The notes under the pieces: model-generated | Told to the model about the DNA's origin: nothing | Seen by the model: only the letters and a program-made list of their open reading frames with translations | The model's database searches: none | Program-made: the position numbers and the translations under genes | Origin: Escherichia coli | GTDB taxonomy: Bacteria; Pseudomonadota; Gammaproteobacteria; Enterobacterales; Enterobacteriaceae | DNA length: 11,380 bases | Reading direction: 5' to 3' (one strand) | Assembly (NCBI RefSeq): GCF_003334255.1 | Contig: NZ_QOWU01000083.1 | Shown: positions 1-11,380 of the stretch, in pieces | How positions within the stretch are numbered: the stretch's first letter is position 1 | How the letters are laid out: the number at the start of each line of letters is the position of its first letter

Positions 1-62
1 AATCGGTGGAGCTGCATGACAAAGTCATCGGGCATTATCTGAACATAAAACACTATCAATAA

Positions 63-575
63 GTTGGAGTCATTACCAAACAGGGATTATTTATTCTCTC
101 AGGCGAGAATAAAATAGACGAAGAATGTTTCATTAATATAGTCCAAACGGCTGTCGCCATAAATAACATCGGTAGAGAATCTAATGGTTATATTTTAGTT
201 GGTGTTTCCGATACCAAAGCTACGGCAGACAGAGTTAAGACTTTATATGGTGTTACCCCTATTGAGTGCAATGGCTATTATATCAATGGAATTGATCATG
301 AAGCTGTAATTCAATCAAAAAACATAGATAATTACTTTCTGTTCATAAAACAAAAAATAGAATCATTTAATTTTAATGAGGCTTTGAAACAACAAATACT
401 AAAAGATATTTCATTATGTTCATATGAAGGACTGCATGTTTTAAAAATCGAAATAAAAAGTGTCGGAGAAGTCTGTCATTTTGAAAATAGGTATTATATA
501 AGACAAGGAACAGCTACGCATTTAATCACTGACGGTGAAGCAATTAGTAGTTTACACAGATTATATTACTCATAA
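63..575 (+). CDS. Start-less ORF with Schlafen/AlbA_2-like domain signature (possible truncated or disrupted gene)
   Basis: Frame is open from 63 to the TAA at 573-575 (171 codons) in AT-rich DNA, where long open frames are unlikely by chance. Translation contains ...CFINIVQTAVAINNIGRESNGYILVGVSD... and ...GLHVLKIEIKSVGEVCHFENRYYIRQGTATHLI..., which resemble the AlbA_2/Schlafen-type motifs (CAFANtxGGxLxIGVxD; ...YIRxGxxT) from memory. No ATG/GTG in frame; first canonical start is TTG at 384; in-frame TAA at 60-62 and all three frames closed within the first 62 nt. Confidence 0.35.
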   Translation, partial: VGVITKQGLFILSGENKIDEECFINIVQTAVAINNIGRESNGYILVGVSDTKATADRVKTLYGVTPIECNGYYINGIDHEAVIQSKNIDNYFLFIKQKIESFNFNEALKQQILKDISLCSYEGLHVLKIEIKSVGEVCHFENRYYIRQGTATHLITDGEAISSLHRLYYS

Positions 576-1278
576 TTACTTAAGCACTATGAAGGTATCA
601 TACACCTTCATAGTGTACTTTTTTACTGCGCTTTGGGGCTAAATTGTTTTTGTGAATAGCCAGAATATCGTGGCTACGGCGGCAATGGAAATATATGATC
701 TCTGCTGCCAGAGACTGGAGATGTAATTGGGGGCAGTTTGGATATCGAAAATTATTGTACTATAAGGGGTCCGCTTGAGGGGGCCGCTTGGAAAACGGAA
801 ATTTTCCCACGCTAAGAGAATTGAGTTGAACGAGTGGTTACATCTAGGCCAGCTAACTCACTGAACGTAAAGGCTGTACGAAATGTTCCGACCGTCCGAT
901 AACCATTTGGCTTACTTCCGTACATTTCCTTGCGTAGATGTACAGAATTGTACGATTTCGGACACCAAAACTGCTGTTGTCCCGGTGCATGAAGCTACTT
1001 TCCGGGTTGGTGGTACTGACTTTGGTGTTCTTAACGACGACGTTTTCAACTCTGAAAATCGCCTCTCTGCACGGGGATTTTTACCCCCCCATAGAGCCGT
1101 CATATAAATTCAAATTATTAACTTTGATGGTAGAATTATCTTAGGTTTGATAAAATTTTGAGCCGTCGCCGTTTACTTCACAGGATTCAATATAATGGCT
1201 AAATATACAGTTTGTGATTACCAATAAACTATTAGAAATAATGGGAATGGTTGTGCCAATCTCTATCTGGAGGTCTTA

Positions 1279-1500
1279 TTGCAGGGAACATCCACCCCAT
1301 CGTTACACCAATACAGAATTGCCCCCGATACAAGACATCCAGACATTAACCTAATAAAAGCGCACCTTGACGAGGGCTTTCAGCAGGCAAAGTCTGAGGG
1401 ATTAAAAGTAGAGATTTCAGATTATAAAGAACGTCTTTACCTGTACATTAGAACACCTGGTAATAACCTAATGCAATATTCTGGTTGCAGAGAAAAATAA
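1279..1500 (+). CDS. Hypothetical small ORF (73 aa, TTG start); weak resemblance to integrase N-terminal arm-type segment; possibly a remnant
   Basis: ORF track only; TTG start, no convincing RBS. Segment ...SDYKERLYLYIRTPGN... loosely resembles the D-G-x-GLYLxVxPxGxK motif of P4-type integrase N-termini. Speculative. Confidence 0.2.
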   Translation: MQGTSTPSLHQYRIAPDTRHPDINLIKAHLDEGFQQAKSEGLKVEISDYKERLYLYIRTPGNNLMQYSGCREK

Positions 1501-1607
1501 TACAGTCGCGCTGGATACGCTGACATTGACGCAGTTATATGATTTTCTGGCGTTGGTCAGTAAACCAGCTGCAGCCAAAACGGTGTAGTCCCTGACACAG
1601 GCGCCGG

Positions 1608-1844
1608 TCATTCTGTTAACTCATCCACGTATGGGATGAACAGTTGTTTCAGTTTGAAACCAGGGATGTCAGACGGATTTTTGCTGGCGAGTACGAAATC
1701 CGTTACGAACTTAATGGCCAGACTATTTATGTATTGCGCCTGTGACACACACGAGAAAACAGGTAGATTGTGTGTGAGGGCAACTTTAACATAGCCTGCA
1801 GGTGTTAATTCAGGAGCATTGTTATCAGACCAAATATTTTTCAT
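1608..1844 (-). CDS. Hypothetical protein (78 aa)
   Basis: ATG-initiated ORF on the minus strand in AT-rich DNA; weak RBS; divergent from the 1873-2154 ORF. No recognisable family. Confidence 0.3.
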
Positions 1845-1872
1845 TCCATTAAATAGTCTTGTAGGGGATAAA

Positions 1873-2154
1873 ATGAATTACGATGAAATAACGAAAATCA
1901 CTGCAGAACGTATTAGCGACTACATGACTGAAGCGGTTAATACAGACTCTAAATCTGTTGCGGAAATGTTTCATAACGCTGCATGGGGAGTGCTATCATT
2001 GTGGTTTGAACTCGTCACAAAAATAGATCTGGATATACATAAAAAGAACAGGTATGCAAGTTATGATTTTAGAAGAAAAATCGAAATGCAGCATGAAGAG
2101 TTTCAGAAAATGACAGAGCGTGAGCAAGTGCCTTTATTGAAATTGCCTGAATAA
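1873..2154 (+). CDS. Hypothetical protein (93 aa from ATG 1873; ORF track gives a TTG start at 1819)
   Basis: ATG at 1873 preceded by AGGGGA (about 1863-1868) at reasonable spacing; ORF ends TAA 2152-2154; followed by a strong hairpin at 2220-2266. No recognisable family. Confidence 0.4.
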
Positions 2155-2219
2155 CAGAGACAGTGCAAACGATTATTTCATAATAACGATTATGTAATGA
2201 CTGGTAAGAAAATAACTTG

Positions 2220-2266
2220 ATTGAGTTCCCTTTATCCAGCCTGATAGTGGATAAAGGGAACTCAAT
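2220..2266. terminator. Perfect 18-19 bp inverted repeat hairpin between convergent genes; likely bidirectional intrinsic terminator
   Basis: TTGAGTTCCCTTTATCCA (2221-2238) / loop GCCTGATAG / TGGATAAAGGGAACTCAA (2248-2265), exact reverse complements. Flanked by A/T-rich sequence on both sides. Lies between the stop of the + ORF (2154) and the stop of parR (2277, minus). Confidence 0.55.
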
Positions 2267-2276
2267 AATAATTGAA

Positions 2277-2630
2277 TTAATTTATTAGCTTCATCGCATT
2301 TTTTTTGGTCTCTTCATCACTTTTTTGCTCTTGTTGTGAAGAGGATTGAGTGACTATTGAAGAATTAAAATCGGCCATCTCTTTTGGAAATAGCGATCTC
2401 AATATATTCACGATATCTGAAAATGTGGTTTCTTTCGTCAGCAGCTCACATAAAAGGAAAGGGGTCCGGGGATCTTGTCTGTATAAGGCCAGACCTGCCG
2501 TCAGTGCGGCCCGGTTAAGGCGGCTTCGTTCCCCTTGCGGGATACTGTCCAGTGTATCACAAACAATTTTATCTGTTTGATTTACATCTGGATTTAGTTT
2601 GAAGGCAATGGTTCTGCGCTTGTCCATCAT
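2277..2630 (-). CDS. parR: ParR (StbB) centromere-binding adaptor protein of type II (actin-like) partition system
   Basis: 117-aa translation [54 protein letters not shown]... matches my recollection of plasmid R1 ParR. Lies immediately downstream of parM with a TAATG stop/start overlap, the known parMR operon arrangement. Confidence 0.9.
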   Translation of the reverse strand: MMDKRRTIAFKLNPDVNQTDKIVCDTLDSIPQGERSRLNRAALTAGLALYRQDPRTPFLLCELLTKETTFSDIVNILRSLFPKEMADFNSSIVTQSSSQQEQKSDEETKKNAMKLIN

Positions 2631-3592
2631 TAATTACCTATGAGATACATACCGTTAACTAAATCATATTGAGAGTTATTGGTTTTGAAAAAACGTTCAT
2701 CACGAATCTGTGTGTGTTTTTTTACTGCATCGCATATTAATTCTGCGCCACCGCCTATAACCATAACATGAGTATAACCAGAAAATTCATTGAGCGTATT
2801 TAATACACGTTGCTCAAGTTTACGAAGTGCTTCATTCATTGCTTCGGTGACTATTGATATTTTGTTCTCATCATTAATTCGTTGCTTCAGATAGTTATTA
2901 TCTTTTCTGTGAATGATTATATCGTCAGCAAGATAGCTACTTCCTTTTGTTCTCGCAAGAGAAAGGGCATCTTTTACTGCAGATGTAACCAGAGAGACAC
3001 CAAGAGATGAGTCTCCGTATATTTTACTGATCCCCGATAATTTCCCCATTACCTGAGAAATATCTAATGTGGTGCCCCCGAGATCTATAATTAATAAAGA
3101 ATCTAACTCATCCAGTTCTTGTAGAACTTCATAACCTGCCGGTATAGATTCAGGCATGACTTTTACATCTTTTATTGTGAATGTATCCCCGCCATTTAAT
3201 GTAATTTTTTTCCGGAAGTTTGCTTTCTTACGCTCAATATTTTCCGTATTGGGTTGGTTATTTCTGTCGTAATACTCTGTCAGAGGAAGTGTGCAAACAA
3301 TATCCACTTCGCTTACCGGCAGACCACTGGTCAGTAAGGCGTGATGCACTGCAACGACATTAACGTCGCTGTATTGCCATGCGATATTGGTTGTGACTAC
3401 AGCATCCGGGCTGATTGGATCAAATGAATACTGTTCGCCGTTCAGTGTGTAGTTAAAGACCTTTTTATCACCAAAAGAGACTGCCCACTCGCGTTTGAAG
3501 CTGTTCGGGCTAATGTGCTGTTTAATTGTTCCGTCGCTTTCCTGCCACTGTAGTTTGATGTTTGTTGAACCGTCATCAATGAATACCAACAT
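2630..3592 (-). CDS. parM: ParM (StbA) actin-like plasmid segregation ATPase
   Basis: 320-aa translation [22 protein letters not shown]...[14 protein letters not shown]...[11 protein letters not shown]... carries actin-fold phosphate-binding motifs (DDGSTN, DLGGTT, GGGA) and matches R1 ParM as I recall it. RBS AAGGAG lies upstream of the ATG at 3590-3592. Confidence 0.95.
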
Positions 3593-3607
3593 TTATAAAA
3601 CTCCTTA

Positions 3608-3772
3608 TGGTGTTTTTTTGGTGTGTGTTTGGGTATGTTTTGGGTTTTAAGTGGGTTTGTTTGTCAAGTTTACCCCATTTCAACCATCAATCAATGATTA
3701 TTTGTCTTGTTTTGGTGTTTTATTGGGTTGGGTATGGGTTGTTTTTGGGTTTTGTTTGGCGGGTAACAAAAG
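3608..3772 (-). promoter_or_regulatory. parC: parC centromere/promoter region: two blocks of about five 11-bp iterons flanking the parMR promoter
   Basis: 11-bp periodic T/G-rich repeats on the + strand (for example ttgggtatgtt, ttgggttttaa, gtgggtttgtt, then after a ~45-bp spacer ttgttttggtg, ttttattgggt, tgggtatgggt, tgtttttgggt, tttgtttggcg). The spacer, read on the minus strand, contains TTGATT-16 bp-TAAACT and TTGACA. Architecture matches established R1 parC (10 iterons around the promoter). Confidence 0.7.
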
Positions 3773-4108
3773 ATGTCGCCGGGCTCCTCTTTTTACTGCG
3801 CCGGCTGACGCGGCGCGGCAGGAACGCTGCCTGTGGTCAGTGTCCCGCGTCCGGCCGGGCACGGGACGGGCGCTTTTACCGCTCCCGGCTGGCGTTGGTG
3901 ACAGTGTACGCCAGCCCGTCGCCCTTTTCTGATGAACGCCCTTCAAGCCGCTTTCGCGGCATATCCTCGCCGTCAAAAAGACGACGGCTGCGGTATTCCA
4001 CGGTCGGCCTGACCCGTTACCGGACGCGGTGAACAGCCCACAGGCAGCGGGGAACGGGCACCACAGGGGTGCCCTCCCGGTGCCCTCTGTAAGAGAAGGA
4101 GTGCTGTT
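3773..4108 (+). promoter_or_regulatory. Long GC-rich untranslated leader upstream of the methyltransferase operon; candidate structured promoter/ssi-like element
   Basis: About 335 bp with no credible ORF (only overlapping R/P/G-rich frames on both strands). Shares the 13-mer TGAACAGCCCACA (4030-4042) with 8399-8411. Ends with RBS AAGGAG before ATG 4109. Confidence 0.3.
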
Positions 4109-4792
4109 ATGTCCCGTTTTATCCTGGGTGACTGCGTGCGTGTTATGGCCACGTTTCCGGGCAATGCTGTCGATTTCATCCTCACCGACCCGCCGTATCT
4201 CGTCGGTTTCCGTGACCGTTCCGGGCGCACCATCGCCGGCGATAAAACCGATGAATGGCTGCAACCAGCCTGTAATGAAATGTACCGCGTACTCAAAAAA
4301 GACGCGTTAATGGTGAGCTTCTATGGCTGGAACCGCGTCGATCGCTTTATGGCCGCCTGGAAAAATGCGGGATTCAGCGTTGTTGGTCACCTGGTCTTCA
4401 CCAAAAACTACACATCGAAGGCCGCATATGTGGGCTATCGCCACGAATGTGCCTACATCCTGGCAAAAGGCCGTCCACGTCTGCCACAAAACCCGCTGCC
4501 GGACGTGCTGGGCTGGAAATATTCGGGCAATCGCCATCACCCGACGGAAAAGCCCGTTACCAGCCTGCAACCGCTGATTGAGAGCTTCACACACCCGAAC
4601 GCAATTGTGCTGGACCCGTTTGCAGGCAGCGGCTCAACCTGCGTCGCCGCCCTCCAGTCCGGACGCCGGTATATCGGTATCGAGCTGCTTGAGCAGTATC
4701 ACCGTGCCGGGCAGCAACGCCTTGCCGCCGTGCAACGGGCCATGCAGCAGGGGGCCGCGAATGATGACTGGTTTATGCCGGAGGCTGCGTAA
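4109..4792 (+). CDS. Orphan DNA methyltransferase, N6-adenine/N4-cytosine beta class (PF01555-like)
   Basis: 227 aa. Motif IV DPPY near the N-terminus (LTDPPYLVG) and motif I near the C-terminus (VLDPFAGSGSTCVAA), the order typical of beta-class amino-methyltransferases. Good RBS AAGGAG before the ATG. No adjacent restriction endonuclease candidate. Confidence 0.85.
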   Translation: MSRFILGDCVRVMATFPGNAVDFILTDPPYLVGFRDRSGRTIAGDKTDEWLQPACNEMYRVLKKDALMVSFYGWNRVDRFMAAWKNAGFSVVGHLVFTKNYTSKAAYVGYRHECAYILAKGRPRLPQNPLPDVLGWKYSGNRHHPTEKPVTSLQPLIESFTHPNAIVLDPFAGSGSTCVAALQSGRRYIGIELLEQYHRAGQQRLAAVQRAMQQGAANDDWFMPEAA

Positions 4793-5014
4793 ATGAACTA
4801 TGCAGGACACGAAAAACTGCGCGCCGAAGTGGCGGAGGTGGCCAATGCCATGTGCGACCTGCGTACAACCATGAATGAGATGGAGCAGCGGTACAGCTTT
4901 AATGCCGACACCCTGCCGGAACGTCTGGTGCGTCAGACGCTGTTTCGCGCAAACCGCCTCCTGATGGAGGCATATACCGAAATTCTGGAACTGGAAGCGT
5001 GCTTTAAAGATTGA
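4793..5014 (+). CDS. Hypothetical protein (73 aa), translationally coupled to the methyltransferase
   Basis: ATG immediately follows the methyltransferase TAA (TAAATG); GGAGG lies about 10 nt upstream; GC-rich codon usage consistent with neighbours. No recognisable family. Confidence 0.55.
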   Translation: MNYAGHEKLRAEVAEVANAMCDLRTTMNEMEQRYSFNADTLPERLVRQTLFRANRLLMEAYTEILELEACFKD

Positions 5015-5027
5015 GAAGGAGACGAGA

Positions 5028-5462
5028 ATGTACGGAACATGCGAAACGCTATGCCGGGAGCTGGCAGTAAAGTATCCGGGAGACATGCCGCTGATGCTGG
5101 TTATCTGGTCCCCGGAAGAGATTCAGGCACTGGCTGACGGTATGGAAATTTCTCTGACCGGTCATGAAATCAGGACCGTCCTGGCACGCCTGGAGGACAT
5201 CCCGGAAGACCAGCGGATTGAGTCCGGTATTTCTTCCGCTGCGGTGATGGAGATTATCCGCAACGAGAGCGAAAACCGCCTGGTGACCGTCCCTGCTGAA
5301 CTGCTGGCGTCCCTGATTCAGACCGCTGAACAGGCATTGTGGAAACGTGAATGGGCCGCCCGGGATCATGGCCTCGCCGTCCCGGAATGCGTCACCCGCC
5401 GTCAGGAGGTGGTTAATCAGGCCCGCACCCTGCTGAAAAACAACACACACGAAAACGACTGA
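5028..5462 (+). CDS. Conserved plasmid protein of unknown function (144 aa; possibly DUF1380-like), paralog of 7179-7601
   Basis: RBS GAAGGAGACGAGAATG. Aligns by eye with the 7179-7601 product (MY.T...RE...SLT..E..TV..RL.D...RxVTVPA..L). The DUF name is recalled, not verified. Confidence 0.6.
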
Positions 5463-6289
5463 TGTTATCGCCGCCTGCCCTGCGGGCGGCGATACAGGGA
5501 GAACGCTTAATCATGAACGAAAACAGCACGCTGAACGCACTGATTTGTCGTCACGCCCGCAACCTGCTGCTGGCGCAGGGCTGGCCGGAAGAGACGGATG
5601 TTGACCAGCGTAACCCGAAGTATCCGGGCTGGATCAGCATTTATGTTCTGCTGGATGCGCCCCGGCTGGCGACGTTACTTATCAACCGTCACGGCGGCGT
5701 ACTGCCGCCGCTCCTGGCCTCCGCCATTCAGAAACTGACCGGAACCGGGGCGGAACTGGTACTGTCCGGCAGTCAGTGGCAGTCGCTGCCGGTACTTCCG
5801 GCAGACGGAACGCAGGTGTCTTTCCCGTATGCCGGAGAATGGCTGACCGAAGACGAAATCAGGGCTGTACTTGCGGCGGTGCGCGATGCGGTACGCAGTG
5901 TCAGTTGCCGGGTGGCAGAAGATGCGCGGCGTATCCGGGCGGCGCTGACCACCACCGGTCAGACGTTGCTGACTCGCCAGACGCGCCGCTTTCGTCTGGT
6001 TGTGAAGGAAAGCGATCACCCCTGCTGGCTCGATGAAGATGACGAAAACCTGCCCGTGGTGCTCGATGCCATCGTGAACCGGGGAGCACGTTTTTCGTCG
6101 GTGGAAATGTACCTGGTCAGCGATTGTATTGAGCATATCCTGTCCAGTGGGCTGGCCTGCGATGTGCTGCGTATACCGGATGAACCGCCCCGCCGCTGGT
6201 TTGACCGTGGTGTTCTGCGGGAGGTGGTCCGGGAAGCCCGGGCCGAAATCCGCAGCATGGCGGATGCCCTGGCAAAAATCCGGAAATGA
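5462..6289 (+). CDS. Hypothetical protein (275 aa; alternative start ATG 5513 giving 258 aa)
   Basis: ATG 5462 overlaps the upstream stop (TGATG). An internal ATG at 5513 has its own RBS (AGGGAGA). Long GC-rich ORF co-oriented with neighbours. No recognisable motif. Confidence 0.6.
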
Positions 6290-6706
6290 TGACGTTGGCG
6301 GGGTAAATCCCCGCCTTTTTCCTGCCGGTCCCCGGACAGAGCACAAAGGAAGTCGCCGCCGGCTCCGCTTTACCCGGCCATGCAGGGCATGGCCTTGTGG
6401 TTTTTCAGTTATGTGGCCTCAGCGTCGTGTGCGGGCTGTGCCGTGCCTCCATCTTAGCCGGGCTGGCAGGGATGCAAGGGTACGCTTCGCCGCTGCGGTC
6501 ACCCGGTCCCTCCTTCCCGTCTGCCGTGATTTTCCGGTCGTTCACCCGCTCAGATTTCGCGGTCTCACCCTCCAACTCCCGCCAGCCGTGTGCGTCAGGC
6601 TGCGGCTTCCCTTGCGCCCTGTGCATCCCCGCCTTATCGCCCGGCTTTTATGGAGGCACGGCACCGCCCGGTGTCGCGGAATATGTGAACAACGGAGGAA
6701 AACATC
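6290..6706 (+). promoter_or_regulatory. GC-rich about 415-bp untranslated region upstream of klcA; candidate structured promoter/ssi-like element
   Basis: No credible ORF (the 6129-6734 and 6397-6741 frames are R/C/W/P-rich and overlap). Ends with TGAACAACGGAGGAAAACATCATG (RBS GGAGGA before klcA ATG 6707). Confidence 0.3.
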
Positions 6707-7132
6707 ATGCAATATGCGAAACCTGTCACTCTGAACGTTGAAGAGTGCGACCGTCTCTCCTTTCTACCGTATCTGTTTGGCAACGATTTTCTGTATGCCG
6801 AGGCGTATGTGTACGCGCTGGCGCAAAAAATGATGCCGGAATATCAGGGAGGCTTCTGGCACTTCATCCGCCTGCCGGACGGTGGCGGTTACATGATGCC
6901 GGATGGCGACCGTTTCCACATGGTGAACGGTGCAAACTGGTTTGACCGTACCGTGAGTGCTGATGCCGCAGGCATCATTCTGACTTCCCTTGTGATTAAC
7001 CGCCAGTTGTGGCTGTACCACGACAGCGGGGATGCAGGACTGACCCAGCTTTACCGGATGCGCGATGCGCAGTTGTGGCGTCACATCGAATTTCACCCCG
7101 AATGCAACGCGATTTACGCGGCACTGGACTGA
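6707..7132 (+). CDS. klcA: KlcA/ArdB-family antirestriction protein
   Basis: 141 aa; ...[68 protein letters not shown]... matches my recollection of KlcA/ArdB (Antirestrict family) proteins on IncF/IncP/IncN plasmids. RBS GGAGGA 7 nt upstream. Confidence 0.85.
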
Positions 7133-7141
7133 TTAACGGAC

Positions 7142-7160
7142 GGGGCGGCAATGCCGCCCC
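7142..7160. other. Intercistronic GC hairpin (GGGGCGGC-AAT-GCCGCCCC) directly upstream of an RBS
   Basis: Perfect 8-bp GC stem with 3-nt loop, 10 nt after the klcA stop and immediately before AAAGGAGACGAGAACATG. No downstream T-run, so not a canonical intrinsic terminator. Confidence 0.5.
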
Positions 7161-7178
7161 TGTAAAGGAGACGAGAAC

Positions 7179-7601
7179 ATGTACTGTACTGTTAAAGAAA
7201 TTATCCGCGAAGTGCTGAACACAGACGTGCCGGACAGTGAATGCGTTTTTGCCGTGGTGCTGACCCGTGGGGATGTGCGTCACATAGCCCAGGACTGGAG
7301 TCTGACAGACGATGAGCTGGAAACCGTCATGCAGCGACTGGACGATGCCTTTGCGCATGGTGCGGATGTCAGCATTGTTCACGACGTTGTTCGTGAGCTG
7401 ATGGAAGAAAAGCGCGCCAGCCGTCAGGTGACAGTTCCGGCGGTGATGCTGGAAAAAGTGATGGCGCTGGCAGGCAGTGAAATGAAGCGCCTGTATGCCG
7501 TCGGGAGCGAGAACGGGGGCGACGGTGACGCATTCGTCAGGGAAGAACGCGAAGCAATGGACGTTGTGTTACAGGCGCTGGACGGGGAGCACATGTCATG
7601 A
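7179..7601 (+). CDS. Conserved plasmid protein of unknown function (140 aa; possibly DUF1380-like), paralog of 5028-5462
   Basis: RBS AAAGGAGACGAGAACATG nearly identical to that of 5028. Sequence similarity to the 5028 product along the whole length, including the shared VTVPA motif. Confidence 0.6.
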   Translation: MYCTVKEIIREVLNTDVPDSECVFAVVLTRGDVRHIAQDWSLTDDELETVMQRLDDAFAHGADVSIVHDVVRELMEEKRASRQVTVPAVMLEKVMALAGSEMKRLYAVGSENGGDGDAFVREEREAMDVVLQALDGEHMS

Positions 7602-7789
7602 ATATCAGCACAGAAACCCGCGAAATTCTGCGCAATTACAAAGCCGTGATTAATGCGCGGCGTCGTGAAATGGGGCAGAAACCGCTCACCACTGCGCAGA
7701 TTGTTGATGAAATCTGCGATTTTGTGGCGAATCAGCAGGCTGTATTCCTCGGCGGTCACTACATCCTTCAGGGCAGCATAAACAGGTGA
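7598..7789 (+). CDS. Hypothetical small protein (63 aa), translationally coupled (ATGA overlap)
   Basis: ATG 7598 overlaps the TGA of the upstream gene; co-oriented; no recognisable family. Confidence 0.45.
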   Translation: MNISTETREILRNYKAVINARRREMGQKPLTTAQIVDEICDFVANQQAVFLGGHYILQGSINR

Positions 7790-7957
7790 TACAGGGGCAG
7801 GCGGTGGAGGCCGCCTGTCAGCCCGCGCGAAAACCCCTGGCAGGCTGACGCCTGCCGGAAGGGAAGCGGGCCACGCTGGCGCGTCGCCCGTTACCCTTCC
7901 CGTCTGTGATGTGTCTGACTCAGGAGTGTTTCTTTCTTATGTTATGGAACTGTTCCT

Positions 7958-8058
7958 GATGTTGTTGTTCCTTTATCTACTGCTCTGATTCTGACTACTG
8001 CAGTGTTGTTCTGTCTGCCGGGCGCACCTTCGGCTCCCGGCTGCCTGGCGGCATCCGG
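7958..8058. repeat. Copy 1 of a repeated leading-region element (77-bp core with 1 mismatch to copy 2)
   Basis: Core 7982-8058 (GCTCTGATTCTGACTACTGCAGTGTTGTTCTGTCTGCCGGGCGCACCTTCGGCTCCCGGCTGCCTGGCGGCATCCGG) matches 11304-11380 with a single T/C difference. The upstream GATGTTGTTGTTCC (7958-7971) is also shared with 11247-11260. Confidence 0.6.
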
Positions 8059-8409
8059 TCGTCAGGCCCGACTCCGACAGGCAGCTGCTGGCGCACCTGC
8101 CAGTCTCCGCCGAACCCGCTGGCGCGGTTTCGGGCTGCCGCTACGGTCCGATGCGTGAAAACCCCTGGCTTGCAGCGACCGTTCCGGTCGCGCCGCCTCT
8201 GTCGCGCCGTGGCCTGCGCTCCCGGCATCCCGGCAAAAGGCCGCCGGGATGTAAGGGGCAACGCCGTTTCGCGCACGCGCTCTCCGTCGTTGCGGCGGGC
8301 CCCTGCTCATTGCCTGCCGGGTGCCACACACCCGTATGAGTCCCTGTCGCCGGGGGCTGATACAGCCACAACCTGCCGCACTGACTGTCCAGGGTAAATG
8401 AACAGCCCA

Positions 8410-8445
8410 CAAAATTTTTTACCCAAAACCCGGTAAAAAATTTTG
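8410..8445. repeat. Perfect 14-bp inverted repeat (CAAAATTTTTTACC / GGTAAAAAATTTTG) with 8-nt loop
   Basis: 8410-8423 and 8432-8445 are exact reverse complements; an AT-rich stem embedded in GC-rich DNA, immediately after the shared 13-mer TGAACAGCCCACA. Confidence 0.5.
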
Positions 8446-8729
8446 CGTTCTGCCCAGGACAGGTGCGTCAGGCCGTGGCAGTGATGCCCCTTGCGGCGAA
8501 GGTTCTCAAACGGGTGAAGTTCATACCACAGTGAATACAGCAGCAGGTTCCCGCGAAACGTCAAAACCGCGGCTCCCGAAACTCAACGGGTGATGTTCTT
8601 TAAAAATCAGGATTTATTTCAGGCTCCGGCAATACGCATTTATTTGTTCTGTCAGTCATCCGGCTGACAGGTAATGAGAACGCAGGAACAGAAGGAGGAA
8701 AACACCGGAAAGCGTCAGATGCAGATATG

Positions 8730-8753
8730 AAAAAAGCAGGTCAGGCACCTGCT
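8730..8753 (-). terminator. Terminator-like hairpin oriented for the minus strand (stem AGCAGGT/ACCTGCT, followed by T6 on the minus strand)
   Basis: On the + strand: AAAAAA-AGCAGGT-CAGGC-ACCTGCT. On the minus strand this is a 7-bp stem followed by TTTTTT. Located about 75 bp upstream of ATG 8827. Confidence 0.35.
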
Positions 8754-8826
8754 TAATCCACGCCGTAAGAATTGTGCGACCAATTTTGACGGCATTGTTA
8801 ACCAATTTGTCATAAGGAATCCATTT

Positions 8827-9057
8827 ATGACTGTAAGCATTGTTTCACCTTCCGCAGCGGCTGTAAAGCCCCGCCGTCATCCCCGTTTCAGACGCGAAGA
8901 CATCCCCACGCCGGAAATTGACCCCGTGTTGAAAGCCTTCGGGCGACACATAGCCCGGAGTTTTCACCGGGGGCGTGGTGTACACATCCCCGCCATGAAA
9001 AACACGGCTTTCGGGCAGGTGCTCCGCACACTCGAACTGAAACGCGCTTTTAACTGA
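8827..9057 (+). CDS. Hypothetical small basic protein (76 aa)
   Basis: ATG with AAGGA upstream; R/K/H-rich product; co-oriented and followed after 51 bp by the 453-aa gene. No recognisable family. Confidence 0.45.
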   Translation: MTVSIVSPSAAAVKPRRHPRFRREDIPTPEIDPVLKAFGRHIARSFHRGRGVHIPAMKNTAFGQVLRTLELKRAFN

Positions 9058-9065
9058 TGAGGTGA

Positions 9066-9085
9066 GCCGCCCCGCGAGGGGCGGC
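9066..9085. other. Intercistronic GC hairpin (GCCGCCCC-GCGA-GGGGCGGC) directly upstream of an RBS
   Basis: Same 8-bp stem sequence as the hairpin at 7142-7160; followed by AACAGACGGAAGGAGAACATTTTATG. Confidence 0.5.
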
Positions 9086-9108
9086 AACAGACGGAAGGAG
9101 AACATTTT

Positions 9109-10470
9109 ATGACATTAGCAGCAATCACCATGACCGCCCCGGAAGCCGCCAGCCCTGTGCAGATGTACCGCGCGACCTACTCACCGGATGACAACAAACT
9201 GCGCCTGTATGCCGTGTCACGTCTTGACCCGGAGACGTATAAAAAAGTGCATGATGCTGGTTTTCGCTGGGCACCAAAACAGGCGCTGTTTGTCGCGCCA
9301 GCCTGGACACCGGGCCGGGAAGACGTGCTCCTCTCACTTGCCGGAGAGATTGAGGATGAAGACAGCACGCTCGCTGAACGTCAGGAAGCACGGGCGGAGC
9401 GGTTTACCGGATACAGCGGAAAGCGGGCCAGTGAATCCGCACAGGCACTTGATGAAGTGGAAAGACTGGCCGCGATGATCCCGCCCGGTCAGCCCATTCT
9501 TGTGGGGCATCACAGCGAACGCCGCGCCCGTCGTGATGCGCAGCGTATTGAAAACGGCATGAAACGTGCCGTGATGCTCTTTGAACGTGCGGAATACTGG
9601 GAAGAGCGGGCGCGGTCGGCACTGCTTCACGCGAAGTATAAAGAACGTCCGGACGTTCGCTGGCGTCGTATCAAAAAAATCGAAGCTGATTTGCGCAAGG
9701 CTGAAAAGACCATCGCGCAGTCGCAGAAATATCTGACGATGTGGCGGGCTGAATCGCTGGATCTGAATATGGCAAAACTCATCAGCAGTCATGACCATAT
9801 CAGCGCCTGTTTCCCGCTGGATACGTATCCGCGCCCGGCAGAAAAAAGCCAGTATGAAGGGAGCCGGTCGTTATGGTCGGCCCTGGATGATGACATCATC
9901 ACCACGGAGCAGGCCCGCGAAATTGCGATCCGCTGTCATGAACGGCAGATTCAGCATCAGCAACGCTGGGTTAACCACTATCAGAACCGCCTGATCTATG
10001 AGCGTGCCATGCTGGACGAAAGCGGCGGCGTGGTTACCCGGACACAGGATTTTGAGCCGGGCGGACAGGTTTTCAGCCGGGGCGAGTGGCTGACCATCAT
10101 CCGCGTGAACAAAAGCAACGGGGCGGTGAGTTCAGTCACAACGCCGAATTACAGTTTTCTCGGGTACAGCGGCACGATGAAAGTGACGCCCGATCGCATC
10201 ACGGACTACAAAGCACCATCGGCAGAAGAGGCTGCCATCGCCAGCCAGGCCGCGAAGCGTCCGCCGGTAGTCAACTATCCGGGGGAAGGTTTCCGGGAAA
10301 TGACAAAGGCACAGTGGGCCGCCCTGCCCCGGGACTGTAAGGCCGTGCGCAGTGTGGCAGAAGCAGAAGACCACGGGGCATACCGCTACCGCCGCACAAT
10401 GGACAATAATTTCCGCCTGGTGAATGTGTATATCACCGACATGAAAATCACGGAAATCCCACAGAAATAA
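9109..10470 (+). CDS. Conserved plasmid protein of unknown function (453 aa; possibly the DUF3560 family, unverified)
   Basis: Strong RBS AAGGAGA; long ORF with GC-rich codon usage. Central region is highly charged (R/E/K-rich, probably helical). No catalytic motif recognised by eye. Confidence 0.7.
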   Translation: MTLAAITMTAPEAASPVQMYRATYSPDDNKLRLYAVSRLDPETYKKVHDAGFRWAPKQALFVAPAWTPGREDVLLSLAGEIEDEDSTLAERQEARAERFTGYSGKRASESAQALDEVERLAAMIPPGQPILVGHHSERRARRDAQRIENGMKRAVMLFERAEYWEERARSALLHAKYKERPDVRWRRIKKIEADLRKAEKTIAQSQKYLTMWRAESLDLNMAKLISSHDHISACFPLDTYPRPAEKSQYEGSRSLWSALDDDIITTEQAREIAIRCHERQIQHQQRWVNHYQNRLIYERAMLDESGGVVTRTQDFEPGGQVFSRGEWLTIIRVNKSNGAVSSVTTPNYSFLGYSGTMKVTPDRITDYKAPSAEEAAIASQAAKRPPVVNYPGEGFREMTKAQWAALPRDCKAVRSVAEAEDHGAYRYRRTMDNNFRLVNVYITDMKITEIPQK

Positions 10471-10475
10471 GGTAT

Positions 10476-10501
10476 ATCCCCCCGGGAAATCCCCGGGGGA
10501 T
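10476..10501. other. Intercistronic GC stem-loop (ATCCCCC...GGGGGAT) between the 453-aa gene and the downstream methyltransferase
   Basis: 10476-10482 ATCCCCC pairs with 10495-10501 GGGGGAT; the loop contains the palindrome CCCGGG. Followed by RBS GGAGA and ATG 10517. Confidence 0.45.
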
Positions 10502-10516
10502 GACGGAGATAATGAC

Positions 10517-11080
10517 ATGCACAGTCAGTTAAGAGAACGTATCCGGCTGATGCGCGCAAGGCTGGATAACGCCGCGCCGGTTGCTGAAATCCGGGCTGAA
10601 TCTCAGCTTTTTGTGACTCCTGCCCCGGTCTGTGATCGCCTGGTGACGCTGGCGGAAATCAGCAACCGTGATCACATTCTGGAACCCTCTGCCGGCACCG
10701 GGGCCATACTGCGGGCGATTCGGGATACCGCGCCGGAGGCCATGTGTGATGCGGTGGAGATTAACAGCGGGCTGGTCCGGTATCTGCGGGAAAATTTTAA
10801 CGGTGTCAGGGTACAGTGTGGCGACTTCATGGAATGGCAGCCGGTGCAGTATTACAGCCGGATCATTATGAATCCGCCGTTCAGTCACGGGCAGGATATC
10901 CGGCATATCCTGCGGGCTTTTTCCCTGTTGCGTCCGGGGGGCGTGCTGGTTGCCGTCTGTCTCAACGGGCCGCGCCAGCAGGAGAAGCTGTTACCGTTTT
11001 CTGACGTCCGCGAGGAGCTGCCGCGCGGCACGTTTGCTTATACCGATGTCCCGACGATGATTATTCGTTTGCGTGCCTGA
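10517..11080 (+). CDS. Small class I SAM-dependent methyltransferase with amino-methyltransferase NPPF motif (putative orphan DNA or RNA methyltransferase)
   Basis: 187 aa. Motif I-like LEPSAGTGAIL followed about 55 residues later by IMNPPFS (the (D/N)PP(F/Y) motif IV), i.e. a gamma-like order. Too short for a separate target-recognition domain. RBS GGAGA 7 nt upstream. Confidence 0.75.
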   Translation: MHSQLRERIRLMRARLDNAAPVAEIRAESQLFVTPAPVCDRLVTLAEISNRDHILEPSAGTGAILRAIRDTAPEAMCDAVEINSGLVRYLRENFNGVRVQCGDFMEWQPVQYYSRIIMNPPFSHGQDIRHILRAFSLLRPGGVLVAVCLNGPRQQEKLLPFSDVREELPRGTFAYTDVPTMIIRLRA

Positions 11081-11246
11081 TGACACAGGGCTGGCGGGAG
11101 GATAAATGCCCGTCTGTCCGCACCGGGAAAAGACCGCGCGCCGGTGGCGCTGAAAGGGGCCGCGCTCACGCGCCGCCCCTTTCATTACGCGGACGTTCTG
11201 ATGGGGGCTTCTGTCTTTTCAGACCTGTCATTTGTCTGTTACTGAT

Positions 11247-11380
11247 GATGTTGTTGTTCCTGCTACTGCTACTGCTACTGCTACTGCTCTTCTTTTTCCT
11301 GCCGCTCTGATTCTGACTACTGCAGTGTTGTCCTGTCTGCCGGGCGCACCTTCGGCTCCCGGCTGCCTGGCGGCATCCGG
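11247..11380. repeat. Copy 2 of the repeated leading-region element, truncated by the window end; contains a (TGCTAC)4-5 microsatellite insertion relative to copy 1
   Basis: 11304-11380 matches 7982-8058 (76/77). Between the shared GATGTTGTTGTTCC and the core there are tandem hexamers TGCTAC x4 plus TGCTC (11261-11289) that are absent from copy 1. Confidence 0.6.

Follow-up and report, generated by a model that had tools for sequence, protein, structure and literature searches.

The abrupt change from AT-rich to GC-rich sequence in this plasmid DNA raises the questions of where its modules join and whether the contrast in composition records separate origins. The stretch analysed (11,380 bp, hereafter the window) is plasmid R1 (NZ_KY749247.1, 41355-52734), with 100% identity over all 11,380 bp. 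R1 has the same gene order as the window (IS1-parR-parM-parC-methylase-klcA-...-ssb-psiB), and the annotated ParM and ParR are the R1 proteins. In the R1/R100 (NR1) IncFII backbone, parMRC (the parA/stb locus) lies beside the transfer leading region; this is the same locus, with no difference, and across the junction the R100 sequence is identical to the window. Very probably, the window is an R1 (IncFII) segment that begins with the right-hand IS1 of the resistance determinant, passes through parMRC and enters the distal half of the conjugative leading region, with a single compositional boundary at 3766-3774 that is a product of modular plasmid construction.

A single step in base composition

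The original prediction was of a sharp mosaic with an AT-rich left block, an intermediate parMR and a GC-rich island, stepping at about 2270 and again at about 3772. GC content is 0.385 in 1-2270, 0.391 in 2271-3772 and 0.584 from 3773 onward (0.388 for 1-3772 vs 0.584 for 3773-11380), and the mosaic is thus genuine, with one step rather than two. The maximum-likelihood change point falls at 3774, with a log-likelihood gain of 196 that was reached by none of 100 permutations; 2271-3772 differs from 3773-5273 (chi-square p = 1.3e-26), and GC rises from 0.37 to 0.69 over the 100 bp on either side of 3766. At 2270 there is no step, either between the blocks (chi-square p = 0.72) or between the 500 bp on each side (0.36 vs 0.39, p = 0.32), and segmentation places no change point there. 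With no GC difference across 2270, parMR is not intermediate and has the composition of the left block. The significant sub-structure consists of 1-625 (0.32), 626-3774 (0.40), 3775-4085 (0.68) and 4086 to the end (0.58). The GC-rich side is also the denser in ORFs, in line with the claim that it produces many overlapping ones: among those of 60 aa or more, 54 start from 3607 onward against 10 to the left of that position.

Codon usage divides at the same place. Genes of the AT-rich block have GC3 values of 0.23-0.40 and codon adaptation indices (CAI) of 0.17-0.25, and parM and parR (GC3 0.36-0.40) fall in the same range as the left-block genes (0.23-0.36). The leading genes all have GC3 values of 0.58-0.68, with CAI values of 0.28-0.44 except for two 76-aa ORFs (0.20-0.22); CAI is an estimate here, with weights after the Sharp & Li table. 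GC3 and codon adaptation in the right block match those of the R1 tra and rep genes (tra/rep/ssb/psiB: GC3 0.55-0.67, CAI 0.28-0.49). Moreover, the GC of the whole R1 plasmid is 0.529, which puts the right block only about 5 points above the mean and the AT-rich block about 14 points below it. The label of a GC-rich island is therefore misleading: the real outlier relative to R1 is the AT-rich block, and it is the unusual AT-richness of this neighbour, more than the leading region, that makes the step so sharp.

The parMRC cassette and its two joints

The parMRC type II partition cassette is a transferable unit on the minus strand (2190-3766, GC 0.39) comprising a hairpin, parR (2277-2630), parM (2630-3592) and the parC centromere (3605-3763). 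parC, for which an architecture of 5+5 iterons has been described (PMC2797631), is a direct-repeat family in 11-bp register, with the parMR promoter region set between two blocks (3605-3658 and 3704-3763), each of about five T/G-rich iterons 11 bp long; 3605-3648 is self-similar to 3710-3753. The hairpin (2220-2266, minus strand) is an inverted repeat with a perfect stem that lies 10 nt past the parR stop codon, inside the cassette, and its RNA fold has an energy of -30.2 kcal/mol (z = -6.5). Simple scans did not flag the parMR promoter, nor this hairpin as a terminator; the hairpin is probably the parMR transcription terminator.

Both cassette ends, 2190 and 3766, are constant across unrelated contexts, and comparison of the junctions with related plasmids identifies both as true module boundaries. 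On the left, p5505-2, 99-3165 unnamed2 and pSd1-SC595, which are three unrelated contexts, all show homology from 2190 onward; matches confined to parMR begin at 2190, 2222 or 2262, and those confined to the left block end at 2143-2168. The joint proposed at about 2270 is thus a real module boundary placed about 80 bp away, and it is the compositional reason given for it that fails. This joint left of parR would be a rearrangement-prone cassette edge without GC contrast.

The joint predicted at about 3772, at parC, is borne out. The junction (3766-3774) combines a homology break point at 3766-3772 with the GC change point at 3774, the two agreeing to within 10 bp, and sits about 3 bp beyond the last parC iteron; in the alignment, the flank diverges from F and IncI beyond ...GGCGACATC. 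The right block occurs without parMRC in thousands of plasmids, F and IncI types included, and in 39 of 60 evenly sampled plasmid matches, where homology begins at 3766 or 3768. The F, IncI-gamma and pO157-like loci confirm this break point and have DUF1281 or sopAB to its left. All 20 of the sampled matches that contain parM cross the junction, and over 1500 independent plasmid records, R100 among them, share the identical junction. These frequencies were obtained by even sampling, with 60 rows at most, of searches listing up to 5000 records; rare parMRC contexts lacking the hairpin element could escape such samples, and megablast does not pick up parMRC relatives of less than about 85% identity. 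The edge of the right block is a bare fusion to parC, with no integrase, tRNA or target duplication to mark it. The joint between parC and the leading region would be one old junction that R1/R100-type plasmids have inherited.

Modules on either side of the boundary

Left of the boundary, the sequence is a uniformly AT-rich piece of maintenance backbone (GC about 0.39) made up of the 3' part of a split DUF262/AlbA_2 gene, decayed DNA of toxin-antitoxin type, one small ORF and parMRC. Positions 1-77 are the right end of the IS1 that closes the R1 resistance determinant (annotated in R1 as IS1B transposase), with the terminal inverted repeat ...TAAGTTGGAGTCATTACC; the end motif, at R1 41414-41431, is window 60-77. 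The GC step at this IS1 end (position 77), which the original prediction missed, is the largest in the whole plasmid at the 500-bp scale. The fragment that follows (78-575, plus strand, GC 0.31) contains the last 165 codons of a 590-aa gene of GmrSD_N (DUF262) plus Schlafen/AlbA_2 type (Pfam GmrSD_N 2e-19, SLFN_AlbA_2 3e-5; PADLOC NsnA-like 9e-22), interrupted by the IS1-flanked resistance determinant. One copy of a 9-bp target duplication, AAACAGGGA, is at 78-86 and the other is left of the first IS1 at R1 5424-5432; deleting R1 5433-41431 and one 9-bp copy restores an open 590-codon frame, and the intact 590-aa gene is present in p14EC033f, adjoining pemIK. As in the composite-transposon-like R1/R100 resistance determinant, directly oriented IS1 copies stand at both ends with a 9-bp target duplication; the window holds just the final 77 bp of this insertion. 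Non-coding or decayed DNA (576-1872, GC 0.42) comes next, including a segment of roughly 200 bp (778-984) that recurs unannotated in many plasmids and a RelE/ParE-family toxin pseudogene (about 1511-1745, plus strand), described by PGAP as "frameshifted; internal stop" in an identical plasmid and with intact homologues of about 92% identity elsewhere. A hypothetical 93-aa gene is annotated at 1873-2154 (WP_001333089.1, plus strand, GC3 0.36); family searches with it gave no match.

Right of the boundary lies the leading region (GC about 0.58), whose co-oriented anti-restriction, methylase and DUF genes form operon cassettes, each with a large transferred-strand hairpin of the ssDNA-promoter type upstream. 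ssDNA promoter classes have been described upstream of M.EcoGIX, klcA/ardA and ssb operons (Wen et al.), and we infer a similar role for the R1 hairpins. The hairpin-forming element at 3768-4108 (minus strand, GC 0.66, core stem about 3825-4049) is directly upstream of the methylase operon; folded as DNA, its minus (transferred) strand has an energy of -98.8 kcal/mol (z = -6.1). It is 97% identical to its counterpart at this position in F and 95.6% to that in an IncI-gamma plasmid, six copies being nearly invariant with two compensatory pairs, and it occurs twice in p5505-2, on either side of the DUF1281 gene. Its location and fold, together with its homology to F and IncI, make it a probable ssDNA promoter of "class 3" of Wen et al. 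The "hypothetical protein" ORF annotated across it (3739-4032, plus strand) is probably spurious; it has a flat GC1/2/3 profile (0.58/0.63/0.67), a CAI of 0.15 and an N-terminus derived from parC. The first operon (4109-6289, plus strand, GC3 0.64-0.68) contains a DNA methyltransferase (4109-4792; PRK13699 subfamily, M.EcoGIX-like, NCBIfam NF010253 2e-150), the F homologue of which is an M.EcoGIX homologue (Wen et al.), a 73-aa ORF (4793-5014), DUF1380 (5028-5462) and a 258-aa ORF (5513-6289).

A second hairpin-forming intergenic element (6290-6706, minus strand, stem about 6435-6670, inverted repeat 6432-6480/6617-6670) is 96% identical to F, folds as DNA with -106.9 kcal/mol (z = -5.5) and, by position, appears to correspond to the "class 2"/Frpo3 ssDNA promoter. 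It is upstream of the anti-restriction operon (6707-7789, plus strand), which contains a KlcA/ArdB-family gene (6707-7132; Pfam PF03230 Antirestrict 1.9e-26), DUF1380 (7179-7601) and a 63-aa ORF (7598-7789). A Frpo-type ("class 1") repeat follows (7949-8595, minus strand, hairpin about 8332-8522, DNA fold z = -6.9), with 93% identity to Frpo2, which in F lies immediately before ssb. R1 has three copies, 91-92% identical, the others being at R1 52625-53270 (upstream of ssb) and 58042-58666; the ssb-upstream copy starts at window 11271 (to 11380, minus strand, 88% identical to 7949-8058), is cut by the window end and runs on in R1 to 53270. The extra leading-region operon (8827-11310, plus strand) contains a 76-aa ORF, DUF3560 (9109-10470), a class I SAM-dependent methyltransferase (10517-11080, with PADLOC MTase matches) and another 76-aa ORF.

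The F and IncI leading regions possess the same methylase, DUF1380 and KlcA/ArdB genes and hairpin elements as R1, and from 3766 rightward F and IncI1/IncI-gamma plasmids (ColIb-P9, pESBL; Frpo/ssi single-stranded promoters) are 92-97% identical to it. The block is common, at this identity, to the unrelated F, IncI and pO157-like backbones, where its GC is 0.58-0.59 and that of its flanks 0.48-0.50. The differences are the Frpo-headed DUF3560/methyltransferase operon, present in R1 and not in F, which passes from the 63-aa ORF straight to ssb, and the place of parC, taken in F and IncI by a DUF1281 gene and then sopABC or impCAB/parM-like genes.

Origin of the contrast

A step without biological meaning, produced by an assembly chimera or by the usual local heterogeneity, has next to no probability: steps of similar size (0.18-0.26 at the 500-bp scale) do occur about a dozen times across R1, but the permutations and the more than 1500 independent records with the identical junction refute this reading, and the step lies within 10 bp of a homology break point. 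Hardly more credible is a mosaic of three compositional blocks. In its favour are the breaks in homology at 2143-2262, which mark a module boundary near parR, and the strong hairpin at 2220-2266, but as a statement about composition it is refuted by the GC test and the segmentation at 2270, and parM and parR share the GC3 range of the left-block genes. An island recently gained from a donor of higher GC, its composition unameliorated, would fit a block that exceeds the R1 mean and its F/IncI flanks in GC and that moves between MOBF and MOBP backbones. We nevertheless find this improbable, as the block equals the tra, rep, ssb and psiB genes in GC3 and CAI, occurs in nearly all enterobacterial IncF and IncI plasmids (at least 5000 records), has a bare edge and deviates from the plasmid mean about three times less than the AT-rich block.

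A stronger rival, possible though still doubtful, explains the contrast mainly by function instead of history, with leading-region GC kept high by selection on incoming-strand structure and codon-adapted early genes, and parC/parMR kept AT-rich for ParR binding, promoter function or nucleoid-protein silencing. Consistent with this, GC is highest in the non-coding hairpin elements (0.66 in 3767-4108, 0.64 in 6290-6706 and 0.66 in 7790-8300 vs 0.574 for coding sequence), the three intergenic stretches folded all did far better than shuffles, and the block stays at GC 0.58 across different backbones. Leading regions of MOB-F/MOB-P plasmids have been found to have higher GC and CAI and GC-rich Frpo elements (Shaw et al., bioRxiv 10.1101/2025.04.03.647016). 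The R1 leading part resembles these in its GC (0.57-0.58 vs 0.529 for the plasmid) and its GC-richest hairpins; unlike them, it shows no clear excess of codon adaptation over the tra genes (by the CAI estimate). Also against this explanation, GC1 and GC2 are shifted along with GC3, which codon selection alone does not explain, and the left AT-richness spans the whole 3.7 kb, including decayed DNA with no role in partition.

We therefore return to modular construction with a single boundary. The GC step, the break points and the module identities are direct observations; the claim that the modules differ in evolutionary origin finds support in the sense of modular exchange, since MOBF and MOBP plasmids have the leading block in common, and this support does not extend to the cause of the GC difference. 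The likely cause is that the leading region would keep its own GC of about 0.58 in every backbone, with parMRC and its neighbours the atypically AT-rich part; selection favouring codon adaptation and a stable ssDNA structure may hold leading-region GC up. The architecture is already documented, GC-rich leading regions have already been described, and the finding is an ordinary one: unrelated backbones share the leading block and carry other DNA in place of parMRC, and the ordinary modular building of plasmids would therefore account for the mosaic.

A single GC step at the outer edge of parC

All 11,380 bases of the window are matched at 100% by the IncFII resistance plasmid R1 (NZ_KY749247.1, positions 41355-52734; R1 coordinates are marked as such below), as a megablast search of the plasmid collection with the entire sequence shows, and partial matches occur in at least 5000 enterobacterial plasmids of IncF and other types. 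In the R1 annotation, an IS1 end occupies the left end of the window up to position 77 and is followed by ~1.8 kb in which no genes are listed, by a small hypothetical gene (a 93-aa ORF starting at 1873) left of parR, and then by parR (2277-2630) and parM (2630-3592) on the minus strand. To the right runs a series of plus-strand genes encoding a DNA methylase, DUF1380, an antirestriction protein, a second DUF1380, DUF3560 and a SAM-dependent methyltransferase, and beyond the window this run goes on with ssb, psiB, hok, traM and the tra operon. By this annotated order, the right two thirds of the window fall in the conjugative leading region and form its distal part. Indeed, the annotated genes from 4109 to psiB and hok all lie on the plus strand, followed in R1 by traM and the tra operon, so that the region sits between oriT and the maintenance genes, its genes are co-oriented towards oriT, and the transferred strand is their template. 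Its gene content is likewise that of a leading region: anti-restriction (PF03230 Antirestrict, 1.9e-26) and methylase (NF010253, 2e-150) genes, with ssb and psiB downstream of the window, homologous to those of F and ColIb-type plasmids. F and an IncI-gamma plasmid are 92-97% identical in DNA to this right block. A search of ten proteins against NCBIfam returned nothing beyond the methylase family and a weak ParM-like match, and Rfam at the gathering threshold matched no family in the whole window.

GC content is 0.385 over 1-2270, 0.391 over 2271-3772 and 0.584 over 3773-11380. A maximum-likelihood search places the dominant change point at 3774 with a log-likelihood gain of 196, and the contrast across this junction has a chi-square p of 1.3e-26; within 100 bp on each side of 3766, GC rises from 0.37 to 0.69. 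The original prediction had placed GC steps at about 2270 and about 3772. The second is very sharp and falls at the outer parC edge, whereas there is no step at the hairpin near 2270 (whole blocks, p = 0.72; 500 bp to either side, p = 0.32), and parMR does not have the intermediate composition that had been supposed, its GC being 0.391 against 0.385 left of 2270. Modules do meet at both positions, but the boundary is compositional at one alone. The expected abundance of overlapping ORFs in the right part was borne out: of the 64 ORFs that are 60 aa or longer, 54 have their start at 3607 or beyond. Finer segmentation divides the window into 1-625 (0.32), 626-3774 (0.40), 3775-4085 (0.68) and 4086 to the end (0.58).

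Ends of the parMRC cassette

In the R1 annotation, the minus-strand ORFs 2630-3592 and 2277-2630 encode ParM (WP_000959884.1) and the partitioning/stability protein, and they form one operon of the R1-type type II kind, with a 320-aa actin-like ATPase ParM followed by a 117-aa adaptor ParR. Repeat analysis resolves parC into two groups of 11-bp T/G-rich iterons at 3605-3658 and 3704-3763, a layout that matches the published R1-type architecture of ten 11-bp iterons, five plus five around the promoter, upstream of parM (PMC2797631).

Although GC shows no contrast there, match end points cluster near 2270 when 1400-3100 is used as query: parMR-only matches start at 2190, 2222 or 2262, and left-block-only matches stop at 2143-2168. 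Homology begins exactly at 2190 in three unrelated contexts, namely p5505-2 (microcin B17 and acyltransferase genes), 99-3165 unnamed2 (an HNH endonuclease) and a Shigella dysenteriae plasmid (a RelE/ParE pair), and since this start is shared, the alignments delimit the parMRC cassette as 2190-3766, with precise, reusable ends. Within it, 10 nt past the parR stop codon, lies a strong hairpin at 2220-2266 (-30.2 kcal/mol, z = -6.5). The hairpin is plausibly a terminator, a role that we infer, since a simple promoter/terminator scan of 2100-4200 flagged neither the hairpin nor the parMR promoter (hexamers). A permissive Rfam scan of 560-2300 gave chance miRNA-like matches on the parR hairpin and nothing else.

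At the other end, we used 2900-4700 as query and sampled 60 matches at even steps down the ranking. The junction is fully covered in 18 of them, and in 39 the right part is matched alone, every one beginning at query 867 or 869, that is, at window position 3766 or 3768. Direct alignment confirmed this start point in F (F128), an IncI-gamma/K1 MOBP plasmid and a pO157-like plasmid, which differ from R1 in having a DUF1281 gene or its remnant left of the right block and, beyond it, sopAB, impCAB plus a parM-like pair, or a group II intron. With a parM-weighted query (3200-3860), all 20 sampled matches containing parM continue through the junction, and R100 is 100% identical to the window across it. 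Because right-only matches start at 3766 or 3768 while the sampled parM matches cross the junction, the joint between parC and the 3768 element (the GC-rich, hairpin-forming stretch 3768-4108) is, on these comparisons, a single old junction inherited by R1/R100-type plasmids, and the right block moves independently among other backbones. Neither direct nor inverted repeats were found at 3766 or 2190 by self-BLAST or by inspection of the sequence at both junctions. In p5505-2 and some other parMRC plasmids the 3768-4090 element is present twice, flanking the DUF1281 gene (3865-4191 and 5176-5514 in p5505-2 locus coordinates), and this longer form accounts for ~3 of the 18 full-length sampled matches. 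The R1 arrangement could derive from the two-copy form by recombination between the copies with deletion of ~1.3 kb, or the reverse.

The AT-rich segment as the compositional outlier

The size of the step at parC could reflect chance heterogeneity, a foreign GC-rich island on its right or an unusual neighbour on its left. Chance is rejected, as no permutation reached the change-point gain at 3774. The GC-rich part had been labelled an island, but the composition of its genes is that of R1 core genes: GC3 is 0.58-0.68 in the leading-region genes, against 0.55-0.67 in traA/B/C/D/I, repA, ssb and psiB. CAI, approximate throughout, is ~0.28-0.44 in the leading-region genes, leaving out two 76-aa ORFs (0.20-0.22), and ~0.28-0.49 in the tra, rep, ssb and psiB set. 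Integration hallmarks are also absent from the border of the right block, with no integrase or recombinase annotated from 3768 to the window end, no Rfam family (tRNA included) and no repeat at 3766. The foreign-island reading is thus rejected.

It is the left side that departs from the plasmid. The DUF262 fragment, ORF 1873, parR and parM have GC3 of 0.23-0.40 and CAI of ~0.17-0.25, below the ranges that the leading-region genes share with tra, rep, ssb and psiB, and so the right block resembles the rest of the R1 backbone and the AT-rich partition/maintenance segment is the outlier. GC is 0.529 for R1 overall, 0.515 for the tra region, 0.57 for the whole leading region and 0.38-0.39 for the left block plus parMRC. 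Moreover, the leading block keeps a GC of 0.58-0.59 in F, IncI-gamma and pO157-like plasmids, where its flanks are at 0.48-0.50; hence it is the AT-rich neighbour that makes the step in R1 unusually large. At the 500-bp scale R1 has about a dozen GC steps of 0.18-0.26, with the IS1 edge (window 33-77) ranking first and the parC step third. GC1 and GC2 shift between the blocks together with GC3, so codon selection alone is insufficient to account for the contrast, and the GC-richest parts are the non-coding hairpin elements (0.64-0.68). Shaw et al. (bioRxiv 10.1101/2025.04.03.647016) regard the cause of leading-region GC-richness as unclear and suggest incoming-strand secondary structure and codon adaptation.

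The AT-rich domain itself is interrupted. The nine bases AAACAGGGA that directly follow the IS1 end at position 77 recur immediately in front of the first IS1 in the resistance determinant (R1 5424-5432), and excision of R1 5433-41431 together with one copy of the repeat leaves an open frame of 590 codons. Because the frame is restored in this way, 78-575 is what follows the insertion, the 3' third of a gene that the 36-kb IS1-flanked determinant has split. The determinant has the structure of an IS1 composite element: the 9-bp target-site duplication AAACAGGGA at both ends and a target gene restored on excision. The restored 590-aa protein combines a GmrSD_N/DUF262 domain at its N-terminus with a Schlafen/AlbA_2 domain at its C-terminus and resembles the defence proteins NsnA and PD-T4-2_A (NsnA-like in PADLOC); p14EC033f has an intact allele, adjoining pemIK. 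This arrangement involves window 1-86 and 78-575 together with R1 4149-5432, and the AT-rich domain resumes beyond the insertion (GC 0.347 over R1 4001-5000).

Between this gene and the 93-aa ORF, PGAP calls a RelE/ParE-family toxin pseudogene at ~1511-1745 on the plus strand, with a frameshift and an internal stop; intact versions, ~92% identical, occur in many other plasmids and once directly beside parR. BLAST against fetched loci and six-frame translation found no recognisable gene remnant in 576-1530. An unannotated segment of ~200 bp at 778-984, without an Rfam match, recurs at 93-99% identity in many plasmids, and in an IncI-gamma plasmid it lies ~190 bp upstream of a RelE/ParE-HTH pair. 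A ~40-bp piece (724-768) is found in Citrobacter, Serratia and pO157-type plasmids.

Putative structured promoter elements and the possible meaning of the junction

Every long intergenic stretch of the right block folds on the minus strand, which is both the transferred strand and the template of the right-block genes, into a long hairpin whose stability far exceeds that of shuffled sequences: 3764-4108 (-98.8 kcal/mol, z = -6.1), 6290-6706 (-106.9 kcal/mol, z = -5.5) and 8300-8826 (-109.1 kcal/mol, z = -6.9, with the hairpin at 8332-8522). Wen et al. (2025) mapped ssDNA promoters upstream of ssb-type operons (class 1), klcA/ardA (class 2) and M.EcoGIX (class 3), with homologues in F, and Shaw et al. 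named the klcA/ardB promoter Frpo3. The stretch 8300-8826 belongs to a ~650-bp repeat present in R1 in three copies at 91-92% identity (7949-8595; R1 52625-53270, which begins in the window and occupies 11271-11380; and R1 58042-58666). Window 8160-8595 shares 93% identity with the part of F that lies immediately upstream of ssb and is the single-stranded promoter Frpo2 (Couturier et al.), and this homology, with the long stem-loop on the transferred strand, marks a putative class 1 Frpo/ssi element. By position and 96-97% identity to F, 6290-6706 would be a klcA-type and 3768-4108 an M.EcoGIX-type ssDNA promoter element. The hairpin stretch 3764-4108 stops 1 nt short of the methylase ATG at 4109 (gene 4109-4792), giving the class 3 layout of a large transferred-strand stem-loop immediately 5' of an M.EcoGIX-type methylase gene. 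The 3768 element is 97% identical in F and 95.6% in the IncI-gamma plasmid; six copies are nearly invariant, with two compensatory pairs. The left edge of the right block thus coincides exactly with the most distal promoter-type hairpin in the leading region.

The annotated "hypothetical protein" WP_032146011.1 (3739-4032, plus strand) overlaps this hairpin element. Its start lies within parC, its GC1/2/3 is flat (0.58/0.63/0.67) and its approximate CAI, 0.15, is the lowest in the window, and for these reasons it is probably a spurious call over a structured promoter element and not a gene. The F and IncI homologues have a different N-terminus, overlapping the DUF1281 stop codon.

An operon at 8827-11310 (DUF3560 and SAM methyltransferase) is bracketed by the first two Frpo-type repeats and is absent from F, and on these grounds it looks like a promoter-plus-genes cassette gained or lost via recombination between the repeats. 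Among PADLOC models, its class I SAM-dependent methyltransferase (187 aa, 10517-11080, plus strand) matches mad2 (1.3e-20) and several for type II/orphan methyltransferases, and it is a second leading-region methylase besides the M.EcoGIX-like one at 4109-4792. The GC-rich block contains an AT-rich patch at 8601-8826 (GC 0.43), between the Frpo-type hairpin and the 76-aa ORF at 8827.

The GC mosaic is real but ordinary, and it was known before. Earlier work has described how partition, leading region and tra follow one another in the R1/R100 backbone (PMC2797631), the conservation of the leading region between IncF and IncI (Wen et al.), the Frpo/ssi promoters (Wen et al.; Couturier et al.), the GC-richness of MOB-F and MOB-P leading regions (Shaw et al.) and also parMRC, and for a textbook plasmid the result has little import beyond bookkeeping. 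The useful corrections are the single compositional boundary, the AT-rich outlier, the cassette ends at 2190 and 3766, and the doubtful ORF 3739-4032. In every sampled R1/R100-type plasmid parC remains fused, at a distance of at most 5 bp, to the distal-most ssDNA-promoter-type hairpin, and we consider it very improbable that this fusion is functional rather than a frozen accident. Were it functional, the hairpin might serve for priming or as a roadblock and so set when parC becomes double-stranded or, alternatively, might insulate the parMR promoter from leading-region events, and the sharp GC step would then functionally separate DNA expressed in single-stranded form from DNA expressed in duplex form. 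In IncFII plasmids, the exact junction could be used as a working marker of where the leading region ends distally.

Follow-up and report, generated by a model that had tools for sequence, protein, structure and literature searches.

Analysis of an 11,380-nt stretch of Escherichia coli DNA (the window) leaves little doubt that the start-less open reading frame at positions 63-575 is a pseudogene fragment made by transposition. On the evidence of alignment to the intact gene, Pfam, a catalytic motif and fold comparison, positions 78-575 (plus strand) are the 3' remnant, codons 426-590 and the stop codon, of a 590-codon IncFII backbone gene with the architecture DUF262(GmrSD_N)-ParBDB-AlbA_2/Schlafen. 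The defence-like frame is a clean negative, a textbook case of IS1 insertion at the junction of resistance determinant and transfer backbone in R1 and R100.

The open reading frame

Frame 63-575 comprises 170 sense codons without a stop and closes with TAA at 573-575. ATG and GTG are absent in frame, the sole canonical alternative start being a TTG at 384, and a TAA at 60-62 precedes the frame in the same register. The earlier note, made from the sequence alone, had described such an AT-rich frame, and this description is correct: G+C content is 30.9% in 78-575 against 52% in the whole window. At this composition a stretch of 170 codons would lack a stop with a probability of about 3e-7; the longest open run in 5000 shuffles averaged 47 codons and reached at most 137, and the remaining five frames carry 9-20 stops. 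The frame is therefore not a product of chance. Within the window the remnant has accumulated zero frameshifts and zero nonsense mutations.

A strong terminator-like hairpin followed by a T-run (584-626, plus strand, with a 13-pair stem at 584-616) starts 9 nt after the stop codon; the consensus scan that detected it found two terminator-like sites, with 0.5 expected. Judged from its sequence, this hairpin is probably the native terminator of the parent gene.

The IS1 end and the target-site duplication

Bases 1-77 of the window (plus strand) were recognised by sequence identity as the right end of IS1, comprising the final 62 bases of the transposase ORF as well as the terminal inverted repeat ...GGAGTCATTACC. 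All 77 of these bases are identical to IS1 ends (annotated as IS1A/IS1B transposase) in 4942 of 5426 complete E. coli genomes. The TAA at 60-62 (plus strand) terminates the IS1 transposase in the InsB frame, since window base 62 is where the annotated CDS of the transposase stops, corresponding to the end of the IS1 CDS at position 6032 in 39R861-3. Translation across the junction gives ...HYLNIKHYQ* and then, in the same frame, VGVITKQG..., of which VGVIT (63-77) comes from the final 15 bases of IS1, belonging to its terminal inverted repeat and in frame by coincidence. Native gene sequence begins at base 78, and positions 63-77 lie outside the gene.

Comparison with R100, 39R861-3 and pUMNK88_K88 identified bases 78-86 (plus strand) as the right-hand copy of the 9-bp IS1 target-site duplication AAACAGGGA. 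The uninterrupted site in pUMNK88_K88 reads ...TATGATTTT AAACAGGGA TTATTT..., with the 9 bp present once. In 39R861-3 a single 768-bp IS1 lies within the gene with AAACAGGGA on both sides, and in R100 AAACAGGGA abuts the outer ends of IS1a and IS1b, the IS1b side being the junction seen in the window. Both attributes of IS1 were thus found, an identical end sequence and a 768-bp element with a 9-bp direct duplication of its target. The start codon is missing because the IS1 insertion parted the remnant from everything 5' of base 78 in the gene.

Layered insertion sequence activity is visible at the remnant junction of some plasmids, where IS26/IS15DI truncates IS1 in its turn. In CP023934.1 (2845-3000), the IS1 beside the remnant is cut by IS26/IS15DI and about 90 bp of IS1 are left before base 78.

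The intact parent gene and its division in R1 and R100

The intact parent (WP_001262766.1, 590 aa, 1773 bp) is found at 32944-34716 of NC_017639.1 (pUMNK88_K88). In the comparison with intact homologs that the earlier note proposed, window 78-575 is collinear with bases 1276-1773 of the intact gene at 99.4% nucleotide identity, and the encoded residues differ only by A480T. R1 matches the whole window with 100% identity (NZ_KY749247.1, 41355-52734). In R1 the 5' part of the gene occupies positions 4149-5459, beside pemIK, and runs into IS1; a resistance determinant of about 36 kb separates it from the second IS1 and the remnant. In R100 the first 1284 bp of the gene stand upstream of IS1a without a mismatch to the intact gene. 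The N-terminal part, which the earlier note had suggested looking for upstream, was thus located beside pemIK with a matching copy of AAACAGGGA, the 5' 1284 bp adjoining pemIK on the opposite side of the IS1-bounded resistance determinant from the 3' 498 bp in both plasmids.

The intact IncFII backbone gene sits between pemIK and the parMR/stbAB operon, and IS1 landed between codons 425 and 426, duplicating AAACAGGGA. The two IS1 copies now present in R1 and R100 enclose the entire resistance determinant (Tn2670 in R100/NR1), and because they do so, the 5' 1284 bp were left at pemIK and the 3' 498 bp beside the second IS1. The sequence is compatible with two orders of events, an initial single IS1 that was expanded afterwards or the insertion of a composite bounded by IS1. 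The IS1b/RTF backbone junction of the r-determinant (Tn2670) in R100/NR1 and R1 is structurally the same as that of the window, and R100 has the same junction and the same duplication.

Both pieces of the gene have given rise to database entries. WP_001262765.1, a 436-aa 'DUF262' protein, is an artefactual chimera whose final ...KQGGDAANLLI* is read from IS1; its loci are R1 4149-5459 and R100 92230-93540. Proteins of 147-167 aa derived from the remnant are named 'AlbA family' or 'RNA-binding domain-containing', and one of them has its ATT start in the IS1 inverted repeat. Chimeric and truncated database proteins from this locus should be treated as pseudogene pieces.

Domains and family of the parent protein

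A Pfam search with the remnant alone returned SLFN_AlbA_2 (PF04326; E 2.3e-5, 25 bits, model positions 18-115 of 118), which bears out the AlbA_2/Schlafen resemblance noticed earlier in the 63-575 translation; PADLOC and NCBIfam gave no match to the remnant alone. On the intact protein, Pfam found GmrSD_N/DUF262 (PF03235) at residues 26-165 (E 2e-19) and the full AlbA_2 domain at residues 420-573 (model positions 2-115), and the C-terminal domain has the Schlafen/AlbA_2 fold. The PADLOC profiles NsnA (E 9e-22, residues 10-341) and PD-T4-2_A (E 1e-18) match the N-terminal two-thirds, and NCBIfam gave only a noise match to CobQ. The region matched by NsnA consists of the ParB-DUF262 sensor and the ParBDB DNA-binding domain, common to GmrSD, SspE and DndB (PMC12065111). 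The motifs QRxxxW and DGxQR are present as YQRKLVW and LDGMQR. A sequence search of the PDB with the intact protein gave no match, and fold comparison was used instead; the top Foldseek match was BrxU.

The Schlafen motif Ex4(D/E)xK of the parent protein is E419-QPNY-D424-F-K426. Among 36 diverse homologs, E419 and K426 are conserved in all 36, and position 424 holds D in 35 of them and E in the remaining one. The family with this architecture is conserved in length, at about 590 aa, with hosts among Enterobacterales, Vibrio, Aeromonas, Burkholderia, Chromobacterium, Sphingopyxis and Planctomycetes as well as a Eubacterium. The gene stands alone in every context examined. On plasmids it lies between pemK and unrelated DNA, with pemK and IS21 as neighbours; in P2-like prophages of Enterobacter and E. 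coli a lone opposite-strand homolog (~68% aa identity) lies between gpV and gpS; and no conserved partner gene was found beside the homolog at the Chromobacterium and Aeromonas loci.

The slot between gpV (baseplate) and gpS (tail) of P2-like prophages is a moron-like cargo position for these DUF262-Schlafen homologs. As a P2 defence hotspot it is not mentioned by Rousset et al., and a 2026 preprint on P2/P4 hotspots names neither Schlafen nor DUF262. A chromosomal P2-prophage homolog is itself split by IS1, at the different position of about codon 166, in NZ_CP031134.1 (4867880-4870432) and also in NZ_CP195467.1, an independent IS1 insertion into the same AT-rich gene family.

Comparison with known defence systems

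Prokaryotic Schlafen nucleases are phage-defence effectors with a catalytic Ex4(E/D)xK motif (Perez Taboada et al., PMC12330615, bioRxiv 2025; PMC13056530, Nat Microbiol 2026). The mutations E15A/D20A abolish the activity of RorSlfn5. Fusions of DUF262 to Slfn account for 1.8% of the prokaryotic Schlafen family, and one of them, EcoSlfn7 (E. coli UC4224), reduces the plating of T7 about 540-fold and acts on a broad range of phages (PMC12330615; PMC13056530). Fusions of the EcoSlfn7 type share with the intact parent the N-terminal DUF262, the C-terminal Slfn/AlbA_2 domain and the conserved Ex4(D/E)xK, and both the tested pSlfn genes and the parent are single genes on mobile elements. The window copy differs from them in having the last 165 codons only and a split motif, and its lost E419 and D424 correspond to the RorSlfn5 residues whose mutation inactivates that protein. 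Of the 28 E. coli genomes that have the P2-prophage variant, none is that of UC4224.

The best-supported reading of the intact protein, drawn by analogy, is a single-chain defence enzyme in which DUF262/ParBDB would sense foreign nucleic acid and license a Schlafen-type nuclease. The N-terminal ParB-like DUF262/GmrSD_N domain and its helical DNA-binding partner domain would be the sensor, and the C-terminal AlbA_2/Schlafen nuclease domain the presumed effector. Phage resistance through nuclease activity is suggested by analogy to EcoSlfn7, which has this architecture.

Other systems resemble the parent in part. The type IV restriction enzymes GmrSD, BrxU and SspE have, like the parent, an N-terminal DUF262 ParB-like NTPase and a helical DNA-binding domain, and BrxU is also a sensor and nuclease in a single chain. 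The effector of GmrSD is a DUF1524 His-Me finger nuclease, whereas that of the parent is AlbA_2/Schlafen. Assignment of the parent to the GmrSD type IV restriction enzymes was rejected since Pfam shows no DUF1524 on the intact protein; the RefSeq label 'GmrSD restriction endonuclease domain-containing protein' covers the N-terminal domain only. Menshen NsnA and PD-T4-2 protein A are the best PADLOC matches to the parent, by way of the DUF262 and ParBDB region, but unlike NsnA the parent bears its own C-terminal effector domain. Menshen (NsnABC) was likewise rejected, as no gene for an NsnB ABC-ATPase or an NsnC effector is adjacent; neither NsnB/NsnC nor any other conserved partner occurred in the plasmid, P2-like prophage, Chromobacterium or Aeromonas contexts examined.

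State of the remnant and alternative explanations

IS1 sits between F425 and K426, inside the Ex4(D/E)xK motif. The remnant keeps K426 and has no complete motif, E419 and D424 being beyond IS1. It also has no DUF262 sensor, since codons 1-425 lie outside the window, about 36 kb away in R1, and it has lost the original promoter, the start codon and most of the first AlbA_2 beta-strand (residues 423-426 in the structure model). A promoter scan upstream of the remnant within the window detected no sigma-70-like site, the only promoter-like site being internal (115-142). Without a promoter, a canonical start, both acidic residues and most of the first beta-strand, the remnant is almost certainly non-functional, a dead fragment that would not be expressed. 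Its near-perfect conservation is due to recent common descent of the plasmids and not to selection.

Part of the earlier interpretation is supported, namely the domain family and the idea of a decayed defence gene, and the causes proposed for the missing start are not. A related alternative is decay in place, where an upstream frameshift or point mutation removed the start, or a gene that is complete but for its use of an unusual start. That ATG and GTG are absent agrees with it, and nothing further does. What lies upstream of base 78 is IS1 and not the gene, and the missing 1275 bp are intact elsewhere on the same plasmids, beyond the determinant and with a matching target duplication, which refutes a frameshift just upstream and leaves this explanation with practically no credibility. 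An equally negligible probability attaches to a chance open frame in non-coding AT-rich DNA with a spurious AlbA_2 resemblance: the modest Pfam score of the remnant alone and its lack of PADLOC and NCBIfam matches would allow it, but the near-identity to an intact gene, the existence of a homolog family and the shuffle statistics all contradict it.

A functional stand-alone AlbA_2 protein, made from a non-canonical start (e.g. ATT at 72) or by reinitiation after the IS1 transposase stop, is very unlikely. Such a product might serve as a nucleic-acid binder or a dominant-negative decoy. The frame has stayed open for 170 codons and begins 0 nt after the insB stop, in frame and in the orientation of IS1 transcription, so that read-through or rare reinitiation is conceivable; moreover, some pipelines call a 167-aa CDS from ATT 72 (e.g. 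in CP023934.1), which is annotated as an 'RNA-binding domain-containing protein' and belongs to a 118-sequence cluster. However, that ATT is inside the IS1 inverted repeat and the GGAG before it ends just 2 nt away, no promoter precedes it in the window, and the protein would want for E419, D424 and most of the first beta-strand. The ORF owes its existence to the insertion event alone, and clonal spread of one junction explains its high conservation. With native sequence starting at 78 in an ORF truncated by IS1, the earlier suggestion of a gene using a non-canonical start is refuted in favour of a pseudogene fragment.

Distribution and significance

An exact match to the 80 bp spanning the IS1/remnant junction was found in 876 plasmid records (Klebsiella 455, Escherichia 307, Shigella 74, Salmonella 24, and others), and the 5' part of the gene in 555. 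The contiguous gene is present in about 141 plasmid records, and the ratio of broken to intact alleles in such records is about 6:1. Of the 5426 complete E. coli genomes, 803 contain at least a part of the gene, and at least 80% of it in one place was found in only 105, a count that takes in copies split solely by one IS1.

An IS1-truncated pseudogene fragment is ordinary and already documented, and PMC8765060 treats the IS1/backbone junction as a known lineage signature of Tn2670-derived resistance regions. That paper proposes a single origin of the junction followed by spread through recombination. In the passages of two papers on the IS1b/RTF junction that a keyword search covered, no statement was found on which gene the insertion destroyed. 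A search of the literature library for DUF262 paired with AlbA_2 found no paper, and the 12 papers ranking top for DUF262 with IncF/IncFII/R100/pemK contained zero occurrences of DUF262. That the resistance determinant of R1 and R100 lies inside a Schlafen-type defence gene may not have been stated in print, yet it follows directly from existing annotations. The ancestral IncFII backbone had a presumed defence gene of the Schlafen type, which the first multiresistance determinant broke exactly at the catalytic motif, and most descendants are without it. The locus would be a further example of plasmids trading defence genes for cargo.

It is conceivable, at a low probability, that the disruption was not neutral. 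Loss of the gene could have been advantageous to R1 and R100 if the nuclease were self-toxic or plasmid-restricting, which could help to explain the excess of broken alleles. Otherwise a fragment could have taken on a new role, the candidates being the 436-aa DUF262 sensor stub and an AlbA_2 stub without nuclease activity, made by translation beyond the insB stop; either might act against Schlafen-type defence in the recipient, as a decoy or a dominant-negative inhibitor, beside the anti-defence genes of the leading region.

Neighbourhood of the remnant

Between the remnant and parR lie about 1.7 kb (576-2276) in which the sole annotated gene encodes a 93-aa hypothetical protein (1873-2154). 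parR/parM are annotated at 2277-3592 on the minus strand. The leading region beyond them carries genes for a DNA methylase, two DUF1380 proteins, an anti-restriction protein, a DUF3560 protein and a SAM-dependent methyltransferase, with ssb and psiB just outside the window. The earlier note had held that a defence-related gene at the border of an anti-defence island would be notable if intact; the juxtaposition is real but loose, and the gene is not intact. Rfam gave no match over the window, and a repeat search near the remnant returned chance-level pairs only. Just 3' of the parR (stbB) stop, on the minus strand, positions 2220-2266 form a perfect 19-nt inverted repeat with a 9-nt spacer, which is probably the terminator of the parMR operon.

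What the first reader, a model, noticed from the sequence alone, without database searches (positions are those of the whole stretch)
766..792. Tandem imperfect direct repeat GGGGTCCGCTTGAG / GGGGCCGCTTGGAA in otherwise AT-rich non-coding DNA
Two adjacent copies of a GC-rich about 13-bp motif stand out in AT-rich sequence with no convincing ORF around them (600-1280). It could be a protein-binding site or a recombination scar.
Basis: seen in the sequence. Interest (0 to 1): 0.2.

Follow-up and report, generated by a model that had tools for sequence, protein, structure and literature searches.

The report
Duplicated tip of a transposon-end relic
The two GC-rich repeats are a 13-base tandem duplication at the outer tip of a leftover Tn3-family transposon end in the backbone of resistance plasmid R100, so this is an ordinary mobile-DNA scar and not a regulatory site.

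Summary
The repeat is real. The best register is 765-777 AGGGGTCCGCTTG / 778-790 AGGGGGCCGCTTG, with 12 of 13 bases identical. The window is plasmid R100/NR1: IS1b, then the finding, then stbAB (parMR), then the leading region.

The second unit is the first 12 nt of a 38-bp Tn3-family terminal inverted repeat (779-816). This repeat is 36/38 identical to the tnpA-end repeat of an intact Tn3-family transposon and 28-29/38 identical to R100's own Tn21 ends. It opens a 206-bp copy (779-984), truncated at its right end, of a 286-bp non-coding miniature element (repeat, putative res, repeat). At least 726 PLSDB plasmids carry that element complete. It matches none of the named TIMEs IS101, IMU, TIME244 or MITESen1 outside the repeats.

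The first unit is a tandem duplicate of one flanking A plus that repeat tip. The tandem allele is in 952 PLSDB records. Four sibling IncFII plasmids have a single unit, two of the T type and two of the G type. Which state came first is unresolved.

A third, MITESen1-like repeat (729-766) abuts the tandem. IS4321/IS5075 has inserted at about position 22 of this repeat in several plasmids.

Verdict: a transposon-end scar with no evidence of a selected function. The side product is a probably unnamed res-carrying miniature element. Interest is low.

The parts
765..777 (+). Tandem unit 1: AGGGGTCCGCTTG, one flanking A plus a copy of inverted-repeat positions 1-12 (T at position 5)
   Evidence: 12/13 identical to unit 2. 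One 13-bp unit is absent from sibling plasmids L024 and L025.
778..790 (+). Tandem unit 2: AGGGGGCCGCTTG. Bases 779-790 are positions 1-12 of the complete inverted repeat (G at position 5).
779..816 (+). IR-B: 38-bp Tn3-family (Tn21-like) terminal inverted repeat, GGGGGCCGCTTGGAAAACGGAAATTTTCCCACGCTAAG, outer tip on the left. It has no partner repeat in the window.
   Evidence: 36/38 identical to the tnpA-end repeat of the intact transposon in L015 and to the left repeat of the complete 286-bp element in L003. 28-29/38 identical to R100's own Tn21 repeats. No second copy in the window at up to 3 mismatches.
779..984 (+). Right-truncated copy (element coordinates 1-206 of 286) of a non-coding miniature element of the form repeat, res, repeat
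   Evidence: 96.6% identical to L003 4002-4207; homology stops at 984. The right repeat is missing.
875..964 (.). Putative resolvase res site. Inferred subsites: III 875-893, II 893-924 (32 bp), I 939-964 (26 bp, TGTACAGAATTGTACGATTTCGGACA).
   Evidence: Three of the window's eight matches to TGTMCGAAA (up to 1 mismatch), including both perfect ones, fall in these 90 bp, where about 0.04 is expected. The same half-site forms palindromic sites upstream of resolvase genes in L012 and L015, with the same 14-bp gap between sites I and II as in L015. The subsite assignment is inference.
729..766 (+). IR-A: a second, different 38-bp Tn3-family inverted repeat, GGGGGCAGTTTGGATATCGAAAATTATTGTACTATAAG, in the same orientation. 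Its inner end abuts the tandem.
   Evidence: 35/38 identical to the repeat overlapping the tnpA stop of a Tn3-family transposon in L005 and 33/38 to the MITESen1 left repeat (MITESen1 sequence from PMC13367494 Table S2).
799..801 (.). Point at which IS5075 (1327 bp) is inserted into IR-B in other R100-type plasmids, about position 22 of the repeat, ambiguous by one A
   Evidence: L002 junctions. Six such records are listed, and five are confirmed at junction level. IS4321/IS5075 sits at the same position in related repeats in other contexts, L027 and L028.
1..77 (+). Context: right end of IS1b (boundary of the R100 resistance determinant)
   Evidence: Annotation of NC_002134.1. The end at base 77 comes from the IS1 terminal sequence (own knowledge) and from the junction with the DUF262 reading frame.
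78..575 (+). Context: 3' part of an AT-rich DUF262-family gene cut by IS1b. The gene is intact (590 aa) in sibling plasmid L024.

Best explanation
The feature is a scar at a dead transposon end. An ancestor of the R100-type IncFII backbone acquired, between the DUF262 gene and the stb (parMR) partition locus, a small non-autonomous Tn3-family element. That element is 286 bp: a 38-bp inverted repeat, a three-subsite res, and a second 38-bp inverted repeat. It sits next to the lone inverted repeat of another Tn3-family element (IR-A). The element later lost its right 80 bp, including the partner repeat, so it can no longer transpose as a unit. The 'tandem repeat' is a 13-bp tandem duplication of one flanking A plus the first 12 nt of the left inverted repeat, most simply explained by replication slippage or repair. 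It exists as an insertion/deletion polymorphism: the two-unit allele is in nearly all R100-type plasmids and the one-unit allele is in a small sister clade. Nothing indicates that the duplication does anything. The complete inverted repeat next to it is still recognised by IS4321/IS5075, which insert at their usual position inside it. Shown: the sequences, the homologies, the allele counts and the IS insertions. Inferred: the slippage mechanism, the res subsite assignment and the lack of function.
For: The window is R100. IR-B is 36/38 identical to the repeat that overlaps the tnpA stop of an intact Tn3-family transposon (tnpA, res, tnpR) in pKpVSI78_1 (L015); a near-identical repeat followed by tnpA-end-like sequence also occurs in L013. 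Bases 779-984 are 96.6% identical to the left 206 bp of a complete 286-bp element bounded by inverted 38-bp repeats in IncK/I and ColV/IncF plasmids and in a Salmonella plasmid. The half-site TGTMCGAAA is clustered at 875-964, and the same motif lies upstream of resolvase genes in L012 and L015. The best register gives 12/13 identity and includes the flanking A. Sibling backbones L024 and L025 are collinear but carry one unit. Counts are 952 tandem against 4 single-unit records. No further copy of the motif, no partner repeat and no tnpA or tnpR remnant is present in the window.
Against: The direction of the change is not established. There are only two lineages, R100-type and pRM055-type, about 1% apart, and no outgroup. 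The two units differ (T/G at repeat position 5), and the two single-unit alleles differ at exactly that site. That site is one of only 5 substitutions in 3.6 kb. Simple duplication in the R100 lineage does not predict this pattern; it fits two independent unit losses from a two-unit ancestor, or allele exchange with other copies. None of the five complete copies examined has a 5-bp target duplication, so past transposition of the miniature element is inferred from its several contexts and is not demonstrated. Function was not tested.
Confidence: 0.8

Rival explanations
1. Unit 1 is the remnant of a second, independent inverted repeat. One copy of the element inserted into the repeat tip of a pre-existing copy, or caused a transposase-mediated adjacent deletion up to it. 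This left 12-13 nt of the older repeat directly in front of the complete one.
For: Unit 1 carries the consensus T at position 5 seen in most other copies (L003, L013, L015, L028), whereas unit 2 carries G. The two units are not identical. A third repeat (IR-A) lies immediately upstream in the same orientation, so repeat ends do pile up here.
Against: The repeat register includes the flanking A (12/13, against 11/13 for a repeat-only register), which a nested insertion does not predict. Collinear sibling plasmids have exactly one unit fewer and nothing else changed. No remainder of an older element is found downstream.
Confidence: 0.13
2. The two units form a functional tandem binding site, such as an operator or iteron-like site for a plasmid maintenance or regulatory protein.
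For: The two-unit allele is nearly fixed: 952 of 956 PLSDB records that carry this junction. It also lies in the plasmid maintenance region, about 1.5 kb from stbB.
Against: The near-fixation is explained by the clonal spread of one backbone in which this region is 100% identical. The four single-unit plasmids are typed as conjugative IncF plasmids. The sequence is fully accounted for as a transposon repeat tip. There are no further copies in the window and no promoter-like signal at the site.
Confidence: 0.03
3. The resemblance between two adjacent GC-rich 13-mers is chance.
For: 7% of Markov-simulated windows contain some adjacent 13-mer pair with at least 11/13 matches.
Against: The observed pair is 12/13 identical. 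It sits exactly at a repeat tip, and it differs from sibling plasmids by a clean 13-bp insertion/deletion.
Confidence: 0.02

Closest known systems
38-bp terminal inverted repeats of Tn3-family transposons (Tn21 subgroup; Tn21 itself is on R100)
   Same: The length is 38 bp, with a GGGG outer tip and an ACGCTAAG inner end. IR-B is 28-29/38 identical to R100's Tn21 IRtnp and IRmer and 36/38 identical to the repeat overlapping the tnpA stop of an intact Tn3-family transposon, L015.
   Different: The repeat here is solo, with no partner repeat and no tnpA or tnpR in the window. Its first 12 nt plus one flanking base are duplicated in tandem.
[quoted passage not shown]
   Same: The complete relative is 286 bp, non-coding, and bounded by Tn3-type 38-bp inverted repeats. 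It carries a putative res, as IS101 and TIME244 do, and it is plasmid-borne in several contexts (PMC13367494; PMC4133298).
   Different: It shows no similarity beyond the repeats to IS101, IMU, TIME244 or MITESen1. No 5-bp target duplication was seen at the 5 complete copies examined. The window copy is truncated. Mobilisation is untested.
Target sites of the IS1111-family elements IS4321/IS5075
   Same: IS5075 or IS4321 is inserted in one orientation at about position 22 of this repeat type in L002 (R100-type backbone), L027 and L028. This matches the described habit of targeting a specific position in the 38-bp repeats of Tn21/Tn501-family transposons (stated in PMC6052338, citing Partridge & Hall 2003).
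   Different: The window itself carries no such insertion. Only a handful of R100-type records do.
Short tandem duplication/deletion polymorphisms produced by replication slippage
   Same: A clean 13-bp insertion/deletion separates otherwise collinear sibling plasmids.
   Different: The units are not identical (T/G), and the single-unit alleles carry either variant. The history therefore involves more than one step.

Membership tests
Tn3-family terminal inverted repeat | About 38 bp, with a GGGG outer tip and a conserved inner end (ACGYTAAG) | tested here: met
   779-816 is GGGGGCCGCTTGGAAAACGGAAATTTTCCCACGCTAAG. It is 28-29/38 identical to the Tn21 repeats taken from R100 itself.
Tn3-family terminal inverted repeat | A near-identical repeat ends an autonomous transposon and overlaps the 3' end of tnpA | tested here: met
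   In L015 the repeat lies at 3990-4027 (36/38 identical) and the annotated Tn3-family transposase CDS at 4023-7007(-) stops inside it. The res and tnpR follow. L013 has a similar arrangement.
Tn3-family terminal inverted repeat | Occurs as an inverted pair bounding the element | tested here: not met
   No partner is present in the window at up to 3 mismatches. The feature is met only in complete relatives elsewhere (L003, L019, L021, L022). The window copy is a relic.
Tn3-family terminal inverted repeat | Bound and cleaved by the cognate TnpA | not testable with these tools
   This needs a biochemical or transposition assay.
TIME (Tn3-derived inverted-repeat miniature element) | 50-500 bp, with no transposase gene and Tn3-type inverted repeats at both ends | tested here: met
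   This is met for the complete relative, L003 4002-4287 (286 bp). The window copy retains only coordinates 1-206.
TIME (Tn3-derived inverted-repeat miniature element) | 5-bp (or 6-bp) direct target duplications flanking insertions | tested here: not met
   None is present at the L003, L004/L020, L019, L021 and L022 copies. This could reflect res-mediated or homologous flank exchange, but no insertion event is directly documented.
TIME (Tn3-derived inverted-repeat miniature element) | Present in several unrelated sequence contexts | tested here: met
   The element is found in IncK/I next to colicin Ia genes, in ColV/ColBM IncF between cvi and cbi, next to toxin-antitoxin genes in L021 and L022, and in the IncFII backbone here.
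TIME (Tn3-derived inverted-repeat miniature element) | Mobilised in trans by a Tn3-family transposase | not testable with these tools
   This needs a mating-out or trap-plasmid assay.
Named enterobacterial TIMEs (IS101, IMU, TIME244, MITESen1) | Sequence identity over the internal region | tested here: not met
   blastn with word size 7 aligns only the repeats, and all internal hits are 17 nt or shorter. The element is therefore not one of these four. ISfinder and TnCentral could not be queried.
Serine-resolvase res site | Three subsites of inverted half-sites, with the arrangement conserved relative to a res next to a tnpR gene | tested here: inconclusive
   Half-sites cluster at 875-964. The motif and the 14-bp gap between sites I and II parallel the tnpR-proximal regions of L015 and L012. 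Homology between L012 and the element starts at the centre of putative site I. No recombination assay was possible.
IS4321/IS5075 target | Insertion at a fixed position inside the 38-bp repeat | tested here: met
   The left junction ...GGAAAACGGAA|TCTATGG is the same in L002, L027 and L028. The insert is 1327 bp and is annotated as IS5075 or IS4321.

The most novel reading that the evidence does not exclude
The 286-bp element (repeat, res, repeat) is an undescribed, widespread res-carrying TIME. Its res, more than its repeats, drives module exchange among IncF, IncI/K and ColV plasmids. The R100-type backbone itself would then be a product of such events. Its AT-rich DUF262 (GmrSD-like) gene lies between two outward-facing transposon ends. 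One is a right-end relic directly after pemK that begins at the centre of putative res site I. The other is IR-A/IR-B. The 5 bp outside the two tips are TACTT and TAATT.
Probability: 0.15. Interest if true: 0.45.

Novelty: new member of a known kind. Interest (0 to 1): 0.2.

Why it matters
For the finding itself it matters little. It removes a candidate 'binding site' from consideration and explains an unannotated stretch of a classic plasmid as stacked transposon-end relics.

There is practical value in three places.
- The solo inverted repeat is a hot spot for IS4321/IS5075 insertion in clinically important IncFII plasmids.
- The 13-bp insertion/deletion, together with the T/G variant, is a simple lineage marker that separates R100-type backbones (952 records) from pRM055-type backbones (4 records).
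- The parent 286-bp element is common (at least 726 PLSDB records), is not annotated in the records inspected, and probably carries a res site. It could therefore account for unexplained recombination breakpoints in IncF, IncI and ColV plasmids.

Tried and rejected
- **Partner repeat.** I searched the window for a partner inverted repeat at up to 3 mismatches and found none.
- **Gene remnants.** tblastn with two Tn3-family transposases and three resolvases against window 1-3700 gave nothing significant; the best hit was E = 0.019 over 16 residues.
- **Target-site duplications.** None was seen around five complete copies of the element.
- **Species-representative genomes.** A scan with a degenerate pattern for the site I region gave 3 loci, all right-end relics only and uninformative.
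- **Literature.** Partridge & Hall 2003, which might already mention this R100 repeat, is not held. Papers on IS5075 in IncF plasmids do not describe this site.
- **Rfam and signal scans.** There were no Rfam hits. The promoter and terminator scan showed nothing at the site, only the terminator of the DUF262 gene at 584-616.
- **Nested-insertion model.** I favoured this at first and downgraded it once the 12/13 register that includes the flanking A and the single-unit siblings were seen.
- **Cointegrate model.** I considered two copies of one element flanking the DUF262 segment. This is not supported as a recent event, because the two relics are only about 86% identical over their 35-bp overlap.

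Full report
**Origin of the window.** The first 3.7 kb are 100% identical to Shigella flexneri plasmid R100/NR1 (NC_002134.1, from about position 21916) and to hundreds of IncFII-type plasmids. From the RefSeq annotation and my own reading, the layout is as follows.
- Bases 1-77 are the right end of IS1b, the boundary of the resistance determinant.
- Bases 78-575 are the 3' part of an AT-rich DUF262-family gene cut by that IS1.
- Bases 576-1870 are an unannotated stretch that contains the finding.
- Bases 1873-2154 are a hypothetical gene.
- stbB lies at 2277-2630(-) and stbA/parM at 2630-3592(-), followed by leading-region genes.

**Check of the observation.** The sequence is as described. 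GGGGNCCGCTTGR occurs exactly at 766-778 and 779-791 and nowhere else without mismatches. The best register is one base further left: AGGGGTCCGCTTG (765-777) and AGGGGGCCGCTTG (778-790), 12 of 13 identical. By composition alone such a pair is only mildly unusual: 7% of simulated windows hold some adjacent 13-mer pair with at least 11/13 matches. The local sequence is about 45% GC, not AT-rich. Only the gene fragment to its left is AT-rich.

**What the second unit is.** Bases 779-816 read GGGGGCCGCTTGGAAAACGGAAATTTTCCCACGCTAAG. This is a 38-bp sequence with the GGGG tip and ACGCTAAG inner end of Tn3-family terminal inverted repeats.
- It is 28-29/38 identical to the two Tn21 repeats read from R100 itself.
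- It is 36/38 identical to the repeat at the tnpA end of an intact Tn3-family transposon in K. pneumoniae plasmid pKpVSI78_1 (L015). There the repeat lies at 3990-4027, and the annotated transposase CDS 4023-7007(-) stops inside it. A res region and a resolvase gene at 7167-7751 follow.
- A near-identical repeat followed by tnpA-end-like sequence is in L013.
- The window has no partner repeat and no transposase or resolvase remnant.

**What the repeat belongs to.** A distant blastn of 600-1300 showed that 778-984 occurs by itself at 93-97% identity in many other plasmids. In those plasmids it is the left 206 bp of a complete 286-bp element bounded by inverted 38-bp repeats (L003 4002-4287). 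The left repeat is GGGGTCCGCTTGGAAAAGGGAAATTTTCCCACGCTAAG. The right repeat, read inward, is GGGGTCCGCTTGGAATTCGGAAAATAAACCACGTTAAG. At least 726 PLSDB records hold 80% or more of this element.

Its contexts differ. It is found in IncK/I plasmids beside colicin Ia genes, in ColV/ColBM IncF plasmids between cvi and cbi, and beside toxin-antitoxin genes in two further plasmids. In R100 the copy stops at 984, so the right 80 bp and the partner repeat are gone.

**A probable res inside the element.** The interior carries what looks like a resolvase res site.
- Three of the window's eight matches to TGTMCGAAA (up to 1 mismatch), including the only two perfect ones, lie in 875-964, against about 0.04 expected.
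- The same half-site forms palindromic sites directly upstream of closely related resolvase genes in L012 and L015.
- I read the subsites as III 875-893, II 893-924 and I 939-964, with the same 14-bp gap between I and II as in L015. This assignment is inference.
- Homology between L012 (tnpR, res, right repeat) and the 286-bp element begins at the centre of putative site I. That is where a resolvase crossover would place a module boundary.

**Comparison with named miniature elements.** The element is of the kind called TIME, a Tn3-derived inverted-repeat miniature element. IS101 and TIME244 are precedents for TIMEs that carry a res (PMC13367494; PMC4133298). Outside the repeats it matches none of IS101, IMU, TIME244 or MITESen1. 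None of five complete copies has a 5-bp target duplication. Past transposition is therefore inferred from the multiple contexts and is not shown.

**What the first unit is.** I built a query with one unit removed and searched PLSDB. Four plasmids match it without a gap. The alignment shows that pRM055_1 (L024) reads ...TATAA|GGGGTCCGCTTGGAAAACGG... and E. coli plasmid NZ_CP013026 (L025) reads ...TATAA|GGGGGCCGCTTGGAAAACGG.... Both are otherwise collinear with R100. One R100-type record (L026) lacks a single G in the run.

Counting with allele-specific queries gives 952 records with the tandem and 4 with one unit, two of the T type and two of the G type. The tandem is therefore a 13-bp insertion/deletion polymorphism made of one flanking A plus repeat positions 1-12. 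The inclusion of the flanking A argues for a simple tandem duplication. It argues against the remnant of a second, independently inserted repeat, which was my earlier hypothesis.

**Direction of the change.** This is unresolved. The single-unit plasmids form a tight clade, with 5 substitutions in 3.6 kb, that differs from R100 at about 37 sites. There are thus two lineages and no outgroup. One of the five differences within that clade is exactly the T/G site that distinguishes the two units of the tandem. That coincidence is hard to explain by chance. It suggests either two independent unit losses from a two-unit ancestor or exchange with other copies of the repeat. Both variants exist elsewhere: G in L027, and T in L003, L013, L015 and L028.

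**A third inverted repeat.** Bases 729-766 read GGGGGCAGTTTGGATATCGAAAATTATTGTACTATAAG. They form another 38-bp Tn3-family repeat in the same orientation, and its last base overlaps the first G of unit 1.
- It is 35/38 identical to the repeat overlapping the tnpA stop of a different Tn3-family transposon (L005; tnpA 4031-7018(-)).
- It is 33/38 identical to the MITESen1 left repeat.
- The finding therefore sits in a pile-up of transposon ends.

**Independent evidence that the repeat is still recognised as such.** In six R100-type plasmids listed, a 1327-bp IS5075 or IS4321 splits this region. Five of these are confirmed at the junction. In L002 the insertion lies between window positions 799/800 and 801, about position 22 of the repeat. 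The same junction (...GGAAAACGGAA|TCTATGG...) is seen in related repeats in two unrelated contexts, L027 and L028. This fits the described targeting by these IS of a fixed position in the 38-bp repeats of Tn21/Tn501-family transposons (PMC6052338, citing Partridge & Hall 2003, which I could not read).

**Mechanism and rivals.**
- The best reading (confidence about 0.8) is a non-functional scar: a truncated res-carrying miniature Tn3-family element whose left tip underwent a 13-bp tandem duplication or loss.
- A nested-insertion or adjacent-deletion origin of unit 1 remains possible (about 0.13).
- A functional tandem binding site is very unlikely. Conjugative siblings have one unit, there are no other copies, and the sequence is fully explained as a repeat tip.
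- Pure chance is excluded by the clean insertion/deletion.

**Novelty.** The kind of object is well known. The specific 286-bp element appears not to be among the named enterobacterial TIMEs, so I call it a new member of a known kind. The caveat is that ISfinder and TnCentral could not be searched.

**A more speculative reading.** This was not tested further. In this backbone the DUF262 segment lies between two outward-facing ends. One is a right-end relic of a related element directly after pemK (R100 91975-92092, 85% identical, starting at the centre of site I). The other is IR-A/IR-B. The 5 bp outside the two tips are TACTT and TAATT. This could record a transposition or res-mediated fusion event. 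The two relics are too divergent to be copies from one recent event.

Noticed in passing
window 77/78 and 78-575; R100 92230-93540 (L008); L024 2104-3876: The IS1-flanked resistance determinant of R100 sits inside an AT-rich DUF262-family (GmrSD-like) gene. The N-terminal part is annotated beside IS1a and the C-terminal 166 codons follow IS1b in the window. The gene is intact (590 aa) in pRM055_1.
   Followed up: partly
window 1526-1775: This is a pseudogene of a RelE/ParE-family toxin (...[24 protein letters not shown], with an in-frame stop). Homology to intact antitoxin-toxin pairs in other plasmids (about 92%) starts abruptly at 1526, so the antitoxin gene is missing in the R100-type backbone.
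   Followed up: partly
window 1196-1500; L024 4482-4787: A 101-aa ORF of unknown function (MAKYTVCDYQSTIRNNG...) is intact in pRM055_1 but has a premature stop after codon 10 in R100. The segment 985-1525 occurs only in this backbone family.
   Followed up: partly
R100 91975-92092 (L008; outside the window), also L011, L016, L017, L024: A right-end relic (element coordinates 172-286, 85% identical) of a related miniature element lies directly after pemK. It begins at the centre of putative res site I. Its outer tip faces the DUF262 gene, as do IR-A and IR-B on the other side. The 5 bp outside the tips are TACTT and TAATT.
   Followed up: partly
L004 and L020 (ColV/ColBM plasmids), left end of the element next to cvi; window 760-778: The widely used APEC 'cva/cvi' PCR primer ColV-F, TCCAAGCGGACCCCTTATAG, is the reverse complement of this repeat tip plus its CTATAA flank. 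The same 18 nt, CTATAAGGGGTCCGCTTG, occur in the R100 backbone, so the primer site is a transposon end and not colicin V sequence.
   Followed up: partly
L012 3307-4110: This locus has a resolvase gene, a res and a 38-bp right repeat with no transposase annotated alongside. That resembles the 'TIME-RES' type of portable recombination module described in Pseudomonas. An IS110-family element lies just outside the repeat.
   Followed up: no
window 3599-3763: T/G-rich direct repeats with 11-nt spacing lie immediately upstream of parM/stbA (family D1). Their position and period fit the parC-type centromere iterons of the ParMR system.
   Followed up: no
window 7949-8058 and 11271-11380: A 110-nt direct repeat (88% identical) lies 3.3 kb apart in the leading region, with a related 25-nt piece at 3867-3891 (families D2 and D3). 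It may be a repeated leading-region non-coding element.
   Followed up: no
window 4096-4700 compared with L024 and L025: The DNA methylase gene region is mosaic among sibling backbones. L024 differs from R100 and from L025 at dozens of sites here, although it is nearly identical to L025 upstream. This points to recombination within the leading region.
   Followed up: no
L003 3881-3945, L014 2900-2945: A tandem array of the 8-nt unit CTTGTTAT lies just left of the miniature element in IncK/I-type plasmids.
   Followed up: no
window 2220-2266: A perfect 19-bp inverted repeat with a 9-nt loop lies between the hypothetical gene and the end of stbB (I6). It is probably a bidirectional terminator.
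   Followed up: no

Follow-up and report, generated by a model that had tools for sequence, protein, structure and literature searches.

The window, an 11,380-nucleotide stretch of Escherichia coli DNA, carries on its minus strand parR (stbB; 2277–2630, 117 residues) and parM (stbA; 2630–3592, 320 residues), both present in the list of open reading frames (ORFs), with the parM stop codon overlapped by the parR start at 2630. ParM matched the solved structures of R1 ParM (PDB 1mwk and others) over residues 1–320 (E = 2.7e-213), as well as the Pfam domains PF06406 (StbA_N, 8.4e-81) and PF21523 (ParM C-terminal, 4.2e-72). ParR matched Pfam PF10784 (Plasmid_stab_B, 4.6e-30) and, over residues 4–104, the structure of pB171 ParR (PDB 2jd3, E = 1.4e-9). 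NCBIfam returned sub-threshold matches only for ParM and no match for ParR, which we took as a gap in that library; the two identities are settled by the Pfam and PDB matches. The parM product is an actin-like segregation ATPase, and the parR product, annotated in R1 and R100 as a plasmid partitioning/stability protein, is the adaptor that binds the centromere and represses its own operon. The locus has the composition of a type II ParMRC system: the actin-like ATPase ParM, the adaptor ParR encoded directly downstream in one operon, and an upstream parC. The par2 ParMRC locus of pB171 shares this type II architecture with R1 and encodes a homologous ParR; however, its protein is divergent from that of R1, and both its centromere layout and its plasmid backbone differ. 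Between parR and a convergent ORF on the plus strand (1819–2154), the sequence contains a perfect 17-bp stem-loop (2220–2266) with a folding energy of −30.2 kcal/mol as minus-strand RNA (z = −7.6), which, to judge from the sequence, is probably a bidirectional terminator closing the par operon.

Upstream of parM lies parC, read on the minus strand. A repeat finder combined with register analysis resolved ten 11-bp units in register, each matching the consensus GGGTTTTTTTT at 7–10 of 11 positions. Five parM-proximal iterons, which are ParR sites (3609–3663), and five distal iterons (3703–3757) flank a 39-bp core (3664–3702) that holds the par promoter. Among 5000 mononucleotide shuffles, 204 and 61, respectively, reached the lag-11 self-similarity of the two iteron sets. 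The par promoter (−35 TTGATT, 3694–3689; −10 TAAACT, 3672–3667; 16-nt spacer) reads leftward into parM and scores 8/12 in a relaxed hexamer scan. This arrangement is the published layout of R1 parC, in which a 39-bp core with the par promoter lies between two sets of five 11-bp iterons (PMC2241845). Moreover, the oligonucleotide GGGTTGTTTTTGGGTTTTGTTT, published as "iterons 1 and 2" (PMC4949242), corresponds exactly to 3736–3757, with iteron 1 at 3747–3757 and iteron 2 at 3736–3746. No iteron array was found in the window outside parC, where single scattered matches occurred at the rate expected by chance.

A megablast search of the plasmid collection returned plasmid R1 (NZ_KY749247.1, source Salmonella Paratyphi B) with 100% identity over the full 11,380 bases, the window corresponding to positions 41355–52734 of that record. 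The locus is therefore the reference copy of the R1 par locus and not a relative of it. R1 parMRC (the parA locus), the type specimen, shows no differences from the interval and has the same two sets of five iterons, 39-bp core promoter, ParM and ParR, and the stbA, stbB and stb cis site of R100/NR1 are identical to R1 parMRC. R100 (NC_002134.1) is 100% identical over window positions 2100–4200; in a base-by-base comparison it is identical over 1–6735 and divergent beyond. The abrupt divergence of R1 and R100 from 6736 falls inside a klcA-like gene and, at the sequence level, indicates a putative recombination breakpoint within the leading region. The gene order of the island of rightward genes beyond parC is equal in R1, R100, F and pESBL. 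ParR autorepression and ParM-driven segregation have been experimentally established for the R1 locus sequence (PMC2241845, PMC4949242). The interval 2277–3772 is textbook parMRC, and everything found in it is already known. The initial annotation had described an established and intact R1-type parMRC with an intact iteron centromere, transcribed convergently with the block to its left and divergently from the island; the ORF positions and orientations, the profile and structure matches of ParM and ParR, the identity to R1, and the agreement of both iteron sets and the 39-bp core with the publications bear this description out.

Toward its two ends the window contains further features. Positions 1–77 are the right end of an IS1 element, terminating in ATCAATAAGTTGGAGTCATTACC. 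The frame that follows (78–575) encodes a 165-residue C-terminal fragment of a Schlafen/AlbA_2-domain protein (Pfam PF04326, 1.9e-5), a gene that appears to have been truncated by the IS1 insertion; the remainder of 600–1800 holds short broken ORFs only. At the other end, a non-coding run of about five copies of the hexanucleotide CTGCTA (11262–11291) follows the second methyltransferase, and RefSeq places two overlapping hypothetical ORFs across it.

Between iteron 1 and the sequences on its right lies an 8-bp junction, GGCGGGTA (3758–3765), which is not homologous to F or pESBL sequence. We considered the 11 bp from 3758 to 3768 as an eleventh iteron and rejected it, because it matches the consensus at 3 of 11 positions and iteron 1, as published, extends only to 3757. 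Plasmids without parMRC align to the query only from 3766–3768 rightward, and the right edge of the originally delimited interval, 3772, falls 7 nt inside the element that begins there. To the left of this element, F, pESBL and several other plasmids carry a DUF1281 gene followed by a terminator-like hairpin, GGCGGGCAACCGCCCGTTTCTTTT, whereas R1/R100-type plasmids carry parC and an 8-bp joint of the form GGCGG(G/A)TA. The same joint is present in divergent parC variants (L019, L020 and L044), which makes it likely, on the sequence comparison, that the parC–element junction arose by one ancestral event. The parC–leader junction is spanned by 1636 of the best-scoring 5000 plasmid records. The initial description of 3773–4108 as a leader abutting parC is correct as to the direct adjacency, but the adjoining sequence is not a passive leader; it belongs to a homologue of the ssp3 element, which starts at 3766.

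RefSeq annotates a "hypothetical protein" across this boundary (WP_032146011.1, named yubC or yfbA in some records; 3739–4032, plus strand), with its start in iteron 2 and its frame crossing the ssp3 hairpin. In F and pESBL, the counterpart of this ORF begins within unrelated DNA. The annotated protein is probably an artefact of gene calling in the G+C-rich hairpin.

The ssp3 homologue occupies 343 nt of the minus strand (3766–4108). It is followed by the first gene of the island, which encodes an orphan DNA methyltransferase homologous to M.EcoGIX (4109–4792, plus strand, 227 residues; NCBIfam PRK13699, 2e-150). This protein has 92% amino-acid identity to the sole methylase annotated in the pESBL leading region, which we take to be M.EcoGIX. 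The element itself differs from its F counterpart at 11 of 343 positions and from that of pESBL at 16 of 343 (about 95–97% identity). The leader portion (3773–4108) is about 65% G+C, and a long imperfect inverted repeat has its arms at 3825–3854 and 4020–4049. Folded as minus-strand DNA, the element reaches −98.8 kcal/mol for 346 nt (z = −6.3), with none of 100 shuffles as stable; this lies beyond the cut-off of the published screen for hairpin promoters, which required a value below −75 kcal/mol per 300 nt.

Functional data for this type of element come from other plasmids. In transconjugant-specific RNA-seq by Wen et al., six leading-region operons of pESBL were strongly and transiently induced on entry, and expression of leading-region genes rose by up to about 500-fold in transconjugants over the level in donors (PMC12672017). 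A large hairpin on the transferred strand precedes each induced operon, and the starts mapped by 5′ RACE agree with the promoters predicted in these hairpins. The hairpin that precedes M.EcoGIX is described as a separate, class 3 single-stranded DNA (ssDNA) promoter that is conserved in F, works from the transferred strand in recent transconjugants and falls silent when the DNA becomes double-stranded (PMC12672017). The F copy was named ssp3, and F has four operons with ssDNA promoters, ssp3 included (bioRxiv 10.64898/2026.01.09.698686). The R1 element is homologous to the class 3 promoter, lies directly upstream of an M.EcoGIX-type operon, has the transferred strand as template and forms a stem-loop. 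Likewise, ssp3 of pESBL and F shares with R1 its position upstream of a 227-residue methylase, its strand relation to oriT and a stable minus-strand hairpin; the difference lies in the left neighbor described above. Because of its homology to the published class 3 element, we read the "leader" as a promoter that works only on ssDNA. On our analysis, 3766–4108 is the ssp3 promoter itself and not a conventional leader fed from parC, with its activity in R1 transferred by homology from pESBL and F.

F-type transfer begins with the 5′ end at nic, and the leading region enters first. The nic-strand oligonucleotide bound and cut by TraI, TTTGCGTGGGGTGTGGT (PMC4949242), was found on the minus strand in both F and R1, to the right of the island; in R1, about 8.1 kb separate it from the right end of the window. 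Given this location and the F-type polarity, the transferred strand is the minus strand of the window. The parMRC locus is separated from nic by about 15.4 kb and occupies the distal end of the conjugative leading region. All rightward island genes have the minus strand as their template, but for parM and parR it is the coding strand; the island should therefore be transcribable from incoming ssDNA, and parM and parR should not.

Attempts to resolve the element further gave the following results. With both geometries tried, by eye and by scan, no −35/−10 pair of at least 8/12 was found on the minus strand within 3766–4108, and none was convincing. The plasmid search for the element returned more than 5000 records at 95% identity or above, while a contig search with a short 16-mer yielded mostly chance matches and six real loci, all more than 96% identical. 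Among 11 aligned copies, covariation amounted to one clean compensatory pair, 4060/4070, the variation being too small to prove the hairpin. This pair, which changes from A-T to G-C in three copies besides F, belongs to a small hairpin, GGGCACC-ACAG-GGGTGCCC (4054–4080). The hairpin separates the main stem from the ribosome-binding site and could matter in the DNA or in the 5′ UTR. Single-sided stem substitutions in the 11 copies kept wobble pairing 15 times in the plus (RNA) sense versus 7 in the transferred-strand sense, a non-significant bias drawn from copies that lack phylogenetic independence. Such a bias is surprising if the structure acts, as supposed, as DNA of the minus strand.

The Frpo/ssi elements of class 1 (Frpo1 and Frpo2 of F; ssi1–3 of ColIb-P9) likewise provide RNA polymerase with a hairpin on the transferred strand, but they are published in a different class (PMC12672017). 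The reading of the leader as a diverged Frpo was rejected, since 3766–4108 has no significant similarity either to the published Frpo/ssi elements or to the class 1 copies in the window. F, too, has a partition locus, sopABC, at the corresponding place in its backbone, just past the distal limit of this leading-region island. However, sopABC is a type Ia ParA/ParB system and, unlike R1 parMRC, is oriented like the island; about 1.9 kb lie between SopB, which ends at 5927, and the ssp3 homologue at about 7824, so that the two do not abut.

Other candidate ssDNA promoters were observed in the window. The region 6290–6707, upstream of a klcA/ardB-like gene, is 97% identical to the F sequence upstream of yfgB, and 96% identical to pESBL; it shares 82% identity with Frpo′ 4, a candidate proposed by Samuel et al. 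2024, and its minus-strand hairpin has a predicted energy of −106.9 kcal/mol (z = −5.7). These similarities identify it, at the level of sequence, as the class 2 ssDNA promoter ssp2, which in F is reported as a replication roadblock. A class 1 (Frpo-type) hairpin at 8252–8584, 78% identical to F ssiD, precedes a DUF3560/methyltransferase operon that is absent from F; the surrounding 8160–8595 shares 93% identity with the F sequence that precedes ssb and contains Frpo2. Upstream of this hairpin, the G+C-rich segment 7949–8058 is repeated with 88% identity at 11271–11380, ahead of ssb. By eye, a motif GGAGCC..GGCGACATC(C/T)TT recurs on the transferred strand at the promoter-distal ends of ssp3 (3772–3790), the class 2 element, and Frpo′ 4 and Frpo* 3 of Samuel et al., which hints at a possible common module boundary between classes reported to be unrelated.

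For the R1 locus sequence it is established that ParR dimers bind the ten iterons of double-stranded parC, repressing the par promoter and building the segrosome, and that ParM filaments capture the ParR–parC complex and push sister plasmids apart. For conjugative entry, we propose the following sequence of events. When the minus strand enters a recipient, 3766–4108 would fold into the long hairpin, and host RNA polymerase would use it to transcribe the operon of the M.EcoGIX-like methylase. Complementary-strand synthesis would then remove the hairpin and switch ssp3 off. The parM and parR genes would be expressed only after duplex conversion. F ssp3 has been reported to lack roadblock activity, and conversion outside the leading region to be continuous (bioRxiv 10.64898/2026.01.09.698686); from this continuity it would follow that the hairpin near parC is silenced at about the time when parC becomes duplex. 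ParR bound none of the ssDNA tested in gel shifts (PMC4949242). Since ParR would be made only after this conversion to duplex DNA, a molecule that has just entered would never carry ParR and an active ssp3 together. The back-to-back arrangement would accordingly mark the boundary between a zygotically induced block and a maintenance block and not a shared control region. As one explanation, the parMRC identity, the presence of ssp3 beside parC and the strand-separated expression very probably hold together.

The principal alternative to this boundary is that a conventional promoter in or near parC reads rightward into the methylase operon and is modulated by ParR, which would turn parC into a bidirectional operator. 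The adjacency that suggests it is real and, in the plasmid records counted above, conserved. In addition, a relaxed scan detected one rightward 8/12 pair, TTTACC-18-AATGAT, in the parC core (3669–3698), and transcripts from it would cross iterons 5 to 1. However, this pair is at chance level, and the standard scan detected no rightward sigma-70-like site of at least 9/12 in 3593–4108; a rightward promoter in parC or the leader was rejected on these results. Over 2100–4300, five sigma-70 sites were found against 3.9 expected from shuffles. Furthermore, the same operon and the 343-nt element function in F and pESBL, where parC is absent, and the induction of pESBL leading-region genes in transconjugants implies that their expression in the duplex state is low whatever the neighbor. 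We consider a ParR-modulated promoter of this kind very unlikely. More generally, the question put in the initial annotation, whether ParR bound at parC acts on the methyltransferase operon, has a weak foundation. ParR control of this operon appears improbable from the sequence, because there is no rightward site, no further iteron array, and an element that works in F and pESBL without parC. It is also unlikely because ssp3 acts on ssDNA, to which ParR showed no binding in gel shifts, and because the transferred strand cannot serve as template for parM and parR.

A narrower proposal concerns established duplex plasmids, in which the ParR–parC complex, 8 bp from ssp3, might affect the methylase operon by silencing residual transcription or by altering extrusion of the repeat. 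We give this very little credence; if it were true, the anti-restriction operon of R1/R100-type plasmids would be quieter or differently timed than that of F- and pESBL-type plasmids, which have the DUF1281 gene in this place. Least probable of all, and extremely so, is that the bent, U-shaped ParR–parC complex tunes the duration or leakiness of ssp3 by changing supercoiling or cruciform extrusion or by blocking synthesis or read-through: parC is intrinsically curved and is folded by about 150 degrees by ParR (PMC2241845), the 30-nt arms of the inverted repeat lie 60 bp from the last iteron, and complementary-strand synthesis would, by the F data, enter the leading region from the parC side, yet F ssp3 shows no reported roadblock in a region bordered by continuous conversion, a naive recipient would have no ParR until parC is already duplex, ParR failed to bind ssDNA, and in vivo cruciform extrusion is supported by no data.

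We therefore return to the reading of parC as the edge of the leading region, next to an ssp3 promoter. For plasmid segregation by an actin-like protein, parMRC serves as the reference case, and the adjoining element was published in 2025–2026, so that the locus carries little weight as a discovery. The corrected reading nonetheless aids the annotation of the thousands of IncF plasmids that have this junction, in which a probably spurious ORF is annotated over the hairpin. It also means that the G+C-rich "leaders" of the island would be promoters formed by hairpins in the transferred strand. The reversal of gene direction at parC would then be the point at which zygotic expression driven from single-stranded DNA ends and the duplex-dependent maintenance functions of the plasmid begin.

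Follow-up and report, generated by a model that had tools for sequence, protein, structure and literature searches.

Within a window of 11,380 nucleotides of Escherichia coli DNA, meaning the whole stretch analyzed here, the 13-mer TGAACAGCCCACA occurs exactly at positions 4030-4042 and 8399-8411, both times on the + strand and at no other site. The first-pass annotation located both copies correctly, added TGAACAACGG as a related sequence and proposed a common operator, transcription start region or processing site. Are the two copies, then, one and the same site? We consider it probable (about 0.85) that they are non-equivalent parts of two unrelated single-stranded-DNA promoter hairpins, and that their match is coincidental rather than a shared binding, start or processing site.

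Identity of the leaders and chance level of the repeat

Judging from its sequence, the window is the leading region of an IncF conjugative plasmid of the R100/F type. More than 5000 plasmid records match positions 3600-8900 at 90% identity or above, and the gene order (ParM, methylase, DUF1380, antirestriction, then SSB) is common to R100, F and R64. Since the genes of the window read on the + strand, the transferred strand entering the recipient is the - strand, which is the template. A scan of the + strand of 3600-8900 for conventional duplex sigma-70 promoters found none. The GC-rich leaders are published single-stranded-DNA promoters: leader A (3783-4055), upstream of an M.EcoGIX-type methylase, is class 3 (ssp3), leader B (6432-6670), upstream of klcA/ardB, is class 2 (ssp2), and class 1 (Frpo/ssi) is present twice, as leader C (8273-8573) and leader D (from 11271). 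The first-pass view that both leaders with the 13-mer are regulatory DNA was right. Frpo, single-stranded-DNA promoters and T-strand transcription have been described before (Couturier et al. 2023, PMC9849209; Samuel et al. 2024, PMC11541004), with further Frpo/ssi literature in Masai & Arai 1997 and Nasim et al. 2004. Classes 1 to 3 are reported with 5' RACE in pESBL, and as conserved in F, by Wen et al. (NAR 2025, PMC12672017); the names ssp1a/b, ssp2 and ssp3 appear in bioRxiv 10.64898/2026.01.09.698686.

Dinucleotide-preserving shuffles of the window yielded 1.0 +/- 1.0 exact direct repeats of at least 13 nt, with one or more in 66% of the shuffles, and five other isolated exact repeats of the same length occur within 1-11240, such as AAGGAGACGAGAA at 5016/7165. 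When the shuffles were restricted post hoc to the three leaders, some common 13-mer appeared in 61 of 2000 (about 3%), and the match is mildly unusual only if this restriction is accepted. The best Smith-Waterman alignment between leaders A and C was the 13-mer alone, with a score of 26 against a null of 22.6 +/- 2.8 that 36 of 300 shuffles (12%) reached. Six sites in the window lie within three mismatches of the 13-mer, versus 3.3 expected, and the 13-mer lacks palindromic symmetry. The recurrence noticed at first pass is thus an exact repeat, but the case for its exceeding chance is weak.

Copy 1 in the class 3 hairpin

Based on the DNA fold, covariation and identity to R64, the transferred DNA upstream of the methylase gene (3783..4055, - strand) forms the branched ssp3 hairpin. 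Its DNA fold has an energy of -97.4 kcal/mol (z = -5.9), and under DNA parameters the basal helices pair with a probability of about 1.0. The sequence of leader A matches R100 at 100% identity and the stretch preceding the R64 DNA methylase at 96%. In an alignment of 14 homologs, 98.2% of the cells were paired versus 37-47% with the partners slid, 14 pairs were changed on both sides, and none of 500 shuffles reached the observed covariation. The class 3 promoter was defined by Wen et al. (PMC12672017). The gene that it drives (4109..4792, + strand; NCBIfam NF010253, 498.7 bits) encodes an M.EcoGIX-type DNA methyltransferase 94% identical to the R64 methylase, and its counterparts in R100, F and R64 are annotated as 'DNA methylase'.

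Copy 1 (4030..4042, + strand) is placed on the gene-proximal (right) arm of this hairpin, within inverted repeat I2 (3825-3854 / 4020-4049), and ends 66 nt 5' of the methylase ATG (4109). On the transferred strand it reads TGTGGGCTGTTCA and belongs to the 5' (template) arm. In alignment A2 it spans columns 72-84. Of these, 72-76 belong to a helix in which the pairs 72/284, 74/282 and 75/281 show compensatory changes, and 77-84 lie in an internal loop that is conserved and partly mismatched. The 3' half of copy 1 is therefore stem, CCCACA pairing with the far arm and being kept through compensatory substitutions, and the 5' half, TGAACAG, faces a conserved ACACTG mismatch loop. In class 3 homologs at 75-81% identity the 13-mer is replaced by CGTACAGGCTCCG, a change of 6 of its 13 bases, and the partner arm has changed to compensate, which shows that the constraint at copy 1 is on pairing and not on sequence.

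A candidate -10, GACACT (CACACT in the diverged homologs), was located at 3839..3844 (- strand), on the non-template arm opposite the 5' half of copy 1. Thirteen of the 14 homologs have an unchanged ACACTG, the remaining one (L019) having AGACTG. The T at -7 of this candidate forms a T.T mismatch in 14/14 homologs, and the A at -11 stands opposite C in the diverged group and opposite T, a possible pairing partner, in the window lineage. The conserved mismatch loop could thus be a pre-opened -10 region. A -35-like hexamer, CTGACC, lies at 4009..4014 (+ strand) when read as the complement of the template arm (alignments A1/A2), and is TTGACC in 7/14 homologs; it would be separated from the candidate -10 by 15 or 17 nt depending on the register. 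How this segment pairs within the hairpin is uncertain, with junction-helix probabilities of at most 0.3 under DNA parameters. With these boxes, the putative +1 would fall around 4042 (around 4044 with the other register), and copy 1 would be the RNA-sense copy of -12 to +1 on the template arm. These ssp3 assignments were derived here from the sequence and the predicted structure rather than taken from a published start site, and the exact -35, -10 and +1 positions given for each promoter are to be read as putative. The first-pass idea of a transcription start region probably holds for copy 1, but not as something common to both copies. Between the predicted start and the methylase RBS there is a small hairpin, GGGCACC/GGTGCCC (4056..4074, + strand), whose 7 pairs (helix 2) are paired in 100% of the cells with 4 of them changed on both sides; pair 42/56 is GC in 7 sequences and AU in 7.

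Copy 2 in the class 1 hairpin and the class 2 linker

Leader C (8273..8573, - strand) is a class 1 (Frpo/ssi-type) promoter hairpin with a core stem at 8329-8516 in the DNA fold. It aligns along its length with F ssiD and ColIb-P9 ssi1-3. F Frpo2 has exactly the same sequence over the apical 76 nt (8381-8456), and the identity to the R100 copy upstream of ssb extends over a longer core. Copy 2 (8399..8411, + strand) is found in the left arm, which is the 3' arm on the transferred strand, just below the AT-rich apical stem (T-strand index 170-182 in the DNA fold). There, TGTG closes the apical stem, GG is unpaired, CTG pairs with CAG, and TTCA starts an 8-nt bulge. Copy 2 adjoins the AT-rich inverted repeat 8403-8423 / 8432-8452, directly before which it had already been placed at first pass. 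The apical stem-loop itself (8408..8447) is UP-element-like, with a 16-bp stem (8408-8423 / 8432-8447) and an 8-nt loop in the DNA fold, and corresponds to what had been called a 14-bp AT-rich inverted repeat; an A+T-rich UP element was annotated in Frpo by Samuel et al. (PMC11541004).

Among the duplex segments of the class 1 hairpin, a TGGACA box (8386..8391, - strand) on the 3' arm is the most conserved; it is a candidate -35 that pairs with 8456-8461 and matches TTGACA at 5/6 positions. CCCTGGAC is kept in almost all of the 25 aligned class 1 sequences and in every subtype, with CACTGGAC in L021. Copy 2, located between the AT-rich apex and this box, falls in the most variable part of the family: the apex has three architectures, and two of the three class 1 subtypes have lost the 13-mer segment or carry another sequence in its place. 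Two promoter registers are possible for class 1. The left end of the second class 1 copy, leader D (11271..11380, + strand), lies before ssb, runs past the window end and repeats 7949-8058 directly at 88%; the 13-mer occurs a third time in the complete class 1 copy that precedes ssb in R100.

Concerning leader B, the ssp2 hairpin upstream of klcA/ardB (6432..6670, - strand; inverted repeat I1; fold z = -5.7) has near-identical counterparts upstream of klcA in F and R64 and upstream of ardA in R64. On its non-template arm TAAGAT (the reverse complement of 6451-6456) stands opposite TTTTAT (6646-6651). The sequence TGAACAACGG is indeed located at 6686..6695 (+ strand), in the linker between this hairpin and the klcA RBS, roughly at +28 from the predicted ssp2 start site. 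It matches the 13-mer at only 8/13 positions, and its counterpart is TGAATAACGG in F, TGACTATGG before R64 ardA and TAAAACCGG in an insect element. It was therefore rejected as a member of a shared motif, being unconserved among class 2 relatives and outside the hairpin.

Relationship of the two copies and comparison with known systems

The two copies occupy opposite hairpin arms of the transferred strand and stand at different distances from the conserved promoter-like boxes. Speaking for some equivalence, both lie at a stem-to-loop transition and have a loosely similar pairing pattern. Leaders A and C have no significant similarity outside the 13-mer. In R64 the 13-mer is present at the class 3 site and missing from all three class 1 elements, and L004 and L013 have it at the class 1 site only; F carries it in Frpo2 and not in Frpo1 (ssiD), and ColIb-P9 ssi1-3 are without it. 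The copies thus assort independently across loci and across R64, F and R100, so a common site is not supported. A sequence-specific site that coordinates the methylase and Frpo leaders, either a regulator operator or a common contact for RNA polymerase, SSB or helicase on the folded strand, is accordingly very unlikely, even though the match is exact in two regulatory leaders (three in R100), F and R100 have it at both sites, the L013 class 1 element keeps it despite 82% overall identity, and the leader-restricted shuffles seldom produced a common 13-mer. Also against such a site are the compensated replacements in the diverged class 3 homologs and the loss of the segment from class 1 subtypes. 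Moreover, F Frpo1 and the ColIb-P9 ssi copies are described as functional, downstream expression in F depends on both Frpo elements (Couturier et al. 2023, PMC9849209), and class 1 start sites were mapped in pESBL by Wen et al. (PMC12672017).

The match could also be historical, either a remnant of common ancestry of classes 1 and 3 or a short patch of gene conversion or recombination in an IncF/IncI ancestor. Both elements are long GC-rich hairpins of the same region, and a second resemblance, of 3867-3891 to 8019-8043 and 11341-11365 (25 nt at 80%), is collinear with the 13-mer. However, the spacing between the two resemblances differs (163 nt versus 380 nt), the flanks are unrelated on both sides of the 13-mer, the alignment of the two leaders is one that shuffles reach, ordinary compensatory stem evolution explains the class 3 copy, and Wen et al. 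(PMC12672017) report no homology between the promoter classes; we regard this origin as improbable. An RNA-level signal common to the two leader transcripts, such as an RNase processing site or a small-RNA target, would agree with both copies being on the sense strand upstream of coding regions, and in the alternative register of the class 1 promoter, with transcription toward the apex, the transcript would include copy 2. Such a signal seems extremely unlikely, since the predicted ssp3 start, which coincides with the final base of the motif or falls slightly beyond it, would leave copy 1 outside the mRNA, the motif is conserved at neither site beyond close relatives, and an Rfam search gave no match at either site. 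In view of the chance-level statistics, the non-equivalent positions and the independent assortment, the identity of the two 13-mers looks like a lineage-specific coincidence.

Under the preferred reading of two unrelated promoter hairpins, each leader folds, as long as the transferred strand is single, into a long hairpin imitating a duplex sigma-70 promoter. From these hairpins the downstream anti-defence and establishment genes are transcribed by host RNA polymerase until complementary-strand synthesis flattens them. In ssp3 the 13-mer forms the gene-proximal arm of the basal stem, with CCCACA paired and TGAACAG opposite the putative pre-opened -10, and transcription would start at about 4042-4044. 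In class 1 it lies on the other arm, above the conserved TGGACA box, filling the variable joint between the AT-rich apical stem and the 8-nt bulge.

Compared with conventional operators such as those of KorA/KorB in IncP, the 13-mer is alike in being a short exact repeat upstream of several operons, but it differs in its lack of positional equivalence, co-conservation and palindromic symmetry and in its chance-level frequency. Leader B resembles ssp2 of F and R64 in having the TAAGAT -10-like hexamer with a 3-base mismatch on the non-template arm, and has no 13-mer within the hairpin; in F this class 2 promoter is also a replication roadblock resolved by UvrD. Leader C shares with Frpo/ssi a long imperfect hairpin with an AT-rich apex before leading-region genes and a second copy before ssb. 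Unlike Frpo/ssi, it is followed by a 76-aa ORF and a DUF3560 gene instead of ssb or ygeA, and about 180 additional bases precede the ATG. At the apex joint it has the same 13-mer state as F Frpo2, R100, L004 and L013, but not as ssiD or ColIb ssi1-3. As for leader A, ssp3 of pESBL/IncI1 and its F homolog occupy the equivalent place in a leading region, immediately before a methylase gene of the same family and on the transferred strand, and F ssp3 differs from the window at 2 positions in 70 nt around the 13-mer. Like the published ssp3 (PMC12672017), that of the window is a large, stable, branched hairpin, here with covariation support; the two are the same element, with nothing substantive different between them.

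The leading region and its single-stranded promoters

At an identity of 90% or higher, positions 3600-8900 of the window matched over 5000 plasmid records, mostly conjugative plasmids of Escherichia, Klebsiella, Salmonella and Shigella, and the methylase leader was 100% identical to that of R100. Plasmids R100, F and R64 share the order ParM (- strand), DNA methylase, DUF1380, KlcA/ArdB antirestriction, DUF1380, DUF3560, second methyltransferase and SSB, and their annotations place oriT and the tra genes further right of SSB. Gene order and orientation relative to oriT/tra were the same in the window and these three plasmids. This segment is a plasmid leading region. The transferred strand enters the recipient from oriT with its 5' end first and is therefore the window's - strand, which is also the template because the genes lie on the + strand and point to oriT. 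This assignment agrees with Samuel et al. (PMC11541004) and Couturier et al. (PMC9849209). No conventional duplex sigma-70 promoter for the three operons passed our scan of the + strand of 3600-8900, which is consistent with expression depending on single-stranded hairpin promoters. Near-identical enterobacterial leading-region sequence also occurred in assemblies labelled as Gram-positive (loci L010 and L022, Streptomyces morookaense; L001, L002, L028 and L039, Collinsella and Oscillospiraceae MAGs), likely by contamination or mis-binning. The stretch 3605-3753, directly upstream of parM (2630-3592, -), has two clusters of G/T-rich repeats spaced at 11 bp, the clusters being 83 bp apart; in arrangement it resembles a parC-type centromere and promoter. 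Between ORF 1819-2154 and the parR-like ORF 2277-2630, a perfect inverted repeat of 19 bp with a 9-nt loop (2220-2266) is probably a bidirectional terminator.

Frpo/ssi promoters are transferred-strand hairpins that mimic duplex sigma-70 promoters and give early, transient expression of leading genes (PMC9849209, PMC11541004). Wen et al. (PMC12672017) describe six such promoters in pESBL, based on RNA-seq and 5' RACE, in three classes: class 1 corresponds to ssi/Frpo, class 2 precedes klcA and ardA, and class 3 precedes M.EcoGIX. According to the same authors, the mapped start sites matched their predictions, classes 2 and 3 are conserved in F, and the class 3 promoters of pESBL and F are active only when single-stranded, with early transient expression in transconjugants. 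The names ssp1a/b, ssp2 and ssp3 come from a 2026 preprint (bioRxiv 10.64898/2026.01.09.698686).

The GC-rich untranslated regions of the window are class 1, 2 and 3 ssDNA promoters of the kinds already described. The methylase leader (ssp3, 3783-4055) shared 96% identity with the sequence preceding the methylase gene in R64, this plasmid being taken as the IncI1 proxy for pESBL in this homology test, and the 70 nt around the first copy of the 13-mer differed from F at 2 positions. Directly downstream lies an M.EcoGIX-family methylase (4109-4792; NF010253 match, 94% identical to the R64 methylase), with the transferred strand as template, as in the class 3 setting. The klcA leader (ssp2, 6432-6670) has near-identical counterparts before klcA in F and R64 and before ardA in R64. 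The third leader (8273-8573) aligned with the published F ssiD and ColIb-P9 ssi1-3 sequences, and its apical 76 nt (8381-8456) were identical to F Frpo2. Class 1 is a dispersed repeat, with copies at 7949-8573 and from about 11240 onward; 11271-11380 repeats 7949-8058, and the R100 equivalent runs into a full class 1 copy before ssb. All three leaders folded far better than shuffles (z = -5.9 for the methylase leader and -5.7 for the klcA leader). The proposal that these leaders are regulatory is borne out by their assignment to known ssDNA promoter classes, through which anti-restriction, methylase, SSB and anti-SOS genes are expressed before the incoming strand is copied.

The repeated 13-mer and chance

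The 13-mer TGAACAGCCCACA has exactly two occurrences in the window, 4030-4042 and 8399-8411, and both are on the + strand. The last base of copy 1 lies 66 nt upstream of the methylase ATG at 4109, and copy 2 adjoins an AT-rich inverted repeat. The first-pass annotation took the recurrence to suggest a common regulatory site. In dinucleotide-preserving shuffles of the window, exact direct repeats of at least 13 nt numbered 1.0 +/- 1.0 per shuffle and at least one was present in 66% of them, so that 1.0 repeat is expected per window. With the comparison limited post hoc to the three GC-rich leaders, some 13-mer was shared in 61 of 2000 shuffles (3%). Between the methylase leader and the leader at 7800-8640 the top local alignment was the 13-mer alone. 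It scored 26, where the null gave 22.6 +/- 2.8, and the score was reached in 36 of 300 shuffles (p ~0.12); a hidden homology of the two leaders was rejected on this comparison. No likeness of the 13-mer to LexA, IHF or oriT-nic sites was seen by eye, and no Rfam family matched at either copy. The observation is real and statistically unremarkable, and the evidence for anything beyond chance is weak.

The window holds five further isolated exact repeats as long as the 13-mer, and 1-11240 contains six isolated exact repeats of at least 13 nt against about one expected. Exact repeats other than the 13-mer were located at 5016-5028/7165-7177, 7487/9201, 6196/6937, 6315/11292, 7829/8157 and 1423/9637. 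The first of these, AAGGAGACGAGAA, lies upstream of both DUF1380 genes and resembles a paralogous RBS region.

A related third site had been noted near klcA, and TGAACAACGG is indeed found at 6686-6695, but it is not a shared motif since it varies among class 2 relatives. It falls in linker DNA that separates the class 2 hairpin from the klcA RBS, some 28 nt past the inferred ssp2 start. The corresponding sequence is TGAATAACGG in F and TGACTATGG ahead of ardA in R64, and a class 2-like element of an insect metagenome has TAAAACCGG there. TGAACAACGG is not a conserved element.

Position of each copy within its hairpin

The transferred strand of ssp3 folds into a large stable stem-loop (-97.4 kcal/mol, z = -5.9). 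A plasmid-wide distant search returned at least 5000 near-identical records, hence class 3 diversity was drawn from bacterial genome loci; the alignment comprised 14 sequences: the window itself, three others closely related to it, and ten from the bacterial genome scan whose identity was 75-81%. In the consensus fold of these homologs 98.2% of cells were paired, compared with 37-47% with slid partners, and 14 pairs had changed on both sides, a count equalled in 0 of 500 shuffles. Both basal helices had a pairing probability of about 1.0 under DNA parameters. Copy 1 occupies alignment columns 72-84, on the 5' (template) arm. Columns 72-76 (complement of CCACA, 4038-4042) belong to the basal helix, with compensatory pairs 72/284, 74/282 and 75/281. 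Diverged homologs carry CGTACAGGCTCCG in place of the window's TGAACAGCCCACA, with 6 of the 13 bases replaced, and the far arm changes to match (CTGTGGT to CCGGAGC). Because of these matching changes, the 3' half of copy 1 is under a pairing constraint, not a sequence constraint. Columns 77-84 (complement of TGAACAGC, 4030-4037) lie across from ACACTG in the 3' arm, present in 13 of the 14 sequences within a partly mismatched loop whose central T.T mismatch (3839 and 4035) is invariant (14/14). This mismatch is the only universal feature of the loop: an A at -11 that is always unpaired was also considered and discarded, as in the window lineage the A can pair with T4032, beside a bulged C. A CTG-opposite-CTG arrangement with a central T.T mismatch occurs in the bubbles of both class 3 (3839-3844/4030-4037) and class 1 (8364/8480), and by eye the class 1 mismatch is also present in F ssiD and ColIb ssi3.

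The class 2 3' arm, read from the apex toward the gene, shows TAAGAT opposite a 3-base mismatch, and because of this analogy the 3' arm of ssp3 was taken as the non-template strand. The candidate -10 would then be GACACT, the reverse complement of 3839-3844 (CACACT in diverged homologs; SACACT), with an A at -11 and a T at -7 that always falls in the T.T mismatch. This register would put +1 near 4042; an alternative one, CACTGR with a 17-nt spacer from YTGACC (4009-4014), would put it near 4044. The spacer between the candidate boxes is 15 or 17 nt depending on the register, and YTGACC is a -35-like box. A composite -35 (TTGA + CC, TTGA|CC) over the three-way junction of ssp3 appears in the RNAalifold consensus, but the junction helices reach a probability of at most 0.3 under DNA parameters and show no covariation, and this box was downgraded to a possibility. 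Modelled under either register, copy 1 would be an RNA-sense copy of about -12 to +1. The suggestion that the 13-mer marks a transcription start region probably applies to copy 1, which we infer to overlap one, but copy 2 would not share this role. The conserved ACACTG/CTGT(T/A)C mismatch loop, with its invariant T.T mismatch, gives a view of the class 3 -10 region that can be tested. Between the predicted ssp3 start and the methylase RBS, a small hairpin (GGGCACC/GGTGCCC, 4056-4074) showed compensatory changes in 4 of 7 pairs among the 14 homologs, one pair being GC in seven and AU in seven; this hairpin could belong to the DNA structure or form a stem-loop at the 5' end of the mRNA.

The class 1 leader is a long hairpin with an AT-rich apex and a TGGACA box. 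When the - strand of 8270-8580 is folded as DNA, the 13-mer falls, as its reverse complement, within the 3' arm: TGTG closes the AT-rich apical stem of 16 bp, the next GG stays unpaired, CTG is paired to CAG and TTCA opens an 8-nt bulge. Beneath it, CCCTGGACAG paired with CTGTCCTGGG forms the most conserved duplex block of the family. TGGACA, conserved in class 1, matches TTGACA at 5 of 6 positions. The 25 class 1 sequences compared (window 8395-8452; loci L003-L024 from the bacterial genome scan, F, R64 and R100) displayed three apex architectures: the AT-rich one of the window; one about 35 nt longer, with the 13-mer segment replaced by a different sequence; and a short, GC-capped one with neither the 13-mer segment nor any AT-rich segment, and so without the presumed UP element. 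The TGGAC box and lower stem are conserved despite this hypervariable apex. The upstream ends of the class 1 repeats (11255-11290, 7949-7990) carry (CTGCTA)n tandem hexamers and a T/G-rich stretch, TGATGTTGTTGTTCCT, whose lengths differ between the two copies. At 8731-8832 (-) Rfam AS-pc01 (RF02875, 'antisense to pHK01_035') scored 73.1 bits (E = 1.4e-11), slightly below the gathering score of 79, and the same strand carries a TG-extended TTTACA-17-AACAAT promoter-like site (8867->8839) and a terminator-like hairpin (8754->8734). Taken together, these would yield an antisense RNA covering the beginning of the 76-aa ORF at 8827.

Two promoter registers are possible for class 1. In one, with TGGACA as -35 and reading away from the apex, +1 would fall at about 8491, and the 13-mer would sit on the upstream side of the -35, separating that box from the UP-like apex. 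Alternatively, a promoter on the 5' arm could read toward the apex, with +1 at about 8371, and its transcript would include the 13-mer at roughly +29 to +41. The boxes TTGAGA-N17-CATACT look good for the latter in F ssiD, but the window has CATCAC (8480-8510, -) and the boxes are missing from ColIb ssi1-3. As a duplex, this ssiD sequence, a good sigma-70 match, would point antisense to the leading genes. The bulge TTCATTTA as -10 and TTGTGG as -35 were rejected because their spacings are inconsistent and apex subtype iii lacks everything above the bulge. In either register as modelled, the place of the 13-mer in class 1 differs from its place in ssp3.

Meaning of the repeat and its distribution in related plasmids

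Each copy belongs to a different known ssDNA promoter; the two promoters are unrelated and the copies are not equivalent. Copy 1 lies on the 5', template arm and would span about -12 to +1, and copy 2 lies on the 3' arm above TGGACA; with non-equivalent positions, opposite hairpin arms and sites that are not co-conserved, the idea of one common regulatory site at an equivalent position and strand is not supported. We consider very improbable the remaining joint reading, in which the 13-mer is a recognition element common to both ssDNA hairpins or records an exchange between the promoter classes. Under it, the transferred-strand TGTGGGCTGTTCA, at the stem-loop junction of both hairpins, might act as a small, structured ssDNA element, and a single host or plasmid factor (e.g. 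RNA polymerase sigma-70, SSB, UvrD or a leading-region protein) would recognise it and tune class 3 and IncF-type class 1 promoters together. In a milder form, it could mark sequence exchange between promoter classes thought to be unrelated. Such a factor-binding role, if true, would provide a handle on the coordinated control of early plasmid gene expression. As a by-product of two unrelated hairpins the 13-mer is of little consequence itself; the features that count are the IncF/IncI class 1-3 ssDNA promoters, already known, recently described in the literature and with start sites mapped.

Conservation of the 13-mer at both sites had been proposed as a check, and a motif search across related plasmids showed that the sites assort independently. 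R100 has the class 3 site and the class 1 site in both copies, F has the class 3 site and the class 1 site in Frpo2, being absent from Frpo1, and R64 has the class 3 site and none in its three class 1 copies. Among the genome-scan loci, L003 has only the class 3 site, and L004 and L013 only the class 1 site, the class 3 homolog of L013 reading CGTACAGGCTCCG. In F, downstream expression requires both Frpo1 and Frpo2, and for the class 1 promoters of pESBL, of R64 type, Wen et al. (PMC12672017) report mapped start sites; the exact 13-mer is therefore unnecessary for class 1 function. Members with the AT-rich apex also differ in this segment: F ssiD has TGCGGGATGTGCA, the Frpo1/ssiD version of 8399-8411 being TGCACATCCCGCA, and ColIb ssi1-3 have TGTGGCTGGTACA, TGTGGACGGTATA and TGTGGCCGGTGCA.

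Follow-up and report, generated by a model that had tools for sequence, protein, structure and literature searches.

The closest described counterparts of the two genes considered here, A and B, are YubF/YcgB and YubJ/YcjA of the F plasmid and Hp10 and Hp12 of pESBL, which are the same genes without material difference. In Supplementary Table 1 of Samuel et al. 2024 they appear as uncharacterised leading-region families 7 (YubF/YcgB) and 14 (YubJ/YcjA), two DUF1380 families that rank 7th and 14th by size among the leading-region-enriched gene families. A literature search with DUF1380 and the gene names returned incidental mentions of DUF1380 in four papers and no experiment on any DUF1380 protein. 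The gene-name searches matched unrelated chromosomal genes with shared names, and the A and B genes were absent from the text of an F-plasmid protein-translocation paper. One candidate mention, 'yfhA' in PMC10104558, was ruled out as a DUF1380 gene, being a ParB-like gene.

Three further systems offer partial parallels. KlcA/ArdB (PF03230) resembles B in being acidic and about 140 aa long, with operon and early expression in common, but it is unrelated to B in sequence (local alignment score 23, at background) and is widespread. The DNA mimics ArdA and Ocr are, like A and B, small and strongly acidic, are encoded in leading or early phage regions and are expressed immediately on entry; however, no ArdA- or Ocr-like fold was found for A or B. 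PsiB, a leading-region inhibitor of RecA, served as our working model for DUF1380: it is small, expressed from a single-strand promoter, binds one host protein and is dispensable in standard matings. It has no homology to DUF1380.

Here we analysed an 11,380-nt stretch of DNA from Escherichia coli (the window) that carries both genes. We find that A (5028–5462) and B (7179–7601) are almost certainly genuine, ancient duplicates within DUF1380. For the explanation as a whole, in which this identity and history are combined with a protein-binding mechanism in plasmid establishment or anti-defence, we see the case as evenly poised.

Two operons behind probable single-strand promoter hairpins

The window represents the leading region of a conjugative plasmid of IncF type, and at least 5000 PLSDB records match it. 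Both ORFs, first read from the letters alone, are annotated CDSs in window-identical plasmids. In the annotated maps of F and of a plasmid identical to the window, the two genes lie on the same strand as ssb and psiB, between the partition/maintenance side and oriT. The genes and long hairpins of the module are:

3825–4049, minus strand: long imperfect inverted repeat, candidate class 3 type single-strand promoter on the transferred strand, 5′ of the methylase operon
4109–4792, plus strand: orphan adenine DNA methylase, M.EcoGIX/YfeA homologue, first gene of operon 1 (NCBIfam PRK13699, E 2e-150)
4793–5014, plus strand: YubE-family protein, 73 aa, whose start abuts the methylase stop (TAAATG); PHROG 4830, function unknown
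5028–5462, plus strand: paralogue A, DUF1380 (YubF/YcgB/YfcB; Hp10 of pESBL), 144 aa, pI 4.8
5513–6289, plus strand: 258-aa protein, YchA/YubG (Hp11 of pESBL), with RefSeq CDS boundaries; PHROG 8919, function unknown
6432–6670, minus strand: long hairpin 5′ of klcA, counterpart of F ssp2/Frpo3/class 2 single-strand promoter and replication roadblock
6707–7132, plus strand: KlcA/ArdB antirestriction protein, first gene of operon 2 (RefSeq 'antirestriction protein'; PHROG 10132, E 9e-20)
7179–7601, plus strand: paralogue B, DUF1380 (YubJ/YcjA/YcgC/YfeC; Hp12 of pESBL), 140 aa, pI 4.5
7598–7789, plus strand: YubK, basic, 63 aa (Hp13 of pESBL), overlapping the B stop codon (ATGA)

A is the third gene of an operon methylase (M.EcoGIX homologue)–YubE–DUF1380-A–YchA, and B is the second gene of an operon KlcA/ArdB–DUF1380-B–YubK. 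The order methylase–YubE–A–YchA–KlcA–B–YubK is the same in F and pESBL, and M.EcoGIX in the pESBL gene table (684 nt) has the length and position of the window methylase (PMC4288162). The preliminary description had both paralogues flanking KlcA; this fits B, which starts 46 nt after klcA, but not A, which lies 1.2 kb upstream in the other operon, with the 258-aa gene and a single-strand promoter hairpin between it and klcA. A sequence motif had also raised the idea of a DUF1380-like domain in the 258-aa YchA, which was rejected, the match covering 23 columns at an hhalign probability of 20%.

Each of the two operons is preceded by a long hairpin of its own that probably serves as a single-strand-DNA promoter. 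The repeat at 3825–4049 (30-nt arms, 83% complementary; minus-strand ssDNA fold −72.8 kcal/mol, z −5.1 versus shuffles) equals in position the ssDNA promoter of the M.EcoGIX operon of pESBL and F (PMC12672017). The hairpin at 6432–6670 (32-nt arms, 88% complementary; ssDNA fold −74.3 kcal/mol, z −5.8) agrees in position with the ssp2/Frpo3 site that the F literature places between yffB and yfgB(ArdB). RNA-seq and 5′ RACE, read at the operon level, showed induction of both the KlcA and the M.EcoGIX operon in transconjugants of pESBL and F (PMC12672017), and in F ardB and its downstream genes are driven by ssp2 (bioRxiv 2026.01.09.698686). High codon adaptation has been reported for this gene cluster in F.

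A and B are full-length paralogues of the DUF1380 family

BLASTP aligned A and B with 29% identity over 111 aa (E 2e-7). Their Smith–Waterman score was 83, compared with 30.4 ± 5.5 for shuffled sequences (n = 2000; z 9.5, none as high), and an A-type profile matched a B-type profile over 138 columns with 99.7% probability (hhalign, E 5e-27), indicating that the homology spans the full length of the proteins. The shuffled controls and the profile–profile alignment thus bear out the full-length paralogy that had been proposed from the sequences of the two products.

The A protein matched Pfam PF07128 end to end (E 2.4e-49; residues 1–136 on model positions 1–137 of 137) and B weakly (19.4 bits, E 1.2e-3; residues 1–99), and 18 of 24 aligned DUF1380 members matched this model at E ≤ 0.001. 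The Pfam model derives from A-type sequences and picks up B only weakly, which explains why earlier catalogues list the two types as separate families (numbers 7 and 14 of Samuel et al. 2024); a mixed A/B profile recovered both types. The paralogue pair is nevertheless already known, in that both genes carry the DUF1380 annotation in thousands of records: RefSeq labels each "DUF1380 family protein", and A, which is also PHROG 9024, is 87–100% identical to CDSs annotated in this way in at least 5000 plasmids. B is 82–96% identical in the plasmids compared, F included.

In a 90%-cluster database the relatives were all close (at least 81% identity among the 120 matches listed), and diversity was supplied by a search of 50%-representatives. 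Among 1.84 billion proteins, 261 DUF1380 representatives were found at E ≤ 1e-3, and the family was seen almost only in Enterobacterales plasmids. Despite the PHROG entry, A and B gave no tblastn match in 50,697 phage records.

Two clades are locked to two gene positions

Seventeen DUF1380 proteins of known gene context fell into two clades in a neighbour-joining tree, and the clades coincide exactly with gene position, post-YubE and post-KlcA. The gene contexts were consistent in 12 of 12 cases, seven A-type genes following an N6_N4 methylase and YubE and five B-type genes lying about 42 nt after KlcA, and the position rule also held in plasmids whose proteins are only about 30% identical. 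The distant loci carry orthologues of YubE (Pfam PF27407) and KlcA (PF03230); YchA is missing from some distant modules, and one lineage keeps KlcA but lacks a B-type gene. DUF1380 pairs from the same plasmid share only 22–25% identity, which together with the split of the tree indicates that the duplication is older than the divergence of these plasmid lineages. Within a clade, proteins from very different plasmids have a mean identity of about 39% and share invariant residues peculiar to that clade, and A and B agree at 31% of third codon positions, the mark of an ancient, saturated divergence. The tree and the low same-plasmid identity support the view, put forward from the window alone, of an old duplication retained with divergence. 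The fixation of both copies in their positions predates the split of the plasmid lineages examined. This clade-to-position rule is new here, as earlier catalogues make no mention of it.

Such strict synteny, kept in all 12 contexts across lineages with about 30% protein identity, could mean that each paralogue is a dedicated partner of its neighbours, with A serving the single-strand methylase and/or YubE and B serving KlcA/ArdB as an accessory subunit, chaperone or modulator and not as an independent effector. The tight spacing points the same way: the Shine–Dalgarno of A starts 2 nt past the stop codon of yubE, and B follows klcA by 42–46 nt. KlcA/ArdB reportedly blocks type I restriction in vivo and not in vitro, a discrepancy that leaves room for a cofactor. 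Cloned KlcA/ArdB proteins, however, are active alone in vivo. Furthermore, KlcA (PF03230) is far more widespread than the 261 representatives of DUF1380, and the lineage mentioned above retains it without a B-type gene. M.EcoGIX from artificial constructs methylates DNA without its plasmid neighbours (PMC7736820). We therefore regard a purely accessory function as rather unlikely, while keeping a partner role as one of two options within the protein-binding mechanism set out below.

Selection on the two paralogues

Gene-wide dN/dS (Nei–Gojobori, 10 plasmids, recombination ignored) was 0.29 for A and 0.28 for B, compared with 0.09–0.20 for the other module genes, making A and B the two least constrained of seven. 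Both genes are under purifying selection that is weaker than that on their neighbours. Amino-acid replacements were clustered in patches, which we use descriptively, at residues 11–20 of A and residues 57–72 of B. Residues 11–20 of A showed 12 extra amino-acid states against 4 synonymous ones, and some B variants carry an in-frame VHGV insertion inside the patch at 57–72.

The preliminary description had read the pair as proteins under diversifying selection against host targets. That claim finds no support at the level of the whole gene, and what survives of it is that A and B have the highest dN/dS in the module, with replacements gathered in patches; single sites may be under positive selection. 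An arms race, in which A and B would be anti-defence effectors diverging by diversifying selection against fast-changing host targets, draws on this elevated rate, on the patches with the VHGV insertion and on the leading-region, anti-restriction gene context. We nevertheless judge it improbable, given that gene-wide dN/dS in the 10 plasmids is far below 1, that the split between A and B is ancient and saturated, and that each clade is internally conserved and keeps its own invariant residues.

Shared initiation regions and gene overlaps

Four short elements bear on translation of the two genes and their neighbours:

5016–5028, plus strand: ribosome-binding 13-mer AAGGAGACGAGAA of A, starting 2 nt after the yubE stop and ending on the A of ATG
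5463–5496, plus strand: GC-rich hairpin between A and the 258-aa gene, with no T-run after it; RNA fold −25.3 kcal/mol
7142–7160, plus strand: 8-bp GC hairpin, GGGGCGGC-AAT-GCCGCCCC, between klcA and B; RNA fold −18.4 kcal/mol
7165–7177, plus strand: ribosome-binding 13-mer AAGGAGACGAGAA of B, ending 1 nt short of ATG

The near-identical start contexts noticed at the outset contain an exact 13-mer, AAGGAGACGAGAA, and the match is non-random. The 13-mer occurs nowhere else in the window, even with two mismatches (0.16 expected), and in two other plasmids, over about 20 kb, exact copies were found at these two start sites only, with a few two-mismatch matches elsewhere. The match stands out because the codon-aligned coding DNA of A and B shows just 45% identity and no shared stretch longer than 6 nt. 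Among close plasmids the 13-mer is identical in 7 of 10 at A and in 10 of 10 at B. A perfect AAGGAG Shine–Dalgarno and a purine-rich spacer are conserved at both genes, and distant homologues have a similar GGAGA..GA(A/G)A context. In five distant loci a hairpin equivalent to that at 7142–7160, with another sequence, lies 5′ of the B-type genes.

Of the two translational couplings proposed earlier, that of A to its downstream gene through TGATG at 5460–5464 had to be abandoned: the RefSeq start of that gene is 5513, with its own GGGAGA Shine–Dalgarno, and the 5463–5496 hairpin lies between. The hairpin is kept in 10 of 10 close plasmids with variable loop length, and in F and one other plasmid its loop is shorter by 5 nt, so that the ATG of TGATG falls out of frame with the downstream gene. 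Position 5462 was considered as the start of the 258-aa gene and rejected after frame analysis showed that this start is not conserved, the true start being 5513.

The ATGA overlap of B with the 63-aa ORF (7598–7601), in turn, is real. A stop/start overlap between B and YubK (ATGA; TAATG in one) is present in 10 of 10 close plasmids and in one distant lineage, L019, where a YubK homologue with 47% identity overlaps the B-type gene. In L022/L023 the YubK homologue lacks the coupling and is broken by a stop, and in L007 no YubK homologue is visible 3′ of the B-type gene; the B-type gene is kept in both cases. Conservation of the overlap in the IncF/IncI group and L019, together with the opposite charges of the two products, might suggest a toxin–antitoxin-like pair in which the acidic B (net charge −15) neutralises the small basic YubK (63 aa, pI 9.1). 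We consider this very improbable: YubK has no match to a toxin–antitoxin or defence family in NCBIfam, PADLOC or PHROGs and B matches DUF1380 only, B persists where YubK is not visible or not intact, and nothing comparable accompanies the A-type paralogue. Hp12 and Hp13 also tolerate transposon insertions equally well, which is weak evidence because of polarity.

That A and B are hitch-hiking ORFs with no function of their own, kept by their location inside useful operons, would agree with the lack of a phenotype in pESBL TnSeq and of a known function for either gene, but it is hardly credible and already disfavoured, since both frames are open and under purifying selection, a strong ribosome-binding site is conserved ahead of each gene, and the fold-level pattern and an R-x-V-T-V-P motif are conserved between clades at about 24% identity.

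A proposed protein-binding role in establishment

AlphaFold2 predicted all-helical structures for A (pLDDT 87) and B (pLDDT 81) with the same helix order. The net charge is −10 for A and −15 for B, and across 24 members of DUF1380 the pI ranges from 4.3 to 5.2; acidity is widespread in cytoplasmic proteins and is thus weak evidence for any mechanism. Searches of Pfam, NCBIfam, PADLOC and PDB sequences with A and B found no family of enzymes or DNA-binding proteins, with no match at all in PADLOC and nothing relevant in NCBIfam. No structural relatives were found outside DUF1380. The profile search of PDB sequences returned only designed helical proteins at marginal E-values.

We propose that the A and B genes would be transcribed from the single strand as it enters, minutes after transfer, along with the anti-restriction genes ahead of them, and efficiently translated. 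The products would be small, acidic, all-helical proteins, built from a helical domain at the N-terminus and a long helical hairpin at the C-terminus, joined by a conserved R-x-V-T-V-P linker. Having no catalytic or DNA-binding signature, they may act by binding another protein, with the paralogues specialised for different partners. Either each could inhibit, on its own, a different host factor of defence or stress, or the two could assist the methylase arm and the KlcA arm as accessory partners. Judged from gene context, an anti-defence role is plausible; the protein-binding establishment or anti-defence mechanism itself we put forward tentatively, at somewhat less than an even chance.

In the TnSeq data for pESBL, Hp10 and Hp12 were scored 'non-essential 1.00', equal to M.EcoGIX, which protects the plasmid against restriction (PMC4288162). 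A and B would likewise be dispensable in K-12 to K-12 transfer and may be relevant in particular recipients only.

Implications

It is possible, if doubtful at present, that DUF1380 proteins form a new plasmid establishment or anti-defence class, with the A-type acting with or beside the methylase arm and the B-type with or beside KlcA/ArdB, each neutralising a different host factor, or with B as a cofactor for KlcA/ArdB. If such a class exists, the hairpin, purine-rich ribosome-binding site and ORF, an arrangement found before almost every family member, would be a conserved expression cassette duplicated whole. If B is a cofactor, the reported activity of ArdB/KlcA against type I restriction in vivo and not in vitro could thereby be accounted for. 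One ancient family, in two position-locked clades (methylase and KlcA/ArdB) under purifying selection, leaves fewer hypotheses to consider. Antibiotic resistance in Enterobacteriaceae travels mainly on IncF and IncI plasmids, and it is their leading region that decides plasmid survival in the first minutes in a new host.

A and B are ancient paralogues with separate operon positions

Both reading frames of the preliminary description exist: A (5028–5462, 144 amino acids, YubF/YcgB type) and B (7179–7601, 140 amino acids, YubJ/YcjA type), each named 'DUF1380 family protein' in RefSeq, and their proposed homology is real. BLASTP aligned the proteins with 29% identity over 111 residues (E 2e-7), and their Smith–Waterman score of 83 was reached by none of 2,000 shuffles of B (30.4 ± 5.5; z 9.5); comparison values for other proteins of the window were 22–53. 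A matched Pfam DUF1380 end to end (E 2.4e-49) and B weakly (E 1.2e-3, residues 1–99). Profiles built from 12 A-type and 11 B-type relatives matched with 99.7% probability (E 5e-27) over 138 columns, and the relationship is therefore full length. A motif resembling DUF1380 SLT(D/G)xE(I/L)xTVLxRL(E/D)D also occurs in the 258-aa protein (residues 105–127; window 5828–5878); a DUF1380-like domain there received no support (23 columns aligned, 20% hhalign probability).

Window 4700–8000 matched at least 5,000 plasmid records at 90–100% identity, mostly conjugative IncF plasmids of Escherichia, Klebsiella, Salmonella and Shigella, and the gene order is the same in plasmid F and in a plasmid identical to the window. 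This region is the plasmid leading region.

Gene order around A and B
parM ... DNA methylase (4109–4792), 73-aa ORF (YubE), DUF1380 (A), 258-aa ORF, gap, continued below
Antirestriction gene (KlcA/ArdB, 6707–7132), DUF1380 (B), 63-aa ORF (YubK) ... ssb, parB-like, psiB, hok

The pair had been said to flank KlcA, which is loose: B is the next gene after KlcA, but the 258-aa ORF and a gap separate A from it.

A mixed A/B profile retrieved 261 representatives (E ≤ 1e-3), many of them fragments, among 1.84 billion cluster representatives. Every Foldseek match in AFDB50 was a DUF1380 protein, nearly all from Enterobacterales (Escherichia, Salmonella, Klebsiella, Yersinia, Hafnia, Erwinia, Pantoea and Sodalis), the exceptions being two matches labelled Acinetobacter and Cereibacter; neither A nor B was found in phage records. 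We inspected eight diverged representatives, together with the second DUF1380 gene where present. In all 12 resulting gene contexts, A-like proteins came after a YubE (PF27407) gene and an N6_N4 methylase, and B-like proteins lay about 42 nt after a KlcA/ArdB (PF03230) gene; several plasmids had both arrangements side by side. The 258-aa and 63-aa genes are optional: among the compared plasmid loci, L007, L017 and L022 lack the 258-aa gene, and in L007 and L022 B is not followed by an intact 63-aa gene. One lineage, L017, carries KlcA but no B-type gene. In a neighbour-joining tree, the 17 proteins of known context split cleanly into 'after YubE' and 'after KlcA' clades; mean identity was 39% inside each clade and 24% across the two. 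Because the tree splits by position and DUF1380 pairs from one plasmid are only 22–25% identical, these sequence comparisons indicate that a single ancient duplication left the two copies fixed in different operons. To our knowledge, earlier catalogues treated the A-type and B-type as two unrelated families.

A shared ribosome-binding sequence and the gene junctions around A and B

The start contexts, described as near-identical, indeed share the 13-mer AAGGAGACGAGAA at 5016–5028 and 7165–7177. No further copy with up to two mismatches occurs in the window (0.16 expected), and across about 20 kb from two further plasmids exact copies lie only at the two DUF1380 starts. The 13-mer is identical at A in 7 and at B in 10 of 10 close plasmids; the purine-rich context of distant homologues, GGAGA..GA(A/G)A, resembles it without being identical. 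Codon-aligned A and B DNA is only 45% identical (third positions 31%), and its identical runs do not exceed 6 nt; selection therefore maintains AAGGAGACGAGAA, which is not a mere remnant of the duplicated sequence. The yubE start abuts the methylase stop (TAAATG) and the Shine–Dalgarno sequence of A begins 2 nt past the YubE stop, so that A is tightly packed on its upstream side. RefSeq start codons of A-type genes vary by plasmid, giving coding sequences of 435, 468, 519 or 555 nt (L002 6966–7520, L004 3417–3935 and L005 3468–3935, compared with window 5028–5462), and some longer annotations reach into yubE, which is read in a different frame. Both the conserved MYGT N terminus and the ribosome-binding site favour the 144-aa form.

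Translational coupling had been proposed downstream of both genes, and is supported for B only. The ATGA overlap of B with the 63-aa gene is real, with stop and start overlapping in 10/10 close plasmids (TAATG in one, otherwise ATGA), and in a distant lineage a small ORF, 47% identical to the 63-aa protein, overlaps the B-type gene. After A, the RefSeq start of the downstream gene is at 5513, a −25 kcal/mol hairpin and a separate GGGAGA Shine–Dalgarno sequence intervene, and in F and L006 a hairpin loop that is 5 nt shorter puts the ATG of TGATG in a different frame from the downstream gene. In L022 (about 5460–5650; same sequence in L023), a hairpin splits the YubK homologue from the B-type gene; this homologue has its own ribosome-binding site, and its in-frame stop codon makes it a possible pseudogene.

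Almost every DUF1380 gene, in every lineage examined, has a short GC-rich hairpin about 10–20 nt 5′ of the Shine–Dalgarno sequence (stem 6–9 bp, loop 3–7 nt, without a T-run), the stems being kept while the sequences differ. In the window, no such hairpin precedes A, as the yubE stop lies just 13 nt away. These structures may act in RNA processing or stability, and may belong to the unit that was duplicated.

Short hairpins at DUF1380 genes
Window 7142–7160: before B
Window 5463–5496: just downstream of A, strong
Before B-type genes: L007, L009, L012, L019, L022
Before A-type genes: L007, L010, L019, L021, L022

Early-expression setting

Long imperfect inverted repeats lie upstream of the methylase (3825–4049; single-stranded DNA fold z −5.1 versus shuffles) and of klcA (6432–6670; z −5.8), at the positions of published single-strand promoter elements. 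RNA-seq and 5′ RACE in pESBL located the class 3 and class 2 single-strand promoters, which are conserved in F, and the KlcA and M.EcoGIX operons of these plasmids are induced in transconjugants (PMC12672017); the klcA-proximal element, ssp2/Frpo3, is also a replication roadblock (bioRxiv 2026.01.09.698686; bioRxiv 2025.04.03.647016). The two DUF1380 genes correspond to Hp10 (435 nt, A) and Hp12 (423 nt, B) of the pESBL transposon study, where both were scored 'non-essential 1.00', whether for maintenance or for transfer to K-12; M.EcoGIX received an equal score, yet shields the plasmid from restriction when the recipient is a suitable one (PMC4288162). A-type proteins are catalogued as family 7 (3957 ORFs, 'Uncharacterized; DUF1380', YcgB/YubF) and B-type proteins as family 14 (3145 ORFs, YcjA/YcgC/YubJ) (Samuel et al. 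2024, Supplementary Table 1). Our literature search with DUF1380 and the gene names found no function assigned to either type.

Several repeats lie nearby. A direct repeat of at least 110 nt (7949–8058 and 11271–11380, 88% identical, running off the window end) follows the 63-aa ORF and a SAM-dependent methyltransferase gene, bracketing a DUF3560 and methyltransferase insert (9109–11080) that is absent from plasmid F; it is probably the duplicated start of an Frpo/ssi-type single-strand promoter region. Inside this element, a perfect hexamer repeat, (CTGCTA) × 4.8 at 11260–11288, accounts for a poly-leucine reading frame at 11080–11310. Degenerate 11-nt T/G-rich tandem repeats resembling GTTTTTTTGG (3612–3759; 3.5 and 4.9 copies) sit in the interval from parM to the hairpin that precedes the methylase operon.

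Selection and predicted structure

Gene-wide Nei–Gojobori dN/dS in 10 plasmids (a small sample; recombination ignored)
Methylase: 0.11
YubE: 0.17
A: 0.29
258-aa gene: 0.20
KlcA: 0.09
B: 0.28
63-aa gene: 0.09

A and B are under purifying selection, yet constraint on them is the weakest in the module. Replacements cluster at A residues 11–20 and B residues 57–72. Many B-type alleles differ at window 7350–7395 (B residues 57–72; protein P0027) by an in-frame four-residue insertion, VHGV, giving VVHGVVHGVVH; this falls in the most variable patch of B and looks like repeat slippage. A core of M1, G67, R84-x-V-x-V-P89, L93 and L136 is common to both clades, and further conserved positions are specific to each. 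Clade-specific conservation and the dN/dS pattern fit functional specialisation after duplication; they do not fit continuing gene-wide diversifying selection. Of the proposed old duplication under diversifying selection, the age thus stands and the selection is not seen gene-wide.

All 24 aligned DUF1380 members are acidic (pI 4.3–5.2), with net charges of −10 for A and −15 for B. AlphaFold2 models from the 24-sequence alignment were confident (pLDDT 87.4 for A, 81.4 for B) and all-helical with a common helix order, an agreement that is not an independent test as both used the same alignment. In each, the conserved R-x-V-T-V-P linker follows an N-terminal helical part and precedes a long C-terminal helical hairpin; pTM of about 0.6, together with large rmsd values against other models of the family, suggests that the junction is flexible. 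PDB-sequence and structure searches, including AFDB50, found no structural relatives outside DUF1380, and NCBIfam and PADLOC gave no defence, toxin or enzyme family match for A or B.

Possible roles of A and B

A and B are two position-locked paralogues of a narrow, plasmid-borne family, conserved by purifying selection; their operons are zygotically induced according to published data, and both genes lie behind strong ribosome-binding sites. As they are small, acidic and helical, lack a catalytic or nucleic-acid-binding signature and lie beside two different anti-restriction devices, the most plausible role, which we put forward tentatively, is binding to other proteins, either as host-factor inhibitors or in an accessory role to the methylase/YubE and KlcA arms, with the two copies specialised for different partners. 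A variant in which each copy has a dedicated partner, in keeping with the 12 contexts, is somewhat less probable. An arms race with host targets is unlikely: variable patches exist in both proteins, and neither gene is diversifying as a whole. We give very little credence to a toxin–antitoxin-like B/YubK pair, and least of all to A and B being non-functional ORFs.

The original observation is largely correct, and A and B were already annotated and catalogued. The clade-to-operon rule, the evidence for selection on the 13-mer and the conserved hairpin before almost every family member are modest additions. Together, A and B point to two very abundant, still uncharacterised establishment genes.

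Follow-up and report, generated by a model that had tools for sequence, protein, structure and literature searches.

The GC-rich hairpins that occupy the gene junctions in the leading region of the IncF plasmid R1 are real, fixed in position, specific to that region, conserved in structure and free of a U-tract, with loops biased to the sense strand; no published description of them was found in the literature. The stretch of DNA analyzed, referred to as the window (11,380 nt), is the R1 leading region, the first part of the plasmid to enter a new cell. A GC hairpin of -14.1 to -30.3 kcal/mol was detected in all the same-strand gaps of 46-76 nt in this region (n = 8/8), whereas 17 comparable R1 gaps outside it, including those of the tra operon, yielded 0 to -14.4 kcal/mol (Mann-Whitney p = 6e-5), and the strong GC hairpins of R1 clustered in the leading region only. 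Three more junction hairpins were located in R1 just beyond the window, at ssb-DUF905, DUF905-ParB-like and ParB-like-psiB. The median hairpin started 7 nt past the stop codon and ended 17 nt before the start codon, and none was present at junctions where the genes abut or overlap. The hairpin-bearing gaps sit in gene runs without terminators, whose operon status was deduced from the annotation and from RNA-seq of F and pESBL. The presence of hairpins in nearly all 40-80 nt gaps of the leading region, their lack in comparable R1 gaps and their retention by compensatory change together support the dedicated function that the original prediction had suggested, and one under selection.

The three hairpins first proposed, H1 (7142-7160), H2 (9066-9085) and H3 (10476-10501), were all confirmed on the plus strand, each lying, as claimed, between a stop codon (7130-7132, 9055-9057 and 10468-10470, respectively) and the Shine-Dalgarno sequence of the next gene, with the next ATGs at 7179, 9109 and 10517. 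H1 (GGGGCGGC-AAT-GCCGCCCC, 8 bp) separates the antirestriction gene yubI (KlcA/ArdB-like, 6707-7132) from a DUF1380 gene (7179-7601), whose Shine-Dalgarno, AAGGAG at 7165-7170 (ATG 7179-7181, sequence and RefSeq annotation), begins 5 nt past the hairpin. The fold of this junction (-18.4 kcal/mol, z = -3.15) was equaled by 1 of 200 shuffles. H1 was kept in L005, L011, L012, L160 and L164, and in L007 it carried a compensatory C:G to T:A change (GGGGCGGT...ACCGCCCC); L009 and L010 presented a different hairpin, further downstream, at the same junction.

H2 (GCCGCCCC-GCGA-GGGGCGGC, 8 bp, with a GNRA loop) lies between ydaB (8827-9057) and a DUF3560 gene (9109-10470), the latter preceded by the Shine-Dalgarno GGAAGGAG at 9093-9100 (ATG 9109-9111, from the sequence and the RefSeq annotation), and the block AACCGCAGGAAGGAGAAAA was conserved across plasmids. 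None of 200 shuffles was as good as the H2 junction fold (-22.1 kcal/mol, z = -4.24). The stem was identical in 12 plasmids with variable loops (GCGA, GGGA, TGTC and TCAA), although the flanking proteins were only 62-84% identical across plasmids, which hints at a constraint on the sequence beyond mere pairing. Unrelated hairpins took the place of H2 in L014 and in L086/L131. The claim that H1 and H2 have the same 8-bp stem was right as to the octamer and its complement, common to both, but the order of the arms is swapped, and H2 was rejected as either a direct or an inverted copy of H1, the latter because a perfect hairpin, when reverse-complemented, retains its arm order. Five copies of the octamer GGGGCGGC are present in the window, versus 0.56 expected, a count reached by 0 of 200 shuffles. 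The argument from a repeated identical stem is weak, given the swapped arms and the small sequence space of all-GC 8-bp stems.

H3 is an imperfect hairpin, ATCCCCCCGGG-AAAT-CCCCGGGGGAT, with its core at 10479-10499 (CCCCCGGG-AAATC-CCCGGGGG), placed between the DUF3560 gene and a class I SAM methyltransferase gene (10517-11080; Shine-Dalgarno GGAG at 10505-10508 and ATG at 10517-10519, sequence and RefSeq annotation). Its fold was marginal taken alone (-21.0 kcal/mol, z = -1.96, 6/200 shuffles as good). In a covariance-model alignment of the H3 homologues (n = 15), 94.1% of the cells were paired, five of the nine pairs had changed on both sides, the covariation score was reached by none of 500 shuffles, and slid controls were at most 64% paired. 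As read from this alignment, H3 shows clear compensatory evolution, arguing for selection on the structure.

The original list, correct in its three entries, was incomplete, as hairpins of the same kind were also found on the plus strand at 4056-4074 and 5466-5494. The former (GGGCACC-ACAGG-GGTGCCC, z = -2.90) is the core of a larger stem (4043-4084) between a hypothetical gene (3739-4032) and a DNA methylase gene (4109-4792), and appears in IncF variants as GGGCGCC...GGCGCCC, a compensatory change. The latter (TATCGCCGCCTGC-CCT-GCGGGCGGCGATA, z = -3.37) lies between ycgB (DUF1380, 5028-5462) and the next gene (5513-6289); homologues of this junction carried other stems (CACGCCGC... and ATCGCCCCGC...), often with UNCG loops. 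The window also contains, upstream of ydaB, a long structured non-coding region (7790-8826), probably Frpo-like, with repeated blocks that recur in the region starting near 11330 and in a third copy farther along R1, where GCGACCGTTCCGGTCGC and CATCCCGGCAAAA..GCCGGGATG are each present three times.

The conservation of the hairpins was surveyed in 18 diverged enterobacterial leading regions, using a threshold of -12 kcal/mol or better. In 11 loci a hairpin was present in 53/70 gaps, compared with 38/210 coding controls (18%; Fisher p = 3e-18), and in seven further loci with independent gene calls it was present in 46/50 gaps. At homologous junctions the hairpin persisted while the stem sequence changed, and within the IncF plasmids variation fell in the loops and flanks rather than in the stems; hairpins were conserved among homologous plasmids, being retained in diverged ones by compensatory change. 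Distant taxa showed no general enrichment in gaps (36% vs 27% of controls, p = 0.40). In the Bradyrhizobium island L040 the same layout of stop codon, hairpin and Shine-Dalgarno was observed, with 20 one-stranded copies of the conserved loop TTCGCAG on stems of varying sequence.

The loops distinguish the two strands. Among the 38 tetraloops in 95 distinct hairpins, 15 were GNRA or UNCG on the mRNA-sense strand versus 1 on the antisense strand (~1.8 expected by chance, binomial p = 5e-4, ignoring relatedness), a bias that rests on ~7 distinct loop sequences (7 vs 1), the related sequences being non-independent. This sense-strand enrichment points to a role in RNA. Of the three options originally offered, mRNA stabilisation or processing appears to fit best, given their place between a stop codon and a Shine-Dalgarno and the sense-only GNRA/UNCG enrichment of the hairpins. 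We tentatively favor, at somewhat less than even probability, the reading that the hairpins are intercistronic stem-loops that protect mRNA and insulate cistrons in operons driven by ssDNA promoters. The location between cistrons, in same-strand gaps of 46-76 nt, and the stable, conserved structure (-14 to -30 kcal/mol, H3 covariation, and the high occupancy of the surveyed gaps) are those expected of mRNA-protective elements.

In the proposed mechanism, the leading-region genes would form a few operons that are transcribed soon after transfer from the transferred (window minus) strand, an orientation deduced from gene order and from the biology of F-like plasmids. The plus-strand RNA would fold, at every gap of about 45-60 nt, into a GC hairpin of 8-13 bp, starting ~7 nt past the stop codon and ending just upstream of the next Shine-Dalgarno. 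The hairpin would be a barrier to the 3'-to-5' exonucleases PNPase and RNase II, so that the upstream cistron would be protected once the transcript was cut or ended downstream. A cut between the stop codon and the hairpin would turn the latter into a structured 5' end, shielding the downstream cistron from 5'-end-dependent RNase E, and the hairpin may also prevent the neighbouring Shine-Dalgarno from pairing with distant sequence. In a short transcriptional burst, every cistron would in this way be a separately stabilised unit, with transcription uninterrupted, since the hairpins lack the U-tract that makes a terminator.

There are precedents for such elements in E. coli: operon expression is reshaped both by structures that protect 3' ends (malE-malF, puf) and by structured 5' ends that RNase E generates (papBA), and one operon can hold several protective structures, as exemplified by menBCE (Dar and Sorek 2018). 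Like these decay terminators (malE-malF, Rhodobacter puf and papBA), the R1-type hairpins are stable, lack a U-tract, lie at cistron boundaries within polycistronic transcripts and are conserved between related replicons. They differ in occurring in nearly every gap and never outside the non-coding spacer; the protective structures of E. coli are mostly inside the next coding region (Dar and Sorek 2018). The R1-type operons are also unlike those systems in being the early, ssDNA-promoter-driven operons of a conjugative plasmid. Very stable intercistronic hairpins, C(UUCG)G and similar, reportedly occur in phage T4 mRNAs; these resemble the R1 ones in their short GC stems, their UNCG/GNRA tetraloops and their position in the gene gaps of an invading element expressed in a burst, and differ in belonging to another replicon, in having other sequences and in not being known as a rule for every junction. 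Processing sites for RNase III of the phage T7 type require ~20 bp or more of dsRNA, often with an internal loop, and this identity was rejected for stems of 8-13 bp.

The hairpins could instead act on the transferred single DNA strand (the window minus strand), for example as small obstacles or landmarks for complementary-strand synthesis, in SSB or RecA loading, or as targets of a hairpin-binding factor, during the time that the leading region is in single-stranded form. The enrichment of stable RNA tetraloops on the sense strand only (15 vs 1) argues against this, and TYNC and CGNA, the tetraloop complements, are not known to be stable DNA loop classes. Hairpins of 8 bp are moreover a weak obstacle compared with stems of ~100 nt, and a DNA role accounts neither for a constant position between the stop codon and the Shine-Dalgarno nor for the absence of hairpins from other non-coding stretches. 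It is favored by their confinement to the region expressed and handled as ssDNA, and by most of them being perfect palindromes, which fold on the minus strand too (-11 to -12 kcal/mol as DNA, z = -2.2 to -4.6). Wobble pairs did not separate the strands: in the symmetric G:U versus A:C comparison the better fold was that of the plus strand in 25 junctions and that of the minus in 25, with 15 G:T and 20 A:C among the non-Watson-Crick pairs. Further support comes from a 2026 preprint, in which a large stem-loop of an ssDNA promoter in F is described as stalling synthesis of the complementary strand and extending the period of early expression. Overall we regard an action on the transferred strand as unlikely, while giving it some weight.

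The sense-strand loop bias suits any RNA role. One such role is that of a pause site, at which the hairpin would stabilise the paused RNA polymerase until the ribosome terminating on the upstream gene releases it; transcription and translation would thereby be brought back into step at every gene boundary, and Rho-dependent polarity prevented. A hairpin ~7 nt past the stop codon can be reached by a terminating ribosome, right after the hairpin comes the next Shine-Dalgarno, and without a U-tract a pause would be expected rather than termination. The tra operon does without such sites, and by sequence alone pausing is indistinguishable from a barrier to decay; we consider it an unlikely explanation.

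That the hairpins are not classic intrinsic terminators, as the original prediction held, was borne out. The stems of H1-H3 (8 bp, all or mostly G:C) are GC-rich enough for a terminator, and the junction hairpins share with intrinsic terminators a GC-rich stem of 7-13 bp, a loop of 3-7 nt and a position after a stop codon. However, no U-tract directly follows the stem of H1, H2 or H3; a T-run is missing on both strands, and the terminator scan picked up none of the three. They also do not appear to mark the end of a transcription unit, as the distance to a Shine-Dalgarno and the next gene on the same strand is at most 15-23 nt (12-25 nt for the junction hairpins in general), and their identity as intrinsic terminators was rejected on both grounds. 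The operon-end hairpins of the same region do have T-runs, namely after 6289, after hok and after the DUF932 gene; the first of these, at 6297-6315 on the plus strand (GGCGGGG-TAAAT-CCCCGCC followed by TTTTTCC), was called terminator-like by the scan and its T-run was kept in homologues. A remaining variant, weak or conditional terminators (attenuators) grading expression down along each operon, is improbable. The stem, the loop and the position after stop codons resemble the hairpin part of terminators, which in E. coli often have GNRA or UUCG loops, but the tails are purine-rich, as they contain the Shine-Dalgarno, averaging 1.3 T per 8 nt across homologues and having at least 5 T in only 1/49, whereas the same plasmids place proper T-runs at operon ends. 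In addition, ssb, yfjA, yfjB and psiB, which lie downstream, are induced together in F, as reported in the paper on F and pESBL operons with RNA-seq.

Some junctions suggest that the hairpins might be gene-module boundaries, where genes are gained, lost or swapped in a mosaic leading region, any RNA effect being secondary. L005 lacks the DUF1380 gene and diverges from R1 right past H1 and its Shine-Dalgarno; L012 carries an identical 19-nt hairpin before each of two diverged tandem DUF1380 paralogues; the IncF DUF905-ParB hairpin has an invariant stem but is directly followed by one of at least four unrelated sequences; the hypB-DUF1380 junction occurs with the hairpin (about 45-50 nt) or without it (13 nt); and an exact copy of the R1 H2 hairpin lies at another junction in L070. 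Break-points, however, are tolerated at gene boundaries anyway, identical cores at non-homologous junctions were rare (2 cases among 98 distinct cores), neither a recombinase nor a conserved flanking motif was associated with the hairpins, and the compensatory maintenance of the stems is left unexplained, which makes this reading decidedly improbable.

The suggestion of a REP-like element was not supported. Like REP/BIME elements, some of which stabilise upstream mRNA, the junction hairpins are GC-rich extragenic palindromes, and an octamer is common to H1 and H2, but they are position-specific, plasmid-borne and not dispersed. The H2 junction, generally unannotated, was found in 2875/5426 E. 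coli genomes, at 3300 plasmid versus 27 chromosomal places (median of one place per genome), and thus once per plasmid and almost never on chromosomes, without the many dispersed chromosomal copies of a REP. The REP consensus spans ~35 nt with conserved flanks; the junction hairpins have no such consensus in common and differ from each other in stem, loop and flanks. That the hairpins are dispersed repeats of this type or functionless chance palindromes is very improbable, being already contradicted by the covariation, the genome counts and the very strong enrichment over controls.

mRNA stabilisation alone leaves unexplained the confinement of the hairpins to operons driven by ssDNA promoters, with none in the long tra operon. 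The Frpo/ssi promoters of F-like and IncI plasmids lie in the same region, are likewise hairpins and are tied to the single-stranded stage of transfer; they lie upstream of operons as stem-loops of ~100 nt or more in which -35 and -10 boxes are re-formed, and have been mined in published work with a 300-nt folding window. The junction hairpins, in contrast, measure 17-29 nt, have no promoter boxes and lie inside operons, and their identity as ssDNA promoters was rejected, no promoter-like site being called at them. There is a small chance that the hairpins constitute a dedicated junction module of conjugative "establishment" operons, with a function tied to the single-stranded state. The palindromes would fold in the single-stranded template as well as in the nascent RNA and, in the ribosome-free gaps, might keep the transcript from re-annealing to the ssDNA template; alternatively, they might be read by a hairpin-specific factor. 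If true, such a module would explain the restriction of the hairpins to operons driven by ssDNA promoters, and would fit the layout seen in the Bradyrhizobium island.

Comparison of the window with the IncF plasmid R1 (NZ_KY749247.1) revealed 100% identity. The window includes parM and parR on the minus strand, which are followed on the plus strand by the leading-region gene run: a small hypothetical gene, a DNA methylase, a yubE-like gene and ycgB (DUF1380), a 258-aa gene, the antirestriction gene yubI (KlcA/ArdB-like), a second DUF1380 gene, ydaB, the DUF3560 gene and a class I SAM methyltransferase gene. Past the window, R1 continues with ssb, yfjA (DUF905), yfjB (ParB-like), psiB, psiA and hok, and then an SLT gene and traM. 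Since oriT lies to the right of the window, we infer from gene order and from knowledge of F-like plasmids that the transferred strand is the window minus strand, that is, the template for the leading-region genes. Their homologues in F and in pESBL, an IncI plasmid, are organized in a few operons, which large single-stranded-DNA promoters switch on strongly soon after transfer.

The original prediction of three GC hairpins, at 7142-7160 (H1, between yubI and the second DUF1380 gene), 9066-9085 (H2, between ydaB and the DUF3560 gene) and 10476-10501 (H3, between the DUF3560 and methyltransferase genes), was borne out in coordinates and description, each hairpin being preceded by a stop codon and followed by the Shine-Dalgarno of the next gene. 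Against dinucleotide shuffles, the folding of the junctions gave z-scores of -3.15 (H1), -4.24 (H2) and -1.96 (H3). As had been proposed, these are not classic intrinsic terminators: they lack a U-tract, the next gene follows, and none was called by the terminator scan, which did call a site at 6297-6315. The statement that H1 and H2 have the same stem holds for the octamer GGGGCGGC and its complement, which are common to both, but the order of the arms is swapped, which rules out H2 as a direct or inverted copy of H1. This octamer occurs five times in the window, versus 0.56 expected.

Folding of every same-strand junction in the R1 leading region detected a strong hairpin in all eight gaps of 46-76 nt, and none where genes abut or overlap. 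Hairpins are thus a rule of the leading region, of which the three cases are only a part: two more lie inside the window and had been missed (4056-4074 and 5466-5494), and others lie past it at the ssb-yfjA, yfjA-yfjB and yfjB-psiB junctions. The ~13-kb leading region holds 22 of the 45 perfect GC-rich hairpins of the 97.6-kb plasmid. Its eight gaps fold at -14.1 to -30.3 kcal/mol, versus 0 to -14.4 for 17 comparable R1 gaps elsewhere, tra operon included (p = 6e-5).

A scan with a DUF3560 alignment, taking one genome per species, was used to find relatives, and yielded syntenic but diverged leading regions (40-88% protein identity) from Klebsiella grimontii, Raoultella, Enterobacter, Entomohabitans, Citrobacter, Cedecea, Hafnia, Buttiauxella, Erwinia and Pantoea. 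Conservation in homologous plasmids was confirmed, as homologous junctions keep a hairpin at the same place, with differing stem sequences and loops. An unbiased pass over 11 diverged loci covered 70 gaps of 30-90 nt, and a hairpin of -12 kcal/mol or lower was present in 53 of them; among 210 coding windows matched for length, 38 had one (p = 3e-18). In seven further loci with independent gene calls a hairpin was present in 46 of 50 gaps of 21-100 nt. The gaps have a median length of 50 nt; the hairpin starts a median of 7 nt past the stop codon, leaves a median of 17 nt to the start codon, and has a tail rich in purines, with a T-run in only one of 49. The hairpins at the end of gene runs (after 6289, after hok and after the DUF932 gene) do have T-runs, in relatives as well, indicating that these plasmids place real terminators where transcription should end. 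Gaps in distant taxa showed no general hairpin enrichment (p = 0.40), and the rule is claimed for enterobacterial leading regions only. Matches to the antirestriction protein in PLSDB (at least 5000 records, IncF-dominated) added no diversity, and a metagenome scan with a ParB-like alignment recovered only relatives that were 94-100% identical, which serve for population variation only.

Evidence for selection on pairing was obtained for H3, where a covariance-model alignment of 15 homologues, which somewhat favours the structure to which it is fitted, had 94.1% of cells paired and five of nine pairs changed on both sides; its covariation score was reached by none of 500 shuffles, and slid controls paired at 64% or less. 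This alignment replaced one made with MAFFT, which left some 3' arms out of register. The H2 stem was invariant in 12 plasmids, with the loop in four forms, an invariance that is silent on covariation, and an unrelated hairpin occupied its place in the comparison loci L014 and L086/L131. For H1, one compensatory change was observed (L007), and two loci (L009 and L010) had a different hairpin further downstream. Among 80 IncF metagenome contigs, variation was found chiefly in loops and flanks, with one compensatory pair after ssb (GCCCCG/CGGGGC to GCCCCA/TGGGGC).

At the yfjA(DUF905)-yfjB(ParB-like) junction of the IncF contigs from gut metagenomes (L076-L155), the stem GCCGGACG/CGTCCGGC was invariant save for one base change in one contig, with six loop forms, and the 30 nt from the hairpin to the ParB-like start occurred in at least four unrelated versions; this hairpin is therefore a sharp border between conserved and mosaic segments.

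The closest established class for the leading-region hairpins is the protective stem-loop inside polycistronic mRNA. In malE-malF and puf, a hairpin blocks 3' exonucleases and stabilizes the upstream cistron; in papBA, RNase E is kept off the downstream cistron by a hairpin at the new 5' end; and such structures are frequent and conserved in E. coli operons (Dar and Sorek 2018). By analogy, the leading-region hairpins may stabilize or insulate cistrons within their transcripts, a reading that we favor over its rivals but hold tentatively, as one that falls just short of probable. Acting as a 3' exonuclease block, a hairpin would stabilize the upstream cistron, and standing at a new 5' end it would shield the downstream one from RNase E; the placement would fit both roles and would leave translation termination and initiation free. 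Protection alone leaves unexplained why only operons driven by single-stranded-DNA promoters have these hairpins.

A rival explanation assigns the hairpins a role on the transferred DNA strand, which also folds well as DNA; it is made more plausible by a 2026 preprint reporting that synthesis of the complementary strand in F is stalled by a large promoter stem-loop. A first wobble count favored the mRNA (plus) strand and was biased, because the hairpins had been found by plus-strand folding, and symmetric tests revealed no strand preference (25 versus 25 junctions; 15 G:T versus 20 A:C pairs). The sole asymmetric signal was loop type: among 95 distinct hairpin cores, 38 had tetraloops, and GNRA/UNCG loops numbered 15 on the sense strand and one on the antisense strand, with ~1.8 expected by chance (p = 5e-4; 7 versus 1 when counted by distinct loop sequences). 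GNRA and UNCG loops have special stability in RNA, and the bias is moderate evidence for a role in RNA. Other rivals are polymerase pausing released by the ribosome, weak attenuation, and service as module boundaries in the mosaic leading region.

The remaining candidates were rejected. A REP-like element, as originally suggested, does not agree with a junction that occurs once per genome and nearly always on plasmids: the search beyond the window located the H2 junction, unannotated, in 2875 of 5426 complete E. coli genomes, at 3300 plasmid places versus 27 chromosomal ones, and the junction hairpins compared had no shared consensus. The hairpins are far too short for single-stranded-DNA promoters and lie inside operons, and their stems are too short for RNase III sites. 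No Rfam family matched them, the sole match in the window being an antisense RNA elsewhere. A copy-and-paste hairpin family was discarded after clustering of 7-bp cores, which gave only two coincidences at non-homologous junctions (the L070 ParB junction with R1 H2, and a duplicate in L012); all further repeats among the cores belong to paralogous Frpo-like elements. In L070 (Candidatus Erwinia dacicola), GCCGCCCCGCGAGGGGCGGC, identical to R1 H2 in stem and loop, stands at a different junction, ParB-like to psiB instead of ydaB to DUF3560, ~8-27 nt past the ParB-like stop codon ending at 14660. The identity could have arisen through convergence towards a single, highly stable structure or through hairpin transfer. 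In L012 (Citrobacter werkmanii), the 19-nt hairpin GGGGCGGCGATGCCGCCCC is present in two identical copies (7074-7092 and 7559-7577) whose flanks differ, and each copy closely precedes one member of a tandem pair of DUF1380 paralogues with strongly diverged proteins.

Several other elements were observed. Three paralogous structured non-coding regions of R1, upstream of ydaB, ssb and the last leading operon, share GCGACCGTTCCGGTCGC and CATCCCGGCAAAA..GCCGGGATG (window 7790-8826 and 11330-11380; R1 49529/49580, 52851/52902 and 58247/58298), and by position are presumably Frpo/ssi-type single-stranded promoters. Between the methyltransferase stop codon and the second of them, an annotated 76-aa ORF (11080-11310) holds strong hairpins at 11088-11119 and 11151-11184, and may not be a gene. 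The Rfam match, AS-pc01 ('Antisense to pHK01_035'; minus strand, 8731-8832; 73.1 bits, slightly short of the gathering threshold of 79, E = 1.4e-11), extends over the start of ydaB (8827), first gene of the H2/H3 operon. Its promoter-like site (8867-8839) and its terminator-like, T-run-bearing hairpin (8754-8734) are likewise on the minus strand. A perfect 19-bp inverted repeat at 2220-2266 (ATTGAGTTCCCTTTATCCA / TGGATAAAGGGAACTCAAT, 9-nt spacer) lies just past the 3' end of the minus-strand parR-like gene (2277-2627).

In a Pantoea agglomerans plasmid (L016), a ~90-nt element (...ccctccggctcCCCGGCGTTGCCGGGtcgtcagccccactgcgctaaccggc...) resembling part of the R1 Frpo-like regions has at least eight copies in 21 kb (7883, 9552, 12288, 13187, 16604, 17586, 19321 and 21266), and is also present in L017-L019; this suggests a single-stranded-promoter-like repeat before many genes or small operons. 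The DUF3560 and methyltransferase parts are two genes in Enterobacterales, with a 46-nt gap holding H3 (window 10470-10517), and one open reading frame in beta- and alpha-proteobacterial and other distant relatives (L020, 5432-7387, and L021, 125-2104, both matches in the same frame; many loci among L022 to L072). In the 21-kb Bradyrhizobium sp. Tv2a-2 locus (L040, NZ_AXAI01000008.1), an island with a DUF3560-methyltransferase gene, TTCGCAG occurs 20 times, always on the gene-sense strand (for example at 3917, 6332, 9542, 12564, 15603 and 16746), versus an expectation of 4.0 for the two strands combined. In 17 copies the heptamer is a hairpin loop, on a stem of 4-12 bp that is different in each; these hairpins follow a stop codon and are followed, 2-15 nt on, by a nearly invariant CAAGGAGACCA block and then ATG, this junction of conserved-loop hairpin and Shine-Dalgarno being standard in every gene gap. 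An NCBIfam scan of the L040 proteins returned no useful gene names.

The kind of element, an intercistronic protective hairpin, would be a known one, and its systematic, conserved use at nearly every early-operon junction of F-like plasmids appears to be undescribed: the literature searched, which included few of the older subscription papers on the F leading region, describes the large single-stranded-DNA promoters only and not these small intercistronic hairpins, so that an early mention is possible. For annotation of these regions, a stop codon, a GC hairpin without T-run and a strong Shine-Dalgarno mark an internal junction, not an operon end. The leading-region genes (anti-restriction, SOS inhibition, SSB, methyltransferases) decide the establishment of resistance plasmids in a new host, and are expressed in a short burst from single-stranded DNA promoters; current work covers how this burst starts and stops, not how one transcript provides for a sufficient amount of every protein. 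Conserved hairpins at almost all gene boundaries add an unannotated layer to this early expression program, on plasmids carried by about half of complete E. coli genomes, and if the hairpins stabilize or insulate cistrons, the dose of anti-defense proteins would be set by them.

Follow-up and report, generated by a model that had tools for sequence, protein, structure and literature searches.

Promoters of the Frpo type have been known since 1997, were proven in vivo in 2023 and had thousands of homologues listed in 2024. Frpo1 of the F plasmid is reportedly the ssiD site of Masai and Arai from 1997, and the ssi1-ssi3 sites of ColIb-P9 (IncI1) are said to go back to Bates et al. in 1999. Frpo2 of F was described by Couturier et al. 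2023, Frpo1 and Frpo2 also being called ssp1a and ssp1b; ssi1-ssi3 (Nasim et al. 2004) are class 1 of Wen et al. 2025. F Frpo1/Frpo2 and ColIb/pESBL ssi1-3 support RNA-polymerase-dependent initiation on a single-stranded, not a double-stranded, template and drive early, transient expression in transconjugants. Deletion of Frpo2 from F abolished early expression of ssb and yfjA in transconjugants (PMC9849209), and 13,089 Frpo homologues have been counted in 6,006 conjugative elements (PMC11541004). Two other groups of single-stranded DNA (ssDNA) promoters, class 2 and class 3, have been described (Wen et al. 2025; Fraikin et al. 2026), and ssp2 in F is a roadblock to complementary-strand synthesis (bioRxiv 10.64898/2026.01.09.698686). 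Folded ssDNA also recruits host enzymes at the single-strand origins (sso) of rolling-circle plasmids and at primosome and primase ssi sites, such as phiX174-type pas and G4-type G sites (PMC7690428).

Here we analysed an 11,380-nucleotide window, the whole stretch of Escherichia coli DNA on contig NZ_QOWU01000083.1 under study, in which an initial annotation had flagged positions 7958-8058 as a repeated candidate Frpo or ssi site. The locus proved to be a known system in which the flagged core was mislocated, with one unexplained flanking module in addition. At a probability of about 90%, the repeat containing the core is one unit of the class 1 ssDNA promoter family (Frpo/ssiD, ssi1-3, 'ssp1').

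The window represents the distal leading region of an IncF plasmid resembling R100. Plasmid NZ_CP024281 is 99.94% identical to window 715-11380 and carries, all on the plus strand, parM, the window genes, ssb, psiB, hok, oriT and traM in that order. A sequence on its minus strand at 23770-23786, which we take to be the nic site as in F oriT, identifies the minus strand as the transferred (T) strand, as the initial annotation had proposed. The repeat belongs to the leading region, and the co-oriented genes downstream of it have the T strand as their template. Copy 1 is preceded by an operon running from a klcA/ardB-like gene to an ORF at 7598-7789 and followed by one that is absent from F according to the F annotation; our literature search found no report of zygotic induction for the latter. 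F ssiE (D90180) was considered as the identity of the window element and rejected: it matched solely NZ_CP024281 22994-23182, near oriT and outside the window, and no D90180 homology was found within the window. The genes and hairpins surrounding the repeat are as follows.

3825-4049, class 3 (ssp3) hairpin
6432-6670, class 2 (ssp2, 'Frpo3') hairpin
8827-11080, plus strand, operon 3' of copy 1, from the ORF list and the NZ_CP024281 annotation
8827-9057, plus strand, 76-aa ORF, the first of the copy 1 operon
9109-10470, plus strand, DUF3560 protein of the copy 1 operon
10517-11080, plus strand, class I SAM-dependent methyltransferase of the copy 1 operon

The 77-nt cores at 7982-8058 and 11304-11380 carried a single difference (8010, T/C), in agreement with the initial annotation. 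Over the full spans, 7958-8058 and 11280-11380, 11 of 101 positions were mismatched, and a repeat finder paired 7949-8058 with 11271-11380 at 88% identity. Both copies begin long stretches without annotated genes, that of copy 1 being 7790-8826. The expectation that the element was longer than the window shows was also borne out: in NZ_CP024281 a repeat of ~640 bp occurs three times (12250-12896, 15578-16235 and 20994-21631; 91-99% pairwise identity), and every copy precedes an operon of the leading region. The first of these corresponds to window 7949-8595 (copy 1), and the window holds this one whole unit together with 110 nt from the beginning of another (11271-11380). Homology between copies sets in at 7949 relative to copy 2 and at 7965 relative to copy 3, and is near-exact from 7982. 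The second copy had been placed from 11247, which did not hold: register-true homology starts at ~11271-11291, and 11260-11288 is a (CTGCTA)4.8 microsatellite at the copy 2 start. At least 5000 plasmids match the repeat, most of the matches listed having three places per record. The flagged core is the outer edge of this repeat, with the promoter hairpin ~300 bases further on. The parts of the repeat are given below.

7925-8017, no strand assigned, AT-rich tract (38.7% GC; 66.7% pyrimidine on the plus strand)
8017-8041, minus strand, terminal hairpin of module U1 (its 3'-terminal block), 5'-GCCGGG AGCCGAAGGTGCG CCCGGC-3'
8018-8158, minus strand, module U1 type A, multi-hairpin, 73% GC (nhmmer profile match 8158-8025, E 3e-31)
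8159-8255, minus strand, module U2, shared with F Frpo1/Frpo2 and partly with ColIb ssi
8252-8584, minus strand, homologue of F ssiD/Frpo (GenBank D90178) found by BLAST, class 1 ssDNA promoter unit
8330-8516, minus strand, main imperfect T-strand hairpin of 70 pairs and 187 nt, from the inverted repeat and DNA fold
8384-8423, minus strand, candidate promoter block in the loop-proximal 3' arm, conserved in homologues
8517-8595, plus strand, conserved 3' end of the repeat and presumed transcribed leader, from alignment and segment identities
11271-11380, minus strand, first part of repeat copy 2, truncated where the window stops (partial U1 profile match 11379-11347)

We compared the locus with five Frpo/ssi references from the literature. 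F ssiD, in the published version of Samuel 2024 (Supplementary Table 2), aligned with 8584-8252 at 77.9% over 340 nt (E 9e-69), and ColIb ssi2/ssi3 were 78-80% identical to the hairpin tip; none of the five references matched 7958-8058. The proposal of a Frpo or ssi site was thus right for the locus and the system, where an ssiD homologue occupies 8252-8584, and wrong for the flagged coordinates. Stable secondary structure on the minus strand, which the initial annotation had anticipated, was found at 8240-8600 (-98 kcal/mol, z -6.1). Within it, the hairpin at 8330-8516 folded as DNA at -63.8 kcal/mol on the T strand versus -56.0 kcal/mol on the complement. It has its loop at 8424-8431, an A/T-rich tip at 8403-8452 and, in the 3' arm, an 8-nt bulge (GTTCATTT, 8396-8403). 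The sequence is identical to the F Frpo2 hairpin at 183 of 186 positions (98.4%), and 8 of 23 consensus pairs showed compensatory changes among 11 homologues from F, ColIb, Serratia, an insect metagenome and Salmonella. This predicted 187-nt hairpin is the structure that fits the published Frpo description.

The candidate promoter block reads GGTAAAAAATTTT (UP-like), TTGTGG (8412-8407), the bulge and CCCTGGAC(AGT) (8394-8384). The succession of AAAAAATTTTGTGG, 8-nt bulge and CCCTGGAC is conserved in the F, ColIb, Serratia and Salmonella homologues. The -35 and -10 hexamers may lie in this block at 8384-8423, to judge from the sequence, which they match weakly; the 5' arm of the hairpin contains TTGAGA-N17-CATCAC. 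A strict sigma-70 consensus scan of both strands of 7790-8830 found no promoter-like site, and a terminator scan of the same interval found only one, on the minus strand at 8754-8734, outside the repeat. Rfam returned nothing at the gathering threshold for the whole window, and relaxing to E values up to 10 gave chance-level matches over the repeat.

F Frpo1 and Frpo2 resemble the repeat in leading-region position, orientation, a long imperfect T-strand hairpin and a 3' leader, and Frpo2 lies upstream of ssb exactly as copy 2 does in NZ_CP024281, directly upstream of that gene. F has two copies, whereas the plasmid studied here has three, and the complete copy in the window heads the operon of 76-aa ORF, DUF3560 and methyltransferase genes that F lacks. 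F Frpo2 is a chimera that follows copy 1 up to ~8491 and copy 2 from ~8512, with the intervening operon gone; it appears to be the recombinant left by deletion of the copy 1 operon. The three-copy arrangement and the chimeric Frpo2 together explain the loss of this leading-region operon from F. The promoter-distal 130-200 nt, which include the flagged core, bear no relation to what F has at that position. ColIb-P9 ssi1-3 are likewise three dispersed leading-region repeats, each heading an operon, and share with the present repeat the hairpin tip (78-80%) and the 3' block GGGAGCGC..GGCGCGAC, but their stem sequences have diverged (hairpin identity ~61%). The ssi fragments as published (329 nt) end at the equivalent of window position 8199, so that U1 and the flagged core were excluded from them. 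Class 2 and class 3 promoters also rely on a T-strand hairpin that precedes a leading-region operon, but have no sequence similarity to the repeat and no adjoining U1.

Given the 98% identity between its hairpin and that of F Frpo2, copy 1 would be expected to have single-strand-specific promoter activity. The steps of the mechanism that follows are drawn from the literature on homologues. During conjugation, the minus strand would arrive single-stranded in the recipient, where the inverted repeat at 8330-8516 would fold into a long imperfect hairpin presenting duplex promoter elements. Host sigma-70 RNA polymerase would start on this hairpin and read rightward with the T strand as template, so that copy 1 would drive expression of the 76-aa ORF and of the DUF3560 and methyltransferase genes, and copy 2 that of ssb through psiB. 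The transcript may also prime complementary-strand synthesis. Conversion to duplex would then abolish the hairpin and silence the promoter.

The flagged 77-nt core is made up of a purine-rich T-strand tract and the terminal hairpin of a separate module, U1, and lies ~200 nt outside the ssiD/Frpo homologue unit. The T strand is purine-rich over 7925-8017 because the plus strand is pyrimidine-rich there. U1 lies 3' of the main hairpin on the T strand, which in terms of transcription puts it on the upstream side of the promoter. The loop motif of its terminal hairpin, GGGAGCCGAAGG, is kept across genera, and the stem flanking it is variable; the corresponding hairpin of copy 2 is at ~11339-11363. 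Between U1 and the promoter unit, U2 contributes the hairpins CGACCGGAACGGTCG (8176-8190) and ATCCCGGC...GCCGGGAT (8227-8250). The identity of U2 to F, as well as to copies 2 and 3, is 94-96%, and the 3' end of ColIb ssi3 aligns within it at 8199-8227.

U1 is found alongside class 1 promoters in IncF and IncI plasmids and apparently in those of other enterobacteria, and its conservation between IncF and IncI far exceeds that of the promoter hairpin. Against the IncI-gamma/K plasmid NZ_CP065122, 125 of 126 positions of 8025-8150 were identical (99%), beside a hairpin of merely ~61% identity and unrelated flanks. At least 5000 plasmids carry U1 at 95% identity or more, and it was also found in plasmid-like contigs of Citrobacter, Enterobacter, Ca. 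Erwinia, Franconibacter, Superficieibacter and Entomohabitans. A crude test found a long unbranched hairpin next to U1 in 7 of 14 instances from these other genera, the rest having branched minimum-energy folds; the association of U1 with the hairpin is therefore only partly shown outside IncF and IncI. The consensus T-strand structure of U1 has 44 pairs and was 94.6% paired, compared with 28-48% when partners were slid, a contrast inflated by deriving the structure from the same sequences. Compensatory changes occurred at 11 pairs, a number reached by none of 500 shuffles. G-T pairs outnumbered A-C pairs by 45 to 6, in a count biased toward the strand used in prediction, and the consensus energy favoured the T strand over the complement under both RNA and DNA parameters. 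Invariant unpaired blocks lie between the variable stems. The U1 profile found one copy per class 1 repeat and none beside the class 2 and class 3 hairpins. A 25-nt similarity at 3867-3891 (family D3), near the class 3 hairpin, had been considered as a further copy of U1; the profile was negative there as well as near class 2, and we therefore treated the similarity as chance.

The position of U1 is taken in F by an unrelated sequence, 'type B', for which neither BLAST nor the profile found homology to type A. The motif GGCGGAGAC, common to both, was too short to count as evidence of homology. A search with the 77-nt core and U1 against the 18-kb F leading region gave no match (blastn-short, E 0.01), so F Frpo1 and Frpo2 lack the flagged core. 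No U1 match was found in a phage collection, and a literature search for the upstream module found no description of U1. Signals of the sso, pas and G-site kind start complementary-strand synthesis, and the ssi option of the initial annotation belongs with them. Some such sites have three or four hairpins, as does U1. For a primosome or G4-type ssi in U1, we found no relevant Rfam family and no match at threshold in 7790-8830.

That the flagged core at 7958-8058 is itself the promoter or ssi site, its GC-rich T-strand hairpins making the -35/-10 duplex, is highly improbable. The near-exact repetition speaks for it, as does a local hairpin that persists in the minus-strand centroid fold and contains the GC-rich self-complementarity noted initially, GCCGGG at 8017-8022 pairing with CCCGGC at 8036-8041. 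However, this stem comprises just 6 bp plus 2 and is without promoter-like hexamers, the core is unlike all five published Frpo/ssi sequences, the nearest match ending at 8199, and the F ssiD match and the long hairpin lie 200-300 nt away. The lack of a reference match and the absence of the core from the F leading region, where Frpo1 and Frpo2 work, largely refute this reading. A plus-sense RNA element, acting as terminator or 3'-end stabiliser of the upstream operon through, for example, a C(UUCG)G tetraloop, has a small chance of being correct. It would suit the position downstream of a gene block, the plus-strand CCUUCGG inside a GC stem and the fold of RNA 8010-8255 (-127.6 kcal/mol, z -2.8), but the hairpin has no U-tract, the scan of 7790-8830 gave no plus-strand terminator, and DNA folding reached z -2.9 on the plus strand versus -4.3 on the minus strand. 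Consensus folding also favours the T-strand sense, and the upstream genes vary among the three copies, which ties the module to the promoter rather than to an upstream gene. We give practically no credence to a small-protein gene in the repeat. Overlapping ORFs exist (plus strand 8003-8158, 51 aa; minus strand 7995-8276, 93 aa), and several records carry a 'hypothetical protein' over the repeat; against this, 73% GC yields long spurious ORFs, and the NZ_CP024281 annotation has no gene over copy 1. We rejected the coding reading because 1- and 2-nt indels in the conserved module of other genera disrupt any frame.

For U1, a functional T-strand fold in its own right, travelling with class 1 promoters and acting in the recipient while single-stranded, has a chance somewhat below even. 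Such a fold might serve for priming or protein binding, or might be a barrier that holds back complementary-strand synthesis or transcription from upstream before it reaches the promoter hairpin, and the ssp2 roadblock of F provides a precedent (bioRxiv 10.64898/2026.01.09.698686). The IncF-IncI identity beside a diverged hairpin and unrelated flanks, the spread over at least 5000 plasmids and six further genera, the compensatory pairs, the strand-favouring energy and G-T excess, the invariant unpaired blocks and the exclusive pairing with class 1 repeats all argue for function. On the other side, F functions with the unrelated 'type B', so that U1 is dispensable for promoter activity; the slid-partner contrast and the pair count carry the biases given above; recent recombination, and not constraint, could account for the near-identity of the IncF and IncI copies; and Fraikin et al. 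saw the F conversion delay at ssp2 only. With a somewhat lower probability, core and U1 would be a functionless passenger kept alike by gene conversion or recombination between Frpo repeats. Copies within one plasmid are indeed homogenised along the entire 640 bp, the repeats do recombine, as the Frpo2 chimera of F and a similar hybrid repeat in pO111-CRL115 (PMC3817090) illustrate, and F has no U1-A match. However, cross-genus retention, compensatory stem changes and invariant loop blocks would be unexpected for neutral DNA. Returning to the functional fold, we tentatively propose that U1 is a structured ssDNA module with a separate function in the recipient while the DNA is still single-stranded, and that F would have 'type B' as an alternative module at that place, although the odds are appreciably against this fuller version. 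Its roles could include, for example, shielding the promoter from early duplex formation, insulating zygotic operons or binding host or leading-region proteins; our tentative guess is a T-strand structure that delays duplex conversion of the promoter or shields it from the operon upstream.

The promoter repeat has been thoroughly catalogued before, and for it the present finding adds only the correct annotation of the window. Published Frpo/ssi definitions (~330 nt) cover just half of the repeated unit, and U1 lies in the excluded half. If U1 modulates the time for which the promoter is single-stranded, the recent 'roadblock' idea put forward for ssp2 would also hold for the promoter class found most often on resistance plasmids.

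The 3' end of the repeat runs up to the translation start signals (ribosome-binding site and ATG) of ssb in copy 2 and of a ygeA-like gene in copy 3. Unlike these copies and F, copy 1 has a 230-nt spacer between the repeat end and the first ORF. An antisense-RNA gene lies within this spacer, and the minus-strand terminator at 8754-8734 belongs to the antisense RNA. In other plasmids, a group II intron is inserted at the position equivalent to 8022 (+/-1).

The initial annotation had described a 77-bp core occurring twice with one mismatch, and comparison of 7982-8058 with 11304-11380 bore this out, the sole difference being at 8010 (T/C). Over the full span first proposed (7958-8058), the copies differed at 11 of 101 positions, and a repeat finder matched 7949-8058 to 11271-11380 at 88%. 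The second copy does run past the window end, as had been suspected: in plasmid NZ_CP024281 (L001), which matches window 715-11380 at 99.94% identity (subtracting 4301 from an L001 position gives the window position), the repeat measures about 640 bp and is present in three copies, and the window stops inside copy 2.

Copies of the ~640-bp repeat in L001
12250-12896 (window 7949-8595): copy 1
15578-16235: copy 2
20994-21631: copy 3

Copies 2 and 3 were 99.4% identical, and copy 1 showed about 91-92% identity to them. At least 5000 plasmids matched the repeat; among the matches listed, most had it at three places per record.

According to the L001 map, the window represents the distal leading region of an IncF, MOBF conjugative plasmid, in which every leading-region gene is carried by the + strand.

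Gene order in L001
Before copy 1: parM (minus strand), DNA methylase, DUF1380, antirestriction, DUF1380, 63-aa ORF
Copy 1 to copy 2: 76-aa ORF, DUF3560 gene, SAM-dependent methyltransferase gene
Copy 2 to copy 3: ssb, DUF905 gene, ParB-like gene, psiB, hok
After copy 3: ygeA-like gene, DUF932 gene, SLT gene, oriT, traM

The F nic-site sequence, GTGGGGTGTGGTGCTTT, was found on the minus strand of L001 at 23770-23786. This identifies the minus strand as the transferred (T) strand, from which the + sense genes are transcribed, in agreement with the strand assumed at the outset.

We used the F ssiD/Frpo sequence (D90178) from Supplementary Table 2 of Samuel et al. 2024 (PMC11541004) as the reference. 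It aligned to the minus strand of window 8252-8584 with 77.9% identity over 340 nt (E 9e-69) and to the other two L001 copies with 87.8%. ColIb-P9 ssi2 and ssi3 shared 78-80% identity with the centre of the unit, the 3' end of ssi3 aligning to 8199-8227. Folded as DNA, the minus strand of 8240-8600 reached -98 kcal/mol against a shuffle mean of -65 (z -6.1), and one long imperfect hairpin dominated the fold.

Elements of the hairpin
8330-8516, minus strand: main hairpin, 70 pairs in the DNA fold, A/T-rich at its tip
8424-8431, minus strand: loop
8396-8403, minus strand: 8-nt bulge

The hairpin was more stable on the T strand than on its complement (-63.8 vs -56.0 kcal/mol), as was 7940-8600 as a whole (-180 vs -163 kcal/mol). 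Across 11 homologues from F, ColIb, Serratia, an insect metagenome and Salmonella, compensated pairing, with both sides changed, was seen at 8 of the 23 consensus pairs. The copy 1 hairpin was identical to that of F Frpo2 at 183 of 186 positions, and when Frpo2 is deleted from F, transconjugants no longer express ssb and yfjA early (Couturier et al. 2023, PMC9849209). By its homology, location, strand and hairpin, the repeat belongs to the Frpo/ssi family now designated ssp1 or class 1 (Wen et al. 2025, PMC12672017; Fraikin et al. 2026); its single-strand promoter activity is predicted from homology. Given the likeness to Frpo2 and the census by Samuel et al. (13,089 homologues in 6,006 conjugative elements; PMC11541004), the locus is of a known kind, catalogued at scale.

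From the literature on homologues, the T strand would fold on entering the recipient, and host sigma-70 RNA polymerase would recognise promoter elements displayed in the stem. Transcription would proceed rightward, out of the hairpin and into the downstream operon, and the transcript might also prime complementary-strand synthesis; duplex formation would then abolish the structure and switch the promoter off. A strict sigma-70 scan of 7790-8830 on both strands returned no -35/-10 hexamers. On the 3' arm, a conserved block near the loop consists of GGTAAAAAATTTTGTGG, the bulge and then CCCTGGACAGT, within which TTGTGG plus TGGACA or GACAGT could be candidate hexamers. The 5' arm contains TTGAGA-N17-CATCAC.

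The proposal that the core marks a candidate Frpo/ssi held for the system, given the F ssiD homology at 8252-8584, but not for its coordinates. The core lies outside the promoter unit: on the T strand, about 200 nt separate it from the 3' limit of the ssiD fragment and 140 nt from that of the ColIb ssi fragments. By itself, the flagged interval matched none of the reference Frpo/ssi sequences and is very unlikely to be a promoter. Up to 8017 it is a portion of an AT-rich tract, and the remainder forms the terminal hairpin of U1 type A, a module rich in GC (8018-8158, GC 73%).

Identity of copy 1 to copy 2, F Frpo2 and F Frpo1
8018-8150: 98.5%, 44.5%, 46.3%
8151-8255: 96.2%, 95.0%, 96.1%
8330-8516 (hairpin): 96.7%, 98.4%, 78.3%

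Judged by these alignments, 44-46% identity at 8018-8150 means that F carries unrelated sequences there, and blastn-short found no matches to the core or to 8018-8150 in the 18-kb F leading region. Both F promoters function without 8018-8150, so single-strand promoter activity does not depend on this segment. The repeated unit extends over twice the length covered by the published promoter definition, and the half for which we found no description is structurally conserved across genera.

In an alignment of 13 U1 sequences, invariant blocks alternated on the T strand with variable stems.

Invariant blocks of U1, T strand
CATCRGACCSTAGCSG
GCCCGAAACC ... GTTCGGCGGAG
GGAGTSGGGC..GACGA
GGGAGCCGAAGG

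The consensus T-strand structure comprised 44 pairs with 94.6% of cells paired, and contained 11 compensatory pairs against 5.3 +/- 1.4 after shuffling (observed value reached in 0 of 500), the structure having been predicted from the very sequences used to score it. Sliding the partners by 1-3 columns left 28-48% of cells paired and 0-4 compensatory pairs. G-T pairs outnumbered A-C pairs by 45 to 6, a count biased to the strand used for prediction. The consensus fold favoured the T strand over its complement with RNA (-38.3 vs -30.8) and DNA (-15.2 vs -9.3) parameters, and z for 8010-8255 was -4.3 on the minus and -2.9 on the plus strand.

On the T strand, U1 follows the hairpin on its 3' side, which puts it upstream of the promoter, where it would meet any polymerase coming from the preceding operon. 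The only analogy for its role with experimental support is the F ssp2 hairpin, which holds up complementary-strand synthesis and thereby prolongs single-strand promoter activity (Fraikin et al. 2026). We tentatively suggest that U1 may likewise stall complementary-strand synthesis, or else that it may insulate the promoter from upstream transcription. Somewhat less probably, U1 is passenger DNA without a function of its own: the copies of the repeat have evidently been homogenised and undergo recombination. The compensatory pairing described speaks against this reading. A coding role is excluded by single-base indels within the module.

At least 5000 plasmids contained U1 at an identity of 95% or above; phage records gave no match. 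In the IncI-gamma/K plasmid NZ_CP065122, it is situated between ardA and the next operon and was identical to window 8025-8150 at 125 of 126 positions, whereas in the same pairwise alignment the hairpin shared about 61% (tip 77%) and the flanks were unrelated. A degenerate pattern derived from U1 and searched against species-representative genomes found copies in Citrobacter braakii (3), Enterobacter hormaechei (3) and Ca. Erwinia dacicola (2), with further matches in Escherichia sp., Entomohabitans, Franconibacter and Superficieibacter. It also matched a 6.5-kb contig deposited as Streptomyces morookaense, probably contamination, since the U regions of the contig and the window are identical. 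In L001, the U1 profile hit each class 1 repeat exactly once and gave no hit beside class 2 or class 3 hairpins; it gave none in F either. At the U1 place, both F Frpo copies instead have a different, type B sequence (GGGATGGAAGCCCGCCAGGG...; about 8167 and 13555 in NC_002483). In our reading of Supplementary Table 2 of Samuel et al., the GGGATGGAAGCCCGCCAGGG motif also occurs in the Salmonella candidates Frpo*6 and Frpo*7. There are two alternative upstream modules: type A in the window, IncI plasmids and several other genera, and type B at both Frpo copies of F. By the same reading of that table, one Salmonella element carries types A and B at different promoter copies.

In Klebsiella plasmid NZ_CP033962 (about 7658-9993) and in L005, U1 is interrupted in T-strand sense by a group II intron with 5' end GTGCGAC and minus-strand ltrA, exactly inside the hairpin of the initial annotation at 8022 +/-1. 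Several Klebsiella and E. coli plasmids gave 5-6 partial matches per record where the intron splits U1, and the junction recurs in the contig labelled S. morookaense.

The AT-rich tract (7925-8017, GC 38.7%) is pyrimidine-rich on the + strand, and such a tract precedes every repeat copy; F has a CTT/CCT-rich tract in the matching position. These tracts are purine-rich on the T strand and should not fold. That of copy 2 includes a perfect (CTGCTA)4.8 microsatellite at 11260-11288.

Comparing F 8210-8620 with window 7849-8660, we found Frpo2 to be a chimera: at informative sites it agrees with copy 1 as far as about 8491, and with copy 2 starting at about 8512. F lacks the operon of 76-aa ORF, DUF3560 and methyltransferase genes present here between copies 1 and 2. 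The two-promoter layout of F is therefore consistent with loss of this operon through recombination between repeats, an event with a reported parallel in IncI plasmids (PMC3817090).

Three other elements were located in the window.

6432-6670, minus strand: class 2 hairpin (ssp2/'Frpo3'), arms 6432-6463 and 6639-6670
3825-4049, minus strand: class 3 hairpin (ssp3), arms 3825-3854 and 4020-4049; z -5.1
8731-8832, minus strand: AS-pc01 homologue (Rfam RF02875, 'antisense to pHK01_035')

For the class 2 hairpin, upstream of the antirestriction gene (6707-7132), the fold of 6420-6685 reached -75.4 kcal/mol (z -6.5). The corresponding F sequence, which precedes yfgB/ardB, shares 96.8% identity with this hairpin, and the 'Frpo' 4' candidate of Samuel et al. 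shares 82%; the class 2 promoter was lately reported as a roadblock to complementary-strand synthesis (Fraikin et al. 2026). The class 3 hairpin, 97.4% identical to F, lies upstream of the DNA methylase gene 4109-4792; its counterpart is the class 3 ssDNA promoter that precedes the M.EcoGIX-like methylase gene. The AS-pc01 homologue scored 73.1 bits, slightly below the Rfam gathering score of 79 (E 7e-13, full model coverage), has a minus-strand intrinsic terminator (8754-8734) and is antisense to the start of ORF 8827-9057, in a 230-nt spacer found only at copy 1. Between parM and the methylase region, 3599-3763 consists of degenerate G/T-rich 11-nt tandem repeats (GTTTTTTTGG-like).

Follow-up and report, generated by a model that had tools for sequence, protein, structure and literature searches.

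A perfect 14-bp inverted repeat upstream of ydbA in an IncF leading region as the apex of a probable class-1 Frpo/ssi-family single-stranded DNA promoter

The window, an 11,380-nt stretch of Escherichia coli DNA (contig NZ_QOWU01000083.1), matches IncF plasmids at 100% identity and is an IncF leading region. The gene order starts with stbAB (parMR), a DNA methylase gene, a klcA/ardB-type antirestriction gene and a DUF1380 gene, followed by the intergenic region that holds 8410–8445; after this element come, as annotated in relatives, ydbA, a DUF3560 gene, a class I SAM methyltransferase gene, ssb, a parB-like gene, psiB, psiA, hok and oriT/traM. Within the window, ydbA (76-aa protein, 8827–9057, plus strand) and the DUF3560 gene (9109–10470, plus strand) were assigned from their open reading frames and the annotation of identical or near-identical plasmids, the class I SAM-dependent methyltransferase (10517–11080, plus strand) from its open reading frame, plasmid annotations and methyltransferase domain matches, and a further 76-aa gene (11080–11310, plus strand) from its open reading frame. 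These four co-oriented genes at 8827–11310 are the presumed cargo of a promoter upstream of ydbA. All leading genes lie on the plus strand and point to oriT; their template, the transferred strand, is therefore the window's minus strand. The element is thus intergenic, in the leading region and upstream of genes templated by the transferred strand, as judged from how the genes are ordered and oriented with respect to oriT/traM in pEFC36a, F and pXHKP53-1, and the same intergenic leading-region configuration holds in 14 other sampled plasmids. Positions 7800–9100 are matched at 100% identity in many IncF plasmids of Escherichia, Shigella and Salmonella, typically three times per plasmid; in pEFC36a, the three paralogous copies of the element lie upstream of ydbA (the copy studied here), upstream of ssb and downstream of hok.

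Other structured features were observed elsewhere in the window. At 2220–2266, a perfect 19-bp inverted repeat (ATTGAGTTCCCTTTATCCA / TGGATAAAGGGAACTCAAT, 9-nt spacer), longer than the 14-bp repeat, lies 11 nt past the stbB/parR stop codon (minus strand), with a T-rich run after it on that strand; it probably serves as the stbAB terminator. At 6290–6710, the minus strand contains a second long transferred-strand hairpin (−106.9 kcal/mol, z −5.7) directly upstream of klcA/ardB, whose homology to the candidate 'Frpo' 4', given by Samuel et al. from insect metagenomes, is clear by eye; on this homology it is probably the published class 2 ssDNA promoter (ssp2, 'Frpo3'), which is reported to be a replication roadblock. 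The minus strand at 3751–4125, just upstream of the methylase gene at 4109, folds at −84 to −90 kcal/mol per 300 nt (window median, −46), and is a candidate for the class 3 ssDNA promoter that is expected at this position. Between a 63-aa open reading frame and the Frpo hairpin, 7790–8262 is non-coding, 62–72% GC, and rich in small hairpins (z −6.3); the minus-strand open reading frames annotated within it in some records are probably spurious. Within it lies a perfect 9-bp repeat (8226–8234/8243–8251, CATCCCGGC...GCCGGGATG), the right part of which recurs beside F Frpo1 and Frpo2.

The sequence at 8410–8445 reads CAAAATTTTTTACC-CAAAACCC-GGTAAAAAATTTTG, with a left arm at 8410–8423, an 8-nt apical loop at 8424–8431 (CAAAACCC on the plus strand, GGGTTTTG on the transferred strand), and a right arm at 8432–8445. 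The arms are exactly complementary over 14 bp, in agreement with an earlier note on this DNA, made from the letters alone, which had singled out a perfect 14-bp inverted repeat with an 8-nt spacer. On the transferred strand, the left arm becomes the 3' arm (GGTAAAAAATTTTG) and the right arm the 5' arm (CAAAATTTTTTACC), and two further pairs (a C:G pair and a G.T wobble) extend the apical stem to 16 bp on the minus strand (8408–8423/8432–8447). Dinucleotide-preserving shuffling of the whole window produced no perfect repeat of at least 14 bp (3–20 nt spacer, 300 shuffles, longest repeat 13 bp, 12 bp reached in 4 of 300), which upholds the claim of the earlier note that a repeat of this length has a low chance of occurrence. 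Folded alone, the apical hairpin has a free energy of −13.0 kcal/mol on the minus strand and −11.5 kcal/mol on the plus strand, with a z score of about −4.8 for both. The apical stem is 79% A+T; its surroundings, described previously as more than 65% GC, reach this value on the left (68–72%, 8000–8400), but only about 48–58% on the right.

The 14-bp repeat sits within further imperfect inverted repeats (I1, I18, I15 and I4), which together build a transferred-strand (template-strand) hairpin about 300 nt long. The whole element, assigned as a class-1 (Frpo/ssi-type) ssDNA promoter as set out below, extends from about 8260 to 8596 on the minus strand, with the left arm of the long hairpin at about 8265–8407 and the right arm at about 8448–8562. 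Folding of 8260–8600 with DNA parameters gave −93.5 kcal/mol for the minus strand (z −7.5, none of 100 shuffles equally stable), and −85.1 kcal/mol for the plus strand (z −7.3). In the minimum free energy structures, an 8-nt bulge (TTCATTTA, 8395–8402, minus strand) interrupts the 3' arm of the transferred strand, so that the AT-rich apical hairpin joins the next stem asymmetrically, and the bulge motif (C/T)AT(T/C/A)T is kept in most families, including variants that lack the apex or carry a GC-mini-hairpin in its place. The functional unit is the hairpin of about 300 nt, and the 36-nt repeat is its apex, not an autonomous site.

The two strands of the element do not fold equally well. In 32 of 32 folded elements the transferred strand was more stable than its complement, by a mean of 12.9 kcal/mol, and the same advantage was seen in 13 of 13 family representatives; at the apex of the studied copy, 16 pairs form on the minus strand versus 14 on the plus strand. 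The asymmetry arises because G.T wobbles on one strand are A.C mismatches on the other, and it suggests that selection acts on how the transferred DNA strand folds.

For identification of the element, the copy upstream of ydbA was compared with the known Frpo and ssi sequences, and showed 92% identity to F Frpo2 and 79% to F Frpo1/ssiD over about 356 nt. The Frpo2-acrIIA4 construct of Samuel et al. (2024) contains, according to its sequence file, the identical 14-bp repeat. The supplementary table of that study gives F ssiD and ColIb-P9 ssi1–3 as read on the transferred strand, and each of them has a homologous AT-rich hairpin at its apex. Given the Frpo/ssi homology, leading-region location, orientation and transferred-strand hairpin of the element, the repeat is very probably the apical hairpin of a class-1 Frpo/ssi-family ssDNA promoter in the leading region of an IncF conjugative plasmid. 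Class 1 comprises ssi1–3 and Frpo1–2, whose start sites have been mapped by 5' RACE (Wen et al. 2025). Frpo is described as a stem-loop that reconstitutes −35 and −10 boxes for host sigma70 RNA polymerase; deletion of Frpo1 or Frpo2 abolishes early expression, and F Frpo2 is needed for zygotic expression of the genes downstream of it. Frpo transcripts also prime complementary-strand conversion in vivo, and early conversion events are abolished by rifampicin. The ssDNA-promoter activity in the literature belongs to F Frpo1/2 and pESBL/ColIb-P9 ssi1–3, and the published work on F covers Frpo1 and Frpo2, not the copy upstream of ydbA. According to literature citing Nomura (1991), ssiD was discovered with the M13-based ssi assay. 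The element is therefore of an already known kind, its identical apex being part of F Frpo2. The earlier note had proposed a functional single-stranded hairpin of primosome or promoter type; homology bears this out in that the hairpin is one of the plasmid ssDNA promoter and priming hairpins, of which the repeat forms only the apex, while a primosome-type site is at odds with published descriptions, in which sigma70 RNA polymerase recognises the homologous F element.

Compared with individual relatives, the studied copy is closest to F Frpo2 (ssp1b), which matches it along the left arm and at the apex, with the 14-bp repeat and the loop both exact, as well as in strand and type of location; F Frpo2 stands directly upstream of ssb, whereas the studied copy stands upstream of the ydbA-DUF3560-methyltransferase block, and the right arm of F Frpo2 matches the ssb-proximal copy of IncFII-type plasmids. 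F Frpo1/ssiD forms the same long hairpin with an AT-rich apical hairpin at the same position, but its apical stem is imperfect (GCAAAACTTTTTGCC / GGCAAAGATTTTGC, plus strand), and the internal loop of its 3' arm reads TGTCTTT in place of TGTATCA in the studied copy. The class-1 elements ssi1–3 of ColIb-P9 (IncI1) have an apical module about 80% identical, with compensatory A:T to G:C changes, on lower stems that are not alignable with the IncF type and in a different backbone (MOBP/MPF_I). Class 2 (ssp2/'Frpo3', upstream of klcA/ardB) and class 3 (ssp3, upstream of methylase) ssDNA promoters are also long transferred-strand hairpins of the leading region, but they resemble class 1 neither in sequence nor in having an AT-rich apical hairpin. 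The minus-strand origin of M13/f1 and the rolling-circle ssoA origins are likewise single-stranded hairpins on which host RNA polymerase makes primer RNA. A comparison of Frpo with such phage minus-strand and ssoA-type origins has also been drawn in the literature; they share no sequence similarity with Frpo, and serve priming only, without expression of downstream genes.

To compare apices, 35 class-1 elements with 22 distinct apical modules were taken from 16 plasmid leading regions, including F, pEFC36a, ColIb-P9, an IncI-gamma/K plasmid, Klebsiella IncFII(K)-type plasmids, and plasmids from Enterobacter, Rahnella, Pantoea, Kluyvera, Serratia plymuthica and others. AT-rich hairpins made up 19 of the 22 modules, 6-bp GC hairpins two, and one module had no apex. 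In an alignment of 21 AT-type apices from at least five families (alignment A2), the apical stem was paired in 88.6% of cells, versus 80.3 ± 1.2% in shuffles (0 of 500 reaching this value) and 44–68% when the register of the stem was slid, and RNAalifold independently found the same stem. Two-sided changes in this alignment cluster in the loop-proximal G:C pairs and the outer pair, with compensatory columns 16:47 (GC 13, AU 4, UG 2, CG 1), 18:45 (CG 12, GC 7) and 2:60, so that the conservation including compensatory changes which the earlier note had named as a check on the repeat was found in relatives. The columns of the A-tract and T-tract are identical in 20–21 of the 21 apices, and the loop varies in sequence and in length (2–26 nt). 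The centre of the stem (columns 10 and 53) holds a mismatch, mostly G.G, in 11 of 21 apices, T:A in eight and G:C in two; the G.G mismatch occurs because both stem arms carry the same word, AAAAGTTTT. The apex is under sequence constraint beyond pairing, and the invariance of the A/T-tracts and the central G.G mismatch are not accounted for by fold nucleation alone. With ColIb-P9 ssi2 as query, IncF plasmids matched over the apical module only, at about 80% identity, which makes the apex the best conserved part between IncI and IncF.

Across plasmids, the 65-nt apical module was found at ≥95% identity in 8,724 places in 4,413 PLSDB records, R100 and F among them, and much of this prevalence is recent common ancestry of IncF plasmids, not independent retention. 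The apex-less junction was present in 2 of 72,556 PLSDB records. One apex-less element, the ssb-upstream copy of pEFC36a (L001, 12726–13093), lacks exactly 57 nt, comprising the AT hairpin and its 5' junction, as a clean gap with the 4-nt ACAG on both sides, and still folds at −108 kcal/mol, so that in predicted structures the apex is not strictly indispensable for folding. A 6-bp GC-mini-hairpin (GCGCGG-TTTA-CCGCGT) replaces the AT apex in elements of Citrobacter werkmanii (L079, 2665–3038) and of Klebsiella plasmid pKPCKP060 (L134, 1009–1347), which keep the adjacent CATTTA-CCC-TGGAC motif, and published insect-metagenome candidates also carry a 6-bp GC hairpin instead of the AT apex. A scan of a 298-Gb genome collection with the pattern TGTCCKGGG-N(21-81)-CCCTRGAC was unspecific, with nearly all of its 120 matches due to chance in GC-rich genomes, and the Citrobacter element alone was taken from it into the analysis. 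Absence of the repeat from close relatives, which in the earlier note was to count against a function, is thus seen in the two apex-less records and a minority with GC hairpins, and the repeat is otherwise kept.

Other explanations of the repeat were weighed against these data. In duplex DNA, the palindrome could bind a dimeric plasmid or host regulator, or H-NS or Fis through a bent AnTn tract, and silence the leading genes in the donor; its perfection, its 8-bp centre and its position as an AT island in GC-rich DNA suit such an operator, and the A/T-tract that is invariant across families is a constraint on sequence, not on pairing alone. Duplex sites are strand-symmetric, however, and the transferred strand folds better in 32 of 32 elements (16 versus 14 pairs at the apex); furthermore, the covariation of loop-proximal pairs and a spacer of 2–26 nt are incompatible with fixed half-site spacing, 11 of 21 apices are mismatched at the centre, and no regulator gene is associated with the repeat. 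Sequence-conserved half-sites at fixed spacing, free of strand asymmetry, were accordingly not what the aligned elements displayed, and the dimeric operator put forward in the earlier note is very unlikely. That the transferred strand always folds better also argues against a hairpin in the plus-sense mRNA leader, which would act as attenuator, stabiliser or terminator of the ydbA operon transcript: selection on mRNA leads one to expect the opposite of a plus-sense strand that is consistently less stable, even though that strand folds too (z −7.3), and a transcript started in the left arm (anatomy A, below) would carry the repeat at about +30 to +65, where it could fold as RNA. A search of the whole window at the Rfam gathering threshold gave no match, and a scan of 8150–8850 for intrinsic terminators found none at the repeat, reporting one site at 8734–8754 on the minus strand; the stem is AU-rich with the T/U run inside it, unlike an intrinsic terminator. 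A role at the RNA level is accordingly as improbable as a duplex operator.

Plasmid single-strand initiation signals of the PriA primosome or primase type, which work independently of RNA polymerase, are hairpins as well, but sigma70 RNA polymerase is described as recognising the homologous F element, and rifampicin abolishes the early conversion that this element supports in vivo, which makes such a signal scarcely credible here. The 57-nt AT-rich module might instead be a dispensable insertion, a neutral or selfish indel at the tip of the hairpin, given that the apex-less and GC-mini-hairpin variants still form the long hairpin, and that the module is cassette-like, with one clean 57-nt gap and flanking 4-nt ACAG repeat in the apex-less copy. 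Against this, the module is the best conserved segment between IncI and IncF, its A/T core stays the same across 21 variants drawn from at least five families, and the apex-less form is confined to 2 of 72,556 records, which leaves a dispensable insertion highly improbable.

Published work on close homologues supplies the mechanism for the class-1 ssDNA promoter. In conjugation, the recipient would receive the minus strand of the window as single-stranded DNA, in which the imperfect palindrome of about 300 nt would fold on itself and mimic a duplex promoter, so that host sigma70 RNA polymerase could transcribe ydbA and the DUF3560 and methyltransferase genes ahead of complementary-strand synthesis. 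The promoter RNA could also prime synthesis of the complementary strand, and conversion to duplex DNA would remove the hairpin and switch the promoter off. The apex (16 bp, −13 kcal/mol), short-range and perfect, would be the first part able to fold once the tip is inside, and by folding early may set the register for zipping of the long stem. Its AnTn duplex, placed on a junction that would be kinked by the 8-nt bulge, appears to be selected for sequence beyond pairing. Within the promoter, the apex could be a UP-like upstream contact, or a fold-nucleating, easily melted turn-around.

Which of these roles applies would depend on where the promoter boxes lie, and two anatomies were drawn from candidate hexamers on the minus strand. 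In anatomy A, the candidate −35 box is TTGAGA (8504–8509, 5' arm), and the candidate −10 box is CATCAC (8481–8486, 5' arm, 17 nt after TTGAGA), which has 3 bases unpaired in an internal loop; transcription would run up the 3' arm, around the tip and down, with the repeat at the positions given above, and an easily melted AT tip would ease its passage. TTGAGA is invariant in five families with F-like lower stems, and TTGAGA-17-CATCAC, a weak match to the consensus (8 of 12), is the best match in every family with such a lower stem, the old ssiD entry reading TTGAGA-17-CATACT (9 of 12). The distance from this pair of boxes to the apex is 37 nt in GC-mini-hairpin variants versus 56–65 nt otherwise, as expected if the apex is a variable downstream module, as it would be in anatomy A. 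In anatomy B, the promoter would lie in the 3' arm below the apex, with transcription running down and away from the tip and the AT hairpin as a UP-element-like upstream contact. Its candidate −35 box is TGGACA (8386–8391, 3' arm, 5 of 6 consensus positions), in a perfect stem with 8457–8462 that is covered by cross-family BLAST matches, and T(G/A)GAC is kept in IncF, IncI and Klebsiella-type elements; its candidate −10 box is TATCAG (8357–8362, 3' arm), on the opposite side of the CATCAC internal loop, which lies about 18–20 bp below TGGACA, and this hexamer is not conserved in F Frpo1.

The two anatomies stand at roughly even odds, with weak consensus matches and neither one conserved across all families. 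Anatomy B is favoured by the apex and TGGAC being kept from family to family and by the invariant polarity of the AnTn tract; F Frpo1, which has been shown to work and has no A in its 3'-arm loop, speaks against it. The UP-element consensus is reportedly AAAWWTWTTTT, and the arm AAAATTTTTT matches it at 10 of 11 positions, a resemblance only. A position about 11 bp upstream of the −35 box is that of the distal UP subsite in rrnB P1. With the bulge looped out, the AT tract here would lie about 11 bp upstream of TGGACA, next to a distance of 10 for the rrnB P1 UP element (Ross et al. 1993); unlike that element, the duplex at the apex is one DNA strand folded on itself, and its −35 box is a candidate only. 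A scan of 8150–8850 for duplex sigma70 consensus sequences returned no promoter. Other hexamers (a −10 box in the 8-nt bulge, a −35 box formed by the TTG that ends the AT arm, and CAAAAT as −10 box) were rejected as chance-level and not conserved. Also set aside was the argument that a truncated hairpin starting at the equivalent of 8341 is functional, which would have placed the promoter in the upper stem (anatomy B), the working construct, in the leading region, having been amplified from the full-length start aacgccgtttcgc. Among the oligonucleotides of Samuel et al. (2024), the lagging-region Frpo2-acrIIA4 control starts at gtccctgtcgcc, about 80 nt further in, and this control of position therefore also differs in promoter completeness.

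A further proposal, which we regard as possible though rather doubtful, is that the AT-rich apical hairpin, and not the weak, poorly conserved −35/−10-like hexamers, is the defining recognition module of class-1 ssDNA promoters, an invariant AnTn duplex on a side arm kinked by the conserved 8-nt bulge that would be read sequence-specifically by the alpha-CTDs of RNA polymerase, as a one-strand UP element, or by another host factor. If true, it would explain why the apex alone is conserved between IncI and IncF, why the A/T tracts do not covary, and why a central G.G mismatch is frequent. The strand-asymmetry statistic, the invariant AnTn core with its frequent central mismatch, and the apex as the sole segment shared by IncI and IncF may go beyond the literature consulted, and these comparative results bring testable detail to an element that is known but still poorly documented in its internal anatomy. 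Frpo/ssi promoters enable conjugative plasmids to turn on anti-restriction, anti-SOS and methylase genes within minutes of entering the cell, ahead of second-strand synthesis, and this early expression is a key step in the spread of resistance plasmids. The identification assigns a function to an unannotated intergenic region of 1 kb in thousands of IncF plasmids, and makes zygotic induction probable for ydbA, the DUF3560 gene and the methyltransferase gene.

In the course of these comparisons, F Frpo2 (L002, NC_002483, 10218–10643) was observed to be a hybrid when set against positions 9404–9821 and 12726–13093 of pEFC36a. In its left arm and apex it agrees with the ydbA-proximal copy, whereas in its right arm and ribosome-binding region it follows the ssb-proximal one. 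F also lacks the ydbA-DUF3560-methyltransferase block of about 3.3 kb, and the hybrid element together with the missing block is consistent with a deletion in F in which two Frpo repeats recombined. For IncI plasmids, the literature describes a similar exchange of Frpo by Frpo.

Follow-up and report, generated by a model that had tools for sequence, protein, structure and literature searches.

A terminator hairpin facing against its neighbours in an IncF-type leading region very probably forms the 3' end of the antisense RNA AS-pc01

Why should a terminator-like hairpin face against every gene around it? The question is raised by a small stem-loop in a stretch of 11,380 nucleotides from Escherichia coli (assembly GCF_003334255.1, contig NZ_QOWU01000083.1), the whole of which is referred to here as the window. 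The hairpin is followed by a run of six T on the minus strand, and a sequence-only reading of the locus had pointed out that the nearby genes are all on the plus strand, which is true of every annotated coding sequence from 4109 to the window end. That reading offered three roles, namely a block to antisense transcription arriving from the right, the 3' end of an unannotated minus-strand small RNA, or a structure on the transferred single strand. The second of these now appears to be the answer: with high confidence, the hairpin and its U-run are the Rho-independent terminator of AS-pc01, a cis-antisense RNA of ~104 nt at an ORF of 76 amino acids. The evidence consists of a match to an RNA family, a conserved promoter architecture, three covarying helices, a conserved terminator that faces one way only, and complementarity to a ribosome-binding site.

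The annotation of the window is that of an IncF-type leading region. The parM gene on the minus strand is followed on the plus strand by a DNA methylase, DUF1380 proteins, and an antirestriction protein, and then by a 76-aa hypothetical protein (orf76), a DUF3560 protein, and a methyltransferase. Beyond the window, towards oriT, come ssb, a ParB-like gene, psiB, psiA, hok/sok, and a DUF932 gene. Because all of the leading genes point towards oriT, the window's minus strand is both the transferred strand (T-strand) and the template for the plus-strand genes. Leading-region genes are read from the T-strand (PMC11541004).

A repeat of the Frpo class lies directly upstream of the antisense element, in the same leading region and on the same transferred strand. 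The single-stranded-DNA promoters of the Frpo/ssi type reportedly go back to work by Masai and Arai in 1997. Frpo elements are single-stranded-DNA promoters needed for early, transient expression of leading genes, before conversion from single- to double-stranded DNA (PMC9849209). The stretch at 8159-8586 is 94% identical to Frpo2 of plasmid F and 84% identical to its Frpo1. Two further copies in the same plasmid (12011-12623 and 17388-18019 in locus L001) end ~33 nt before ssb and before a ygeA-like gene. The copy next to the hairpin presumably drives the sense transcript of orf76. As transferred-strand DNA, positions 8280-8830 fold into a long hairpin (z = -6.3), with the small hairpins of AS-pc01 outside it. 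A near-perfect AT-rich inverted repeat at 8403-8452, CAAAATTTTTTACC and GGTAAAAAATTTTG with a gap of 8 nt, forms the tip of this long Frpo hairpin on the transferred strand.

Other observations touch the repeat. A chromosomal CRISPR spacer of Klebsiella pneumoniae matches it on the minus strand at 8277-8308 with three mismatches; the spacer is listed in its source as "intergenic region, 2-4 hits in same plasmid," and other spacers of the same study target DUF3560 and the SAM-methyltransferase gene (PMC6965323). Just upstream of the repeat, two plasmids, pIP1206 and a Klebsiella KPC plasmid, carry a group II intron (RF02012) with ltrA next to it (L012 430-579 and L014 429-578, minus strand). 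The stretch running from this Frpo copy to the ssb copy is missing from plasmid F, and with it the whole orf76-DUF3560-methyltransferase segment, an apparent loss that is consistent with recombination between Frpo repeats. Since F is without the element, the published experiments with F do not cover AS-pc01.

On the plus strand, positions 8730-8754 read AAAAAAGCAGGTCAGGCACCTGCTT. On the minus strand, from 8754 leftward, the sequence reads AAGCAGGT-GCCTG-ACCTGCTT and then TTTT-CAT, with CAU directly 3' of the U-run in the RNA. The stem has eight base pairs, four of them G-C, under a loop of five nucleotides, and the first two U of the run of six are able to pair. The minus-strand hairpin with T6 is thus real by sequence, by fold, and by a strict scan, and the earlier description of it was right overall; only its string "A6-AGCAGGT" implied seven A where there are six, and its right end fell one base short of 8754, which the stem reaches. 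Folded as minus-strand RNA, the hairpin has a free energy of -16.1 kcal/mol (z = -4.8; none of 200 shuffles equalled it), against -11.0 kcal/mol (z = -2.5) as plus-strand RNA, where it runs into UAAUCC and no U-tract. The U-tract is found beside the hairpin on the minus strand only.

Intrinsic (Rho-independent) terminators are marked by a GC-rich stem (5-14 bp) under a short loop with a U-run immediately 3', and this site has all three. The hairpin also stands at the end of a transcription unit with a predicted promoter on the same strand ~100 nt upstream. Under a strict definition (at least seven perfect pairs, at least four G-C, a loop of 3-8, and T6 at the stem end), both strands of the 11.4-kb window were scanned and this hairpin was the sole site; 200 shuffled windows held none. 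A looser scan found 19 terminator-like sites where 12.3 were expected and informs little, so that only the strict-form count is clearly non-random. With no equivalent in 200 shuffles and the element kept in 31 of 33 loci, a chance origin is ruled out.

The identity of the predicted transcript comes from an Rfam scan of the window. A single family was returned, AS-pc01 (RF02875), described there as "Antisense to pHK01_035"; all 99 model positions are covered by minus-strand nucleotides 8832-8731, at 73.1 bits and E=1.4e-11. In this alignment the model's last helix, the third, falls on the hairpin, with the model's UUU directly after it (Table 1). The three stem-loops of the family, the last one GC-rich and followed by U's, are seen in the model alignment, in the minimum-free-energy fold, and in the covariation described below. 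The ~104-nt RNA folds into three stem-loops at -36.8 kcal/mol (z = -4.65). It agrees with the Rfam family in strand, in presumed position relative to the 76-aa ORF and the DUF3560 gene, in length, in its three stem-loops, and in the terminal GC-rich hairpin with U's, and it differs in the loop of SL1, the linker, and SL2. The closing pair of the terminator is U-A in the window allele versus G-C in the Rfam consensus.

The score of the window copy, 73.1 bits, lies under the gathering score of 79 bits for RF02875. Orthologous copies score 89.7-112 bits. The window copy reads as an orthologous allele just under the curated threshold, since locus L002, which is 95.6% identical to the window over 8700-8880 and so only 4.4% different, scores 90.4 bits at the same position. 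The family itself is said to stem from RNA-seq of the IncFII plasmid pHK01, published by Jiang et al. in FEMS Microbiol Ecol in 2017 (93:fix090). AS-pc01 is already catalogued, and as its terminator the hairpin is a known and ordinary structure. The earlier description of the small RNA as unannotated holds for GenBank and RefSeq, whose annotation has no minus-strand AS-pc01 RNA, and fails for Rfam, where the family is described. Its 3' end was correctly anticipated, as the full-model match and the conserved promoter ~100 nt upstream indicate; its placement within 8754-8826 was not, because the RNA extends as given in Table 1, taking in the hairpin and reaching into the first codons of the 76-aa ORF. 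For a different allele of AS-pc01, an RT-qPCR signal, from a non-strand-specific assay, was reported in vesicle RNA (PMC12370729).

Table 1. Positions of the antisense RNA, its parts, and the neighbouring features in the window
Feature	Position	Strand	Remarks
Frpo-class single-stranded-DNA promoter repeat, ~630 bp	7965-8595	+	Three copies in the plasmid, ~92% identity
Terminator U-tract	8730-8735	-	T6 when read on the minus strand (A6 on the plus); 8735-8734 also able to close the stem
Terminator hairpin, stem-loop 3 (SL3) of the antisense RNA	8734-8754	-	Stem 8754-8747 with 8741-8734; loop 8746-8742
Stem-loop 2 (SL2)	8762-8793	-	5 + 5 bp with internal loop
Stem-loop 1 (SL1)	8809-8831	-	Complementary to Shine-Dalgarno 8814-8819 and ATG 8827-8829 of the 76-aa ORF
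Whole predicted antisense small RNA (AS-pc01 allele), ~104 nt	~8832 to ~8729	-	From Rfam RF02875 match, fold, and orthologues
Predicted sigma-70 promoter of AS-pc01	8839-8867	-	-35 TTTACA 8867-8862; 17-nt spacer; -10 AACAAT 8844-8839
76-aa ORF (orf76)	8827-9057	+	First gene of operon; translation-initiation region is the predicted antisense target
DUF3560 protein, 453 aa	9109-10470	+	DUF3560 domain
Methyltransferase, 187 aa	10517-11080	+	Related to domains of large phage/plasmid DNA methyltransferases

The predicted promoter was found by a scan of the window independent of the Rfam match, in which promoter-like matches as a class are not enriched (12 vs 11.2 in shuffles). Its spacer carries TG at 8847-8846, giving an extended -10 (TG-n-AACAAT), and it sits within codons 5-14 of the 76-aa ORF. 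The start that would follow, ~7 nt past the -10, coincides with the first position of the Rfam model.

Two other ways of decoding the same letters were rejected. Minus-strand ORFs of 41 and 49 aa run across the region; they are not the encoded feature, given that the 41-aa ORF begins upstream of the predicted transcription start and that the hypervariable body of AS-pc01 carries indels of 1, 2, and 4 nt. On the plus strand, a mini-ORF crosses the hairpin (ATG at 8727, MKKAGQAPA). It has no Shine-Dalgarno at a usable distance, and its length is not conserved, being MKKAG* in Klebsiella-type loci and reading through in L025.

The element is widespread. It was found in at least 5000 plasmids of PLSDB at 75-100% identity, from Escherichia, Klebsiella, Salmonella, Shigella, Citrobacter, and others, and the window is 100% identical to many E. 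coli plasmids (e.g., NZ_CP024281). For comparison, 18 syntenic plasmid loci were sampled to span the identity range over 8700-8880, and 13 more distant loci were taken from a collection with one genome per species (Raoultella, Klebsiella grimontii, Enterobacter, Buttiauxella, Entomohabitans, and Citrobacter werkmanii). A score above the RF02875 gathering score was obtained at the same position in 16 of the 18 syntenic and 4 of the 13 distant loci, and every such match has the same place relative to the 76-aa ORF (presumed to be pHK01_035) and the DUF3560 gene. Wherever those genes are annotated, the element stands directly upstream of them. An Frpo-class repeat lies upstream in 30 of 31 loci, at 74 to ~780 nt, and in some of them a small ORF separates it from the element.

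The motif AAGCAGG-N-CCTGCTTTTTT occurs once, on the minus strand only, in 31 of 33 loci. The exceptions are plasmid F (L020), which is without the element, and L017, a decayed copy. The latter, an E. fergusonii copy at 1321-1470 beside colicin genes, no longer has the T-run (it reads TTAATCC), and one pair of its terminator stem is G-U; no Frpo repeat lies upstream of it and its gene table has no 76-aa ORF. It looks like a decaying remnant.

The three-helix structure is well supported across these loci. In a MAFFT alignment of the 18 sequences it is 97.5% paired, versus 21-52% with slid partners, and RNAalifold recovers the same three helices, including SL2, from that alignment alone. A covariance-model alignment of 31 sequences, 29 of them distinct, has 94.3% of its cells paired and nine pairs with changes on both sides; an alignment made by such a model leans towards the modelled structure, and the independent MAFFT alignment agrees with it. 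Over both alignments, slid controls give 21-56% paired cells versus 94-97% for the true structure. SL2 shows compensatory changes on both sides in 6 of its 10 pairs. The terminator hairpin is paired in all 29 distinct sequences, with six pairs invariant and a closing pair that is U-A in 16, G-C in 12, and U-G in one. Its loops vary freely between 3 and 8 nt (GCCUG, CCCUG, CCCGG, CACUG, CCUCCCCG, UUUA, GCUA, UUUU, GUUU, and UUC).

The promoter is conserved along with the helices. Across the 29 distinct sequences, both hexamers, the TG, and the spacing of 17 nt never change, other than at the third position of the -10 and through a single deletion in the -35 of L011, a conservation for which protein constraint could in part account because the promoter overlaps the coding region. 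Around it, 7 of 17 spacer columns and all seven columns between the -10 and SL1 vary. The antisense promoter seems to behave like a functional one in this alignment, in that the adjacent columns vary even though they fall in coding residues 5-14.

A hairpin is symmetric between the two strands, so wobble pairs were counted to see which strand is folded. G-U cells number 17 in SL1 and two in SL3, with A-C cells in neither, a pattern that favours folding of the minus-strand RNA. SL2 has 6 G-U and 15 A-C cells. This excess of A-C suggests some constraint on a sense-strand fold and that the sense leader also folds there. The SL2 count speaks for a reading in which the hairpin acts mainly on the plus-strand mRNA, as an intercistronic or 5'-UTR stem-loop, a stabiliser of an upstream 3' end, or a processing site, the T-run being incidental. 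So does the plus-strand fold of -11 kcal/mol, as well as the arrangement in distant plasmids, where the TGA stop codon of a plus-strand ORF lies immediately next to the A-run and hairpin. That ORF belongs to a 75-aa family in L018 (1083-1310), L027, L028, L031, and L033, and encodes an unrelated protein of ~127 aa in L029 and L030. These differing neighbours put the start of the conserved module right at the terminator. All that seems to survive of such an ORF in the window is its last few codons.

The plus-strand role is nonetheless improbable as the main one. The plus-strand fold is the weaker of the two (z = -2.5), and neither the window nor any of the E. coli IncF loci retains the upstream ORF, although the hairpin and T6 are intact there. 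The element matches an RNA family of the minus strand that has its own promoter. A U6 run that follows a stem on its 3' side has a known role; for an A6 run on the 5' side we know of none. A plus-strand role and termination of AS-pc01 are, however, not mutually exclusive.

The hairpin could alternatively be a DNA structure on the transferred single strand, such as a priming signal or a replication barrier in complementary-strand synthesis. The best-folding sequence is indeed on the transferred strand, the three small hairpins appear in the T-strand DNA fold, and structural barriers and priming sites have been reported in leading regions (bioRxiv 10.64898/2026.01.09.698686). Against this, homology to Frpo1 and Frpo2 of F and to the two other copies in the plasmid stops at 8586-8595, 139 nt before the hairpin, and with homology ending at 8595 the idea that the hairpin is part of the Frpo repeat was rejected. 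It lies instead within 232 extra nucleotides (8596-8826) that precede the gene only at this Frpo copy. The other two copies have no such hairpin and no antisense gene beside them, AS-pc01 giving a single match in 18.9 kb. Frpo/ssi elements are long repeated stem-loops of ~250 nt that include -35 and -10 boxes; the terminator hairpin is no part of one, and its 8 bp are small by comparison and would act as RNA on the opposite transcript. A DNA structure would also require neither the promoter 100 nt away nor the RNA-family match, and would leave the near-invariant T6 without explanation. The transferred-strand role proposed from the sequence alone is for these reasons not favoured and is very unlikely. 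Just as hard to credit is a generic insulator that halts antisense transcription of any kind coming from the right and needs no dedicated small RNA. In its favour, no other strong minus-strand terminator stands between the Frpo element and the genes downstream. Against it, a conserved promoter on the same strand is only ~100 nt upstream, the interval is a structured RNA with covariation, and no minus-strand genes lie to the right within the window. The proposed block is better seen as a side-effect of the same terminator than as a separate function.

Termination of AS-pc01 therefore stands as the preferred explanation, and the question shifts to what the RNA is directed against. The 76-aa product is basic and hydrophilic. 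Its only Pfam match is weak and HU-like (PF14908, E=5e-4), and it may be a small nucleoid-type protein judging by that resemblance; one record annotates it as DUF4496. It matched no toxin family and is not the small hydrophobic membrane toxin that a type I toxin-antitoxin system of the Hok/Sok kind has as its target. Searches of NCBIfam and PDB sequences found no relatives of orf76 or of the DUF3560 protein, and no solved structure is related by sequence to the 76-aa, 453-aa, or 187-aa protein.

The closest known system in arrangement is FinP of F-like plasmids, whose target is the traJ 5' UTR. Like AS-pc01, FinP is a short plasmid cis-antisense RNA built from stem-loops, with a terminator as the last of them. 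Each shows complementarity to its target's ribosome-binding site and comes in different alleles on related plasmids. The two have no sequence relationship, and the FinP target is a transfer regulator whereas that of AS-pc01 would be a leading-region operon. FinP serves here as a working principle taken from general knowledge, with no family membership implied. Sok/hok and CopA/repA, which occur on these same plasmids, are likewise cis-antisense systems with an intrinsic terminator and loop-loop recognition, and a sok copy is present 7 kb downstream in the same leading region. They differ in their targets, the 76-aa protein being neither a Hok-like membrane toxin nor a replication gene.

These systems suggest how the locus could work. 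AS-pc01 would be transcribed leftward from the sigma-70 promoter within orf76, beginning at ~8832 and ending in the U-run at 8735-8730; that transcription actually ends at the hairpin and that the target is repressed is what we infer from the conserved features. SL1 would pair with the Shine-Dalgarno sequence and AUG of the sense mRNA, and ribosome binding would be blocked and/or a substrate for RNase III created. The cis-antisense RNAs FinP, CopA, and Sok are the model for a loop-loop contact that is followed by duplex formation. By analogy, the same sequence of events at orf76 may lead to a translation block and/or cleavage of the mRNA, and the orf76-DUF3560-methyltransferase operon would be held down as FinP does with traJ. 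The terminator would act in one direction, ending the antisense RNA before the upstream Frpo element, and sense transcripts could read through because the plus strand has no U-tract.

The position of the promoter also has consequences for timing, which we infer would depend on double-stranded DNA. The AS-pc01 promoter would require the plus strand as template, and that strand is absent from the incoming T-strand. No AS-pc01 could therefore be made until the incoming plasmid is double-stranded. Once made, it would contribute to shutting down the operon when the Frpo-driven burst is over. Frpo transcripts have been reported to prime complementary-strand synthesis (bioRxiv 10.64898/2026.01.09.698686), in which case the antisense gene, at 135 nt downstream, would be one of the earliest stretches to be converted to the double-stranded form.

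The body of the RNA shows a different pattern of variation from its ends. Among 15 loci of the E. coli type, the 72-nt body (8755-8826) has a mean pairwise identity of 72%, a minimum of 57%, and 14 alleles, whereas its neighbours in the same loci (terminator, promoter, 125 nt of upstream sequence, and the remainder of the ORF) are each ~97% identical, a contrast that is inflated because the loci were picked to span identity over 8700-8880. Population-wide, most plasmids fall at 95-99% identity over 8300-9200 versus only 80-90% over 8700-8880. The structure of the body is preserved through compensatory changes, and its hypervariability resembles the allelic specificity of FinP and CopA. A tentative interpretation, held with well under even confidence, is that hypervariability with a kept structure reflects selection for allele-specific pairing, and that AS-pc01 is a plasmid-specific switch licensed only by double-stranded DNA, the operon being freely expressed on entry and silenced once complementary-strand synthesis, perhaps primed at the neighbouring Frpo, has made the antisense gene double-stranded. 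If this is true, the AS-pc01 of a resident plasmid could repress the leading genes of a related plasmid on its arrival, or the newcomer could evade that silencing. As far as the searched literature shows, the hypervariable body and its constant placement downstream of Frpo have not been described, and the searchable literature holds no paper linking AS-pc01 to Frpo or to zygotic induction.

The locus shows how a catalogued antisense RNA can be omitted by standard annotation, and how a sub-threshold allele is missed by routine scans. It also places an antisense gene between an Frpo promoter and the first gene of a leading operon in at least 5000 enterobacterial plasmids. Zygotic induction is currently explained only by promoter inactivation. 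If AS-pc01 shuts the operon off after establishment, a post-transcriptional layer would be added to the zygotic induction programme of these plasmids.

Follow-up and report, generated by a model that had tools for sequence, protein, structure and literature searches.

Orphan methylases encoded in the leading regions of plasmids have been proposed to protect entering DNA (PMC11541004, PMC7736820). An example is M.EcoGIX of pESBL (Fomenkov et al. 2020, PMC7736820), a small enzyme of the beta class (N6_N4_Mtase) that consists of one protein. Methylases used by mobile elements at entry are also found in the DarB-type polyvalent modules (Iyer et al. 2017, PMC5512222), where an EcoKI/TaqI-like enzyme with a TP motif, NPP(F/Y) and no recognition domain invariably follows an N-terminal helical domain that is otherwise uncharacterised. 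Type I systems present a related arrangement in that a catalytic subunit without a recognition domain, HsdM, relies on a separate subunit, HsdS, which is built of globular domains and long antiparallel helices. As for the timing of expression, Frpo promoters are located in the F region just upstream of ssb (PMC11541004, PMC12672017), and transcription in the recipient before second-strand synthesis has been measured for other operons of F and of pESBL (PMC12672017).

Here we describe a cassette within an 11,380-nt stretch of Escherichia coli DNA (the window, by which we mean the whole of the DNA analysed) in which a 453-aa protein is encoded directly upstream of a 187-aa predicted methyltransferase. 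Comparison with relatives suggests a two-part adenine-N6 DNA methyltransferase in which the 453-aa protein would be the N-terminal module, detached and non-catalytic, and the 187-aa enzyme the catalytic part. Like M.EcoGIX, a homologue of which also lies in the window (4109-4792), this enzyme is proposed to modify incoming DNA before restriction, but it is of the gamma (TaqI-like) class as predicted from its sequence, and it comes with an accessory module of 450 aa, for which no solved structural relative was found and to which it is fused in most relatives. It shares the DarB-type features named above, and giant proteins of that type are its best PHROG matches; however, its N-terminal partner consists of DUF3560 and flanking domains and not of LPD36, there is no SF2 helicase, the IncF parts are separate genes, and whereas DarB is injected, the cassette protein is proposed to be synthesised in the recipient. 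The likeness to HsdM and HsdS is an analogy only; the cassette has no restriction subunit, and comparisons of sequence and of structure revealed no similarity to HsdS.

Layout of the cassette and its repeats

The window is an IncF leading region that is 100% identical to pU302L and matches at least 5,000 plasmids; the 453-aa gene occurs in at least 5,000 sequenced plasmids from E. coli, Klebsiella, Salmonella and Shigella, among them conjugative IncF plasmids of clinical isolates. In pU302L the genes follow one another in a single orientation, in the order methylase, klcA, cassette, ssb, ParB-like, psiB and hok; in F, ssb, psiB and hok lie toward oriT. The features discussed below are these:

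7965..8595, + strand: Frpo-type (class 1) single-strand promoter repeat, copy 1, about 630 bp, upstream of the cassette
8331..8516, - strand: long, imperfect hairpin at the core of the repeat, formed by the transferred (template) strand and with its apex at 8403-8452
8827..9057, + strand: gene for a 76-aa arginine-rich protein (ydbA in some records), an ATG ORF
9066..9085, + strand: GC hairpin 1, intercistronic, with a perfect 8-bp GC stem and a GCGA loop
9095..9102, + strand: GGAAGGAG, the ribosome-binding site of the 453-aa gene, as seen in the sequence itself
9109..10470, + strand: gene for the 453-aa DUF3560 protein (Pfam PF12083), an ATG ORF
10476..10501, + strand: GC hairpin 2, intercistronic
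10517..11080, + strand: gene for the 187-aa predicted gamma-class (M.TaqI/EcoKI-like) N6-adenine methyltransferase catalytic domain, from alignment to M.TaqI
11151..11184, + strand: GC hairpin after the methyltransferase gene (inverted repeat I14; fold z = -3.0)
11271..11380, + strand: start of Frpo-type repeat copy 2, the copy upstream of ssb, which runs off the window

An earlier note on this DNA had described a two-gene module, made of the 76-aa and 453-aa ORFs and bracketed by GC hairpins. Both ORFs, the strong ribosome-binding site and both hairpins are present where it placed them, and no ORF in the window is longer than the 453-aa one, the runner-up being ParM with 320 aa. The boundaries of the unit are different, however: three genes (76 aa, 453 aa and methyltransferase) form a cassette that lies between copies of the Frpo-type repeat. 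Likewise, the firmest partnership is not that of the 76-aa and 453-aa proteins but that of the 453-aa protein and the methyltransferase; by the named sources listed, the 76-aa gene is nearly confined to Enterobacteriaceae plasmids. The same arrangement is retained in diverged Klebsiella and Citrobacter plasmids. The F plasmid is without the cassette, which has repeat copies on both sides.

All three ORFs are real genes. Against their Klebsiella and Citrobacter plasmid orthologues (dS roughly 0.5-2), all are under purifying selection, with dN/dS values of 0.12-0.24 (76-aa gene), 0.09-0.17 (453-aa gene) and 0.20-0.28 (methyltransferase gene). The ribosome-binding site GGAAGGAG sits 7 nt 5′ of the ATG of the 453-aa gene and is conserved at loci L012 and L013. 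A further ORF at 11080-11310, a RefSeq hypothetical, was not accepted as a gene because diverged plasmids carry stop codons in all of its frames, and Rfam and tRNA scans returned no RNA genes in the window.

The repeat upstream of the cassette is a homologue of the Frpo region. Positions 8159-8586 share 94% identity with the part of F that lies just before ssb and 84% with a second F copy, and pU302L holds three copies (upstream of the cassette, upstream of ssb and after hok) that are 92-99% identical. Within the window the repeat is seen as a direct repeat of 7949-8058 and 11271-11380 (88% identical, up to 98.7% over 77 nt), of which the second copy extends in pU302L as far as ssb. Folded as single-stranded DNA, the minus strand of 7960-8600 reaches -177.7 kcal/mol (z = -7.9, 0 of 20 shuffles as good), and copy 1 contains the inverted repeat I4 (8403-8423 / 8432-8452). 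A scan of the + strand 5′ of the cassette gave no convincing double-strand sigma-70 consensus, and inspection by eye did not place -35 and -10 hexamers within the promoter hairpin. The position of the cassette is that of a leading-region operon: it precedes ssb, psiB and hok, its orientation allows it to be read from the T-strand, and an Frpo homologue lies 5′ to it. This is also how the Frpo/ssi class 1 operons of F and ColIb-P9 (ssb, psiB) are built, with the repeat followed by genes in the same orientation; the difference is that the cassette copy precedes genes absent from F, and its putative promoter is known from sequence homology.

Each of the three cistrons has a hairpin 3′ of it. Hairpin 1, folded with 56 nt of context, reaches -21.3 kcal/mol (z = -3.85, equalled by 0 of 200 shuffles), occurs as a motif once in the window, and lies in 34 nt, TGATGAGGTGAGCCGCCCCGCGAGGGGCGGCAAC, that are 100% identical across three plasmid lineages in which dS of the flanking genes is roughly 0.5-2. 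The fold of hairpin 2 is weaker (-21.0 kcal/mol, z = -2.36, equalled by 5 of 200 shuffles). At its position the sequence is different in the Klebsiella and Citrobacter plasmids but forms a GC hairpin there too, which means that compensatory changes have preserved the structure; the same is true of the hairpin at 11151-11184 in L012 and L013. The sequences 3′ of the first two stems are AACAGACGG and GACGGAGAT. Because no T-run follows either stem, these are not canonical intrinsic terminators, and neither was returned by a scan for Rho-independent terminators.

The DUF3560 protein

The 453-aa protein belongs to Pfam DUF3560 (PF12083), which matches residues 89-206 (E = 1.1e-36, 119 of 124 model positions) and is matched in all 86 of 86 aligned homologues; no other Pfam family matches the protein at E up to 10. 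NCBIfam and PADLOC gave no match and PHROGs only families of unknown function. The statement that the protein holds no nuclease, ATPase or methyltransferase motif agrees with these searches, as no such family was matched in Pfam, NCBIfam or PADLOC, and the same three libraries gave no match to anti-restriction or anti-CRISPR families (ArdA, ArdB/KlcA, ArdC, Acr). The family itself has been catalogued: Samuel et al. 2024 list it as uncharacterised family 28, the 28th largest of the families enriched in plasmid leading regions, in T-strand orientation (strand 1) at a median position 12 ORFs from oriT, and with no match to their anti-restriction and anti-CRISPR sets. Essentially no full-length homologues occur in the GenBank phage collection, where we found one partial match. 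Lack of expression, which the earlier note had said would speak against its proposal, is not what is seen: proteomics detected the orthologue encoded by pO157, whose transcript rises 5.1-fold after ciprofloxacin (PMC11125564).

Structure prediction gave a confident AlphaFold2 model (pLDDT 93.2, pTM 0.79), in which an acidic domain at the N terminus is followed by long helices that form a basic bundle and by a KOW/SH3-like barrel. The charged central region had been expected to form long helices, and three are predicted there (88-122, 136-178 and 181-212), with 28 K+R against 19 D+E and a pI of 10.2. The best structural neighbours of the C-terminal barrel are Spt5/NusG KOW domains, ribosomal proteins and UvrD/PcrA Tudor domains. 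A SAM-binding Rossmann-like fold or its motifs are absent from the model, which consists of long helices and small alpha/beta and beta domains, and the search found no solved relative and no catalytic motif. A PDB profile search with the full family profile matched only the part that is a fused methyltransferase, and the C-terminal region of the family alone had no match there. An internal duplication, N-terminal domain against C-terminal subdomains, was considered and rejected (hhalign probabilities of 2% or less).

Many UniProt entries of the family are named 'Hydrolase' or 'HD superfamily hydrolase', and the protein has a nearly invariant G133-H134-H135-S136 in a loop between two long helices, so one could read the conserved GHHSE motif as the active site of a hydrolase. 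HD domains, however, are defined by an H...HD...D pattern that forms a metal site, and the GHHSE motif is without it. Searches of Pfam, NCBIfam and PHROGs matched neither an HD nor another hydrolase family, even with permissive cut-offs, and no hydrolase is among the structural neighbours of the model. We consider a hydrolase very improbable.

The small ORF that precedes the 453-aa gene is arginine-rich, as had been noticed (11 R and 4 K, pI 11.9). Its product has 225 homologue clusters and a nearly invariant C-terminal half, and the named sources among the homologues listed are Enterobacterales, nearly all of them Enterobacteriaceae. Small genes upstream of distant fused homologues of the 453-aa protein are unrelated to the 76-aa protein and to one another. 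The 76-aa protein has a weak, partial Pfam match to HU-CCDC81_euk_1 (residues 24-62 against model positions 17-55 of 89, E = 5e-4), found at E <= 1e-3 in 19 of 25 homologues; NCBIfam, PADLOC and PHROGs gave no match. The idea that it is HU-like gained no further support from a profile comparison with E. coli HupA (probability 0.3%). It is possibly an enterobacterial accessory that binds DNA.

The methyltransferase and its fused relatives

The gene directly downstream (10517-11080) had been called a methyltransferase, and its product is a class I SAM methyltransferase. Among PDB sequences only M.TaqI chains match it at E < 1e-3 (E = 2.5e-6), and alignment to M.TaqI residues 22-122 pairs vTPapv with eTPpev, LEPSAGTG with LEPACAHG and NPPF with NPPY. 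The protein thus has what marks the gamma (EcoKI/TaqI-like) class: an N-terminal helix capped with a TP motif, the SAM-binding motif I (FxGxG-like) and, beyond it, the catalytic NPP(Y/F). It also matches PHROG 'DNA methyltransferase' families, giant multidomain proteins and PADLOC mad2. A target-recognition domain is absent, as nothing aligns past residue 164 of the 421-aa M.TaqI and the 187 aa, which end after the catalytic domain, leave no room for one. From these motifs we infer that the enzyme is a DNA N6-adenine methyltransferase.

Weaker similarity to rRNA and protein methyltransferases counts against this assignment. If it were the informative signal, the pair might methylate host rRNA, tRNA or protein after entry and so reprogramme the host, with the KOW/Tudor-like barrel docking on the ribosome or RNA polymerase. 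The neighbours of the barrel given above would fit such a role, and the methyltransferase does match Erm/KsgA, HemK and Pfam 'MTS', but at weaker scores. We think this improbable.

The new evidence on the role of the 453-aa protein comes from its relatives. Among the 150 best cluster representatives, 100 contain a domain 35-49% identical to the neighbouring methyltransferase, and this is the identity of the 187-aa protein to the C-terminal domain of fused homologues. When diverged full-length relatives are considered, a methyltransferase homologue is fused to the 450-aa module in 83 of 110 (75%), always at the C-terminus, and Pfam confirms the methyltransferase domains of the fused proteins. 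With fusion this frequent, the IncF genes are best read as a split version of one protein. The same split is present in an unrelated lineage (L010), where the methyltransferase gene overlaps the DUF3560 stop codon, and in another lineage (L008/L009) methyltransferase fragments lie downstream. The earlier note had linked the 453-aa protein to the methyltransferase, either acting together with modification or as an alternative to it; the first part is strongly supported by the fusions and the second has no support.

Several observations fit less well, and they define the main rival explanation, in which the DUF3560 module is an independent anti-defence or establishment factor with an activity of its own (for example, binding or blocking a host nuclease, or binding entering single-stranded DNA, the replication machinery or the transcription machinery) and is joined to the methyltransferase through co-deployment alone. 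Domains deployed together by phages and conjugative elements are the logic of polyvalent proteins (PMC5512222). The gap between the two parts in fusions is long (median 59 residues) with a proline-rich consensus, and looks like a flexible tether of the kind that joins independent functions in polyvalent proteins. The other 27 of the 110 full-length relatives, about 25%, have no fused methyltransferase, and in one of them (L011) a PAPS-reductase-family gene follows the DUF3560 gene instead. At L014 and L015 one gene of the pair is kept and the other is frameshifted; in L014 it is the DUF3560 gene that is intact, next to a frameshifted methyltransferase gene. Both the unfused relatives and these frameshifts count against a split methylase. 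The stronger constraint on the DUF3560 gene than on the methyltransferase gene (dN/dS ranges above) also favours a function of its own, as does the LPD29 polyvalent-protein domain, which occurs in 1 of 86 relatives and is encoded by a gene near another locus. Most relatives consist of the two parts alone, and a few are 800-1,450 aa long. Against independence, the domain order is fixed and the single partner is the same in 75% of relatives, whereas polyvalent proteins typically have varied partners; the module has no catalytic motif and matches no known anti-restriction or anti-CRISPR family, here or in Samuel et al.; and the methyltransferase is without any DNA-recognition domain of its own. 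We regard the independent factor as possible though somewhat unlikely.

A proposed role in plasmid entry

Taken with these alternatives, the reading that we prefer, and to which we give about an even chance, sees the 453-aa protein as the partner that provides DNA binding or targeting for a protective methylase expressed early. We propose that, as the transferred strand enters the recipient, host RNA polymerase would initiate at the folded Frpo-type promoter of the cassette on the incoming single strand, and that transcription would cover the 76-aa, 453-aa and methyltransferase genes, with the GC hairpin 3′ of each cistron punctuating or stabilising the transcript. The DUF3560 protein would associate with the methyltransferase, and its basic long-helix bundle and KOW/SH3-like barrel may supply nucleic-acid binding or targeting; the 76-aa small basic protein may be an accessory. 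Early adenine methylation of the plasmid would then allow it to escape the recipient's restriction enzymes.

A bolder version, which we rate as rather unlikely, is that the DUF3560 module is a previously unrecognised targeting subunit that loads a methyltransferase without a recognition domain onto the entering strand, or onto the machinery that makes it duplex or transcribes it. One loading route would be the KOW/Tudor-like barrel, which elsewhere contacts RNA polymerase or ribosomes, and the hairpin at 9066-9085, which is strictly conserved, could serve as a site of recognition or regulation and not as a passive stabiliser of RNA. Were this so, the result would be a sequence-relaxed 'blanket' methylation of newly arrived plasmid DNA.

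The DUF3560 family was already known from leading regions; what is new is its fusion to a methyltransferase in relatives, as seen in their sequences. With the protein read as probably half of a split methyltransferase, a formerly anonymous ORF yields a testable hypothesis on how resistance plasmids avoid being restricted when they arrive, and this reading would explain how a methylase without a recognition domain could work. The naturally fused and split pairs are useful for biochemical study, and should the accessory module turn out to be a new means of targeting DNA, it would widen the range of methyltransferase architectures.

Setting and boundaries of a three-gene cassette

Sequence 100% identical to that around the cassette occurs in Salmonella plasmid pU302L and in many E. 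coli plasmids. In a plasmid collection of 72,556 records, at least 5,000 match it, mostly conjugative IncF plasmids from Escherichia, Klebsiella, Salmonella and Shigella. One strand of pU302L carries, in order, a DNA methylase, small ORFs and DUF1380 genes, the antirestriction gene klcA/ardB, a further DUF1380 gene, the 76-aa ORF, DUF3560, a class I SAM methyltransferase, ssb, DUF905, a ParB-like gene, psiB and hok. These genes belong to the IncF leading region, which arrives first in the recipient and whose genes are oriented such that the transferred strand serves as template (PMC11541004, PMC7736820). An earlier note had described an uncharacterised two-gene module between GC hairpins, upstream of a methyltransferase; both ORFs, the ribosome-binding site GGAAGGAG and both hairpins lie where it had placed them.

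Features of the cassette and its borders
7965-8595, promoter repeat copy 1 (~630 bp), one of three pU302L copies
8827-9057 (+), 76-aa gene
9066-9085, hairpin 1
9109-10470 (+), 453-aa DUF3560 gene
10476-10501, hairpin 2
10517-11080 (+), 187-aa methyltransferase gene
11151-11184, hairpin after the methyltransferase gene
11271 (start), second copy of the promoter repeat

About 1 kb of non-coding DNA lies upstream of the 76-aa gene and includes repeat copy 1; the remaining two pU302L copies are found upstream of ssb and after hok. Window positions 8159-8586 share 94% identity with the stretch of the F plasmid that directly precedes ssb and 84% with a second F copy; the Frpo (class 1) single-strand promoters have been mapped to these places (PMC11541004, PMC12672017). 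The transferred strand of the copy 1 region folds as a long imperfect hairpin (centre 8403-8452, z = -7.9). Because repeat copies flank the three genes on both sides and the DNA between them is wholly missing from the F plasmid, the genes make up an optional cassette enclosed by promoter repeats; recombination between the repeats probably brought it in or removed it. The same repeat-cassette-repeat layout is kept in diverged plasmids.

A Klebsiella and a Citrobacter plasmid (L012 and L013) retain all three genes, whose proteins are 60-80% identical to those of the window. Comparison with them puts dN/dS at 0.09-0.17 in the 453-aa gene, 0.12-0.24 in the 76-aa gene and 0.20-0.28 in the methyltransferase gene (dS roughly 0.5-2), so each of the three is a genuine gene under constraint. 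In pO157, the orthologue of the 453-aa protein has been seen by proteomics, and its transcript rises 5.1-fold after ciprofloxacin together with the remaining leading region (PMC11125564). A 76-aa ORF at 11080-11310, overlapping the methyltransferase stop codon and annotated by RefSeq as a hypothetical protein, is probably not a gene: it is of low complexity, overlaps the hairpin and promoter repeat, and has stops in all frames in diverged plasmids. The Klebsiella and Citrobacter plasmids have a 75-aa ORF after the promoter repeat and ahead of the 76-aa gene (window 8590-8760); in the window its start codon is gone, alignment gaps total roughly 105 bp, and only its 3' end and trailing hairpin (8734-8754) are left.

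The 76-aa protein itself is real, small and very basic. It has 225 homologue clusters, whose named sources are all Enterobacterales and nearly all Enterobacteriaceae, and its C-terminal half is close to invariant. It is possibly DNA-binding; it partially and weakly matches an HU-type Pfam family, a likeness that was not confirmed when its profile was compared with E. coli HU (HupA).

The window carries several further elements. A ParM/ParR partition operon (2277-3592 (-); 320 and 117 aa) is followed, after parR, by a perfect 19-nt inverted repeat (2220-2266), and just upstream of it T/G-rich direct repeats with 11-bp spacing (3605-3753) look like a parC centromere. A 227-aa DNA methylase (4109-4792; NCBIfam PRK13699, E = 2e-150) belongs to the family of ssDNA-specific M.EcoGIX, so that, with the cassette methyltransferase, the window carries two unrelated orphan methylases. 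Ahead of it, a long inverted repeat (3825-3854 / 4020-4049, within 3810-4065; template-strand fold z = -5.0) fits the 'class 3' single-strand promoter of PMC12672017. Upstream of klcA/ardB (6707-7132), an inverted repeat with 32-nt arms (6432-6463 / 6639-6670, within 6420-6685; ssDNA fold z = -6.5) fits a 'class 2' single-strand promoter. Two DUF1380 paralogues, one after the methylase operon (5028-5462, 144 aa) and the other after klcA (7179-7601, 140 aa), match one PHROG family of unknown function.

The DUF3560 protein and the methyltransferase

The sole match of the 453-aa protein is Pfam DUF3560 (residues 89-206, E = 1.1e-36). No enzyme family was matched in Pfam, NCBIfam or PADLOC, and a hydrolase function for this protein seems highly improbable. 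A search over 1.84 billion cluster representatives returned 3,881 homologues, 692 of them at an E of 1e-30 or better. The best matches are mostly 640-700 aa long and align with the query over their own first ~450 residues alone; by BLASTP, 100 of the best 150 listed homologues carry a C-terminal domain 35-49% identical to the 187-aa methyltransferase of the window. Among 110 diverged full-length relatives the methyltransferase domain is fused in 83 (75%), in every case C-terminally and after a median gap of 59 residues, and Pfam finds these domains independently. This prevalent fusion suggests that the two IncF genes (9109-10470 and 10517-11080) are the fission product of a usually single polypeptide, of which the 76-aa protein is not part. 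The split recurs in a phage-like contig (L010), where the methyltransferase gene begins in overlap with the stop codon of DUF3560, and in one metagenomic lineage (L008/L009) methyltransferase fragments lie downstream of the DUF3560 gene. Fused forms are located in gene arrays of prophage-like or mobile-element type, in one case within a Bradyrhizobium genome.

In the L008/L009 lineage, the N-terminal fragment of the broken methyltransferase is on the same strand as DUF3560 and the C-terminal part on the opposite one (L008 6460-6699; L009 4581-4856 and 5044-5424 (-)), as if a segment had been inverted. Single genes are broken in individual plasmids (L014 2213-2776; L015 1503-2821): a frameshifted methyltransferase adjoins an intact DUF3560 gene in CP090266, and E. 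albertii pEA04.3 shows the reverse, with DUF3560 broken and the adjoining methyltransferase intact. At L011 (5001-7237), in an IncP-like context of KorA, ParB and ParA-type genes, a stand-alone DUF3560 gene is followed 18 bp on by a PAPS-reductase-family (PP-loop) gene in place of the methyltransferase, a hint that DUF3560 might also partner other enzymes that modify DNA.

Compared with solved structures, the 187-aa protein significantly matches only M.TaqI chains (E = 2.5e-6), and the family profile is likewise best on M.TaqI (E = 8e-9). Its TP motif, LEPSAGTG and NPPF align with the corresponding M.TaqI motifs and are characteristic of EcoKI/TaqI-like adenine-N6 DNA methylases, as described by Iyer et al. 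in DarB-type polyvalent proteins (PMC5512222). Its best PHROG matches are families with the annotation DNA methyltransferase and giant proteins of many domains. RNA or protein as its target is unlikely. The 187-aa protein has no target-recognition domain. An AlphaFold2 model of the 453-aa protein (86 sequences) is confident (pLDDT 93.2, pTM 0.79) and comprises an alpha/beta domain (residues 20-85; segment 1-88 has a pI of 4.8), the DUF3560 domain (pI 10.2) as three helices, each 32-43 residues long, a small alpha/beta element, a further long helix and a beta-rich C-terminal region (pI 9.3).

On the most economical reading, the 453-aa and 187-aa proteins work together as the two subunits of an adenine DNA methyltransferase that would be synthesised from the entering strand; the 453-aa protein would supply the DNA binding or targeting missing from the catalytic domain, and the outcome would be protection from restriction. 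Our confidence in this reading is only middling, because the fusion linker is long, about a quarter of relatives are without the methyltransferase, and mobile elements do combine independent functions in one protein. The main rival, that the DUF3560 protein is an independent anti-defence factor merely co-deployed with the methyltransferase, is a good deal less probable, although it outranks the RNA- or protein-target and hydrolase readings.

Hairpins after each cistron

Every cistron of the cassette is followed by a GC hairpin. Hairpin 1 has a perfect 8-bp GC stem and a GCGA loop (z = -3.85), and hairpin 2 folds less strongly (z = -2.36); as no T-run follows either stem, these are not terminators of the classical type. 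Against L012 and L013, hairpin 1 and its flanks (34 nt) are 100% conserved, with synonymous changes saturated in neighbouring codons. In hairpin 2, the hairpin after the methyltransferase gene and that trailing the largely deleted 75-aa ORF, sequence varies between lineages and pairing is kept. The hairpins are functional structures that most likely protect RNA 3' ends, or serve as processing sites, in an early transcript spanning several cistrons; alternatively, they may act on single-stranded DNA. Each of the three plasmid lineages also has a 16-codon frame (9062-9112) that opens with a GTG where the conserved hairpin 1 region begins and whose TGA stop overlaps the start codon of the 453-aa gene (ATGA). 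The frame lacks a convincing ribosome-binding site and may be a coincidence.

A prevalent gene family

Samuel et al. listed this family as number 28 among leading-region-enriched families, with 1,913 members, and annotated it from a structural match as 'Uncharacterized; DUF3560; Methyltransferase domain protein', offering no interpretation. Klebsiella CRISPR arrays hold spacers against the DUF3560 gene and its neighbours (PMC6965323). We found no paper assigning it a function; the gene is therefore known, prevalent and unexplained, and the split-methyltransferase relationship supplies a concrete, testable mechanism for it.
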